Source: a virus
DNA length: 29,909 bases
Reading direction: 5' to 3' (one strand)
IMG/VR virus record: IMGVR_UViG_3300017989_000330
In this document: piece by piece, positions 1 through 29,909 of the stretch
Numbering within the stretch: position 1 is the first letter of the stretch
Layout of the letters: each line of letters begins with the position of its first letter
Program-made: the position numbers and the translations under genes
Notes under the pieces: generated by a model
The model's database searches: none
The model's input: the letters and a program-made list of their open reading frames with translations, nothing else
Told to the model about the DNA's origin: nothing

Positions 1-2
1 AT

Positions 3-1193
3 TTAAGAAAATTACATAAGGTAGAGTTCGATGGCGTTGGTTTATTATTTGCAGTGAAGCCTGCTTATCGAAATGCTTTCGTGCTTGAAACTGCAATGCA
101 ACAAATTGAGAATCTTTTTAATCAATCGAACAGAGAATTAGTGTTCGCTAATATAAATGATATAGCATCAAAATGGACGAAAATAGGACAATTAATTGAA
201 GAAACTGTTAGAGATAAACAAAGTGGAGGAAACATTGAAATGGATAAAAAGGCTAAAGACGCTTTGTTAGCTAAGTTTAAAGAAGATGTAACAAAAGAAC
301 TTGGCGAAGAAGTTGTCAAAGACTGGTCTGAAGAACAGTGGGAGGCCGAATTACAGAAAAGAGCCGAAACTGAAGAGAAAACAGATAATAAGGCTTCTGA
401 AGAAAATAAAGAAGAAGCTAAATCTGAAGAAACTCAGACTGAAGAAAAGAAGGAAGAATCTGCTTCTTATGAATGTGAATGTTTAAATTGTGGCAAAGTT
501 TTTGCTTCTGAAGAACACTGCAAGGAATCTAAATGTCCCGAATGTGGCGGAGAAGCAAGACGTAAAGATAGACCCAGTAAGAAGAATCAAAAAGCTGAAG
601 AAGAAACAGAAGAAGAGACAGATAAAGACGAGACAAAAAAAGAAGAAGCACAGAAAACTGTCGTAGAACGAGAAAAGAAAACAAAAGAAACAAATGAATA
701 TGATGACGAGACTAAAGAAGAAAAATTAAAAGTTGAGTCTGAGACTGTTGTTACTCGTGACGGTAAAAAGACAATGGAAGAAAAAATAAAGACTGAAACT
801 GCTTATAGTTATGCTCAGGTTGAAGAAATTAAAGCTGATTATGAGAAGAAGTTGCAAGAAAAAGATAAAGAAATTTCTTTCATTAAAGAAAATGCAACTA
901 AGATTGCAGAGATTCGTGCTGAATTTGGCGATTTTGTAAAAGATTATTCGGACGAAGATTTATTTAACGATGATAAAATGGAAATTGCTAAATTGAAAAA
1001 AGAAAATGCCGAATTAAAAGAAAAGAAAACTGAAACCGCTTCTGAAAAAGAAGAAGATTCGGAAAAAGAAACAGAAAAAGATGATGATACTGATTTAAAA
1101 GCTACCGAAGATGTCGAAAAGAAAGTTGAAGAAAAAGAAGAAACGTCTGATGATAGAATTAAATCTTATCTCAAGAAATATAACAAGAAATAA
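3..1193 (+). CDS. Prohead protease/scaffolding protein, 5'-truncated
   Basis: Frame is open from base 3 (LRKLHKVEFDGVGLLFAVKPAYRNAFV, protease-like C-terminal PA motif). A long E/K-rich coiled-coil region follows. Lies directly upstream of the capsid gene. Confidence 0.65.
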   Translation, partial: LRKLHKVEFDGVGLLFAVKPAYRNAFVLETAMQQIENLFNQSNRELVFANINDIASKWTKIGQLIEETVRDKQSGGNIEMDKKAKDALLAKFKEDVTKELGEEVVKDWSEEQWEAELQKRAETEEKTDNKASEENKEEAKSEETQTEEKKEESASYECECLNCGKVFASEEHCKESKCPECGGEARRKDRPSKKNQKAEEETEEETDKDETKKEEAQKTVVEREKKTKETNEYDDETKEEKLKVESETVVTRDGKKTMEEKIKTETAYSYAQVEEIKADYEKKLQEKDKEISFIKENATKIAEIRAEFGDFVKDYSDEDLFNDDKMEIAKLKKENAELKEKKTETASEKEEDSEKETEKDDDTDLKATEDVEKKVEEKEETSDDRIKSYLKKYNKK

Positions 1194-1224
1194 TAATTAA
1201 CTAACCACAGGAGGAGTTCATAAA

Positions 1225-2193
1225 ATGGACGAGAAGAAGTTAATGTTAGCTCGGGAAGAGCTAAAAGCAAAGTTACAGTCTATTGCAATTACTCGTGACA
1301 GTAATTCTCAAATGGAATTAGCTAAAATTGCTAATATACCTTATGATGCAGAATTGCCTGTTCCCGAAATAATTGAAAAGGTTTGTAATGTAGAAAGAGT
1401 TGGAAAAGGTGAAGATTATGAGTATTTTTCAATCGGGCCCGATACAAAAACTGTGTATACCATTAGTAATGGTTCTGTCACACAGGCCAATGTAACACCC
1501 GACACTCCTAACGATTTAACATTCAACAGCTACAACGGCCCTGCCGAATATGTATATGTTGAAAAACTTTTAGAAGCTAAATATGATGTTATTGCTAAAT
1601 CTAATAAGAAATTGCACGAAGGCTTAGATCGTAAAGAAGTTAAGGATGTTCTCGATGTTCTTATCGCTTCTGCTGAAGGTCAAAGCCAAACATTTTCTTT
1701 AGATTCTGGAGATTCATATATTAAGCTTTCTAAATTAGATGAAATGGTTACTGCTATTGAAAAATATGGTACCAAAGTTATTGTAATTGCTGGTTCTACT
1801 TGCGCCGCTGATATTCGTAAGTTGAATTACAACGAAGATAAAAATCAAGCAATTGATTTGAAAGCTTTTGGTATTGATGAAGTTATCAAAGTTCCCGCTT
1901 TCACTTATACACATAGCACTTCTCAGACCGTTTTGGCGGCCGATAAGATGATTGTTGTTGCTTTGAGTGATTCTGAAGGTGGACGTCCCGTTGACTTCGT
2001 GCGACGTAAAGTTGCCGATGTTTTCAATGGTGGAGATGACAAAGAAAGAATCATTGTGGCTACAGGCCCAAGACTTCAGGTTGGTTCTAATCCGAAGTGG
2101 GCTTACGAATTGGCTGTTATGGAGCAATATGGTGTTGTTCAGCCTAATCCGTATGCAGTTGCAGTGTTCAAGAGAGCTTCTAGCTACTCATGA
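1225..2193 (+). CDS. Major capsid protein (HK97-fold, inferred)
   Basis: 322 aa with strong SD AGGAGG. Position after the scaffold. C-terminal EQYGVVQPNPYAVAV resembles HK97-fold capsid ends. Confidence 0.75.
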   Translation: MDEKKLMLAREELKAKLQSIAITRDSNSQMELAKIANIPYDAELPVPEIIEKVCNVERVGKGEDYEYFSIGPDTKTVYTISNGSVTQANVTPDTPNDLTFNSYNGPAEYVYVEKLLEAKYDVIAKSNKKLHEGLDRKEVKDVLDVLIASAEGQSQTFSLDSGDSYIKLSKLDEMVTAIEKYGTKVIVIAGSTCAADIRKLNYNEDKNQAIDLKAFGIDEVIKVPAFTYTHSTSQTVLAADKMIVVALSDSEGGRPVDFVRRKVADVFNGGDDKERIIVATGPRLQVGSNPKWAYELAVMEQYGVVQPNPYAVAVFKRASSYS

Positions 2194-2199
2194 TAATAT

Positions 2200-2220
2200 G
2201 AGGGGATACTTAATCCCCTC
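2200..2220 (+). other. RNA hairpin just after the capsid stop
   Basis: GAGGGGAT-ACTTA-ATCCCCTC is a perfect 8-bp stem. No downstream U-tract, so not a classical terminator. Confidence 0.6.
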
Positions 2221-2257
2221 CCAAAAATTAAATTAAAATAAACAAGGATTAAAAATA

Positions 2258-2863
2258 ATGGCACAAGTTACAACAAGTGATGTTATAACATTGATTCGTG
2301 GGTTGATTAAAGACTTGGCTCAGACTGATGGAAGAGATTCGCATACTTATGATTCGGACACTTCATTTTCTCTGAGTAAAGATTATGTTGTCGAGAGTTC
2401 TATAAGCGTTTATAAAAATGGAATTGAATTAACTTTAACAACAGATTATACTTATAATTCCACTACTAATAAAATTACTATAACAGCTTCATTAACAAAA
2501 AATGATGACATTTTAATTACTTATAATTATTATGCTCGTTATTCTGATTCAGAGATTACGAGTTTTATTAAATCTAGTTTAAGTCATTTTACAGCTCGCA
2601 GATATAAAAAATATTTTTATATAAATGACAGCGATGAAATTGTTACTTTAAACGGAGTTAATCCAACATATGAAGAAGGTGATGCTATTGCACGTATTAC
2701 GGCAATAGAAATTGATCCTCAGAATACTCGAATTCGAACGCCCGAATTTACTGTTGAATCTGTAGAAAGAAAAAGTAAAAAAGAACAAATTGATGAAGTT
2801 TTAGATTCTTTTATGAGAAGTTATGGAGTTGTTGATTTTTTGGAGGATGACGCAAATGCCTAA
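2258..2863 (+). CDS. Head-tail adaptor-like protein with inserted Ig-like beta module
   Basis: Position after the capsid gene. Internal VYKNG..LT.TTDYTY...ITI beta-sandwich motif. Confidence 0.55.
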   Translation: MAQVTTSDVITLIRGLIKDLAQTDGRDSHTYDSDTSFSLSKDYVVESSISVYKNGIELTLTTDYTYNSTTNKITITASLTKNDDILITYNYYARYSDSEITSFIKSSLSHFTARRYKKYFYINDSDEIVTLNGVNPTYEEGDAIARITAIEIDPQNTRIRTPEFTVESVERKSKKEQIDEVLDSFMRSYGVVDFLEDDANA

Positions 2864-3221
2864 TTTTAAAGTTAATGTAGATTTTCCTCGACAGATTGCA
2901 CAGGCTGATTCTGCCGACTTAACGTTGACAGTTGATGCAGATTTAACTGGATATAAATGTAGATGCGAATTTTTTGATAGAGACGGGAATTCTAAAAAAT
3001 TAGCCACCGTCAACGCCGGCGGAGCAGATACACAAGTCTTAATCAGTGCGGGAGCATCCTCATCTACAATTACGATTTATTTGCCTAAAGACGAAACCGA
3101 CGATTTTAATTGTCGTTCTTATATTGAAGTAGAAATTGAAGATTCGAATGGAAAAGTTTATACTATTTATAAAGATGAATTTAAGATGCTTCAAGAGCAA
3201 ATAACTTGGACAACACCCTAA
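2856..3221 (+). CDS. Virion protein, BppU-N-like Ig fold (tentative)
   Basis: Start reassigned to ATG 2856 (SD GGAGG at 2842-2846). IAQADSADLTLTV..DLTGY pattern. Confidence 0.45.
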   Translation: MPNFKVNVDFPRQIAQADSADLTLTVDADLTGYKCRCEFFDRDGNSKKLATVNAGGADTQVLISAGASSSTITIYLPKDETDDFNCRSYIEVEIEDSNGKVYTIYKDEFKMLQEQITWTTP

Positions 3222-3232
3222 TAAGGTTTTTT

Positions 3233-3649
3233 ATGCGTAACGACATTTATAAAAAAATTAAACATCAAATTAAAGATACAGTTTTTAAAGATTACTCTGA
3301 AAATATATGGATTTATTTTAAAGCAACTAATACTAAAGGATCTAGTTATGATCCGTTCAGAGAAACAGGATATACAAAAACTTATCAATCTCCTATAGCA
3401 TTAAAAGCTCATGTACGATCATTATCTAGTAGCAGTTTAATTGTTCGTGAATTGGGGTTGTTAGAATCTGGAGCGATTGAAATTTTTATTGAAGATTCTG
3501 ACATTAACTTAATTAAAAATTGTCAAAAAATTAGATATAACGATGAATACTATACCCCATTTCGAGATGCTTTAGGGAACAGAGTTCAAATTAATAAAGC
3601 TTCTTATGGTTTCGCTAAAATAGTGTTATTTCGAATAGGAAACGATTAA
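3233..3649 (+). CDS. Head closure/stopper-like protein
   Basis: Gene order in the neck cluster and size (138 aa). Start reassigned to ATG 3233. Confidence 0.45.
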   Translation: MRNDIYKKIKHQIKDTVFKDYSENIWIYFKATNTKGSSYDPFRETGYTKTYQSPIALKAHVRSLSSSSLIVRELGLLESGAIEIFIEDSDINLIKNCQKIRYNDEYYTPFRDALGNRVQINKASYGFAKIVLFRIGND

Positions 3650-4119
3650 TGCGAATTCGAGTTAGTATTAGAGATAAAGTTGGAAAAGATTTTCGAGTTG
3701 AAGAAAAAATAAGAGTTGAGCGATTAGAACAAACAGATTTAGAACGACTTGCTAAAGAAACAGAAAAAATTATTCGTGACACGATTACACGAAAAATTAC
3801 ACGAGCGGGTTCAACTGGAAATTTAGCTCATGGTTTTTATGCTCATTCTTTTACATTCGGTAGTCGAAATGGATGGGCCGTTGGAGATATAAACGAGTTA
3901 GACAAAATTTTGCCTTATTGGAATCATCAAGATAAAGGCTCAGAAGCTATAGGAGCAAATTGGCGACACGTTCTACCAAAGGGTAAATTTATTAATGATA
4001 GATGGGTAGAAAGCGAAGATGGTTATTATTTTGTACCATCAAAACCTATACCTGCTAAAAATTATATTGCGGAAACAATTCAACAGATAGAATCGTTGTT
4101 ACCGTCGATTTTAAAATAA
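3649..4119 (+). CDS. Neck/tail-completion protein (HK97 gp10-like, tentative)
   Basis: Gene order, STGNL motif, TAATG coupling to the upstream gene. Confidence 0.45.
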   Translation: MRIRVSIRDKVGKDFRVEEKIRVERLEQTDLERLAKETEKIIRDTITRKITRAGSTGNLAHGFYAHSFTFGSRNGWAVGDINELDKILPYWNHQDKGSEAIGANWRHVLPKGKFINDRWVESEDGYYFVPSKPIPAKNYIAETIQQIESLLPSILK

Positions 4120-4130
4120 AAAGGATAAAT

Positions 4131-4619
4131 ATGTTATCTTGGGGACTTTACAGAAATCTTGAAAATAGTTTAAAATATTTTTTAGATACACAAATTGCTA
4201 CTGACAATGTAACAGATATAAACGGAAATGCAGTTCCAGTTCGTGTCGGAAGAAAAGCCGATAATGATTGGACATTACCATGCATTTCTCTTTATATTGA
4301 ATCAGAAACAAGTCCAAGATTAGAAATAGGTTCCAATAATAGAGACGATCGTTATTTATTGATTGTCGATATATATGCTACCAACGAAGGAGAAAGACTT
4401 GATATTGCTCGTTGGTTAAAAGAGGAAATAAAAAATGGGTTTCGTTATTATTCGTATAGTCCTAATCTTAGTAATCCTGATTCTCCTACTAAAGTGGCAG
4501 GAGGATTGGTTAATATAAATTTTTTAACAAATGATCGAGTGAATTTAGGTCAAAATGTTGATTCTTTTGACGCTCATCGTCATCGTATAACGATAAATAC
4601 TTGGATATCAGGGAGTTAA
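4131..4619 (+). CDS. Tail terminator-like protein
   Basis: Gene order just before the tail tube; 162 aa; WTLPCISL...IVDIYA pattern. Confidence 0.5.
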   Translation: MLSWGLYRNLENSLKYFLDTQIATDNVTDINGNAVPVRVGRKADNDWTLPCISLYIESETSPRLEIGSNNRDDRYLLIVDIYATNEGERLDIARWLKEEIKNGFRYYSYSPNLSNPDSPTKVAGGLVNINFLTNDRVNLGQNVDSFDAHRHRITINTWISGS

Positions 4620-4621
4620 TA

Positions 4622-4894
4622 ATGGAAACAATTGATTGGAAATTAGCGAGTTTTAGTTTAGGATTAATTCAATTTATCGGAATGATGACTGTTTTTGCAA
4701 TAATTAAATTTAATGATTTAAAACATCTTGATGAAGATGTAAGAGATTTAAAAACAAAACAACATGAATATGAATTGAAACAAGATGAACGTCATATTGA
4801 AAATATTAAATCAATTGGCAAATTGGATACCAAAATTAGTGAATTAGTTGGTAAATTTAATGCTATGAATAATATAAAATCGGAGGATAATTAA
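4622..4894 (+). CDS. Single-TM plus coiled-coil protein (holin/XhlA-like, tentative)
   Basis: N-terminal hydrophobic helix LASFSLGLIQFIGMMTVFAII followed by a heptad-rich tail. Confidence 0.4.
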   Translation: METIDWKLASFSLGLIQFIGMMTVFAIIKFNDLKHLDEDVRDLKTKQHEYELKQDERHIENIKSIGKLDTKISELVGKFNAMNNIKSEDN

Positions 4895-4896
4895 TT

Positions 4897-6126
4897 ATGT
4901 CCACAGAAATAAGACATGCAAGTGCTGTAAAACCTCGCTCTATCTGTGTTAATAAAGATGTTACACCAGATGATTGGGATAGATGTCAAGCTTTTACACC
5001 AGCTACTAATCAACCAATGGAAAAGGTTTATGAAATTGGTAGATTGAACAAAATGGATTTTGATAAAGATATTTTAGAAGCCACATTATCCATTACTCAA
5101 TTAGAATATGGAACTATTGATTCGTTTTTACAATTAGCAGGTGTTTCTGCTGAGCCTGGCGCAGGATTAACATTAAGCGATTTTGATGATCCTAGAATCG
5201 ATTTTTATTTACCAGGAAAAGACGAATATGCAGGAACAGTTGAACAAACACTATGGTTACAACATATGGCTTTAGATTCTTTTGGTTTGAATATTAATGC
5301 TGAAGAAAGAATTGAAAGAACTTTTGAATTAAGTGGCGATTATTGTAAAATAGCCAGAGAGGGAAATAAATATCTCATTTTTAAAGAAGATGATGCACCT
5401 TCAGGAACATCGGGTAATTATGTTATTGATGTTAGCGATCCTGCCCCAGTAGAAGATCCAAATAATTCAGGAGTTTATATTCTTGATTTGTGGAGAATTC
5501 GAAGCGGAACCGCCACTCAATTAACTTTAACAACAGATTATACTTATAATAATTCTACAAAAGAAATTACTATTTTATCTGGATTAGCAAGCGATAATTA
5601 TCGAATTTGGTATACTGCCGCTTCTTATGGAACGGGCGGTGATCCAACCTCATTAAATAATGTTGATGATTATTTTCTTGGTGCAGAAAATGTTACAGTT
5701 ACTATTGATGATGGCACTCATACTGCTGTCGAGTTAGATAAATTAACATCTCTTTCGATTGCGGCTACTTTAAATCGCATCGAACAACCTAAAATCGGAA
5801 GTACAGAAAAGTTTAGGGATGTTCAAAATAGAGACGTGTCGGTTTCTTTAGAGGGGTATGTGAAAGATTTTACTATCTTGGAAGCTTTAATGCAACAGGC
5901 TGGTCAAAGTTGGGCATTAATTGATTTCAGTTCTTTTGATACAGTCGATGTGATTATAAAGATTTACGAAACATCGAGTAAATCTTCGTTTTTAATTGGT
6001 TATAAGGCTACCGATTTAGAATTTTCTGATGATACGCAGAATTATACCGCAGATTCATTTGCTGATGAACCAATAAGTCTTAGTGGAGATGCGCTTTTGA
6101 TTACTACGACCGAAGGTAATTTATAA
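4897..6126 (+). CDS. Major tail tube protein with inserted Ig-like domain
   Basis: 409 aa, located between terminator-like gene and chaperones/tape measure; acidic and beta-rich. Confidence 0.7.
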   Translation: MSTEIRHASAVKPRSICVNKDVTPDDWDRCQAFTPATNQPMEKVYEIGRLNKMDFDKDILEATLSITQLEYGTIDSFLQLAGVSAEPGAGLTLSDFDDPRIDFYLPGKDEYAGTVEQTLWLQHMALDSFGLNINAEERIERTFELSGDYCKIAREGNKYLIFKEDDAPSGTSGNYVIDVSDPAPVEDPNNSGVYILDLWRIRSGTATQLTLTTDYTYNNSTKEITILSGLASDNYRIWYTAASYGTGGDPTSLNNVDDYFLGAENVTVTIDDGTHTAVELDKLTSLSIAATLNRIEQPKIGSTEKFRDVQNRDVSVSLEGYVKDFTILEALMQQAGQSWALIDFSSFDTVDVIIKIYETSSKSSFLIGYKATDLEFSDDTQNYTADSFADEPISLSGDALLITTTEGNL

Positions 6127-6156
6127 TATAGATTAATTTAAGTTTGGAGGTAAGGA

Positions 6157-6411
6157 ATGTATTCGATCAAAGAAAGTGTGTTGAAGTCTATTTTACAAAA
6201 AAAGTTTAACTCTTTGGTTGGGGTTTGTATGGAAGAAATTGAAGAATTTCAGAGAAATTATAATCTGAATGAGATTGAAATTAGATGCTTCAAAAAATTA
6301 ATGAAAAAATTAAATTATGAAGCTATGAGAGATATTGAAATCTTAATTTCTTCTTTTTCGAACGGTACTAAAATTAATGTGAATTTTACAAAGCCCACTA
6401 TTTCGAAATAG
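6157..6411 (+). CDS. Hypothetical protein (84 aa)
   Basis: ORF with SD GGAGG. Confidence 0.6.
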   Translation: MYSIKESVLKSILQKKFNSLVGVCMEEIEEFQRNYNLNEIEIRCFKKLMKKLNYEAMRDIEILISSFSNGTKINVNFTKPTISK

Positions 6412-6431
6412 AGAAGTGGGCTTTTTCTTTT
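6391..6431 (+). terminator. Rho-independent terminator
   Basis: AAGCCCACT...AGTGGGCTT stem followed by TTTCTTTT. Confidence 0.7.
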
Positions 6432-6442
6432 AAGGAGATGGT

Positions 6443-6613
6443 ATGGATAATGCAGAATTCGATGTGCTTATAAAATCTTTAGCTGTAATCAATCAAAGAT
6501 TAAAAAGATTAGAAGAAACACTAGAAAAAATAACAAGTGATAATCATGTTCATTATCATTTTGAAAATCATAATTATTTAGATGAAGAAGAAAATTCAGA
6601 TTATTATAATTAA
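6443..6613 (+). CDS. Hypothetical protein (56 aa, not in ORF track)
   Basis: SD AAGGAG then ATG; MDNAEFDVLIKSLAVINQRLKRLEETLEK..., fills the intergenic gap. Confidence 0.55.
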   Translation: MDNAEFDVLIKSLAVINQRLKRLEETLEKITSDNHVHYHFENHNYLDEEENSDYYN

Positions 6614-6626
6614 GTGAGGTAAAGGT

Positions 6627-7265
6627 ATGGAAGATAAAGTTAATATACAAGAAGTTTTTGAAGAATTAAGCAAAGATACACTAAATCCTGAACTAGTAAA
6701 AGATAATAAATTGCATTTTAGATTGGAAAAAATTCTTTATAGAGTTATTATGCCAAGTCAAAAGATTTTGGCAGAAGCTAATCTTCATAAAGATTTAATG
6801 CAGGGTAAATTTATTCAACAAAAAGGATTATTTTCAATTAAGAAGTTGAAGAAAATTTTAAAAGAAAATCAAGAAATTGATATTGACGAAATTCAAAATG
6901 AAATTGATAAATATGAAAAAGATTTACTTCAATTGCATATTTCTCTTGCACATAGAAAAGATACAGATAAAAAAGGGATAGAAGAGCTTAAAAATAAAAT
7001 AAACGAAGTAAAAGAAAAAAGATTAACTTTAGTTTTAGAAAAAACTAATTATTTATCTTCTTCTATTCAATATAAAGTTCAAGAAGAGTATTATAAATAT
7101 CTTACTTCTCAGTGTACAGAAAAATTAGTAGCAGAATCTAAAGAAGATGCAAAAGAGGAGAAATGGGAAAAAGTTTGGAATTCTTTTGATGAGTATCAAA
7201 ATGATAATTCTAAAATTGCTTATGTTGCTATTGGACGGTTAAATGAGTTAATGTTAAATGTTTGA
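6627..7265 (+). CDS. Tail assembly chaperone (G-like)
   Basis: Position between tail tube and tape measure; helical and charged. Confidence 0.5.
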   Translation: MEDKVNIQEVFEELSKDTLNPELVKDNKLHFRLEKILYRVIMPSQKILAEANLHKDLMQGKFIQQKGLFSIKKLKKILKENQEIDIDEIQNEIDKYEKDLLQLHISLAHRKDTDKKGIEELKNKINEVKEKRLTLVLEKTNYLSSSIQYKVQEEYYKYLTSQCTEKLVAESKEDAKEEKWEKVWNSFDEYQNDNSKIAYVAIGRLNELMLNV

Positions 7266-7650
7266 AACGATAGATGATAAATTAAGAAAACTAGCCAAGT
7301 CTATTTATTGGCAAAATCTTTATAATGCTTCTAAATCTTGCAACGGTATTACTTGTTTTGATAATTGTAAGAATTTTTCAGGTTTACAAGTAAGATTATT
7401 ACATTGGCTTTCTGTTTATGATATGCTAGAAACTGAATTAGCAAGACAAGAAGATTCTTATTTGACCAGAGATGTAATAGATGATGATATTCGTTGTGAC
7501 GCTTATTTAATTTATCGTAATAAAAAACATGAACATCTTTGGAAAAAATATAGACAAGATGAAAAAATGTCAGACGTTAAAAAGCGACATCCCAAAAAAC
7601 ATAGAAGTGGCAAGTCTCAATTAATTAATGTTGATTTAAGGAGTGAATAA
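7258..7650 (+). CDS. Tail assembly chaperone (T-like)
   Basis: Overlaps the previous gene by 8 nt and directly precedes the tape measure. Confidence 0.45.
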   Translation: MFETIDDKLRKLAKSIYWQNLYNASKSCNGITCFDNCKNFSGLQVRLLHWLSVYDMLETELARQEDSYLTRDVIDDDIRCDAYLIYRNKKHEHLWKKYRQDEKMSDVKKRHPKKHRSGKSQLINVDLRSE

Positions 7651-7655
7651 TATAA

Positions 7656-10349
7656 ATGGCTGGTGAATACAATAAAGTTATAGCTTATATCGGTGATAAT
7701 CGAGATGTATTGAGAAAAATTCAGCAAATTGCTGTAGCGAATCAAAAATTAACTTCTCAAATAGGACAGGACTTTACTCGCAGTGCTAAAGTGGCTGGAG
7801 ATGGTTTTCGTTCTATCAAAGAAACTTTTAAATTTGATAAAGAAACGCAAGCATTTTCGAAATTTGGAGGTTCGGTTGATTCTTTTTCTCAGAAAATAAA
7901 AGGTGGTAATGGACAGCTCGTTCAATTTACTCAAACCACTAAAGAAAATGCCAAAGGAATAAAAAGTGTAACTAATTCTTATAAGGATTTGGATAAAAAT
8001 ACTGTTTCTTTGGGTGAAAATATATCTCGTTTAGCCAAAAGAGCCGCTTTAACTATTCCTTTATGGTTGGCATTAAGAGGTGTTATTACAGGTACAATTC
8101 GAGCTATAGGCGATAGTGTCAAAAATTTAATTGAATTTGATAGAGCTTTGCAGAAATTAAAACGCAATTTACAAGGGACTCCCGAAGAAATTCAAAGAAG
8201 TTTTGATATCGCCAGACAAGAAATTACGAAATTTGCTATAGAGACAGGTAAAAGTACAGAAGATGTAACTCGAGCTGTTCAAAAATTTGCAACAGTGGGA
8301 TTTGATTTTGAGACATCCATGCAAGCGGGTTTAGATGCAACTAGACTATCTGTTTTATTATTTGGTGAAGCCGAAGAAACAGCTAATGCATTTGCACGTG
8401 GTTTAAGAGCGTTAGCGAGTGATGTAGAAGATACCGCTCAAACTCAAGATGAAATTAGTCGAGCATTGGCTCTAACATCCGAATTATGGGAGGTTAATGC
8501 TTTTGAACTAGACGAATTAAATCAAGGCTTTTCCAAGTTCGCTGGAACTGCCAAATCAATGAATTTTACGATAGAAGAAACTTTAACTCTTTTGGCAGCT
8601 TTAAGTACAAGAGGCTTAAATGCAGAAAGGGCAGGAACACTTTTAAGAACTTCTACTCAAAAATTAGAACAGAATTTAGATAAAGTTGCTAAAGTTTTAG
8701 GTATTCAAGTAAATCCAGAAGTTGATAGGACTTTTGATGTTTTTGTTCGAGTTACTAATGCTATTTCTAAACTTAAAAGCGAAGCAGGTACAATTTCTCC
8801 TGCCGTTTCTAAAGCAATAGGCGATTTATTTGGCGGTGTTAGAGGTGGCGAACCTGTTCGTGATATTATTGCCGACATGGATAAAGTTAATGAGGCATTT
8901 AATAAATTTGCTAAAGTTCGACCAGACATTATTGGTTTTCGTAAAGATTTTGAAAAAATGAATGATACAATTTTTCGTCAAGTCGAAATAATGCACAATT
9001 TAAATAAAGAAACAGGAAAAGCATTTTTAACAGGTATAACAGGTGGCAAAGATTTTCTTGATAGTTTGAAAATTATAAATAATGTTTTAGGTAGTTTACA
9101 AAAAAATGCTGAAAGAACAGGTTCAACATTAAAAAATATGTTTCTTTTGGCAACTACTGGTGGTGTTGGTTTTGGTTATATAAAATTTCAAGATGCAAAA
9201 AAGAAAGCAGCACAAGCGGCAGAGAACTTGCAAATAGAAATTAGAGATGCTTTACAAGGACAATTAAAAGATTTAGATTTACGTAATCTTATTATAAAAT
9301 TAAATAAATTAGACCCAAAAAAAACAAAAATTAGTCAACAAGTGTTTAATGCTTTAGGAAAACAATTACAAAAACAATTAAGTGATGCTTTTGAAGAATC
9401 GCCTATCGAGGTAGACGCTCAAGTACGTGCAAAAAATTTACAGTATGAGAATGATAGACAAGAATTAGCGGAATTATTATTAAAAAGCGAATTGGAATCT
9501 TTAAAAGCGATTGGTGCTACAAATTCTGAGCTACTTAAAGCCGAAGGAACATATAGTAAAATTTTAGGTCTTGCGGAAGAAGAGAAAGACATTCTGCAAA
9601 GAAAATTAGATTTAGAACGTTCAATCAACGAAGAAAGAAGATTACAGTCTCGATTAGGTTCAGATTCAATCAAGTTATTTAGAATTGCTCAAGAACAAGG
9701 TACTGATGTTGCCAAAAAAATTGGTGAAGTCTTATCTGGGCAGTCTGATTTTACTAATTTTGTTCGTCAAGGTGGACAAGCCTTAGAAGTTTTTAAGGAT
9801 AAATTTGCAGACATCTATGAACAACAACAAGCAATGGCGTTTTTTAAAGGTAATGTAGTTCCTGGTACTACAGGATTACGTGGCGGTTTTGGTATTCCTA
9901 TAGAAGAAGAAGCTGTTCGTAGACCAATTAATCGTGCGGCTTTAACATTGGCCGCAAGTCGTGAGGGATTATTAGGTACAAAGGGTCTAACTCCGACACA
10001 AATTCAAGAATTTCAAGCAAAAAATTTAAATGTAGAAACATTAAATTTACCTATTGGTGGCGGTAGAGGTTTGCAAGTTTTAGGTAACTATCTAATGCAG
10101 TCTTTACCGACCAGGCCAGTAGCAGGAGCATTAACAAATGCAGATATAGCTCGATTGCCCAAAGAAGTTCCAGAAACTAGAATAGAATTAAATTTTAATG
10201 CAGGAAGTTTTGTTTTTCATGGTAGCCCCGAAGATAAAGAAGCGCAAGAATCATTTAAACAGTCTATAATCAAAGCTTTTAATGATCCGTTATTAAAGAA
10301 AAAAATGTCCAATTTACAAGCAGGAAATAATCAAACAAATGTATTTTAA
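7656..10349 (+). CDS. Tail tape measure protein (TP901-like)
   Basis: 897 aa helical protein with the typical core (ELNQGFSKFAGTAKSMNFTIEETLTLLAALSTRGLNAERAGT.LR). Confidence 0.9.
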   Translation: MAGEYNKVIAYIGDNRDVLRKIQQIAVANQKLTSQIGQDFTRSAKVAGDGFRSIKETFKFDKETQAFSKFGGSVDSFSQKIKGGNGQLVQFTQTTKENAKGIKSVTNSYKDLDKNTVSLGENISRLAKRAALTIPLWLALRGVITGTIRAIGDSVKNLIEFDRALQKLKRNLQGTPEEIQRSFDIARQEITKFAIETGKSTEDVTRAVQKFATVGFDFETSMQAGLDATRLSVLLFGEAEETANAFARGLRALASDVEDTAQTQDEISRALALTSELWEVNAFELDELNQGFSKFAGTAKSMNFTIEETLTLLAALSTRGLNAERAGTLLRTSTQKLEQNLDKVAKVLGIQVNPEVDRTFDVFVRVTNAISKLKSEAGTISPAVSKAIGDLFGGVRGGEPVRDIIADMDKVNEAFNKFAKVRPDIIGFRKDFEKMNDTIFRQVEIMHNLNKETGKAFLTGITGGKDFLDSLKIINNVLGSLQKNAERTGSTLKNMFLLATTGGVGFGYIKFQDAKKKAAQAAENLQIEIRDALQGQLKDLDLRNLIIKLNKLDPKKTKISQQVFNALGKQLQKQLSDAFEESPIEVDAQVRAKNLQYENDRQELAELLLKSELESLKAIGATNSELLKAEGTYSKILGLAEEEKDILQRKLDLERSINEERRLQSRLGSDSIKLFRIAQEQGTDVAKKIGEVLSGQSDFTNFVRQGGQALEVFKDKFADIYEQQQAMAFFKGNVVPGTTGLRGGFGIPIEEEAVRRPINRAALTLAASREGLLGTKGLTPTQIQEFQAKNLNVETLNLPIGGGRGLQVLGNYLMQSLPTRPVAGALTNADIARLPKEVPETRIELNFNAGSFVFHGSPEDKEAQESFKQSIIKAFNDPLLKKKMSNLQAGNNQTNVF

Positions 10350-10361
10350 GGAGAGATAAAA

Positions 10362-10778
10362 ATGGCGTTTGTTCCCACAGCGAAAATTTATGCAAGCGAC
10401 GGAGTTAGTCTTGTTTATAATATAGGAAATATGCTTGATATACAGGGTTGGCCTAATGATGAAAATCCCGATTCTGTTTCTTTATCTAATTTAAGAAGTC
10501 AAGGAGAAATAAATATTCAGGGAGGAAATAAATCTTTTTCGATAATTATTACAGGGAGATTATCAGCCGCAAATTATACTGCTCTTATTTCTGCTTGGAA
10601 TACATTACAAAGCACAATCGCTTTACATACGGCTTATTATTTGAAGATTGATACATCTGTTTCAACAACAGACCCTATAAAAGTAAAAAGAATAGCCCCA
10701 ATTGAAATAATTAGAACAAATAACATGAACACTTGGCTCTATTATAATCTAACATTAAGAGCCTTATCGTGGACTTAA
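10362..10778 (+). CDS. Distal tail (Dit-like) protein
   Basis: First gene after the tape measure; 138 aa, beta-rich. Confidence 0.5.
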   Translation: MAFVPTAKIYASDGVSLVYNIGNMLDIQGWPNDENPDSVSLSNLRSQGEINIQGGNKSFSIIITGRLSAANYTALISAWNTLQSTIALHTAYYLKIDTSVSTTDPIKVKRIAPIEIIRTNNMNTWLYYNLTLRALSWT

Positions 10779-10799
10779 TTCTGTAAGGGAGAGATAAAA

Positions 10800-11432
10800 A
10801 TGGCAACAAGTTTAGATATTTATGTTAATACTGGAACTCAAGATACTGAGTTGGGTACATCTGGTGTTGAATTTACACAAATTGATGTTGATAATGATGA
10901 ATTAATTTTTTCTGCTGGAAGTTCTTCTGTGGCCGACGGAGAAGCGATTCCTTCAGAGACACAACTTAATCAAGCCGGAGTTCTTTTAACAGGTGCAGAA
11001 ATTACAGTTGATAAATATTTTTTATCCGATAACGATGCTGGAATTTTAAAAGAAATTCATAATATGGGCAATCAAAACAAAAGATATGTTGTTGGGTGTA
11101 GTTTTGATGGAGCAACGGCTTCAGAGCCGGTTCTTGAGATATGGGATGACACTGATTTAGATTCGACCGATTTAGTTTGTTTGGGAGAAGGAACACCCAG
11201 TTCAAGTTGGTTTAGAGGAATTACAACAACAGATGGTGCACCTGGTGCAAGTTGGACAGGCTCAAGATTAGCGGGAAGTTCTGACGGATATTTTCTTTGG
11301 TTAAATAATGAGAATGGTGCTTTAAGTGGTGCAGATGTTTTATATTGTCAAATGAAAATAGTGATCCCTTCAACTGAAACTGATGCCGGCGCAGAAACCC
11401 CCGTAATTTGTATAAAATATTCGACAACATAA
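10800..11432 (+). CDS. Putative tail-tip structural protein
   Basis: Acidic, G/S/T-rich 210 aa ORF with SD, in the tail cluster. Confidence 0.5.
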   Translation: MATSLDIYVNTGTQDTELGTSGVEFTQIDVDNDELIFSAGSSSVADGEAIPSETQLNQAGVLLTGAEITVDKYFLSDNDAGILKEIHNMGNQNKRYVVGCSFDGATASEPVLEIWDDTDLDSTDLVCLGEGTPSSSWFRGITTTDGAPGASWTGSRLAGSSDGYFLWLNNENGALSGADVLYCQMKIVIPSTETDAGAETPVICIKYSTT

Positions 11433-11448
11433 TTTTAAAGGATTTACG

Positions 11449-12036
11449 ATGACATTAATTAAAAATTATAATTTCAGTGAAAATGCAATTAATTCTTTTA
11501 TAGTTGACGAAACAAATGGAGAATTTTTATGGATTTCTTTTTCACAAGACGCTTCTGGTAATTGTGCATTACAAAAAGTGTCAGGTCATAACCCTTTACA
11601 GAAATATTTTGATATTGATGTGGCTGTTGACGAAATAAAAAGAATGTATATTTCAGGAAGTTATATTTATTTAGCTTACGATGATGATACTTATATAGGA
11701 GCGAGATATTCTTTAGCTAATCCTCTGACAACTTCTACAGATTTTTCTTTACCAGCAGGAATTACCGAAGCTCCGATAGATGTTTTAGTAAGTGGATCAA
11801 ATGTTTTTTATTTAATACCAGGAAATACAAGCGGCACAAATGCTAAAATTGTTGTTTTAACAACTAGCGGAACTTTTTCCGAAACTATAGATTTAAGTAC
11901 AGTTACAAATGCAGTTGCCTTTTCTATTGATGATTCAGATAACATTTGGGTTATTACAAACGAATCGCCCGCAAAATTAGTTCGAGTTTATGATGATGGC
12001 GGTTATACATATACCGTCACAACTTTAGGTACATAA
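11449..12036 (+). CDS. Putative tail protein with beta-propeller-like blades
   Basis: Repeated strand motifs (YIYLAYDD, VFYLIPG, IWVITNESPAKLVRV). Confidence 0.4.
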   Translation: MTLIKNYNFSENAINSFIVDETNGEFLWISFSQDASGNCALQKVSGHNPLQKYFDIDVAVDEIKRMYISGSYIYLAYDDDTYIGARYSLANPLTTSTDFSLPAGITEAPIDVLVSGSNVFYLIPGNTSGTNAKIVVLTTSGTFSETIDLSTVTNAVAFSIDDSDNIWVITNESPAKLVRVYDDGGYTYTVTTLGT

Positions 12037-12052
12037 TGGAGGATTTTTTAAA

Positions 12053-12520
12053 ATGAAAAAGAAGTTAGATAAAAATCAAATGCGTTTAGGTTATAATGCT
12101 ATAGTTAAACGAGTTGATAAAAAAACCGGCAAAGTTTTAGATAGTGAAAAAATTCATAATACTATTGTGAATACTGGATTAAATTTGGTTCGTGATTTTT
12201 TAGGAGATGTTTCTGTTAATTCCCCTAAATATATTGCTATCGGAGAAGATAATACGGCTGTGCAGAACACTGATACTGCTTTAGGAACAGAAAATACAAG
12301 AGCGTCATCTTCTATTAATGTTGGAACTGATTATCAAGCCGTGTTTAGTCACACTTTTAGTTTTGGTTCTTCTTATACTATTACTGAGGCGGGTTTATTT
12401 GACAGTGCTACAGCTTCAGGTTCTACAATGTATAATCGATTTGTTTTCAGCGGTAAGGCTGTAGATACTGATACGGATTTATCTGTAGAAATTACACTGA
12501 CTATTAGCAGAACATCTTAA
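12053..12520 (+). CDS. Tail-collar fibre-like protein
   Basis: IVNTG...YIAIG......DTALGTE...ITEAGLF pattern typical of this family. Confidence 0.6.
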   Translation: MKKKLDKNQMRLGYNAIVKRVDKKTGKVLDSEKIHNTIVNTGLNLVRDFLGDVSVNSPKYIAIGEDNTAVQNTDTALGTENTRASSSINVGTDYQAVFSHTFSFGSSYTITEAGLFDSATASGSTMYNRFVFSGKAVDTDTDLSVEITLTISRTS

Positions 12521-12537
12521 TTAAGGGATTTTTTTAT

Positions 12538-15246
12538 ATGGCTAACTTAATAGCACAATATAAATGTAATGATAATGCGGCTAACACGACTGTCACCGAT
12601 TCTTCTGGAAATGGTAACAATGCTACGTCAGTAGCTAATACATCTACTATGAGCGTTTCAGGAAAATTAAATGAAGCGTTTCAAATAGATAGCACTGTAC
12701 CTGATTATTTTGATCCTCCAATAGCAACATTAGATAGAGATAACATTGCTTTTGCTTTTTGGTTTAAATCTTCTACTGACAGTCCAGGGACTATCGCTTT
12801 TCTTCGAGATGCCGCAGGGAATAATCTTAGTCAGATTTCAGTTGGCAACGGAGCCACAGGTTTTTTAACGAACGAGCTTATCACTATTCAGACTAATCGG
12901 GGGGGAGCCACCGATAATCGTTTAGGGTACGAAACAGCAACCAGAAGTGAACTTTTTGATGGTAATTGGCATCATGTTGTTATTAATTGCGGATCAAGCA
13001 GTTATCAGATTTATATAGATAACAGTTCTAAATCTATAACTGTTGGAAACGGTTCCAATGACGGGGATTGGGGTGCAAGTCTGACAGCATCGCTTGTTCG
13101 GGTTGGTTCTGATAATGTTTGGAATTTTAATTTAAATGCTAGTCTCGATGATTTTAGAATTTATGATGACGCTTTAAGTGCAGACGAAATATCTTTACTT
13201 TATAATTCTGGAAACGGAACAGAACATACTAATTTTTTGCGACAGATTAGTGAAAGCGATACGGTTTATTTATCTGATGAAATCGATACAGGAATACAAG
13301 AATTAGATGAATCTGACACCCTTTATTTGGGAGATTCCATTGATGTTAATGTTTCGTTAGAAAAAGTTACAGATAGTGAAACGCTTTATTTGTCAGATGC
13401 TATTACTGTTACTATCATCGAAAATATTAATAATCCTGTTCGAATTCTTCATTACAATCCGCTGATAGTTGTGACAAATACTAATCCTGTTAAATTAGGA
13501 ATTATTACAATTACAGACCCGACAACGCCCACGTGGGTAGTTTATGAATTAGCGGGTGTAACAAATGCAAAAGATGTTGTTTTGAATGACACAAATGATT
13601 ATTTTTATGTTGCTTGTGGTTCTGGAAATGTAGCTAAAGTTGAAAAAGCCGATCCTAATAATTTTAGTATTATTAATACAGGAGAAACAGATACTTTTGT
13701 AAATACGAATTCTTTAGATGCGTTTCTGAGAACTTACATTTCTACAGACGATTCTGATGGGGAAATCGTTGTTATTGACGAAGCTGAAATTAAAAAAATT
13801 AATACTGATTTAAGATGGATTCAACAAATTGAAACGATTGTTTCTACACGATTAAATACAATTTTAGGTAAACTTATTAATACTGACTTTCGTTGGGTTG
13901 CAAAAACAACGAAAAAAATAAATACAGATTTACGCTGGCTTCCTTTAAATCAGACTTATGATCAAGTTACACAAAATCTAATTGTTTACAGTGATATAGT
14001 TTTAAAAATTAACGGAACGGATTTGTGTCCGTTGAACGATGTTAATATGAAATCAATTCGAATTGAACATGACATTACCAGAGAAGAAGAAGTTGGAAGT
14101 GTCGCTACATTTACATTAAATCGACAACACGACAAATTAGATTATGACAATCGGGGAAACAGTTCTCAAATTACAAATAATAATGCAGTGATTGTTGAAA
14201 TAGATGGTCAAACAGAATTTACGGGAAAGATTGCTAAATTACGAGCGAATAGCGAAACAGAGACGGTACAAGTGACTGCGATAGGGACAAGACCTTCTGA
14301 TCGACGACAAACTGTTTCCATTCCGTTGCCGAGCGTTAATGAAAATTTACATTTGTATCATTGTTTAATTAATGATGTTGATATTGATAAACCGTACATC
14401 GATTCTACCGATGAAAATCCTGCTTATTATAAAGGTGTTCAAGTAGATTTAGGAACACAGATTGAACAGAAAGTTCTACGATATAGTTTGATTGGAAATA
14501 CTACTAGTTTAGCAACTAAAATTGAAAATGGTAATTTTACTCCTAAACAAAATTGGACTTATTTTTGGTTAGCCGCTTTTACTAACTTTATTACGGGCTT
14601 AACTAATGGAACTTTGAAATATTTAGGAACTTCATTAGGGAGCTTATCTACAGATTCTTGGAAACTTGATCGATGTTCTTATAAATATCAAAAAGAATTA
14701 GATGATGTTGAAACAGATTTGGGAAATTATCAAGTCGGTTCTGCTCCTTATTTAGAAGTTTCAACTAAAAATGGTAAGAAAATTACAGTAGATAAATGGG
14801 TAGATAAAAAAGACGGTCTTTATTTAGTTAAAGATGCAGGATACGATTACGAACAATATGCTAAAGATGTGGCTGATTTAGAATATTCGAAATTATTAAA
14901 TATAAATGGTAATGTTTTACCTGCAACATCTGCTCAAATTACTCTCTCTTTAGATGGTTATTATTACTATAATGTCGCTTTATTAACTCGTATTAATGTT
15001 ACGAATACAACTACATCAAATATTTATAAAAATACTAATGGTTTTCCCGTTGCAGTTAAAACTATTACTATAGATACTTCTACAATGACAGTAAATTTAA
15101 CTTGCGATAATCAATTATCACAAATTGAATTGGACGAAATTGACGATACTTATCCCGATGAAAATTCAGACGAATATGTATTTGCAGAAGATTCTCGAAA
15201 AATTCATAGTAAATTTGATCCTAATACGTGGGGATATCCAGCATAA
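12538..15246 (+). CDS. Large tail protein: N-terminal LamG/ConA-like lectin, repeats, hub-like domain
   Basis: DSSGNGNN...FAFWFK...DGNWHHVV...LDDFRIYDDALSADEISLLYN is a LamG-3 signature. Hub-like segment follows (VEIDGQTEFTGKI). Confidence 0.7.
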   Translation: MANLIAQYKCNDNAANTTVTDSSGNGNNATSVANTSTMSVSGKLNEAFQIDSTVPDYFDPPIATLDRDNIAFAFWFKSSTDSPGTIAFLRDAAGNNLSQISVGNGATGFLTNELITIQTNRGGATDNRLGYETATRSELFDGNWHHVVINCGSSSYQIYIDNSSKSITVGNGSNDGDWGASLTASLVRVGSDNVWNFNLNASLDDFRIYDDALSADEISLLYNSGNGTEHTNFLRQISESDTVYLSDEIDTGIQELDESDTLYLGDSIDVNVSLEKVTDSETLYLSDAITVTIIENINNPVRILHYNPLIVVTNTNPVKLGIITITDPTTPTWVVYELAGVTNAKDVVLNDTNDYFYVACGSGNVAKVEKADPNNFSIINTGETDTFVNTNSLDAFLRTYISTDDSDGEIVVIDEAEIKKINTDLRWIQQIETIVSTRLNTILGKLINTDFRWVAKTTKKINTDLRWLPLNQTYDQVTQNLIVYSDIVLKINGTDLCPLNDVNMKSIRIEHDITREEEVGSVATFTLNRQHDKLDYDNRGNSSQITNNNAVIVEIDGQTEFTGKIAKLRANSETETVQVTAIGTRPSDRRQTVSIPLPSVNENLHLYHCLINDVDIDKPYIDSTDENPAYYKGVQVDLGTQIEQKVLRYSLIGNTTSLATKIENGNFTPKQNWTYFWLAAFTNFITGLTNGTLKYLGTSLGSLSTDSWKLDRCSYKYQKELDDVETDLGNYQVGSAPYLEVSTKNGKKITVDKWVDKKDGLYLVKDAGYDYEQYAKDVADLEYSKLLNINGNVLPATSAQITLSLDGYYYYNVALLTRINVTNTTTSNIYKNTNGFPVAVKTITIDTSTMTVNLTCDNQLSQIELDEIDDTYPDENSDEYVFAEDSRKIHSKFDPNTWGYPA
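13246..13407 (+). repeat. Three 18-20 aa repeats (xxESDTxYLxD)
   Basis: ISESDTVYLSD / LDESDTLYLGD / VTDSETLYLSD. Confidence 0.75.
13792..13938 (+). repeat. KKINTDLRW-type repeats
   Basis: KKINTDLRW / KLINTDFRW / KKINTDLRW plus one degenerate unit; period about 12-14 aa. Confidence 0.75.
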
Positions 15247-15437
15247 TGAAATTAAATTCACGCAAAAATAAAGAAAATTATATTTGGAAACAAAACAGTA
15301 TTAATCAAAATAATACTGAAAATTTATCACGTTTACAGATAAAAGTTAATCCAGTTATTTTTAATAAAAAGATTGTTGAAATCACGTTATTAGAAAATTA
15401 TGTTATCGAGTTCAGTGCCGGGGGTGTTGAAGGATAA
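15246..15437 (+). CDS. Small tail-end protein (N-terminal anchor-like piece, 63 aa)
   Basis: TAATG-coupled start at 15246; N-terminus resembles those of 15726 and 17191. Confidence 0.5.
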   Translation: MKLNSRKNKENYIWKQNSINQNNTENLSRLQIKVNPVIFNKKIVEITLLENYVIEFSAGGVEG

Positions 15438-15751
15438 TGCCTACTATTGAAAAAATTGGAGATGTTAATTTTTCGGTGATGTTTGAGGGATTACCTGACT
15501 GGGCTATTCCTATGATTAAAATTGTACCTATTTTTCATACCTTGGATGTTTATGTCAATCAATTAAACGATTTAACATTCATTTATGATTTTAATTATTT
15601 GTGGGAAAAATTGGATAATAAAAATTATTTATTAAAAGTTAGATTATCCGCACGTCTTTATGACGGTGGTAATAAATTTCCATTATATGTTGACTTAAAA
15701 GCTTATTTTTTCAATTCAAATCGCTATGAAATATATCAACACAAAAAATAA
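15437..15751 (+). CDS. Small tail-end protein (104 aa)
   Basis: TAATG-coupled ORF, beta-rich. Confidence 0.55.
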   Translation: MPTIEKIGDVNFSVMFEGLPDWAIPMIKIVPIFHTLDVYVNQLNDLTFIYDFNYLWEKLDNKNYLLKVRLSARLYDGGNKFPLYVDLKAYFFNSNRYEIYQHKK

Positions 15752-17201
15752 ATTACAATCAATTTGGAAAAATAATAAAAATGTTATAAGAGATTTATCT
15801 AATAAAGAGAATGAAATAACTCAATTCTTTATGGATAAAAATAATCTGCAAAAGATTAAGACTCTTTATGATTCTGGATGGGTTGCAACTACTCCTACCG
15901 CATCGAGTGCTGTTCGAAATGCTACTCCAGGCGAATTATTACCCGAACGAGTACTTTTAAATTCGTATTACGATTTTAACATTCCTGAACACTTTCTCCC
16001 TTTTGTTAATGTTAGCGTTATGACGAAAACTGTTCCAGAAGTTTCTTTTCTTGGGGTTTTTCCTTTTACAGTTGAAGGTTATGATAACGATTATATCGAA
16101 GTGAAAGGTAATGGAAGTAATTTAATTTATGCAGGTTATCCTCGTTCAGTTTATTATGAATATGACGAATCCGATTTAGCTGATGAAATGTTTCAAGAAA
16201 GTTATACTAAAAAAGTTTATCGTGCTGTTATTTATTATACTTCAGGCGGAAATGAATATAAAGTCGATGGTCGTTTAATTAAAACTACCGTTAGAGAAAA
16301 TGGAAGTGTTGTTGGTGGAAATCAAGAATATGACGAGTGGCAAGTGCGTATCGACTCTGGTTATACAGGATATTTAAATTATAGCGAATATCACAATTTA
16401 GATGAAACAGAAATCGACTGTACTGCAAGAAAACGAGAAGTGCGTTATAATGTAAATCCTAGTCCACCCCCAGATTATTTACAACAAGTCACTTTAGATG
16501 ATAATGGAGGTGCCGGTTATAGAGTAACTAAAAATTGGTCAAGTGTTGATAGAGAATATCATTTAATAAAAAATGCTACTTTATATAAAAAAATAGATGG
16601 TTCTTGGGCTAATCAAGGAACAGGAGATTATACTATCGATACTTTAAGTGGACATGTAATTACCGAACGTTCATTTCAATTTGTGGGTTATTGGCTTTTT
16701 TATAGTTCCACACGAAATACTTTATTTGGTACACAAGAAGTTTCTCCGACTGTTGAAGAGGGGATTTATAATAAAATAGAATTAGCAAATTTACCCGAAG
16801 ATGCAGATAGAATATGGACAACTATAACATTGAAACGAAATCCCGAACCCAGACCAGAAAAAACTCAAGCTGTTAGTTATTATGCCAGTTCTCAACGAAT
16901 TATTAATTTTAAAAGATTCGAAGATAAATATCGACTCTATTTACAGGGGTATTTAGTATTTTCTGCTCCGTCTACCGTAATTAATCCACCCCCCGCAGAG
17001 AAAACTAGCGGAGATCATCGTCAAGTTCCAGAATATAATGATACTTATTCGCAAAATGCTACAAGTTATACTGCTTCTGAAAGTCATACATTAAAAAATC
17101 GTGATTTTTGGGGAACAGCTAAACAAGATTTAGAATATAGAATTAAAATTGATATAATTAATCCTTTTTATTGGAAAGAGTTAAAAAATTATGACGTTTG
17201 A
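15726..17201 (+). CDS. Putative tail fibre/receptor-binding protein (491 aa)
   Basis: End of the tail cluster; YDSGWV motif; Y/N/G/T-rich. Confidence 0.5.
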   Translation: MKYINTKNKLQSIWKNNKNVIRDLSNKENEITQFFMDKNNLQKIKTLYDSGWVATTPTASSAVRNATPGELLPERVLLNSYYDFNIPEHFLPFVNVSVMTKTVPEVSFLGVFPFTVEGYDNDYIEVKGNGSNLIYAGYPRSVYYEYDESDLADEMFQESYTKKVYRAVIYYTSGGNEYKVDGRLIKTTVRENGSVVGGNQEYDEWQVRIDSGYTGYLNYSEYHNLDETEIDCTARKREVRYNVNPSPPPDYLQQVTLDDNGGAGYRVTKNWSSVDREYHLIKNATLYKKIDGSWANQGTGDYTIDTLSGHVITERSFQFVGYWLFYSSTRNTLFGTQEVSPTVEEGIYNKIELANLPEDADRIWTTITLKRNPEPRPEKTQAVSYYASSQRIINFKRFEDKYRLYLQGYLVFSAPSTVINPPPAEKTSGDHRQVPEYNDTYSQNATSYTASESHTLKNRDFWGTAKQDLEYRIKIDIINPFYWKELKNYDV

Positions 17202-17739
17202 AAGTTTTATAAATACAAAAAATAAATGGCAGAAAGTTTACAAAGAAGTTTCTGATCAGATTCAAGTCATTTCAAATCAAGACTCTAATAATACTCAAAT
17301 CAAAAATAATGTCTCTCGATTAGATTTAGATTTTGGTTCTTTTTCCAAGATTCGAAATTATGATACTGCATGGGTAGACGCCGATTCTATAATGTCGGGA
17401 GATACAATTTATCGTCTTTATAAAACGTGGCAAATTAACTTCCCTTCTTTAGATATTAAATATCTTTCTTTTTTTAGATATGATATTCTGGCGAAATTAA
17501 ATACTTCGGATACGGAAGGAATTATTAGTGGAGATTCTAACTTTTATGTGCCTTATTCTACATATTTTTCTAAGAGCTTTGTGTGGGATATAAAAGATTT
17601 GGAAAGTAATCCAAGTTCAGATAATAAAAACGCTACATTAAATGCTTCGATTTATATAACAAAACCTATTTATTTGACTTTGCCGCTATTTAAATTCAAA
17701 CTTTTGATTAAGTTTTTACCACTTAGACATTGGGATTAG
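17191..17739 (+). CDS. Tail-end protein paralogous to 15726..17201
   Basis: Shares INTKNK and YD(S/T)(G/A)WV motifs. Confidence 0.5.
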   Translation: MTFESFINTKNKWQKVYKEVSDQIQVISNQDSNNTQIKNNVSRLDLDFGSFSKIRNYDTAWVDADSIMSGDTIYRLYKTWQINFPSLDIKYLSFFRYDILAKLNTSDTEGIISGDSNFYVPYSTYFSKSFVWDIKDLESNPSSDNKNATLNASIYITKPIYLTLPLFKFKLLIKFLPLRHWD

Positions 17740-18190
17740 TTTTTTCGATGGATACTTTAACTTTTGGAAGTTTAACTCCACATTTCCAAAGTGCATGATT
17801 AGTTTTTTGCGGTTTACCGAATTCAAGAGTAAACCGCTTTTTTTCGGTTCTGTTACGTTTGGGTAAAGTTTTTATAATTAAAGGTCGAAATTCTTGTCCC
17901 CATTCATTAATAATTTGTGCAGATTTCCCTTTACGATGAATCGAAAATTGATAAACTTTATTTCCATTTTTACCAAATAAATTGATTGTATTTGTAAGTT
18001 GACCTCTAGCACCATATAAAAATTTATATCCCTCTTTTAATTGAAAATAAGCTTCAAACCCCTGTAAAACAATGTATTTCTCATTAGCAAGTCGATAACT
18101 CATTTTCATAATAGGAACTCGAGGCAATAAATTCCATTCACATTTATCTTGAGAAATTTGTTGTCCGTTAATTAAATAAACAGTCCACAT
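17723..18190 (-). CDS. Hypothetical protein (155 aa)
   Basis: TAATG-coupled; last gene of the minus-strand operon. Confidence 0.6.
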   Translation of the reverse strand: MWTVYLINGQQISQDKCEWNLLPRVPIMKMSYRLANEKYIVLQGFEAYFQLKEGYKFLYGARGQLTNTINLFGKNGNKVYQFSIHRKGKSAQIINEWGQEFRPLIIKTLPKRNRTEKKRFTLEFGKPQKTNHALWKCGVKLPKVKVSIEKTNPNV

Positions 18191-18264
18191 TATTCTTTCT
18201 CCGATTTATTTGCAATTAACACAATAATTAAACCGATTAAAAAACTTAATAACACTTTAATCAT
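18190..18264 (-). CDS. 24-aa hydrophobic micropeptide
   Basis: MIKVLLSFLIGLIIVLIANKSEKE; SD AAAGGA; overlaps neighbours at both ends. Confidence 0.45.
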   Translation of the reverse strand: MIKVLLSFLIGLIIVLIANKSEKE

Positions 18265-18370
18265 TGGTTATCCTTTCAATAGATAAATCATCATCTTTCT
18301 CCCAAACACTCGTCACACAACTTTTTTCATATTTTAAAATATTATCCTTTGGTGTCTTTCGTTTAGTCAT
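18257..18370 (-). CDS. 37-aa hypothetical peptide
   Basis: ATGA overlap with the methyltransferase stop; SD AAAGGA. Confidence 0.45.
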   Translation of the reverse strand: MTKRKTPKDNILKYEKSCVTSVWEKDDDLSIERITND

Positions 18371-19960
18371 AATATCCTTTCCACAATGGCTTGAACAACA
18401 TTAGTTGTAATTGCGTTACCGAGCGTCTTATAACGCTGTGTATCTGATATTATAACTTCTTTTCCATTCATGTCAAGTCCCTTCTCCGTCCATCCATCCG
18501 GGAATCCTTGGAGTCTTTCTGCCTCGACAGGTGTTAAGCGTCTGATACGCACTTGCTCTATATATTGCCCACATCCACCAGTAGTCGGCATACAAAAAGC
18601 CTCATCGTTCTTGCATAAAGTTCCAGACCCACCACTTGAATATTGTAAAGATGGTCTGTTTGGATTTCTTGTTTGCTGGTTGATTACTAGTAACGATCTC
18701 TTACGCCTCTCATTATTTTTTTTGTTCGTTCCTTCGATAGGAAATACTTCTGGTCGACTTGTTCCTCTAAGATGTCCGACAATGAAATATCTTGAAAAGT
18801 CTCCGAGGTGTTTGGTGATGTAAAGAGAATTGCTTTCCGAGAGAGTATATTTTTCTGCTTTCTTATTGATTCTTGCATATTTCGTACCTTCCTTGATTAG
18901 GATTAAATTTGATAATGTTTCTTCCCATAAGTTCCTTGACGAGTTTCTCAAGTAAACGGTGAGCGTTAAGATGCTTAGAAGCATTCTCGAATAAGAAAAG
19001 GTTTCCCAATTCATTATTTCGTTTATCACAGTCAATATGGTGTACTTGTTCTGTCCTAAGTAATTTTCTTCCCATTCGTTTTGCAACAAGGACTCTATGT
19101 TCCGCCATAAATTTACCCTTACCAATGGATATTTGCTTTCTTCCAAACTGGTCGAAATGATAGCCTTTGTACTTTCTGCGAATAGGTTTTGGTTTTGGCT
19201 TATTTCTTTCAAGATTAGACAACTTAATATCGAGTCTTTCGATTCTGCTTCTTGTAGCTTTTTCGCTTCTGTTAAGTTTTTTAGCAATATCTGGAACAAG
19301 AATTGTTCTATATACTTTTTTAATGTATTCATCTTCTGATACTGACCAACGATTTCTTTTAAATGTGTGCATATAAAAAATATCCTTTCTCTGTTTTGGG
19401 GAACACCATAATTCTTTGAGTTGTAATTATCATAGTTTATATAATACCCCAAATTAGATAAAGATTCAACCACTTTTTCCATTACCTTTCCTTTTGAAGC
19501 AGAAAGAATACCTTTTACGTTTTCTAGTAAAGCAAAACGAGGTTGCTTGGATTTAAGACACCGTATGATTTCAAAAAACAGTTTCCCTCTTGGGTCATCA
19601 AGAGAGAGCCGTTTTCCTGCAATAGAAAATGATGGGCAAGGAAATCCACCGACCAAGAGGTCAAAGTCTGGAACAGTTGTCCAATCAATTCTTGTGCAAT
19701 CTCCATAGTTCTTGTGTCCTTTAAAGTGTTTTTCATAGATTTGGATGGCGTATTTATCGATTTCGGAGAAACCGACACACAGGGGCGATTTGCTGTTCCT
19801 CCACCCCCGCTCGTTCCCGCTTCCAAGCATTGACATATCATCTGCGGAGTGTGAAGCTTCGCACTTCCACCTTTGAAAACTCTTATTGATCCCAAGTTCA
19901 AACCCTCCTTTAACCGATGCCTGAAAACATCGAGAAATATTTAAATTGTTTAGGCATCAT
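18367..19960 (-). CDS. C5 cytosine DNA methyltransferase; motif I interrupted by a stop plus 7 nt; 198-codon in-frame insertion
   Basis: Motif I FSGIG/GFELG, motif IV GGFPC, motif VI LENVKG, motif VIII PQNRERIF, motif IX RRLTPVEAERLQGFPD, motif X LGNA. Start ATG 19960 has SD GAGGAGG. Could be recoded or a pseudogene. Confidence 0.9.
18687..18878 (-). CDS. 63-aa ORF in the +1 frame of the methyltransferase (LSDILEEQVDQKYFLS)
   Basis: SD AAGGAAGGT 7 nt before ATG; overlaps the HNH stop. Confidence 0.45.
   Translation of the reverse strand: MQESIRKQKNILSRKAILFTSPNTSETFQDISLSDILEEQVDQKYFLSKERTKKIMRGVRDRY
18784..19377 (-). mobile_element. 594-nt HNH-bearing insertion in methyltransferase motif VIII
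   Basis: Removing it restores PQNRERIF-IVGHLRG. Confidence 0.7.
18863..19372 (-). CDS. HNH homing endonuclease (169 aa) nested in the methyltransferase gene
   Basis: AEHR.LVAK.MGRKL...EQVHHIDCDKRNN...NL signature; SD AAAGGA 10 nt before ATG. Confidence 0.9.
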   Translation of the reverse strand: MHTFKRNRWSVSEDEYIKKVYRTILVPDIAKKLNRSEKATRSRIERLDIKLSNLERNKPKPKPIRRKYKGYHFDQFGRKQISIGKGKFMAEHRVLVAKRMGRKLLRTEQVHHIDCDKRNNELGNLFLFENASKHLNAHRLLEKLVKELMGRNIIKFNPNQGRYEICKNQ

Positions 19961-20370
19961 TGGGCATCACCTCCTCGTGTGGACAATACCCATAGATTCC
20001 TCTAGCCATATTACAATTATGGCATAGCACTCTGAAACCTTTTGGGTATTTGTTCCTCCGTAACCACGGTGCAATAGACCTATCAGGCATTTGCTTGCGG
20101 TGTTTAGCACCATCATTGTTAATATGGTCAAAACATAAAAACTCGATATGTGTTTCCCCACAACAAGCACATTTGCCACCATAGTGTTGGATAGCTTTTA
20201 TTCTTACTCGCCGCCTATATCGTTTATTCTTTTCTACATACTTCTTCTTTCGTTCTTTAGGGAGATTTTTATAATACTCTCTTGCATCAGAACGAAGTTT
20301 ATCCCTATTTTTTTCTCTCCATTTTCTGCTATATTCTTTTAAATATTGTTTCCTATCCAAAAAACACTTC
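19909..20370 (-). mobile_element. 462-nt HNH-bearing insertion between two copies of methyltransferase motif I
   Basis: Removing it joins MKYFSMFSGI (20400-20371) to GGFELGI (19908 onward) in frame. Confidence 0.6.
19950..20360 (-). CDS. HNH endonuclease with zinc-binding Cys pairs (136 aa)
   Basis: GGKCACCGE.....FDHINNDG ... LCHNCN motifs; basic N-terminus. Confidence 0.9.
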   Translation of the reverse strand: MDRKQYLKEYSRKWREKNRDKLRSDAREYYKNLPKERKKKYVEKNKRYRRRVRIKAIQHYGGKCACCGETHIEFLCFDHINNDGAKHRKQMPDRSIAPWLRRNKYPKGFRVLCHNCNMARGIYGYCPHEEVMPNDA

Positions 20371-20400
20371 TATCCCCGAAAACATTGAAAAGTATTTCAT
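20353..20400 (-). pseudogene. Orphan methyltransferase N-terminal fragment (MKYFSMFSGIEVFFG*)
   Basis: ATGA-coupled to the upstream ORF; nine residues identical to the copy at 19942-19916. Confidence 0.7.
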
Positions 20401-20567
20401 TGTTCTTTTCTCACTTTATACCTATTAAAATCTCCATCTAATATTTCTTTGATATAAGCAAATGCATGTTCTTTTCTTATAAAATACATAGTTTTGTCGT
20501 GCGAACCAAAAACAGTTCCTAAACATTCGACGCCATCAAAAATTAAAATAAAATATGAACCTCGCAT
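20397..20567 (-). CDS. Hypothetical protein (56 aa)
   Basis: TAATG/ATGA coupling at both ends. Confidence 0.5.
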   Translation of the reverse strand: MRGSYFILIFDGVECLGTVFGSHDKTMYFIRKEHAFAYIKEILDGDFNRYKVRKEQ

Positions 20568-20734
20568 TATTTTTTCTCCAGTATTTTTCTAGTGAGTTCG
20601 CATCCAAACAAAGCCCCAGTTATAAAAGCCTGATATAACATTTTATCAATACTTTTGTTCGCAACTTTAATATCGTTTGCTTTTTTAAATTTATAAAATT
20701 GTAATTTTACTTCTTTTTGAAATTCAGAAATCAT
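20567..20734 (-). CDS. Hypothetical protein (55 aa)
   Basis: SD AAAGGA; stop overlaps the next start. Confidence 0.5.
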   Translation of the reverse strand: MISEFQKEVKLQFYKFKKANDIKVANKSIDKMLYQAFITGALFGCELTRKILEKK

Positions 20735-20736
20735 AA

Positions 20737-21312
20737 TTAATCCTTTTGATAAACAATTTCGTAATTAGAATTAGCTAATAATTTTTTATACCATGTGTGT
20801 GTAGTAGCCTCTGAATGAGTTTGATAATCAAATTTTTCTCCTATTTTCCAATACCAAGATAAAACTCGATTAATACAGATTTCAGTTTTTGGCCATTCTA
20901 AATAACGAGCAAACAGTTTTATTCCAGTCAACCAAGTTAAAAACTTACCAAAACAATTTAAAACATCGTACCCTCTTCCTAAATCTTTTAAAGATACTTC
21001 TTTTAAAACTCTTTGTTCTTCGATTGTTAAATCTTTTTTACGAAAGATAACTTGTCTTTTATTTAAACTCCAATCAGATAATTGAACTTTTGCTTGTTGT
21101 TCGATAATATCAACTAAATTAGTTTGTCCATTAAAATCGTTATTTATCACCATAGAAGCGTGATAATATTCAACTTTTTCTTGTGTATCTCTAATTTTTC
21201 TCCAAAGATGTTGAAAAACTGTTGGTGCAGTCATAAAAAATTTAACAATTTTTGGGCCAGTTTTATCTGAATCACTTAAAATAATGTCACCTATTTGTGG
21301 AATATAATTCAT
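20737..21312 (-). CDS. Permuted papain-like NlpC/P60 (YiiX/YebB-like) protein
   Basis: GDIIL ... YYHASMV ... GRGYD ... EICINRV: His before Cys order. Confidence 0.65.
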   Translation of the reverse strand: MNYIPQIGDIILSDSDKTGPKIVKFFMTAPTVFQHLWRKIRDTQEKVEYYHASMVINNDFNGQTNLVDIIEQQAKVQLSDWSLNKRQVIFRKKDLTIEEQRVLKEVSLKDLGRGYDVLNCFGKFLTWLTGIKLFARYLEWPKTEICINRVLSWYWKIGEKFDYQTHSEATTHTWYKKLLANSNYEIVYQKD

Positions 21313-21527
21313 TTTTTTCTCCAGTTAATAATTCCATAAATATTTAACGTTAAAAGTCCAATCGAACAAAACAATAACGCCCAATTTTGCATTAAAATAG
21401 CTTGAATAGCATATAACAAGTTGGCTAAACCATTAGAATAAAAACCTAAAACATTCTTTTCAGCTAGTGCATAAACACCATAAAAGAAACATATATTTCC
21501 TATCCAACCTAAAATTTGTTCAATCAT
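21309..21527 (-). CDS. Small 3-TM membrane protein (PnuC/SemiSWEET-like half transporter)
   Basis: Three hydrophobic helices; ends NIYGIINWRKK. Confidence 0.55.
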   Translation of the reverse strand: MIEQILGWIGNICFFYGVYALAEKNVLGFYSNGLANLLYAIQAILMQNWALLFCSIGLLTLNIYGIINWRKK

Positions 21528-22339
21528 TTATAATTCTCTTTCGCTCTTTCCAAATTTTTATAACTAACCCAACCAGAAATATTATACTTTCTTTTTAATA
21601 ATCTTTGTCCTTCACGAAAATTAATATCTCGATACTTAGTTTTATATTCTTGAGATCTTTCAGTTTGTTTTGTTAATGTGATGTAATCTGTCCAACCACA
21701 CTTTACATCCGCCTGTTTAAGTCGCCAAAACATATCCTCGTGTTCACATAATTTAAAATTTTCATCCCATTTAGTTTTTAACAGAACATCTGTTTTTGCT
21801 AAAAAACAATTTCTCATTATATCAACATCCCATAAATTAATAGGATATCCTTTCTTATCTACGAAACCAATATAATGAATTTTCTTTTTATCAATAAAAT
21901 CTAATTCAAATGAATCGCCTTTAATTAAATTAAGTTTGGCTTCCCATCCACAGATACTTGGGATTAATTCGATTCCGATAATATCAAAATGTCGATCTTT
22001 AATAATTTGCATTAGATTACAAATATTTTTAAAATCATTATTAAATATAAAAGAATCACTTCCCAAAAAAACATAATCACATTTCTTTTCTTTAGCTAAT
22101 TCAACGAGTCGATTTCTTGTATAAGAAAGTCCACAATTAAATGGGTATTCTCTATAATGAAAAGAATCTCTCATTTTTTCTTTCATTTTTAAAACCCATT
22201 GAGCTTTTTTGTCTGAAGGTCTGCCTTGATCGCCAATTAAAATAATACAATCTTTTGTATAATTATCTACAATAGATTGTATTGATTTATACAATAAAGA
22301 ATCTCGAAGAAAAGTAGAAATTAAAATCGCAGTTTTCAT
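21524..22339 (-). CDS. Glycosyltransferase family 2
   Basis: AILISTFLRD...IGDQG...NCGLSYTRN...DSD; C-terminal EHEDMFWR. Confidence 0.8.
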   Translation of the reverse strand: MKTAILISTFLRDSLLYKSIQSIVDNYTKDCIILIGDQGRPSDKKAQWVLKMKEKMRDSFHYREYPFNCGLSYTRNRLVELAKEKKCDYVFLGSDSFIFNNDFKNICNLMQIIKDRHFDIIGIELIPSICGWEAKLNLIKGDSFELDFIDKKKIHYIGFVDKKGYPINLWDVDIMRNCFLAKTDVLLKTKWDENFKLCEHEDMFWRLKQADVKCGWTDYITLTKQTERSQEYKTKYRDINFREGQRLLKRKYNISGWVSYKNLERAKENYK

Positions 22340-22341
22340 AA

Positions 22342-23022
22342 TTAGTCCCATAATGAGAAGAAATATTTTTCTAGTAGTCTCCACCCTTTACGATACTTTT
22401 TACATTCTTGTTTTGTCATTAAATATAATTTTTCTAATTCACGTTTTTTACTTTTACGATTAAATGTCTTAACAAATTGCGCTTCTTTTTTTCGATCTTT
22501 TTCATTTTCAATATAAATCCAACGATACTCTTGAATTTTTCTAGCCGTTTCAAAAGTAAATATAATAGTATTTAATATTTGATTCCATTTCTTCTGTGCT
22601 TTTTTAAAATCTTCATCTGAATCACTTTTACATAAGCCCACGGGAACACCTAATTTATTATTCTTTAAATGATTTAACATTTCTGGTAAAATTTTTGCTA
22701 AAAACCAAGACATGTCCCAAACATCTGAATCTGCCCATCCTCTTTTCCAGCGTTGAGTACCATATTTAAACCAATCATAAAGATTTTCGGGTATTTTAAT
22801 AAATCGTTCAATATTTATTCGAACTGTCAACCACAATTCTTTATACCAAATATCTTTTTTCTTTAAACTGGCAATAAACTCTTCAGTTGTTTTATAAGAT
22901 TTTCTTTTTATCATTTTTGTATTATCTCGTTTTAATTGCCATATATCATAAATATGTTTCCAATTTTGATAATTAAACGACACGTAAATCCATAAAATAA
23001 ATAAAATAGTTAAAATTGGCAT
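22342..23022 (-). CDS. Phage hypothetical protein (226 aa, ends YFFSLWD)
   Basis: SD AAAGGAG; long intact ORF. Confidence 0.7.
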   Translation of the reverse strand: MPILTILFILWIYVSFNYQNWKHIYDIWQLKRDNTKMIKRKSYKTTEEFIASLKKKDIWYKELWLTVRINIERFIKIPENLYDWFKYGTQRWKRGWADSDVWDMSWFLAKILPEMLNHLKNNKLGVPVGLCKSDSDEDFKKAQKKWNQILNTIIFTFETARKIQEYRWIYIENEKDRKKEAQFVKTFNRKSKKRELEKLYLMTKQECKKYRKGWRLLEKYFFSLWD

Positions 23023-23138
23023 GAGATTGTCTCCTTTAAATAGTGATTTTTGTAGGGTTTTGCTCTATAGAAATCAACAATCTATAAAAATATGATACTA
23101 GATATGAATAAGTAAAAAAAATCGCTTAAAACGTCGTT

Positions 23139-23294
23139 CTAGCGTATTTTTTGACGTTCTTTTTCTTCTTCAATCCATTCTAATATTCTATCAATAGATT
23201 GAAATTCATCAAATTTCTTATTAATTATTTGTTCATTTAAAGCGAAATTAATCGCAATCAATTTACAAATACGTTTTAATAGAATTTGATTCAT
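23139..23294 (-). CDS. Hypothetical protein (51 aa)
   Basis: SD AGGAG then ATG. Confidence 0.5.
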   Translation of the reverse strand: MNQILLKRICKLIAINFALNEQIINKKFDEFQSIDRILEWIEEEKERQKIR

Positions 23295-23335
23295 TTAACT
23301 TTCGCTCCTAAAAAATCAAGATAGCCTAAAATCTT

Positions 23336-23461
23336 TATTCCAACCACTTTATTACGATGTTTCGTAAAATAAAGCAATTTTTTACTCTTTTTGTGATAAA
23401 CAGGCTTTAATCCCATCTTGATTAATTTAATAATTATTTCGTTTCGATTGTATTTGTTCAT
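23336..23461 (-). CDS. 41-aa basic peptide, probably leaderless
   Basis: ATG lies 5 nt after the -10 box. Confidence 0.45.
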
Positions 23462-23466
23462 ACTCA

Positions 23467-23496
23467 ATTATAACACACTCTTTTATGATTTGTCAA
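23467..23496 (-). promoter_or_regulatory. Consensus sigma70 promoter
   Basis: TTGACA-18 nt-TATAAT with extended -10 TGn. Confidence 0.8.
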
Positions 23497-24065
23497 GATT
23501 TGTGCAAAAATAAACCTAAATTTTTTGTACCAGATGGATAAATTATCTTTTTCTGAACATTTAAAATCTTTTTAAGTTCTTCTTCTGTCCAATATGAAAT
23601 ATGCGCTTCAGCTTGATTTATAGAATCGCTTCTATGTATCCATTCTTTGCCTAACGGAATGTTAAGCAAGAAGTAATTACTTTTCTTTTTTATGTCATCT
23701 AACAACTCCAAGGCTTTTTGTTTATCAATATGTTCCAAAACGTCACTCATAAAAATTAAAGAATAAGAATCAACTTCTTTTATTTTTTCTTCAGCTTTTC
23801 CGATTATAACGTTATTGTAATAATAACGAGTAGCAACATTTATGTACGGTTCAAAAATTTCAATACAGTCTATTTTCGTTTTCCAATCTTTTTGCTCCCA
23901 TGTGATTTTTCCAAAAATATCAAGGTATTCTCGAAACAAATGCCCCCATTTGGCAAAACCTGCTCCTATTTCCAAAATTGATTTAGGTTTAATTTCCATA
24001 ACCCATCTAATAATGGTTCCTATTTTATCTGGATTACTTGTTGGCATTTTATAAATCCTTTCCAA
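23493..24065 (-). CDS. Class I SAM-dependent methyltransferase (glycan/small-molecule type)
   Basis: ILEIGAG motif I, DCIEIF, MSDVLEH. Confidence 0.8.
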   Translation of the reverse strand: MERIYKMPTSNPDKIGTIIRWVMEIKPKSILEIGAGFAKWGHLFREYLDIFGKITWEQKDWKTKIDCIEIFEPYINVATRYYYNNVIIGKAEEKIKEVDSYSLIFMSDVLEHIDKQKALELLDDIKKKSNYFLLNIPLGKEWIHRSDSINQAEAHISYWTEEELKKILNVQKKIIYPSGTKNLGLFLHKS

Positions 24066-26658
24066 TGTCTTTTAAATATGGCAGAACAGGATACGGTACT
24101 TGAGTTTGATGATACCATTTTCCCCATACTTTGGTTTTTTTGGGCCACGGTAAAAACGATACTGTTATTTCAGAATGTGGAACTTTGGTTGTAATTTCAT
24201 CAAGAGAATCTTGTATATTTTGTATACCTAAATAAATAATTTTTTCTTGAGTATAAAAATACCCATATTTTATCGCATCATAACATGTGGTTCGTAACAA
24301 ACAAAAGGAAATGTTTTTTGAATTTAATTCGTTCACAATAAAATTATAATTTTCTAACATTTTCTCTGTTATAGTTTTTTCTTGAGATGTTTGTATTGGC
24401 AACTTAATGGGTTTCTTCTGAATAAAATACTTTTTTATATGACGCTTAAAAATCTTTTCTCTTTTTTCCAAGACATCATCAACTAAAAATCCCTTAACAC
24501 TTTTATCGTAATCTTTATATATAGTAAGATTATCTTTCATAAACAAAATCGTTTTATAAATTGAATAAATTGAATTAGGATTAAATAATTCTCCATTGAT
24601 ACCCGACTTAATATAAGTGTTCATTGGCGATAAATTAGAAGTTGCTACCGGCGTGTGTGTCAACCACGATTCAAACCAAACTAATCCCTGTCCTTCGTAA
24701 ATGGATGCTAAAAGAAAAATATCCGATTCGTTGTAAATTTTATTTGCTTCAACTGCATTAACCACCCCACGATGATCAATAGTTAAATTGTTAGTTGCAA
24801 ACGACATCAAATCATAAGTTTTATTTGTAGCAAAATCAATAATTGTTTCTGTTTTACTCCCTGCTACAATCCATCTAATCGATGTTTGTTTTGATACTAA
24901 TTGCAGAGCTTTTGCTGTATTGTACCAATTTTTTGAAGGCGTCATTCCTCGTCCTAATGTAGCAACTACTAATTCTTTGTTTTGGGATTTCTGCGGCAGT
25001 GGATAAAACACATTTGGAGACAATCCAATAGGTACAACTTCTAATATCTCGTTTGCGCACGTTTCTTGACAAATTTTTTTCACAGCATCTGAAATACAAA
25101 TAACTAATGTGCATCGAGCCAACTGAGATAATCGTAAATTTTTTGTACTTACGGGCATGGCGATTAGGGGTAAATTTAATTTCTGACATATCGAAACACA
25201 CGAATCTAGTTTTTTTGTTTCACAATTCCAAGTAAATACAAAATCAATGTTGTTTGATTTTAGAATTTTTAAAAAATCTAAATCATCTTTACAATCATAC
25301 ACATTAAAATTTTTAAAAGTATAATTTTTAGTTTCGTGTTGATTTAAATTTATAACAATGTTTTCGTGCTGGGGAAAATAATTAAAATAATGATTATACC
25401 GTTCATCCGACCACCCTTTTATTTGTTCATAAACTTCTATTTTATCCCATGCAATAACGGCGTATTTCAATTTTCTTTTCTCCTGATTTCTGATGTCTCT
25501 TGTATAGGTTGTTCTTATTTTTTCTTTCTCATAAAATATTTGATAACCCTTCGTTCGATTATTTTGATAATGATTAGAATAATAAGTGTTATCTGTTTTA
25601 GAATTATGTTGACACTGCACATTAGCTGTATAAGCAACCTTCCAATGAGAATCTCTAACCTTGAGAAACCAGGGAACGTGTTCTCCAAACTTTAATTCAT
25701 CGTGCCACTTGATTTGAGTTAACATTTCGGTTCGTGCTAAAAAAAAGTTTGTTACACAATCCGCAATACAATACGTGACATTGTTTTTTGTTGTAAATTG
25801 AGTTTTAGTATCAATCACATAATCGTAATAATCTTTTTGTTTATACAAATCTAAATATGGAAATCGATTTGAAAATTGTCCGGCGCACAGCCCAACGGTT
25901 TTATCATTCAACAGAACTGATTCTAATGTTGAAAAAGGACATTTACTATCAAATACCGTATCGTCGTCGCAAATAAAAATGTAGGGCGAATCAACTTTTC
26001 GAATAAGACGATTTCTTGTGTTAGCTAATCCAGAATCATAGGGAACGTTAAAATAGACGTGACCTGTTCGTGTTAAAAAGTTCTTCAAAAATTCGTTTGT
26101 GTATTCGCTTTGATCTCCAACATAAATTTTATACATTCTTTCATCTGAACATTCATAAAGACTTTTAACTAAATCAATTATTTTCTCTTCTCGATACAGC
26201 ATAGGAATCACAACAGTAATCTGTCGATAATTTGAATTATGAATCAAATTGTCTTTTGAATAAAAACCAGAAGAGCGAGGAATAGAGATGTTCTTTTCTG
26301 TAGATTTCGTTGAGAAAATTTTACCGGCGATTATAAATTGTTGTTCTACAGTTTTTTGTTTACTAATTTTATGCTTGACATAATCATAAAAATATACTTT
26401 ATTCTTTTTTTGTTTAATAAAATAAATACCTACCATTTCGTCACCTGACCAAATCTCTATTTTTCTTCGCCAAACTTTATGTACAGTATTTTTAACAAAT
26501 TCTCTGACTTGCCAATAATACTTTTCGTGAACAGCAATAAAATTCTTTTCGTTTAATTTTTGCCCATTATTTAATTTATCTGCCGTGTGAAAAACCGCAC
26601 AAAAGGGAATTTTTTCTTCACTAAATGAATTTGTCACTTGATAAAAAAACATTCTCAT
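24049..26658 (-). CDS. Multidomain glycosyltransferase (GT2 + GT4 + C-terminal LicD-like remnant)
   Basis: GT2: VVIP...DSGLANTRN...FICDDD. GT4: SDIFLLASIYEGQGLVWFES..THTPVATSN. Confidence 0.8.
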   Translation of the reverse strand: MRMFFYQVTNSFSEEKIPFCAVFHTADKLNNGQKLNEKNFIAVHEKYYWQVREFVKNTVHKVWRRKIEIWSGDEMVGIYFIKQKKNKVYFYDYVKHKISKQKTVEQQFIIAGKIFSTKSTEKNISIPRSSGFYSKDNLIHNSNYRQITVVIPMLYREEKIIDLVKSLYECSDERMYKIYVGDQSEYTNEFLKNFLTRTGHVYFNVPYDSGLANTRNRLIRKVDSPYIFICDDDTVFDSKCPFSTLESVLLNDKTVGLCAGQFSNRFPYLDLYKQKDYYDYVIDTKTQFTTKNNVTYCIADCVTNFFLARTEMLTQIKWHDELKFGEHVPWFLKVRDSHWKVAYTANVQCQHNSKTDNTYYSNHYQNNRTKGYQIFYEKEKIRTTYTRDIRNQEKRKLKYAVIAWDKIEVYEQIKGWSDERYNHYFNYFPQHENIVINLNQHETKNYTFKNFNVYDCKDDLDFLKILKSNNIDFVFTWNCETKKLDSCVSICQKLNLPLIAMPVSTKNLRLSQLARCTLVICISDAVKKICQETCANEILEVVPIGLSPNVFYPLPQKSQNKELVVATLGRGMTPSKNWYNTAKALQLVSKQTSIRWIVAGSKTETIIDFATNKTYDLMSFATNNLTIDHRGVVNAVEANKIYNESDIFLLASIYEGQGLVWFESWLTHTPVATSNLSPMNTYIKSGINGELFNPNSIYSIYKTILFMKDNLTIYKDYDKSVKGFLVDDVLEKREKIFKRHIKKYFIQKKPIKLPIQTSQEKTITEKMLENYNFIVNELNSKNISFCLLRTTCYDAIKYGYFYTQEKIIYLGIQNIQDSLDEITTKVPHSEITVSFLPWPKKTKVWGKWYHQTQVPYPVLPYLKDIGKDL

Positions 26659-27548
26659 CTATTTATCCTCGCAATATGTCCAGAGAATCTATTTCGTTTA
26701 ATCATTACGTTCGATGTATTATCAACTATATTTGTATCCTCATAAAAAACAGAGTTTTGGCATTTAGTTTTTAATGTTTGTTTATTGCAGGTTAAATAAA
26801 TCGGATGGTCAATTACTATTCTTATTGTAGCATTACACATCAAAACTTGCCACATATCGGTGATTTTACAGGGGATTGTCTTTAGATGCAAAATAAACGG
26901 CTCTATGGTATCAGTATAAGTTTTATCAAAATACAAATTATACATTTCTTTTGGAAGTTTATTTATAATCCATTCTAAAGCATCAACATTTTTCTGATCA
27001 ACAACAATAGCAAATTGTCGATAATCCTTACAAACATTTTCGGCGTCGTTCCAAGTCCAAGTCGGATTTGGTATTTTCCAATCGCCATAACGTCGATATA
27101 AATGAGCGTCGATGTTTTTTGGTGCATTGAATGTGGAATTGTAATATGTTATTTTTTGAAGAGGAAATATTTCTGATTTTAAATATTTGGCGTTTCTTTC
27201 TAAATCATGTCTGCCGGAAAATTTATTCATAACATAATCGTGAAGAAATAAAAAATTATCTGCTTCAGAATAACAAAAGAAATCAATATGAAACTTTGGA
27301 TTTTCTTTGTCATAGATTGCAATTTCACCATGCCAAATTGCCTTGAATGAAATTCTTGAATCGTTTTTACATAATTCTAAAATGGTATAAAAATCTTTTA
27401 AAAATACACCAAAATCACAATCAACTTCATTGTGCTGAAGAATGTCACCCCTTCTGTATTCTAATAAATTTCCAGTATCTAACCAATAAACAATATTATT
27501 ACTTTCTAATAAATTTTTTATATAGACAACAAAATTTTTACTATCCAT
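26655..27548 (-). CDS. LicD-family nucleotidyltransferase-fold phosphotransferase
   Basis: YWLDTGNLL..RRG.......DCDFG and FNAPKNIDAHL.RRYGDW match the LicD pattern, with divergence. Confidence 0.7.
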   Translation of the reverse strand: MDSKNFVVYIKNLLESNNIVYWLDTGNLLEYRRGDILQHNEVDCDFGVFLKDFYTILELCKNDSRISFKAIWHGEIAIYDKENPKFHIDFFCYSEADNFLFLHDYVMNKFSGRHDLERNAKYLKSEIFPLQKITYYNSTFNAPKNIDAHLYRRYGDWKIPNPTWTWNDAENVCKDYRQFAIVVDQKNVDALEWIINKLPKEMYNLYFDKTYTDTIEPFILHLKTIPCKITDMWQVLMCNATIRIVIDHPIYLTCNKQTLKTKCQNSVFYEDTNIVDNTSNVMIKRNRFSGHIARINR

Positions 27549-28089
27549 TATCATTCTCCAAATCTTCATAATCAAAAATAACACCCTTTAATCGTAAAAT
27601 TTTATAATTATTTTCGCTGGCTATTTTATAACAATATTCTTTGATCAATTCATAAACATCTTGATTGTTATTCACATTTGCACTTAAATCTTCTAAATCA
27701 ATCATAAAAGTGTCTGTGTTGCAGGCTTTCATTATTCGTTTTAAATTTTTTATACCTTTAGCCGATTCTATTTTAGGAATAATCTTAATACTTGATTTAA
27801 GAGTGTCTCGTAAATTTTTTAACAAAACATCAGATTCGGCATTACTAATAGCAAAAAATAAAATTTTGTCCGAATGTTTGTTAGCAATTTTTATAGCTTC
27901 ATCTAACGAAAATGTCGCTTTCGGAATCTTTGTGCGACCAAACGGATAATCAAAAAAGATTTTTTTAGTACATTTTGCTATTGCTTTTTCGACTTTATCG
28001 AATGTATTTTCCCATGCCAAGTTTATTCGAATGATAGTGTTGTTTGGAAGTTCTGAAAATAGAGAAGTTGCATTATTTGATAGAATCAT
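27541..28089 (-). CDS. Pyruvate kinase/HpcH aldolase-like barrel protein (minimal)
   Basis: IRINLAW and IIPKIESAKGIKNL resemble PK RLNFSH and IIAKIE. Confidence 0.6.
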   Translation of the reverse strand: MILSNNATSLFSELPNNTIIRINLAWENTFDKVEKAIAKCTKKIFFDYPFGRTKIPKATFSLDEAIKIANKHSDKILFFAISNAESDVLLKNLRDTLKSSIKIIPKIESAKGIKNLKRIMKACNTDTFMIDLEDLSANVNNNQDVYELIKEYCYKIASENNYKILRLKGVIFDYEDLENDNG

Positions 28090-28342
28090 GTTTACTCACC
28101 TTCCAATAAATTGTTAAATAAAAGATTGCTATTAGTCCCGAGAGAGTGTATTTTAAAATTAAAGGTGGTTGTGTTATTAAAATTGCATAAATTAGCGCAA
28201 TAATGTTACCAATTAAAAACAAAACATACATTTTTGCACTTACCCCTTCGACCGTTTTGGTTTTTATTGTTTTTATTATTTGAGGTAAAGGCATTACGAG
28301 AAAAATTAAGGTAGCTACCCATCCTAAAATTTGCACAATCAT
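28073..28342 (-). CDS. SemiSWEET/PQ-loop transporter (89 aa)
   Basis: LPQIIK..KTK...GVS motif; three TM helices; ATGA-coupled start at 28342. Confidence 0.8.
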   Translation of the reverse strand: MIVQILGWVATLIFLVMPLPQIIKTIKTKTVEGVSAKMYVLFLIGNIIALIYAILITQPPLILKYTLSGLIAIFYLTIYWKVSKHDSIK

Positions 28343-28737
28343 TTTTGTTTTATCCTTTGAATGATGTCGGATGTAGAAATGTGAGGCGTTCTTTCCAATA
28401 TACAAATAGGTATTTTTAATTTAATTGCCGTTTCGTCTGAAATATGATTTTGATCAATTCCTTTAATAAAAACTTGAGGTTTCAACTCTATTAAATTTAC
28501 TGACGGATTAAATGTAGCTTGAGGAACAATTCGACAAGCAATCCCCAATTCTTCTACCCAATCTCTTCGTTCTGCATAATTTAAAATAGGTCGTTTCTTT
28601 CCTTTTTGTTTCTGAATAGCATAATCCATAACAATACCAACAACCAATCGATTACATTTTTTTCGAGCATTCTTTAAAAAACGTATATGCCCTATATGCC
28701 CTAAATCAAATACACCGCAACAATATCCTATTTTCAT
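28339..28737 (-). CDS. TagD-like cytidylyltransferase
   Basis: GVFDLGHIGH (HIGH motif) and RTPHISTSDI; SD GAGGA. Confidence 0.85.
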   Translation of the reverse strand: MKIGYCCGVFDLGHIGHIRFLKNARKKCNRLVVGIVMDYAIQKQKGKKRPILNYAERRDWVEELGIACRIVPQATFNPSVNLIELKPQVFIKGIDQNHISDETAIKLKIPICILERTPHISTSDIIQRIKQK

Positions 28738-28754
28738 AATTTCCTCAAATTTCT

Positions 28755-28892
28755 TTATTCTAGCCACATTTGATATAGTAGTTTTATTTCTTTCCAATTA
28801 AAATTTTCATAGATTAAATAATAGACTGCTACAGGAACTAAAAATAACGAAAAAATTAAAATAAGTGCTATTAATAAAAAAATTCTTAACAT
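28755..28892 (-). CDS. 45-aa membrane peptide (not in ORF track)
   Basis: TAATG-coupled; MLRIFLLIALILIFSLFLVPVAVYYL hydrophobic helix. Confidence 0.45.
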   Translation of the reverse strand: MLRIFLLIALILIFSLFLVPVAVYYLIYENFNWKEIKLLYQMWLE

Positions 28893-29209
28893 TATTTCTT
28901 TTTTAACTGTTCTTTTTGACGTTCAATACTTATTAGTATTACATCAACTTTTTTGGCATAATGTTCAATTATTTCTTTACTGAATTTTCCATTTTTCGTT
29001 AATTCTTTTTGCCATCTTCTGCGTTGATGTCGATTTAAATTAGATTGTTCTTTTTCAAGTTCCTTACTAACGTAATTTAAAAACATACTACCTTCTCGAA
29101 GTAAAAGATAATATCTTTCCATTTTTTCTAGTTGTACTTTTTGTGCCTTTTTTTGTTTTTGTCTTTGAATAAATGCTTTGATTTTTTTAAACATTGTTTC
29201 TCCTTTCAA
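28892..29209 (-). CDS. Hypothetical basic protein (105 aa)
   Basis: Coupled ORF in the operon. Confidence 0.6.
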   Translation of the reverse strand: MKGETMFKKIKAFIQRQKQKKAQKVQLEKMERYYLLLREGSMFLNYVSKELEKEQSNLNRHQRRRWQKELTKNGKFSKEIIEHYAKKVDVILISIERQKEQLKKK

Positions 29210-29451
29210 ATTTCCAGATAATATCTAAAACCTTTCGTATCTCTATCCCAACGTACTGCAAGTCGACCACTTTCTGACCATCCTTTACATTTAAATGCAC
29301 CTTTCTCTAAATCTTCTATCGCTTCTTTTATTTCTTCATAAGTGGGAACAGATTCCTTGTGCTTTTCTATATTAATCCATTTCCAGTTTTCACATTCAAA
29401 AATACGAGCAAGTAATCCAATTTTAGCCAAATTCTCATAATTATTTATCAT
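29206..29451 (-). CDS. Hypothetical protein (81 aa)
   Basis: Coupled ORF in the operon. Confidence 0.6.
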   Translation of the reverse strand: MINNYENLAKIGLLARIFECENWKWINIEKHKESVPTYEEIKEAIEDLEKGAFKCKGWSESGRLAVRWDRDTKGFRYYLEI

Positions 29452-29850
29452 GTTTCTTTGGTCTCCCTCTTTTTTTCTTTTTTATAATAACTTCTTCTTT
29501 TTTCGAAGAAGATTGATTAGTTAGAATAATTGGCTTTGAAACGCTTTCAACAACTTCTTCTTTGTGTGTAATCCAAAAAATTTGACGCTTTGTATCTTTT
29601 TGCATTTCTTTTATAAATTCAATCATTTTCTTTAAAGTTTCTGGAGAATCTAAATGTTTTTCGGGTTCGTCCAGAAATAAAAATCCTGGCATTTTTGAAA
29701 TTTCGAGTAATACTAATCTTAATGCTAAAGAAACGACATCACAAGTTCCTCCACCACGACAATCTAAAATGTCATGCGATTCTTGCATGTCTGGTGTTTT
29801 AACATTAAATTTCAATGTAGGAATGTTTCCATGTCTATCAAACTCAAGAG
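29441..29850 (-). CDS. Rad50/SbcC (gp46-like) ATPase, C-terminal part
   Basis: GGG..D..SLALRL signature, Walker B FLFLDEP, H-loop WITH. Confidence 0.85.
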
Positions 29851-29909
29851 CTAATTAAAGAGATGTTTGAACAAATTACAACAAATGCTTTAAATTATAT
29901 TCATCAAAG

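Follow-up and report, generated by a model that had tools for sequence, protein, structure and literature searches.

The window, a stretch of 29,909 nucleotides of viral DNA (IMG/VR record IMGVR_UViG_3300017989_000330), carries an open reading frame of 489 residues for a C5 cytosine DNA methyltransferase (MTase; 18367..19836, (-) strand; PF00145, E 9e-66). This ORF comprises motifs IV-VIII, an insert, the target-recognition domain (TRD), and motifs IX-X; motifs IV (PC), VI (ENV), VIII (QxRxR), IX, and X are read in a single frame, and the N-terminal 139 residues superpose on M.HhaI. A sequence-only reading of this DNA had proposed that a 594-nt insertion splits RERIF from IVG, that it holds a complete HNH gene in another frame, and that the MTase frame nevertheless crosses it without a stop. 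All three proposals agree with our reading of the frames. The insert (18784..19377, (-)) follows motif VIII, and the MTase frame across the site reads QNRERIF, 198 codons with no stop, and then IVGHLRG. The HNH ORF (18863..19372, (-)) lies in frame -1 with respect to the MTase; that frame contains only the stop of the gene itself, while the third frame contains 24 stops. Outside the HNH ORF the insert has 84 nt, of which 5 lie at its 5' end and 79 at its 3' end. Precise deletion of the insert would restore QNRERVFIVGHLRG across the site, and the sequence type of empty alleles spanning the same site is CCACAGAACAGAGAACGAGTGTTCATTATCGGACATCTTAGAGGAAC.

The nested gene encodes an HTH + HNH_3 endonuclease of 169 residues, as identified by Pfam (PF13392, E 4e-6) and by several HNH PHROGs (best E 8e-14). 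The residues of its His-Me finger (HH..D..N..N..H..H; H111, H112, D116, N120, N124, H134, and H138) are invariant in seven relatives. The HNH ATG is formed by the host-frame Ile-Cys codons ATA-TGC at a position that is conserved among relatives, and the host-frame Cys is conserved because the ATG overlaps its TGC codon. Ten nucleotides upstream of this ATG lies a Shine-Dalgarno-like purine run, AGAGAAAGGA (19383..19392, (-)), and purine runs of the AGAGAR.. type are found in six relatives. The earlier suggestion that host codons form the ribosome-binding site is right about the host-frame origin but not about the codons, as the purine run consists of the N-R-E-R codons of motif VIII and the I-F-F-I codons provide only the 10-nt spacer.

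The open MTase frame across the nested gene is far from what chance would give. Synonymous permutation of the HNH codons yielded a frame with no stops in 3 of 20,000 shuffles (P 1.5e-4; mean 5.1 stops), and the exact probability of an open frame, given the HNH protein and the codon usage of the window, is 3.7e-8. At the equivalent frame other genes of the window have 4-10 stops per 100 codons, and the neighbouring HNH gene has, as had been counted before, 5 stops over its 136 codons when read at this offset. The codon skew noted in the sequence-only reading is evident in the leucine codons, with CTT making up 9 of 16 in the HNH gene vs 14% in window genes and TTA 3 of 16 vs 61%. The same open state extends well beyond the window: all 21 non-redundant related occupied alleles, with GC contents of 0.30-0.66, have zero stops in the host frame, and the permutation P is <=0.002 for the AT-rich alleles. 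In one occupied allele the HNH protein contains an extra HTH repeat (~40 aa) and the host frame is still open. By comparison, the equivalent frame of 27 free-standing relatives from the same HNH family contains 3-13 stops per 100 codons. Thus the two checks that had been suggested, codon shuffling and a search for stops in related alleles, both speak for dual coding that is real and maintained by selection, and we conclude from these sequence comparisons that selection has long kept the host frame stop-free across the nested HNH gene.

A search for empty alleles and for other occupied ones, which had likewise been proposed, returned ~97 and 42, respectively. The empty alleles read QNRERVFI(I/V)GHLRGTSRPEVFPIG, that is, QNRERVFI(I/V)GHLRG..., without the insert, and the occupied alleles carry it at the identical point. 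On a tree of the N-terminal domain (a quick search on 138 columns), occupied and empty alleles are separated by one change, with the occupied alleles on one side of a single branch (SH-aLRT 93), and no disjunct distribution among close relatives was seen on this tree. The confinement of the occupied alleles to one side of that branch points to an old and vertically kept insertion and not to visibly active homing, and the earlier reading as a homing element needs changing in that ongoing homing is not detectable.

The integrity of the host gene is a separate matter. Motif I (FxGxG), which binds SAM, is absent from the 489-residue ORF; it lies upstream in another frame and is intact in relatives. 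At the break (19903..19915, (-)) the sequence reads ...FSGIG-TAA, followed by GGFELG in the frame of the 489-residue ORF; seven extra nucleotides (TTAAAGG) bring in the stop together with an AAGGAGG run, with the ORF starting again 22 codons after GGFELG. Motif I is also occupied by a second HNH gene (136 aa; 19950..20360, (-)), which is located between two copies of KYFSMFSGI and has stops in the host frame. Because the 489-residue ORF lacks motif I, the window copy could not give a complete enzyme by simple read-through alone. The view that the insertion spares its host gene therefore holds across the insert, where the frame is open, but not for the gene as a whole, in which the second HNH gene and the 7-nt break cut off motif I. 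On the 3' side of the insert, motifs IX-X continue in the same frame and show conservation across occupied alleles; as there is no conserved in-frame start beyond the insert, expression of motifs IX-X would need read-through.

Several observations suggest that the host frame is more than free of stops. Among occupied alleles, third-base identity at identical HNH residues is 0.746, compared with 0.516 for random synonymous codons and 0.528 when stop avoidance is added; the N-terminal MTase domain of these loci, which is single-coded, gives 0.567. The wobble position is relaxed in neither frame (0.75/0.68/0.65), and the host-frame peptide has invariant columns across 22 proteins. AlphaFold2 predicts this peptide as a helical bundle with pLDDT 73-88, both within the full protein and alone, although with the small alignment behind the prediction a confident model is weak evidence of a real fold; pLDDT is <50 for the TRD and for the tail of the insert. 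The fold had no match in the PDB by Foldseek at E<=0.001 and none in the ESM Atlas above a TM-score of 0.4, and the peptide matches no Pfam or PHROG family. It is accordingly predicted to be an orphan helical bundle with a low-confidence tail. The earlier idea of a merely tolerated or unstructured insert does not fit this picture, in which the synonymous sites of the HNH gene are constrained beyond stop avoidance and a helical bundle is predicted.

An interpretation in terms of MTase/HNH dual coding leaves out a third frame (+1) that is conserved at the 3' end of the insert. Here, an ORF of 63 residues, MQES...SLSDILEEQVDQKYFLS... (18687..18878, (-); phrog_16143, E 4.5e-7), starts with an ATG 11 nt before the HNH stop and spans the tail of the insert and the FIVGHLRG..FPI segment. 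It is the best conserved frame in this region, and over the last 26 codons of the insert and the next 17 the +1 frame is conserved better than the MTase frame. Just 3' of the insert lies a 78-nt segment (18709..18786, (-)) with ~80% nucleotide identity across MTase genes, shared with those of Clostridioides, Streptococcus, Lactococcus, and other phages; translation of this segment gives FIVGHLRG..FPI for the MTase frame and SLSDILEE..KYFLS for +1. Over the N-terminal MTase domain, a second +1 ORF (125 aa; 19524..19901, (-)) corresponds to the N-terminal part of the long conserved +1 ORF (140-250 codons; phrog_16143) of uninterrupted MTases of the same family, in which P<0.001 in six genes; the long +1 ORF had no usable match in the Atlas. 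The +1 ORF runs for 60-110 codons before its stop in the window and in most relatives, with the TRD and motifs IX-X remaining in the N-terminal frame, and no full-length protein with the +1 peptide in frame was found among longer proteins. This region also bears a recombination breakpoint at 18735: a metagenomic contig (L257) is 99.87% identical to the window over 22453..18735 and unrelated beyond, so that it shares the N-terminal half and the insert with the window and has a different TRD. In two further metagenomic alleles (L181 and L179) the whole C-terminal half of the MTase lies in +1 behind the conserved Met of MQES, and the N-terminal frame meets a stop ~80 codons past the insert; in a contig of 1,079 bp (L178) the N-terminal MTase part and the insert are in different frames, possibly through an assembly error. 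It is tempting to speculate, if only tentatively, that all three frames are selected, with the HNH insertion interrupting the long +1 ORF, with the MQES start, coupled to the HNH stop, restoring its conserved C-terminal SLSDILEE..KYFLS part and with the host-frame reading forming a new folded and selected domain. If true, this would be a de novo domain that arose by overprinting on a homing endonuclease and has long been fixed.

Searches and direct reading of the junctions bear on whether the insert is removed. No group I or II intron was matched in Rfam at E up to 1-10 (up to 10 for the window) in the window, a related locus (L014), or three to four related loci. A group I intron with an endonuclease ORF was rejected because the covariance model finds no P3-P9 core and only 84 nt lie outside the ORF. 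An intein was rejected as well: the insert ends in ...F-I-x-G-H followed by L-R-G, with no HN, no nucleophile, and no blocks, and the AlphaFold2 models are all-helical, with no match in the PDB or the Atlas, instead of the beta fold of a HINT domain. A -1 frameshift that would fuse MTase and HNH was discarded since the heptamer A TTT TTT A is found in the window only, the 5' junction of relatives reading ATC TTC TTC AAA, GTT TAT CTA GTA, etc. instead. A deletion by way of the GATATTT repeats found at both junctions was also dismissed, as direct reading of the resulting frame shows a stop. The earlier remark that there are no intein termini and little room for a group I core is thus confirmed, and the non-splicing reading drawn from it is supported, with no intein or group I signature and with read-through as the most economical explanation.

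Three other accounts of the open frame deserve consideration. The frame may be kept open for a reason other than a single-chain MTase, for example because the N-terminal fragment with the helical domain acts together with a separately translated C-terminal part or because polarity or premature termination is avoided in a three-frame operon. The two alleles with the C-terminal half in +1 behind MQES, 11 nt before the HNH stop, and the superior conservation of +1 at the 3' end of the insert are consistent with such a split enzyme, and M.AquI and M.EcoHK31I are reportedly two-polypeptide C5 MTases made from overlapping frames and split in the same variable region. However, the +1 ORF of the window and of most relatives ends after 60-110 codons and leaves the TRD and motifs IX-X to the N-terminal frame, and the two alleles can be explained by recombination at the 78-nt segment, as between the window and L257. 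A split enzyme also leaves the conserved host-frame peptide and the constraint on synonymous sites of the HNH gene unexplained, and we consider this account unlikely.

Alternatively, the insert might be removed cryptically, by a small or degenerate intron that escapes recognition or by ribosome skipping, with the open frame as a by-product of other constraints. Locus L014 lends this some plausibility: here a related HTH-HTH-HNH gene (32% identity) is located 24 nt upstream in another C5 MTase, within an intervening sequence that contains stops, a strong Shine-Dalgarno sequence of its own, and non-coding flanks of ~120 and ~160 nt, and the upstream exon ends in T and the insert in G, as in an intron. 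Moreover, our insert begins with residues similar to those that follow the insertion site, a similarity raised for the ShiLan element as possibly pointing to a group I intron (PMC11855218). Arguing against removal are the lack of any Rfam intron in the window, L014, or relatives (E up to 1-10), the mere 84 nt outside the HNH ORF, and a 5' junction without a conserved slippery heptamer; furthermore, an intron gives no reason for the complete absence of host-frame stops in 21/21 alleles and does not account for the conserved host-frame peptide. Cryptic removal is distinctly improbable in our judgment. Finally, the disrupted motif I of the window copy could suggest a pseudogenised MTase whose frame is open by accident. 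This is hardly credible in view of the permutation and exact probabilities (1.5e-4 to 4e-8), the same open state in 21 diverged alleles, and the conservation of catalytic and C-terminal motifs in occupied alleles with intact motif I.

Altogether, we favor a model whereby a long-resident HNH homing-endonuclease gene, which encodes a helix-turn-helix at the N-terminus followed by the HNH_3 nuclease, occupies frame -1 of a C5 MTase gene in a phage, with the MTase frame kept open and probably read through. In this model, the HNH insert would have entered directly behind motif VIII, where the variable region begins, without a ribozyme or protein-splicing domain, and purifying selection would act on the host frame itself. 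Translation initiated on the MTase would continue through the insert to give an MTase with an extra domain of ~150 residues and a linker of ~40 residues, the extra domain being a helical bundle that has no known relative and presumably arose when the HNH gene was overprinted. The first residues of the insert (IFF-I/L-C-x-H) would replace the displaced beta strand IFIVGH. For the HNH protein, low-level synthesis would start at the gene's own ATG, downstream of the purine-rich run of the QNRER codons. The comparisons show that both products and the MTase motifs downstream of the insert are conserved across more than 20 diverged alleles. We infer that the C-terminal half is expressed by read-through, that the enlarged MTase methylates, and that the HNH protein cuts empty alleles.

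Contrary to the statement in the sequence-only reading that no such case had been described, the ShiLan domain has been published (PMC11855218, PMC9957025) and homologues in cluster J phages are annotated as nested genes. Two papers (Gosselin et al. 2023, PMC9957025; Arsenault, Gosselin and Gogarten 2025, PMC11855218) deal with ShiLan, in which an HNH is hidden in another frame of DNA methylases of actinophages, and it was likewise concluded to be read through without splicing (PMC11855218). Similarly to our insert, it is an insertion of ~200 codons in a conserved segment of a phage methylase, with no stop in the host frame, a complete HNH gene in another frame, no detectable intron or intein features, and first residues that resemble those after the insertion site, and it has been proposed to be retained in the protein as a looped-out extra domain. 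The ShiLan host, however, is an N6/N4 methylase (PF01555; Pollywog gp67) and not a C5 enzyme, and its HNH carries zinc ribbons on its flanks and starts from a GTG that lacks a Shine-Dalgarno sequence; only the HNH core aligns with ours. ShiLan genomes are GC-rich, which makes open alternative frames cheap, whereas ours are AT-rich phages; its distribution is disjunct, indicating active homing, whereas the C5 family lies on one side of one tree branch; and its host-frame peptide is mostly modeled with low confidence, in contrast to the helical bundle predicted here. Judged by these features, the insert is the same kind of element as ShiLan in a different lineage of both host and HNH. True homologues are present in cluster J mycobacteriophages (e.g. 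Constella gp104/gp105, Thibault, and Bombitas), for which the nested methyltransferase and HNH genes appear in GenBank annotation. Their HNH shares 34% identity with ours across 95% of its length and occupies the equivalent site (PQRRRRLFFVC...), again in frame -1 of a PF00145 C5 MTase whose frame is open across it; the arrangement differs in having two HTH repeats, a GC content of 59%, and an MTase that is further split downstream. We found no paper that discusses the cluster J MTase/HNH pair, on which the cluster J genome paper is silent.

Other known arrangements share single features with this one. HNH endonucleases of the I-HmuI type are encoded in phage group I introns; they too are homing endonucleases in conserved motifs of phage DNA-metabolism genes, and the related L014 HNH has an intron-like setting beside the same motif, but our insert has no ribozyme core or room for one, and its host frame is open. 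In inteins with out-of-frame homing endonucleases, such as the dnaX intein (bioRxiv 10.64898/2026.09.14.751524) and actinophage inteins (bioRxiv 10.1101/2025.01.02.630785), the nuclease gene also overlaps a host-frame stretch that must be translated, but a HINT domain splices the insert out, whereas our insert has no intein blocks or terminal residues and an all-helical prediction. Overlapping-frame C5 MTases of Streptococcus thermophilus 5093-group phages, phage MM1, and Tn5252 (McDonnell et al. 2017, PMC5601072) have a second frame over the MTase around motif VIII and the variable region, with a +1 ORF in the same PHROG (16143); there the overlap is in uninterrupted genes and is unrelated to any HNH.

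Homing endonuclease genes are usually considered to persist in essential or useful genes only via a self-splicing intron or an intein. The ShiLan reports propose a third way, in which the insert is coded out of frame and stays in the protein (PMC11855218, PMC9957025). This proposal draws on GC-rich genomes, in which alternative frames are commonly open and statistical support is weak. By the measures presented here, the C5 MTase family is an independent and much better supported case: its phages are AT-rich, its host enzyme belongs to another methylase superfamily, and its HNH to another lineage. Because its open frame is very unlikely by chance and is conserved among dozens of diverged alleles, and because the host-frame peptide is constrained as well, it provides a cleaner system for direct tests, and it bears on whether the insert is retained, on how a new domain may arise via overprinting on a selfish gene, and on the target of the nuclease. 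Finally, long C5 methyltransferases with an unassignable middle of 200 residues may hide a nuclease gene, which should serve as a warning for annotation.

The C5 cytosine DNA methyltransferase (MTase) ORF encodes 489 aa on the minus strand (18367..19836; PF00145, E 9e-66), and in a structure comparison its modelled residues 1-139 superpose on M.HhaI. Between motif VIII and the variable region, the MTase frame runs from QNRERIF through 198 additional codons (594 nt; 18784-19377, minus strand) into IVGHLRGTSRPEVFPI. This insert holds, in the -1 frame relative to the MTase, a complete HNH ORF of 169 aa (18863..19372, minus strand), which by Pfam and PHROGs encodes an N-terminal helix-turn-helix (HTH) and an HNH_3 nuclease motif (Pfam E 4e-6; HNH PHROGs to 8e-14); it occupies all of the insert except 5 + 79 nt. 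In agreement with the sequence-only reading, the MTase frame crosses the insert with 0 stops, while the sole stop in the HNH frame is that of the HNH ORF itself and the third frame has 24. That reading had also derived the ribosome-binding site from host codons: a purine run, AGAGAAAGGA, does end 10 nt upstream of the HNH start, and similar runs are present in relatives, but it is formed by the N-R-E-R codons and not by I-F-F-I.

The open MTase frame across the HNH ORF is highly non-random. The G+C content of the window is 31%, the corresponding frame in its other genes has 4-10 stops per 100 codons, and 5 stops fall at this offset in the neighbouring HNH ORF (19950-20360), as counted previously. 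Permutation of synonymous codons within the HNH ORF, the shuffle proposed as a check on stop avoidance, gave a mean of 5.1 stops and 0 stops in 3 of 20,000 trials, thus rejecting chance. This test is conservative because it keeps the skewed codon usage of the ORF, a skew noticed earlier and evident in Leu codons (CTT in 9 of 16, versus 14% in the window); given the HNH protein and the codon usage of the window, the exact probability of an open frame is 3.7e-8.

The same arrangement is found in relatives. When the insert in the MTase frame was used as a protein query, 25 clusters spanning the whole insert at 38-51% identity were returned, in MTases with differing target-recognition domains (TRDs), and in every DNA locus retrieved the MTase frame is unbroken while the -1 frame holds a complete HTH-HNH ORF whose ATG has a conserved position. 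Scans of viral, genome and metagenome collections with an HNH alignment raised the number of non-redundant alleles carrying the insert (occupied alleles; G+C 0.30-0.66) to 21. The host frame is free of stops in all 21, so that the proposed comparison of occupied alleles yielded none of the stops that would speak against dual coding; per-sequence permutation gave P <=0.002 for AT-rich alleles. Conversely, the corresponding frame is interrupted by 3-13 stops per 100 codons in 27 free-standing genes of this HNH family. At locus L010, the HNH protein has one more HTH repeat (~40 aa) and the host frame is open nonetheless.

Selection acts on the host-frame peptide itself, beyond stop avoidance. Across 15 aligned loci, nucleotide identity by codon position shows the usual pattern in the single-coded N-terminal MTase domain (0.73/0.83/0.48), whereas in the dual-coded stretch (0.75/0.68/0.65) neither frame has a relaxed position. 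Where aligned HNH residues are identical, 74.6% of third-base comparisons also match, versus 51.6% for random synonymous codons, 52.8% with stop avoidance added and 56.7% for the N-terminal MTase domain at these loci. In a protein alignment, the peptide has invariant columns across relatives, and AlphaFold2 predicts a bundle of ~8 helices (pLDDT 73-88), both alone and within the whole protein, with low confidence in one loop and the last ~40 residues. These observations run counter to the earlier suggestion of a tolerated or unstructured insert. The peptide has no match in Pfam or PHROG, and no structural neighbours were found; because the HNH family occurs free-standing elsewhere, the host-frame peptide is the younger of the two products.

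An intron was not recognised by Rfam in the window or relatives, in line with the little room for a group I core noted previously, and the intein termini already reported missing are indeed absent, as are intein blocks; the predicted fold is helical. A -1 frameshift fusing MTase and HNH is unlikely, since the T-run preceding the HNH start varies among relatives. Motifs IX-X downstream are conserved in the N-terminal frame of occupied alleles and no conserved in-frame start was found 3' of the insert, which makes read-through the simplest route by which the C-terminal MTase half would be expressed. Read-through alone cannot give a complete enzyme from the window copy, whose 489-aa ORF has no motif I: after FSGIG come TAA and seven additional nucleotides, and only then GGFELG. 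The second HNH (19950-20360) lies in motif I between two KYFSMFSGI copies (motif I region, 19903-20400), and a near-identical metagenomic contig, L257 (99.87%), has the same state. A metagenomic allele common to two JGI samples (L181, 1138-1794, and L179) encodes the DILE motif, the TRD and motifs IX-X (PF00145 profile 162-323) in +1 with respect to its N-terminal half and insert; its N-terminal frame ends ~80 codons past the insert.

A split enzyme or other expression scheme is kept alive as a rival to read-through by conservation of the +1 frame at the insert 3' end. Over the last 26 insert codons and the next 17, this frame (MQES...LTSP...SLSDILEE.VD.KYFLSEK) is the best conserved, with amino-acid identities of 0.45 versus 0.35 and 0.78 versus 0.61, respectively, and variation falls on the third base of +1 codons. 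Its ATG lies 11 nt upstream of the HNH stop; +1 ORF segments in the window span 18687-18878 and 19524-19901 (minus strand). Uninterrupted MTase genes share this reading as the end of a +1 ORF of 140-250 codons, which is significantly open in six of them (P<0.001, permutation) and not in a Bacteroides phage control MTase; loci noted for it are L258, L259, L260, L254, L255 and L007. In GHLRG-type MTases the long ORF (phrog_16143) covers motifs II-VIII and terminates in SLSDILEE..KYFLS, and at L260 the MTase frame changes from GHLRGTS to GHSRRTR with one residue altered in the +1 reading. This +1 ORF has been recorded as a 'total overlap' (McDonnell et al. 2017, PMC5601072). It is cut by the HNH insert, which provides another ATG for the last ~60 codons. 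Directly past KYFLSKERTKK of the +1 ORF is an A8 run (ACAAAAAAAATAATG, 18712-18726), a homopolymer at which slippage or an indel could exchange the +1 and MTase frames. The third frame does not change the dual-coding finding.

The proposed search for empty alleles found ~97, reading QNRERVFI(I/V)GHLRGTSRPEVFPIG, and 42 occupied ones among the 138 proteins closest to the N-terminal domain. On a tree of this domain (105 rows, 138 columns, quick search) one change in occupancy suffices (SH-aLRT 93; 0/500 shuffles as low), and divergence is similar in the HNH and N-terminal domain (50-69%); both speak for one old insertion inherited along with the MTase gene. Recombination downstream is visible where L257 and the window, 99.87% identical over 3.7 kb, become unrelated and carry different TRDs, at a sharp junction (window 18735/L257:3719) 49 nt past the insert inside the conserved GHLRGTS segment; this conserved 78-nt segment may be a recombination point. 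A more distant HTH-HTH-HNH of the same architecture (L014:2361-3290) is located 24 nt upstream within another C5 MTase, in an intervening sequence between WQVLN and AKDYGIPQNRERVF that, with its stops and non-coding flanks, looks intron-like, although Rfam recognised no intron in it; further downstream, three frames share the TRD region. The L001 MTase has a second insertion between motifs IX and X (L001:4475-4921; gene nt 1475-1921), also open in the host frame, with another out-of-frame (+1) HNH bearing zinc ribbons, and so two hidden nucleases in one gene. Occupied MTases also have a variable additional 20-150 aa following motif I (alignment A1 columns 50-330, motif I to CVGxSEIDKYA), where the +1 reading of L003 is similar to SPCLTSAMG.GGGQ.P, a TRD motif from a different family member, and the protein P0005 has a CxxC...CxxC pattern in the host frame; these stretches may be scars of further insertions.

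The sequence-only reading knew of no described case, but the ShiLan domain, a 202-codon insertion in an actinophage methylase, precedes it: the host frame has no stop, an HNH is hidden in the third frame, intron and intein features are absent, the insert start resembles the sequence following the insertion site, and the insertion is proposed to remain in the protein (Gosselin et al. 2023, PMC9957025; Arsenault et al. 2025, PMC11855218). Inteins that contain out-of-frame endonucleases have likewise been recorded. The window element is of the same kind as ShiLan and of a different lineage. The host of the ShiLan-type gene Pollywog gp67 is an N6/N4 methylase (PF01555) rather than a C5 MTase, its zinc-ribbon HNH resembles the window HNH in the HNH core only, and occupancy is disjunct in ShiLan, in contrast to the single branch here. 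The only cultured relatives of the window HNH (34% identity over 95% of length) come from cluster J mycobacteriophages, in which the insertion site and reading frame within a C5 MTase match those of the window; GenBank annotates HNH and MTase as nested genes (Constella gp104/gp105), a pair not discussed in the cluster J genome paper. As the kind was first published in 2023-2025, the window element is not categorically new; it adds a new and independent example with much stronger statistical support. We favour, with moderate confidence, a model in which an out-of-frame HNH gene was anciently fixed in the MTase gene and its host-frame translation is now a selected extra MTase domain.

Follow-up and report, generated by a model that had tools for sequence, protein, structure and literature searches.

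How could a cytosine methylase gene with a stop codon inside motif I still be read, and how did the stop come to be there? The gene lies in a 29,909-nt stretch of viral DNA (IMG/VR record IMGVR_UViG_3300017989_000330), which we will call the window. An initial annotation, made from the letters of the window, proposed that a 7-nt ribosomal hop repairs the reading frame exactly.

The stop codon and the HNH cassette

On the minus strand, positions 19927-19894 read TTT TCA GGC ATC GGT TAA A GGA GGG TTT GAA CTT, and the junction letters in the initial annotation (GGT TAA A GGA GGG, minus strand of 19915-19903) are correct. Across 19700-20322, contigs from four public runs in three studies (of sediment and seawater) have zero differences from the window, and an independent ENA contig (L001) has the identical junction. 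These contigs exclude the assembly error that the initial annotation had considered. With the same junction in six other assemblies, we give next to no credence to a sequencing or assembly error of any kind. The stop codon in the window's methylase gene is real, and it is the 3' edge of an HNH cassette. The features of the cassette and junction, all on the minus strand, are:

20353-20400, minus: 5' remnant of the original methylase gene (agrees with how the uninterrupted allele, L002:3976, begins)
19909-20370, minus: inserted cassette that ends in TAA A and holds an HNH gene, a new Shine-Dalgarno sequence and start, and a recoded N-terminus (by comparison with the empty allele L002)
19950-20360, minus: homing-endonuclease gene, 136 amino acids, with CxxC and HNCN motifs (phrog_2255 HNH endonuclease, E = 2.8e-10)
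19968-19976, minus: Shine-Dalgarno sequence GAGGAGGTG for the cassette-borne start (read directly; kept in all type-A cassettes)
19910-19960, minus: replacement N-terminus ORF, ATG ATG ... GGT TAA, 16 residues ending in FSGIG (from cassette comparison)
19952-19959, minus: 5' arm of a conserved hairpin, overlapping the start codons (from folding and covariation)
19915-19922, minus: 3' arm of the hairpin, ending at the first base of the take-off codon (from folding and covariation)
19913-19915, minus: proposed take-off codon GGT (Gly), from the sequence and cassette comparison
19909-19912, minus: spacer TAA A, the stop plus one base (in relatives: TGA A, TGA AA, or TGA GA)
19906-19908, minus: proposed landing codon GGA, within AAGGAGG (the first native codon past the cassette)

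The cassette is 462 nt long (20370-19909) and splits motif I of the methylase; the host frame is full of stops there. The native methylase start is the ATG at 20400, 490 nt upstream, which overlaps the stop of the upstream gene. The remnant codes for MKYFSMFSGI (ten native residues), followed by five foreign codons and TAG, and the TTG start of the HNH gene overlaps the remnant's stop. The initial annotation had offered the scar of a lost element as one explanation, which is not right in detail, since the element has not been lost. It had also pointed to an upstream start with a strong Shine-Dalgarno sequence. There is such a start, an ATG at 19960 that lies 9 nt after GAGGAGGTG, but neither is native to the methylase: both are cassette-borne. 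The peptide from this start stops in the first half of motif I. The replacement N-terminus repeats about the first ten methylase residues in synonymously recoded form, and it differs from the remnant copy at every available synonymous site.

The nuclease ORFs of the cassettes match the homing-endonuclease families phrog_2255 and phrog_3106 (HNH endonuclease). The window's HNH protein has 331 homologs, several of which are at the same site in other methylase genes. The IMG/VR homologs, L003-L008, lie for the most part at other places in their genomes, and only L003 is upstream of a methylase. Megablast of the locus against 50,697 phage records found nothing beyond a 49-nt match to the methylase, and pattern scans of IMG/VR for the junction and its UUU-UGA variant gave no matches, or chance matches at gene ends. 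L021, a genome_contigs match to the junction pattern, was also a chance match. A literature search found no publication on such a cassette. There are no tRNA genes in the window.

Downstream of the junction, we annotated three overlapping reading frames:

18367-19908, minus: C5 cytosine methylase frame of 513 codons that begins at the landing codon (PF00145, E = 9.7e-66; open frame)
19524-19901, minus: 125-codon ORF, +1 with respect to the methylase frame (from open-frame, substitution, and target-recognition domain (TRD) comparisons)
18863-19372, minus: second HNH gene (HNH_3, PF13392), nested out of frame at motif VIII

The methylase frame reads through the nested HNH gene, and its match to PF00145 covers profile positions 22-322, with motif I whole only after the hop. 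The initial annotation described all of the downstream motifs as intact, but motif IV is PCP instead of PCQ. Including this change, 10 of 72 near-invariant family positions are altered, while the maximum in reference sequences is 5. By this comparison, the window's methylase shows relaxed or altered constraint. At the neutral drift that the unusual substitutions would need (at least 0.056 per site), the frame remained open in only 0.5% of simulations.

Related cassettes and their homing

We identified six further type-A cassettes, which are independent, diverged, and metagenomic (L009, L010, L019, L020, L023, and L024). The initial annotation had suggested looking for the same junction in relatives, and all six have a glycine codon, a stop, one or two purines, and GGA. 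In full, 7 of 7 type-A cassettes have a Gly codon with TAA or TGA directly 3' of it, then A, AA, or GA, and then GGA GGR TTT GAA CTT. Six of the seven would take off from GGU and land on GGA; in L010, the hop would be from GGA to GGA. Four lineages have a 4-nt spacer and three a 5-nt one. The frame offsets therefore differ, and only a hop from Gly to GGA would restore FSGIGGFELG everywhere. Landing on GGA gives this same product with either spacer length. The arithmetic of the 7-nt hop to FSGIGGFELG in the initial annotation holds up and gains comparative support, although the cassette context had been missed. Where the open downstream frame could be evaluated, it has 513, 574, 359, 310, 347, or 328 codons.

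The cassette N-terminus appears to be conserved as protein. In its core nine codons, the seven sequences have 9 changes with a synonymous outcome versus 2 replacements, and about 21% synonymous would be expected by chance. The 5' remnants, which are non-functional, likewise differ only synonymously, so such a pattern can be inherited from genes that were once intact. The same 3' module accompanies two unrelated types of nuclease. In L009, the nuclease is cut to its last 40%, yet the replacement N-terminus and a 356-codon methylase persist, and none of this methylase's 72 conserved positions are changed. In L019, where the 5' remnant is missing, no N-terminus is available other than the one from the cassette start.

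The hairpin has 8 base pairs, and all 56 of 56 cells are paired across the type-A cassettes. Two of the pairs co-vary (AU/GC/UA and GU/GC/AU). The hairpin was matched by 1 of 500 shuffles and is in every minimum-energy fold, with z from -2.4 to -3.75. On the 3' side of the take-off codon, we found no conserved structure: the folds vary between copies, with z from -1.4 to +1.3. We infer a role for the hairpin in hopping, but it could serve translational coupling only.

Besides the empty allele (L002), there are occupied alleles (L009, L020, L022-L027, and L029-L031) whose remnants each end within ATA GGA GG. L029 and L030 carry the cassette unit, including the break, in different genes. Over the first ~460 nt of the unit, the two copies have just 2 differences; the sequences upstream are unrelated, and those downstream differ by about 10%. 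Judging from these comparisons, the cassette demonstrably homes between methylase alleles, with L029/L030 as a recent transfer. From the systematic recoding of GGR ATA GGA to GGY ATC GGN, we infer that the nuclease cuts the empty site and spares the occupied one.

Across the cassette family, all of the frame breaks are within 12 nt of the target site. One group of sister cassettes (L011, L026, and L029-L031) has UUU UGA at the break, and other sisters break the frame with UUU-CGA. The cassette in L027 is instead fused in frame, and its arrangement shows a replacement N-terminus that would serve to keep the methylase expressed. The P0134 contigs are probably an in-frame cassette.

Possible decodings of the junction

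We propose that the junction is a homing-endonuclease immunity spacer that is decoded by a short ribosomal stop-hop. This is a tentative reading, to which we give somewhat less than an even chance. The spacer would split the nuclease's recognition sequence, whose native form is probably GGR ATA GGA GGG. With this sequence pulled apart, the invaded gene would therefore be immune to re-cutting. Ribosomes would start at the cassette ATG, and this start is probably coupled to the nuclease ORF, whose termination would melt the hairpin that covers it. At GGU, they would then pause with peptidyl-tRNA-Gly in place and the A site occupied by the stop. Some of them would slide 7 nt (8 nt in some relatives) and re-pair on GGA, which would give the canonical motif I. 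Re-folding of the hairpin up to the take-off codon may favor forward movement. The conserved spacer in related cassettes suggests that ribosomes hop over the stop to make the methylase. Expression of the methylase from the hop would probably be low.

Several observations count against the hop. Besides the lack of conserved structure 3' of the take-off codon, the homing of the cassette, the synonymous-only variation of the remnants, the second frameshift in L026, and the 10 altered positions of the window's methylase, there are three more. GGU and GGA have no standard bacterial tRNA-Gly species in common, which affects 6 of the 7 cassettes. The nascent chain in the window has just 16 residues. 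And the spacer also builds AAGGAGG, 8 nt before the UUG that opens a selected +1 ORF. We also considered a two-piece enzyme, with the 16-residue peptide and the rest as separate chains, and set it aside: the 4-nt variants have no in-frame start past the stop. (The 5-nt variants do have an ATG or TTG that overlaps the stop.) A broader proposal is that the cassette family breaks the frame for self-immunity, with the methylase kept by a stop-hop, by a +1 slip at UUU-UGA, or by a +1 slip at UUU-CGA, and that the same genes carry a second, selected, TRD-like +1 ORF that begins at the ribosome binding site perfected by the spacer. Taken as a whole, we consider this doubtful.

The main rival to the stop-hop is that the gene is dead; the initial annotation had listed recent inactivation among its alternatives. 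The cassette would kill the methylase, the spacer would serve only for nuclease immunity, the recoded N-terminus would be a relic of an ancestral in-frame cassette, and the intact frames would be recent invasions that have not yet decayed. Given that the cassette homes, the intact downstream frames could indeed be recent victims, and the unit shared by L029 and L030 homed recently with its break included. Furthermore, the contigs from public runs break at the left edge of the cassette, the altered positions of the window's methylase include the catalytic PCQ, a second frameshift is present at motif X of L026, the frame of L023 ends within the TRD, and the remnants show that synonymous-only variation can be inherited. 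Against a dead gene, the cassette N-terminus has a purifying pattern, a conserved Shine-Dalgarno sequence and ATG, and a co-varying hairpin in seven diverged copies, and the stop is kept in all seven. The methylase of L009 is pristine despite its truncated nuclease, and the window's 513-codon frame is open despite high divergence. Finally, all three kinds of break are at sites where re-pairing of the P-site tRNA would restore the exact protein. On balance, we consider it somewhat unlikely that the gene is dead.

The overlapping +1-frame ORF raises another possibility, that ribosomes terminate and reinitiate. The stop would lie on a perfected Shine-Dalgarno sequence (AAGGAGG), and ribosomes would restart at the UUG 8 nt downstream, which would express the TRD-like ORF and not the methylase. 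This could coexist with the hop. The ORF has TTG starts 2 and 8 nt past the GGAGG of the junction, and nearly all members of the family, including the empty allele, have 125-304 open codons in the +1 frame. Over its first ~40 codons, the +1 ORF is the frame under selection in this family, and this part resembles the target-recognition domains of methylases; genuine TRDs are matched by +1 peptides, with E = 2e-12 and 6e-11. Codon position 1 of the methylase takes most of the substitutions in the loop that follows motif I (12 of 15 between L029 and L030, and 14 of 22 between the window and L002); these were the only two pairs for codon-phase analysis, as the other pairs are too diverged (58-69% nucleotide identity). 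Similarly, 13 of 14 loci keep the synonymous sites of GAA CTT, the stop of type-B cassettes overlaps a +1-frame UUG, and a fully cognate hop from GGU to GGU would land in the +1 frame too. A possible parallel is the methylase EcoHK31I, reported to have a subunit in an alternative frame. By eye, the +1-selected loop does not end in a -1 slippery site. But reinitiation leaves the amino acid conservation of the cassette peptide unexplained. Also, L010 has the junction while its +1 ORF closes after 16 codons, and L027 has no UUG. Since the +1 ORF is also there when the cassette is not, it does not need the spacer. We consider reinitiation, as the explanation of the junction, to be unlikely.

Two other ways of restoring the gene seem much less probable. 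A conventional +1 frameshift at GGU UAA A, with Lys from AAA, would add two residues to motif I of the methylase. Shifting is favored when a stop occupies the A site, as in prfB, and the 4-nt spacer does correspond to a +1 offset. However, the 5-nt spacers in three lineages would need a +2 shift, re-pairing from GGU to GUU is poor, and the product would have an insertion in the glycine loop with a varying residue (K, E, or R). This makes the shift very improbable. Removal of the whole insertion from the RNA, by an intron or the like, seems harder still to credit. Excising exactly 462 nt would join the start at 20400 to the GGA at 19908 and restore the gene. But an Rfam scan of 17500-21000 with E up to 1 found no match and no intron family, and the insertion is nearly all ORF, which leaves too little non-ORF sequence. 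Across cassettes, the insert's size (about 240 to 462 nt) and nuclease type vary, and conservation is confined to the 3' coding module. A 5' exon is missing from L019, and conservation of the replacement N-terminus at the protein level would be left unexplained.

Comparison with known systems

Work by Bonocora in 2011 is said to describe the T4 mobA / gene 39 / gene 60 element with its 50-nt translational bypass. As in that element, the window has an HNH homing endonuclease in a conserved host gene and an N-terminal extension that the element supplies; and as in gene 60, the stop-hop would take off from a Gly codon with an immediate stop and resume at a Gly codon. In the MobA element, the bypass guards against cutting by the nuclease of the element itself, other types of endonuclease have taken the place of that nuclease, and the bypass outlives loss of the nuclease (Manning & Atkins, bioRxiv 10.1101/2022.08.31.505936). 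The cassettes resemble it in each respect: the insert would shield the site from the cassette's own nuclease, nucleases are swapped, and the recoding site is kept after nuclease loss.

There are also differences from T4. The gap is 50 nt in gene 60 and 4-5 nt here, and the nascent peptide of the cassettes has only 14-16 residues. In gene 60, the stop and the 5' part of the gap fold into a take-off stem-loop, while the cassettes have none 3' of the codon. In homologs of gene 60, the codons for take-off and for landing are identical or within the wobble of one tRNA, unlike GGU and GGA. (In some systems, two of three codon-anticodon pairs are reported to suffice [PMC5009743].) The host gene here is a methylase, and it is not split into two functional polypeptides. 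Finally, there is no sequence homology to gene 60, and the cassette hop is a prediction from sequence.

Closer in size are the synthetic stop-hops of E. coli, in which matching codons sit on either side of a stop and one residue is specified by 9 nt (Weiss et al. 1987, reviewed in PMC5009743). As proposed for the cassettes, peptidyl-tRNA in these cases makes a short forward hop, crossing a stop to reach a similar codon a few bases downstream. But they are laboratory constructs, in frame, and of low efficiency, while the cassette hop would change frame and is in a conserved natural mobile element. According to a 2016 review, no natural occurrences of in-frame stop hopping were known (PMC5009743). 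The +1 frameshift of prfB (RF2) similarly has a slow stop in the A site and a nearby Shine-Dalgarno-like sequence, and the prfB type would fit the UUU UGA sister cassettes. In contrast, the window has no overlapping codon for +1 re-pairing, the 5-nt variants do not fit a +1 shift, and the Shine-Dalgarno-like run is 3 nt before the site in prfB but at or after the site here.

A further comparison is with the hidden out-of-frame HNH genes of the ShiLan type in actinophage methylases (PMC11855218). These are also HNH homing elements in a phage methylase gene that are neither introns nor inteins, and the window's nested second HNH gene is of this kind. The motif I cassette differs: the host frame is closed through the nuclease gene, and there is a new start and a stop-containing spacer instead.

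Methylase genes that bear the cassette are currently annotated as N-terminally truncated methylases (P0001, P0015, and P0086). To our knowledge, the documented cases of efficient natural bypassing are essentially T4 gene 60 with its homologs and a single yeast mitochondrial lineage. If there is no hop, then what we have documented is a homing cassette that kills methylases and has an unexplained conserved leader and hairpin. If the broader proposal on the cassette family is true, the cassettes would be a natural, short, and widespread counterpart of the gene 60 bypass. If the hop occurs, they would also provide a minimal and easily engineered system for studying take-off, landing, and the role of the upstream hairpin, and the natural variants already differ in spacer length, stop codon, and hairpin covariation. 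More broadly, hopping would be a general route by which homing endonucleases achieve self-immunity without destroying the host gene.

The cassette that ends in the stop codon

As the initial annotation described, motif I of the methylase gene holds a stop codon: read directly, minus strand 19927-19894 is TTT TCA GGC ATC GGT TAA A GGA GGG TTT GAA CTT. The C5 cytosine methylase frame (PF00145, E = 9.7e-66) is open for 513 codons from GGA 19908, and the frame before the stop has an ATG at 19960, 9 nt downstream of GAGGAGGTG. In four public runs, from three studies of sediment and seawater, contigs match 19700-20322 at every position, and ENA contig L001 equals the window over 3.7 kb, junction included, which excludes the assembly error that had been raised as an alternative.

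The ATG at 19960, previously taken as the start of the methylase gene, is not its original start. The closest uninterrupted relative (P0002, from locus L002) starts MKYFSMFSGIGGFELG, and the same start is found in the window at 20400, joined to the upstream gene by an ATGA overlap. The frame from 20400 is native up to ATA G and foreign from there to its stop at 20353; 462 nt separate the end of this native remnant from GGA 19908. The insert encodes an HNH endonuclease; next come a Shine-Dalgarno sequence, two ATG codons, and KYFSMFSGIG once more, in a copy that differs from the first at all available synonymous sites. Many stops interrupt the host frame within the insert, which matched no intron family. 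The stop codon is therefore the last piece of a nuclease cassette, and this cassette has taken the place of the methylase gene's 5' end.

Endonuclease genes in the methylase region
19950-20360, minus strand: HNH endonuclease gene of the cassette, 136 aa (phrog_2255, E = 2.8e-10)
18863-19372, minus strand: second endonuclease gene (HNH_3), nested out of frame at motif VIII

Across the whole of the nested gene the methylase frame stays open, a ShiLan-like arrangement. Contigs of the public runs end or start at the cassette's left edge (20323-20355), which hints at population heterogeneity there. After the 3.7 kb of identity, the target-recognition domain (TRD) and the C-terminal part of the methylase are completely different in L001 (3698-4270, versus window 18367-18790); the specificity module seems to have been swapped by recombination. 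The homolog P0092 has a 46-residue in-frame N-terminal extension ahead of motif I that resembles the window's own TRD and may reflect a tandem or fused methylase arrangement.

Related cassettes and their mobility

Sixteen more loci with the junction or a cassette came from truncated calls among the methylase homologs, from close nuclease homologs, and from one JGI metagenome pattern scan.

Junctions at the cassette target
Type A (the window's kind), GGT TAA A: L019, L020
Type A, GGT TGA A: L009
Type A, GGT TGA AA: L024
Type A, GGT TGA GA: L023
Type A, GGA TGA AA: L010
Type B, one additional T giving UUU UGA A: L011, L026, L029-31
Type C, additional C giving UUU CGA A: L025
In-frame fusion, entire target recoded: L027/L028

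In all type-A loci, GGA GGR TTT GAA CTT comes next. All 5' remnants have GGR ATA GGA, versus GGY ATC GGN in the cassette copies, and two unrelated nuclease types share the type-A 3' module. Only the last 40% of the nuclease remains in L009, and L019 has no 5' remnant whatever. In many cassettes (L009:2683-2720, L022, L023:945-985, L025, L026), a sigma-70-like promoter (TTGACA, 17 nt, TAnnnT) lies right after the remnant; in the window and L020, the TTG start of the nuclease is coupled to the remnant's stop codon.

Two type-B loci, L029 (2453-2962) and L030 (954-1463), carry a nearly identical nuclease cassette unit (2 differences), which starts 47 nt ahead of the nuclease ATG and extends about 21 nt beyond the frame break. 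Their upstream genes are unrelated and their downstream sequences are about 10% diverged. These two loci give direct evidence that the unit has homed recently, with the frame-breaking T moving along.

The contigs L023 and L024 are identical over about 1200 nt apart from two junction changes 14 nt apart (L023:1396-1440 versus L024:819-863), one replacing Ser by Asn in the motif and the other an A by G in the spacer, which suggests fast change at the nuclease target. In both methylases (L023:1437-2264, L024:860-1219), about 60 extra residues are inserted in frame behind the IQIYERHF strand, possibly marking a third site of invasion; in L023 the TRD is cut short by a stop after about 45 residues. 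The L026 methylase has a second frameshift at 3770-3800, where one base is lost at motif X (M W stop for M C G N A V), through either decay or assembly error.

An overlapping +1-frame ORF

Starting at the UUGs in TTT GAA CTT GG, nearly all family members, the empty allele among them, have 125-304 open codons in the frame +1 to the methylase; in the +2 frame there are 12-47 stops. Besides the window, we noted this ORF in L002, L009, L011, L019, L020, L023-L027, L029, and L030.

19524-19901, minus strand: +1-frame ORF, selected at about 19780-19898

Substitutions within the variable loop, between FELGI and the CxGxSEID strand, concentrate at position 1 of the methylase codons (12/15 between L029 and L030; 14/22 between the window and L002); past the loop, they shift to position 3. 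The peptides encoded in the +1 frame also have homology to genuine TRDs elsewhere in the family (E = 2e-12 and 6e-11). Judged by substitution phase and TRD homology, the loop is read, and under purifying selection, in the +1 frame, with the methylase frame merely staying open. One subunit of M.EcoHK31I is reportedly encoded by an alternative reading frame.

Proposed translation across the junction

As the best reading of the junction, we tentatively propose that ribosomes would leave GGT (19915-19913), hop over the stop-containing spacer, and land on GGA (19908-19906); we rate this unproven reading as possible but somewhat short of probable. The 4-nt and 5-nt spacers impose different frame offsets, and landing on the next GGA gives FSGIGGFELG in 7/7 type-A copies, all of which retain the stop despite the TAA/TGA change. 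(A +1 shift cannot restore the product for both spacer lengths and would insert residues into the glycine loop.) Across its nine core codons, the cassette N-terminus shows 9 changes with synonymous outcome versus 2 replacements, with about 21% synonymous expected by chance. However, such variation can be inherited: the dead 5' remnants also vary only synonymously. The start-codon region forms an 8-bp helix with a stretch that ends on the first base, G, of the take-off codon. Pairing holds in 56/56 cells, with covariation at two pairs (AU/GC/UA and GU/GC/AU); 1/500 shuffles matched this level, and all single-sequence folds contain the helix (z = -2.4 to -3.75). Its changes occupy the wobble position in Pro, Ser, and Gly codons and thus preserve peptide as well as structure. 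The 5' arm contains or adjoins the end of the nuclease ORF, which fits translational coupling. By analogy with the gene 60 literature, the helix might conceivably re-fold behind a sliding ribosome; folding found no take-off stem-loop at the junction, which counts against the hop.

All frame breaks across the cassette family are within 12 nt of the target, and the downstream methylase frames are intact where evaluable, but because the cassette homes, these genes may be fresh victims. Cassette-bearing methylases have 0-2 changes at 72 near-invariant family positions, except the window's, which has 10 (reference median 1, maximum 5). Among the 10, PCP replaces the catalytic PCQ (19620-19640, minus strand), a pattern that points to relaxed or altered constraint; the motif IX region is altered too. 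This unusual enzyme and the second frameshift in L026 both count against the hop. With neutral drift simulated at the size of these changes, the 513-codon frame stays open in 0.5% of runs; the frame seems to be still under selection to be read. The junction might also, or instead, be a site of termination and reinitiation. This is supported by the spacer, which converts the native GGAGG into AAGGAGG, 8 nt upstream of the second UUG, and a fully cognate GGU-to-GGU hop would enter the +1 frame. But in L010 the junction is present and the +1 ORF is closed, which counts against reinitiation as the sole function.

For the proposed hop, the closest system is the T4 mobA/gene 60 element, which has the same logic and evolutionary behavior; MobA supplies a functional logic for a hop at the cassette. 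There is no homology, and gap length, structures, and codon matching differ: gene 60 homologs retain take-off and landing codons read by the same tRNA, whereas no single tRNA normally reads both GGU and GGA, a further point against the hop. Laboratory stop-hops show that the step is physically possible, and a review knows of no natural in-frame stop hop (PMC5009743). The literature we searched contains no description of such cassettes in methylase genes.

Follow-up and report, generated by a model that had tools for sequence, protein, structure and literature searches.

A translationally coupled phage gene cassette with a minimal pyruvate-kinase-like barrel between nucleotidyltransferase and LicD-like genes

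Do phages carry their own pathway for attaching a phosphodiester-linked group to a glycan, and is it assembled from the enzymes familiar from bacteria? Four overlapping genes in a viral genome segment raise this question. Groups like phosphocholine, glycerol phosphate and ribitol phosphate, carried by surface glycans, govern phage adsorption, immune recognition and cell-wall function, and the pathways for donors of phosphodiester-linked groups had been considered well catalogued. The genes lie in a 29,909-nucleotide stretch of DNA (IMG/VR virus record IMGVR_UViG_3300017989_000330), the whole of which we refer to as the window; a tape measure protein and a Laminin_G tail protein mark it as that of a tailed phage.

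Four overlapping genes and their products

The initial annotation described four coupled genes directly upstream of a glycosyltransferase fusion, and direct reading of the sequence confirms them at 26655-28737, on the minus strand and in overlapping frames. In the 5' to 3' order of the transcript they encode a HIGH-motif nucleotidyltransferase, a PQ-loop protein, a barrel protein and a LicD-like protein, followed by the GT2-GT4 fusion. The overlaps that couple them translationally are 4 nt at the transferase/PQ-loop junction (ATGA), 17 nt at PQ-loop/barrel and 8 nt at barrel/LicD, and the LicD stop overlaps the start of the fusion by 4 nt. The features are as follows.

28339..28737, minus strand: HIGH-motif nucleotidyl(cytidylyl)transferase of the CCT/ECT/TagD/HldE-II family, 132 aa (PF01467)
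28073..28342, minus strand: PQ-loop/SemiSWEET-like membrane protein, 89 aa (PF04193)
27541..28089, minus strand: minimal pyruvate-kinase-like (beta/alpha) barrel, 182 aa (profile, hhalign, AF2 model)
26655..27548, minus strand: LicD/FKRP-family phosphotransferase (profile, Foldseek)
24049..26658, minus strand: GT2 + GT4 glycosyltransferase fusion, 869 aa (PF00535 at residues 148-302, PF00534 at residues 559-709)
23493..24065, minus strand: SAM-dependent methyltransferase-like protein, 190 aa, overlapping the end of the fusion gene (PF13489, 5.1e-7)
21524..22384, minus strand: second GT2-like glycosyltransferase, 286 aa (PF00535, 9e-4, below its cut-off), with BLASTP matches to GT2 proteins of related loci

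The transferase begins MKIGYCC, preceded by GAGG, and matches PF01467 with 51.7 bits (cut-off 21; 1.3e-13). Its GHIGH and RTPHISTS motifs, read directly, stand where the family expects HxGH and RTxGISTT-type sequences, and its sequence is homologous to eukaryotic CCT/ECT and to TagD/HldE-II. Its description as TagD-like holds at the level of the Cytidylyltransferase family but not at that of TagD itself: HldE domain II (rfaE_dom_II, 81.5 bits, 4.9e-23) and human ECT (63 bits) both score above TagD (48 and 36 bits; TIGR01518, 48 bits, 1.2e-12), and the equivalog cut-offs of rfaE_dom_II (181.5) and TIGR01518 (165.4) are not reached. Among PDB sequences the matches are ECT (2.4e-16), 3glv (1.4e-9), TagD (5e-8) and the Fom1 cytidylyltransferase domain (5x3d, 4.7e-7).

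The PQ-loop protein is a single unit with about three hydrophobic segments and a P-Q motif. It had been called a SemiSWEET, and the broader assignment stands, with PF04193 at 56 bits (cut-off 22; 3.3e-15) and MtN3_slv at 33.5 bits (cut-off 23.7; 4.4e-8), but the protein misses the subfamily cut-off of NCBIfam SemiSWEET_2 (42.6 bits against 80).

As a single sequence the LicD-like protein matches Pfam LicD (PF04991) only at its C-terminal end and below the cut-off (16.4 bits against 22.6; E 0.0099), and FKRP at 7.7e-4. A profile of this protein and 14 relatives (A3, 15 sequences) matches FKRP at 1.8e-15 along the full catalytic domain, and the top ten Foldseek matches to the predicted fold are all FKRP (5e-8, 22% identity). 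The fold is of the nucleotidyltransferase type; D43 and D45, the D-x-D metal motif that follows the G-x-L-L/G-x-x-R segment, are invariant in the A3 profile, and a terminal YG-DWK-P motif is present. The catalytic domain occupies approximately residues 1-165 and is followed by an unassigned C-terminal region of about 130 aa modelled below pLDDT 50.

The barrel is a true homologue of the pyruvate kinase (PK) A domain. The single sequence gives 27.2 bits against Pfam PK (cut-off 30) and 25.7 bits against HpcH_HpaI (PF03328, cut-off 25), the latter spanning only 70 residues. A profile of the family searched against PDB sequences finds PK at 2.9e-7, with solely PKs among the best 60 matches listed, and with a larger profile one HpcH-type entry, macrophomate synthase (1.2e-4), joins them. 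The AF2 model (pLDDT 88) has PK as its best fold match (Foldseek 6.7e-6; VIA Z 14.8), ahead of HpcH/CitE-type barrels including SbnG, macrophomate synthase, CitE and HpaI-type aldolases (Z 12-13.4) and barrels of the PEP-mutase/isocitrate-lyase type (Z 9-10). Alignment by hhalign with a lid-less PK (96.8%, E 2.4e-10) pairs barrel residues R21, N23, D47, K106, E108 and D134 with the RxN, D, KxE and D positions of PK, which we take to be R73, N75, D113, K270, E272 and D296. The catalytic residues were checked for loss, and this PK-type set is kept and is invariant across 92 family members, in which 12 columns are invariant: these six, R52, K54, D131 and three more. Relative to PK, W26, R52, K54 and D131 are the barrel-specific invariant residues.

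The barrel is nevertheless not an ordinary PK. Neither the lid (B domain) nor the C domain is present in the 182-aa sequence or its model, and the PK ATEML motif, with its proton-donor Thr, and MLSxETA motif are absent; the hhalign alignment stops before them, and in the predicted structure the last two strands form a hairpin that lacks both. Lid-less PKs of 227-270 aa in candidate-phyla bacteria retain the two motifs.

Recurrence of the cassette in other loci

The barrel family comprises 588 clusters at 50% identity, mostly viral and mostly from uncultured viruses; the sources searched held no functional name for it and no cultured phage record with a barrel. Synteny was counted in 39 non-redundant viral loci, where the gene association recurs. 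In 26 of the 39 the barrel has a HIGH nucleotidyltransferase gene no more than two genes away, and in 17 of those 26 this gene is of the window's type, almost always directly upstream of the barrel. The median pairwise barrel identity among the loci is only 39%, so the linkage is an old one. LicD-like genes are found in 11 of the 39 loci, all 11 of which also carry the transferase; LicD is directly 3' of the barrel in 10 individual loci listed, including the window, and two genes downstream in L004. The proposed co-occurrence of these genes elsewhere is thus borne out for transferase, barrel and LicD in 11/39 loci and for all four genes in L007, which repeats the exact order transferase-PQ-loop-barrel-LicD.

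The PQ-loop gene is present in just 5/39 loci, and we therefore regard its product as accessory. Its homologues directly precede the barrel in L003 and L007, and in one database protein, P0017, PQ-loop and barrel are fused in frame. Loci L001 and L038 and a Saccharibacteria locus (L046) lack LicD and have a TagF-like CDP-polyol phosphotransferase (L046: PF04464, 1.6e-56).

A different setting is seen in Thaumarchaeota, where the barrel adjoins Sulfotransfer_1 genes without an adjacent nucleotidyltransferase, and in one viral clade, where it occurs together with sulfotransferases, an APS-kinase-like gene and a short HIGH nucleotidyltransferase distinct from the window's. The role of the barrel therefore seems broader than that of a LicA substitute, and its job may be more general than substrate supply. 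It is present in only 8/201 Nitrososphaeria, and no canonical PK was seen in the barrel-carrying Thaumarchaeota, MGIII and Saccharibacteria genomes.

A proposed decoration pathway and its alternatives

Given that the genes co-occur elsewhere and that the barrel keeps its catalytic residues, a route to a nucleotide-activated phospho-substituent through a non-canonical upstream enzyme is well supported. The scenario that we favor, at somewhat less than even confidence, is that the cassette decorates a glycan with a phosphodiester-linked group. The barrel would catalyze Mg-dependent phosphoryl transfer from PEP or an NTP to give a small phospho-compound X-P, in which X could be an alcohol, amino-alcohol, polyol or sugar; the HIGH-motif transferase would then combine X-P with CTP (possibly ATP) to form NDP-X, and the LicD/FKRP-type enzyme would transfer P-X from NDP-X onto a sugar acceptor with release of NMP. 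That the product is CDP-X is suggested by the occurrence of two unrelated CDP-alcohol consumers, LicD and the TagF-like enzyme, with the module. The acceptor would probably be made by the GT2-GT4 fusion, the second GT2 and the methyltransferase. The PQ-loop protein may bring X across the membrane or keep the barrel at the membrane, a membrane link that the P0017 fusion supports. We infer the chemistry of every step, the phosphoryl donor, what X is, which way transport runs and which glycan is the target, the functional evidence being synteny and residue conservation throughout. PEP as the donor, import by the SemiSWEET, a phage-built glycan as the target and a self-contained pathway, all put forward in the initial annotation, are conjectural parts of this picture. 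To our knowledge, phosphorylating a free alcohol from PEP is not the normal reaction of any known PK-fold enzyme. Were X-P glycerol 3-phosphate, no kinase would be needed, because the host already supplies it.

Also against this scenario stand the existence of transferase and LicD modules without a barrel, the rarity of the PQ-loop gene, the viral clade with the short nucleotidyltransferase, and the sulfotransferase setting in Thaumarchaeota, the last of which it leaves unexplained.

Two alternatives seem to us unlikely, and to a similar degree. The barrel could be a minimal true PK that converts PEP and CDP or ADP to CTP or ATP beside NTP consumers and makes no phospho-substrate. The phosphoryl-transfer residues of PK are kept, the invariant R52-x-K54 loop sits at the PK lid insertion site and could stand in for the lid Arg and Lys, lid-less PKs are known, and the barrel accompanies every NTP-consuming module seen (cytidylyltransferase; short nucleotidyltransferase with the APS-kinase-like gene; sulfotransferases); moreover, its Thaumarchaeota, MGIII and Saccharibacteria carriers showed no canonical PK. 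However, the ATEML and MLSxETA motifs that even lid-less PKs keep are gone, there are new invariant residues, the scarcity of carriers among Nitrososphaeria argues against a general PK replacement, and this reading explains neither the PQ-loop fusion nor the tight translational coupling within a single pathway.

The second is that transferase and LicD together constitute the pathway, acting on a phospho-alcohol of the host (glycerol 3-phosphate or phosphoethanolamine, for example), with the barrel and PQ-loop protein doing other work in the glycan island (by-product handling, acceptor modification or membrane targeting). TagD-type and ECT-type enzymes do act on metabolites that cells already produce, viral transferase and LicD modules without a barrel exist (L076, L080, L082), and the barrel adjoins sulfotransferases where there is no transferase. 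Against this, many divergent loci have the barrel gene placed between those for transferase and LicD, with frames that overlap, and none of the 11 LicD-containing barrel loci lacks the transferase.

It is very unlikely that the barrel is PEP-mutase-like and that the cassette installs a phosphonate, in parallel with Fom1 of fosfomycin biosynthesis. The Fom1 cytidylyltransferase domain is among the matches of the transferase, the barrel and PEP mutase share a superfamily, and Thaumarchaeota are known to produce methylphosphonate; moreover, in the related viral loci L072-L076 a B12-radical-SAM enzyme accompanies a LicD-like gene, and L076 also encodes a HIGH transferase and matches class-V aminotransferases weakly. 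But the barrel is nearer to PK and HpcH than to PEP mutase in sequence and fold, its sequence shows no PEP-mutase signature, and no phosphonopyruvate decarboxylase or other pulling enzyme is found within the window. Least probable is a pyruvate aldolase or lyase of the HpcH/HpaI or CitE type, forming or splitting a 2-keto acid that the glycan uses. Although the HpcH_HpaI cut-off is narrowly passed, the fold resembles such barrels and the Glu and Asp metal ligands are in common, RxN and KxE are motifs of the PK type, the 60 PDB profile matches listed are all PKs, with macrophomate synthase the one HpcH-type addition from the larger profile, and an aldol product that carries no phosphate does not feed a HIGH nucleotidyltransferase.

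Returning to the phosphodiester-decorating cassette, a wider generalization can be offered, which we consider doubtful. Lid-less PK barrels of about 175 aa would be a new, mostly viral family that phosphorylates small non-nucleotide acceptors, possibly from PEP, and that with HIGH-type nucleotidyltransferases forms a portable two-gene module from X through X-P to NDP-X. In viruses, candidate-phyla bacteria and marine archaea the module would be joined to different transferases, whether LicD, TagF or, by way of a 3'-phosphorylated donor, sulfotransferase-fold enzymes, and a fused or adjacent PQ-loop protein would allow imported substrate to be trapped as in a minimal PEP-driven group translocation.

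A large, unnamed and mostly viral barrel family appears core to pathways for donors of phosphodiester-linked groups. Its reaction, once defined, would name hundreds of viral 'hypothetical proteins', reveal what chemistry is left to a PK barrel that has lost its lid and the last two catalytic motifs, and tell which decoration these phages add and whether the target is the host envelope or their own virion.

Comparison with known systems

The lic1 phosphocholine pathway of Haemophilus and Streptococcus (LicA, LicB, LicC, LicD) resembles the cassette in its logic, gene count and operon organization, and the LicD step is homologous. Domain searches find no homologues in the cassette of LicA (APH/choline-kinase fold), LicB (DMT permease) or LicC (GT-A-like nucleotidyltransferase), whose places are taken by the PK-like barrel, the PQ-loop protein and the HIGH-motif transferase; the transporter is missing from most related loci. 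The initial annotation's picture of a non-homologous licABCD analogue is apt for the pathway logic and for three of the components, but not for LicD itself. Its further proposal that three steps were replaced by unrelated folds agrees with the lack of LicA, LicB and LicC homologues, but the activation step involves no new fold, the transferase being of the known CCT/ECT/TagD/HldE-II family.

In teichoic-acid-type CDP-glycerol and CDP-ribitol systems (TagD or TarI/J with TagF/TarL), and for mammalian FKTN/FKRP with CDP-ribitol, a phosphotransferase that uses a CDP-alcohol is likewise fed by a HIGH-motif cytidylyltransferase of the TagD/CCT/ECT family. Among relatives with a solved structure, FKRP is the closest to the LicD-like protein, and TagF-like enzymes replace LicD in the sister loci. 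These systems have no PK-like barrel, however, and the window's transferase falls short of the TagD equivalog cut-off.

With the A domain of PK (EC 2.7.1.40), including that of lid-less PKs, the barrel shares homology and an aligned PEP/Mg site of Arg, Asn, Asp, Lys, Glu and Asp; it differs in having about 180 aa, no B or C domain, a terminal hairpin in place of the two final motifs, and invariant residues of its own. Fom1 likewise links a HIGH-type cytidylyltransferase physically to a barrel that binds PEP and shares the superfamily, whereas the cassette barrel is PK-like and not PEP-mutase-like, barrel and transferase are separate genes, and no enzymes for later phosphonate steps are present.

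A phage module consisting of a bifunctional HAD/APH-like enzyme, a CTP_transf protein and a glycosyltransferase puts heptose on phage DNA (bioRxiv 10.1101/2023.12.21.572611). Its upstream enzyme is a HAD/APH-like fusion and its consumer a DNA glycosyltransferase rather than a LicD-type enzyme, but there too a HIGH nucleotidyltransferase relies on a phage enzyme with a kinase-like domain for the NDP donor, and that enzyme occupies the slot of the barrel.

Organization of the cassette

The window is a 29.9-kb tailed-phage contig of ~30% G+C. Four coupled minus-strand genes had been noted in the initial annotation, and this observation is confirmed.

Features of the window
Plus-strand block (+): tape-measure protein and Laminin_G tail protein
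~29.8 kb down to 17.7 kb (-): minus-strand block
28737-28339 (-): nucleotidyltransferase; passes Pfam PF01467, with GHIGH and RTPHISTS motifs
28342-28073 (-): PQ-loop membrane protein; passes PQ-loop and MtN3_slv
28089-27541 (-): barrel; pyruvate kinase (PK) 27.2 bits (cut-off 30), HpcH_HpaI 25.7 bits (cut-off 25)
27548-26655 (-): LicD-like protein; weak match as a single sequence (E 0.0099)
26658-24049 (-): GT2-GT4 fusion, downstream of the LicD-like gene
24065-23493 (-): methyltransferase, after the GT2-GT4 fusion

The junctions from the transferase through to the GT fusion overlap by 4 nt (ATGA), 17 nt, 8 nt and 4 nt, and the gene starts chosen match the N-termini of homologues, each with a purine-rich stretch lying 7-9 nt ahead of it. 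On the same strand, the transferase is immediately preceded by a strongly hydrophobic 45-codon ORF (window:28755-28892, -), which may encode a small membrane protein of the cassette operon. The C-terminus of the GT2-GT4 fusion has no significant match to the LicD profile that would mark it as a LicD remnant (best domain score -1.4 bits); a 29-residue stretch (residues ~767-795; window:24049-24360) shows a faint, non-significant likeness to LicD's initial helix and strand.

The transferase is a member of the HIGH-motif CCT/ECT/TagD/HldE-II family that misses every equivalog cut-off. Its nearest solved structure is human ECT (2.4e-16), followed in order by an RfaE-like protein, TagD, the Fom1 cytidylyltransferase domain and CCT, and it scores 81.5 bits against HldE domain II and 48 bits against TagD. 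The earlier label 'TagD-like' therefore holds only in part.

The LicD-like protein is a member of the LicD/FKRP family. On its own the sequence matches the FKRP (fukutin-related protein) catalytic domain at 7.7e-4, and the profile of alignment A3, in which it is joined by three close relatives and by eleven proteins encoded near the barrel in viruses, matches FKRP at 1.8e-15. A3 contains, in order, the motifs G-T-x-L-G-A-x-R, F-I-x-W-D-D-D-x-D and Y-G-x-D-W-K-x-P, with D43 and D45 invariant. In the AF2 model residues 1-165 are well predicted and those past 170 poorly, and the model's ten best Foldseek matches are all FKRP. The C-terminal ~130 residues (~170-297; window:26655-27040) are common only to the closest relatives, P0005-P0007, and have no family match and a pLDDT below 50.

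The barrel family

A word-indexed search with the 182-aa barrel returns only three relatives, and a profile run against 1.84 billion representatives returns 588 clusters at E<=1e-3 (101 at E<=1e-30), nearly all of whose members are 165-190 aa. Databases call family members only 'hypothetical', 'pyruvate kinase' or 'citrate lyase beta subunit', and the protein atlas entries are viral hypothetical clusters only. No Pfam model specific to the family is among the matches, and neither a functional name in the sources searched nor a describing paper in the literature searched was found. Among 50,697 cultured phage records nothing is matched, either by the region (megablast) or by three barrels and one structural protein (tblastn). 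One relative, P0017, is an in-frame PQ-loop-barrel fusion in which the barrel's own Met is kept. In another, P0034, an HNH endonuclease domain precedes the barrel.

AF2 predicts a compact barrel (pLDDT 88) in which the final two strands form a hairpin, and pyruvate kinases rank first with both Foldseek (6.7e-6) and VIA (Z 14.8, 165 residues aligned, rmsd 3.0). Searched against PDB sequences, the profile of the smaller family alignment (A1) matches only PKs among the matches listed, to which the profile of the larger one (A2) adds one macrophomate synthase entry. Alignment of the family with one lid-less PK by hhalign (96.8% probability, E 2.4e-10) pairs RIN-x-AW with RIN-x-x-x-G, LD-x-P with FD-x-K, AISN with AVSF, PKIE with AKIE, and MLD-x-ED-L with MVARGDL (barrel family first), and therefore equivalents of the PK Arg, Asn, Asp, Lys, Glu and Asp are kept. 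In PK these residues bind the PEP phosphate, the monovalent cation and Mg. Columns R21, N23, A25, D47, R52, K54, P56, K106, E108, D131, D134 and G169 are invariant in 92 aligned members, and the invariant residues W26, R52, K54 and D131 are peculiar to the family. The PK motifs ATEML and MLSxETA are absent, as are the lid and C domain, and the barrel is homologous to PK but does not qualify as a PK by definition.

Recurrence of the cassette and other settings of the barrel

A scan of viral contigs yielded 44 barrel loci, in which ORFs were called, neighbours clustered, local profiles built and cluster representatives named by Pfam and NCBIfam. Collapsing barrels more than 90% identical left 39 loci, the window included, with a median barrel identity between loci of 39%.

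Neighbours of the barrel in the 39 viral loci
Window-type transferase, at most 2 genes from the barrel: 17/39
Second HIGH nucleotidyltransferase (~116 aa), at most 2 genes from the barrel: 9/39
Either transferase type, at most 2 genes from the barrel: 26/39
LicD-like gene: 11/39, with a transferase present in all 11
PQ-loop gene: 5/39
Sulfotransferase, at most 5 genes from the barrel: 9/39

Where the window-type transferase is present, it almost always immediately precedes the barrel. Of the individually listed loci (window included), 10 have the LicD-like gene directly 3' of the barrel, and in locus L004 it is two genes downstream; in two loci (L005:1499-4225 and L020:6480-9215) the barrel is directly followed by a 908-911-aa protein uniting a LicD-like domain with two GT2 domains. 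A TagF-like gene stands in place of LicD in L001 and L038. In the window, L003 and L007 the PQ-loop gene immediately precedes the barrel, and L007 has the exact window gene order with overlapping genes. Loci with transferase and LicD are diverse and unresolved in the tree, and do not form one recent clade. The initial annotation had proposed a non-homologous analogue of the licABCD pathway, to be given up if the genes did not co-occur elsewhere or the barrel lacked catalytic residues and had no related activity; both points come out in its favour, because the cassette recurs and the PK-type catalytic set is kept.

Pairing of barrel and transferase extends to cellular genomes. In a Saccharibacteria genome (L046) the adjacent pair faces a strong TagF-family gene (1.6e-56), with a PQ-loop gene 4.4 kb away, and the pair is also adjacent in a second genome of the phylum (L092). 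A ~178-aa barrel occurs in 2 of 401 sampled Saccharibacteria-phylum genomes, beside the transferase in both; the remaining 8 matches are full or lid-less PKs.

In marine viral loci that form a tight clade, and in a marine group III euryarchaeote (L024/L025:5214-6522, L012, L032-L034, L037, L041, L042, L052:5185-6567), the barrel has three partners: the ~116-aa HIGH nucleotidyltransferase, an APS-kinase-like protein and Sulfotransfer_2 enzymes. Sugar-tailoring enzymes are also encoded in the viral clade, and carbamoyltransferase, DegT and epimerase genes are frequent. The combination could be a PAPS-type or phosphoramidate-type (3'-phospho-NDP-X) donor module, where X would be a small alcohol- or sugar-type compound. 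A role for the barrel itself in PAPS synthesis was considered and rejected.

In Nitrososphaeria the barrel is found in 8 of 201 genomes, within surface-glycan islands, repeatedly adjoining Sulfotransfer_1 genes and without an adjacent nucleotidyltransferase (L051:1710-3136, L062:7521-8996, L064:7563-9022, L066:7363-8877, L048). The L051 pair is inserted between aroA and aroC. Two thaumarchaeal loci (L049:1270-4374, L066:2418-5580) encode an 814-831-aa protein with PPDK_N and phosphohistidine domains beside a class-I amidotransferase/peptidase C26, in L049 directly after the barrel; the two resemble Cj1418 and Cj1417 of the Campylobacter phosphoramidate pathway. That the barrel is a PEP domain split off from a PPDK-like enzyme, a reading to which L049 and L066 point, was also rejected; the ATP-grasp/His-domain partner is in no viral locus.

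A possible pathway and its relation to known systems

A plausible scenario, to which we give a little less than even weight, is that the barrel supplies the phospho-compound that the transferase activates. The barrel would produce X-P, the transferase would convert it to NDP-X, and LicD (or TagF) would be the consumer. We favour this because the barrel sits between transferase and LicD, because LicD and TagF, which are unrelated CDP-alcohol phosphotransferases, appear as alternative consumers, and because the barrel keeps the phosphoryl-transfer set of PK and has lost what is specific to the PK reaction itself. An analogy with a phage heptosylation module also supports it, since installing the sugar there takes both a bifunctional HAD/APH-like enzyme and a CTP_transf enzyme (bioRxiv 10.1101/2023.12.21.572611). 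An amino-alcohol could fit the D131/E133 acidic pair and the invariant Trp, and the transferase's best structural relative is ECT, although this is only a hint. The same logic would fit the sulfotransferase-linked viral clade if its APS-kinase-like enzyme 3'-phosphorylates NDP-X. Cj1415 3'-phosphorylates an NDP-X donor.

One rival, held to be less likely, is a true mini-PK. The phosphoryl-transfer residues of PK are kept, and no canonical PK above the Pfam cut-off was found in the three barrel genomes searched (G002, G003 and G097, from Saccharibacteria, marine group III and a 1.6-Mb thaumarchaeote), two of which are small and probably incomplete assemblies. On the other side, lid-less PKs of the Saccharibacteria phylum (227-270 aa, without lid or C domain; L094:1318-2019, L096:1306-2118, L098:1294-1980, L100:1303-1986) keep every PK motif (RINxS, KIE, MVARGDLG, ATEML, MLSEETA), two of which the barrel has lost. 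Another less likely rival is an unrelated role: the thaumarchaeal barrels accompanied by sulfotransferases alone fall outside what supply of a phospho-compound explains. A mutase would agree with the PEP-mutase/isocitrate-lyase-type barrels, which VIA places at Z 9-10, below the PKs. An aldolase would agree with the HpcH/CitE-type barrels (Z 12-13), again beneath the PKs in structural rank.

LicD modules without a barrel also exist in viruses, some with a HIGH transferase and B12-radical-SAM, NeuB or CMP-sugar synthetase genes. In L072-L076 (e.g. L076:1138-6384) a B12-binding radical-SAM enzyme and a 233-aa protein without known function precede LicD; L076 further encodes a HIGH transferase, an FkbM methyltransferase and a protein with a weak class-V aminotransferase match, and in L072 a sulfotransferase follows LicD. 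These modules resemble Fom3-type chemistry on a cytidylylated phosphonate.

At the centre of the cassette is an uncharacterised enzyme family, the barrel. The logic of the cassette is like that of the lic1 and Tag/Tar/FKRP routes and its LicD is a member of the shared family, but LicA, LicB and LicC of lic1 are all absent from it.
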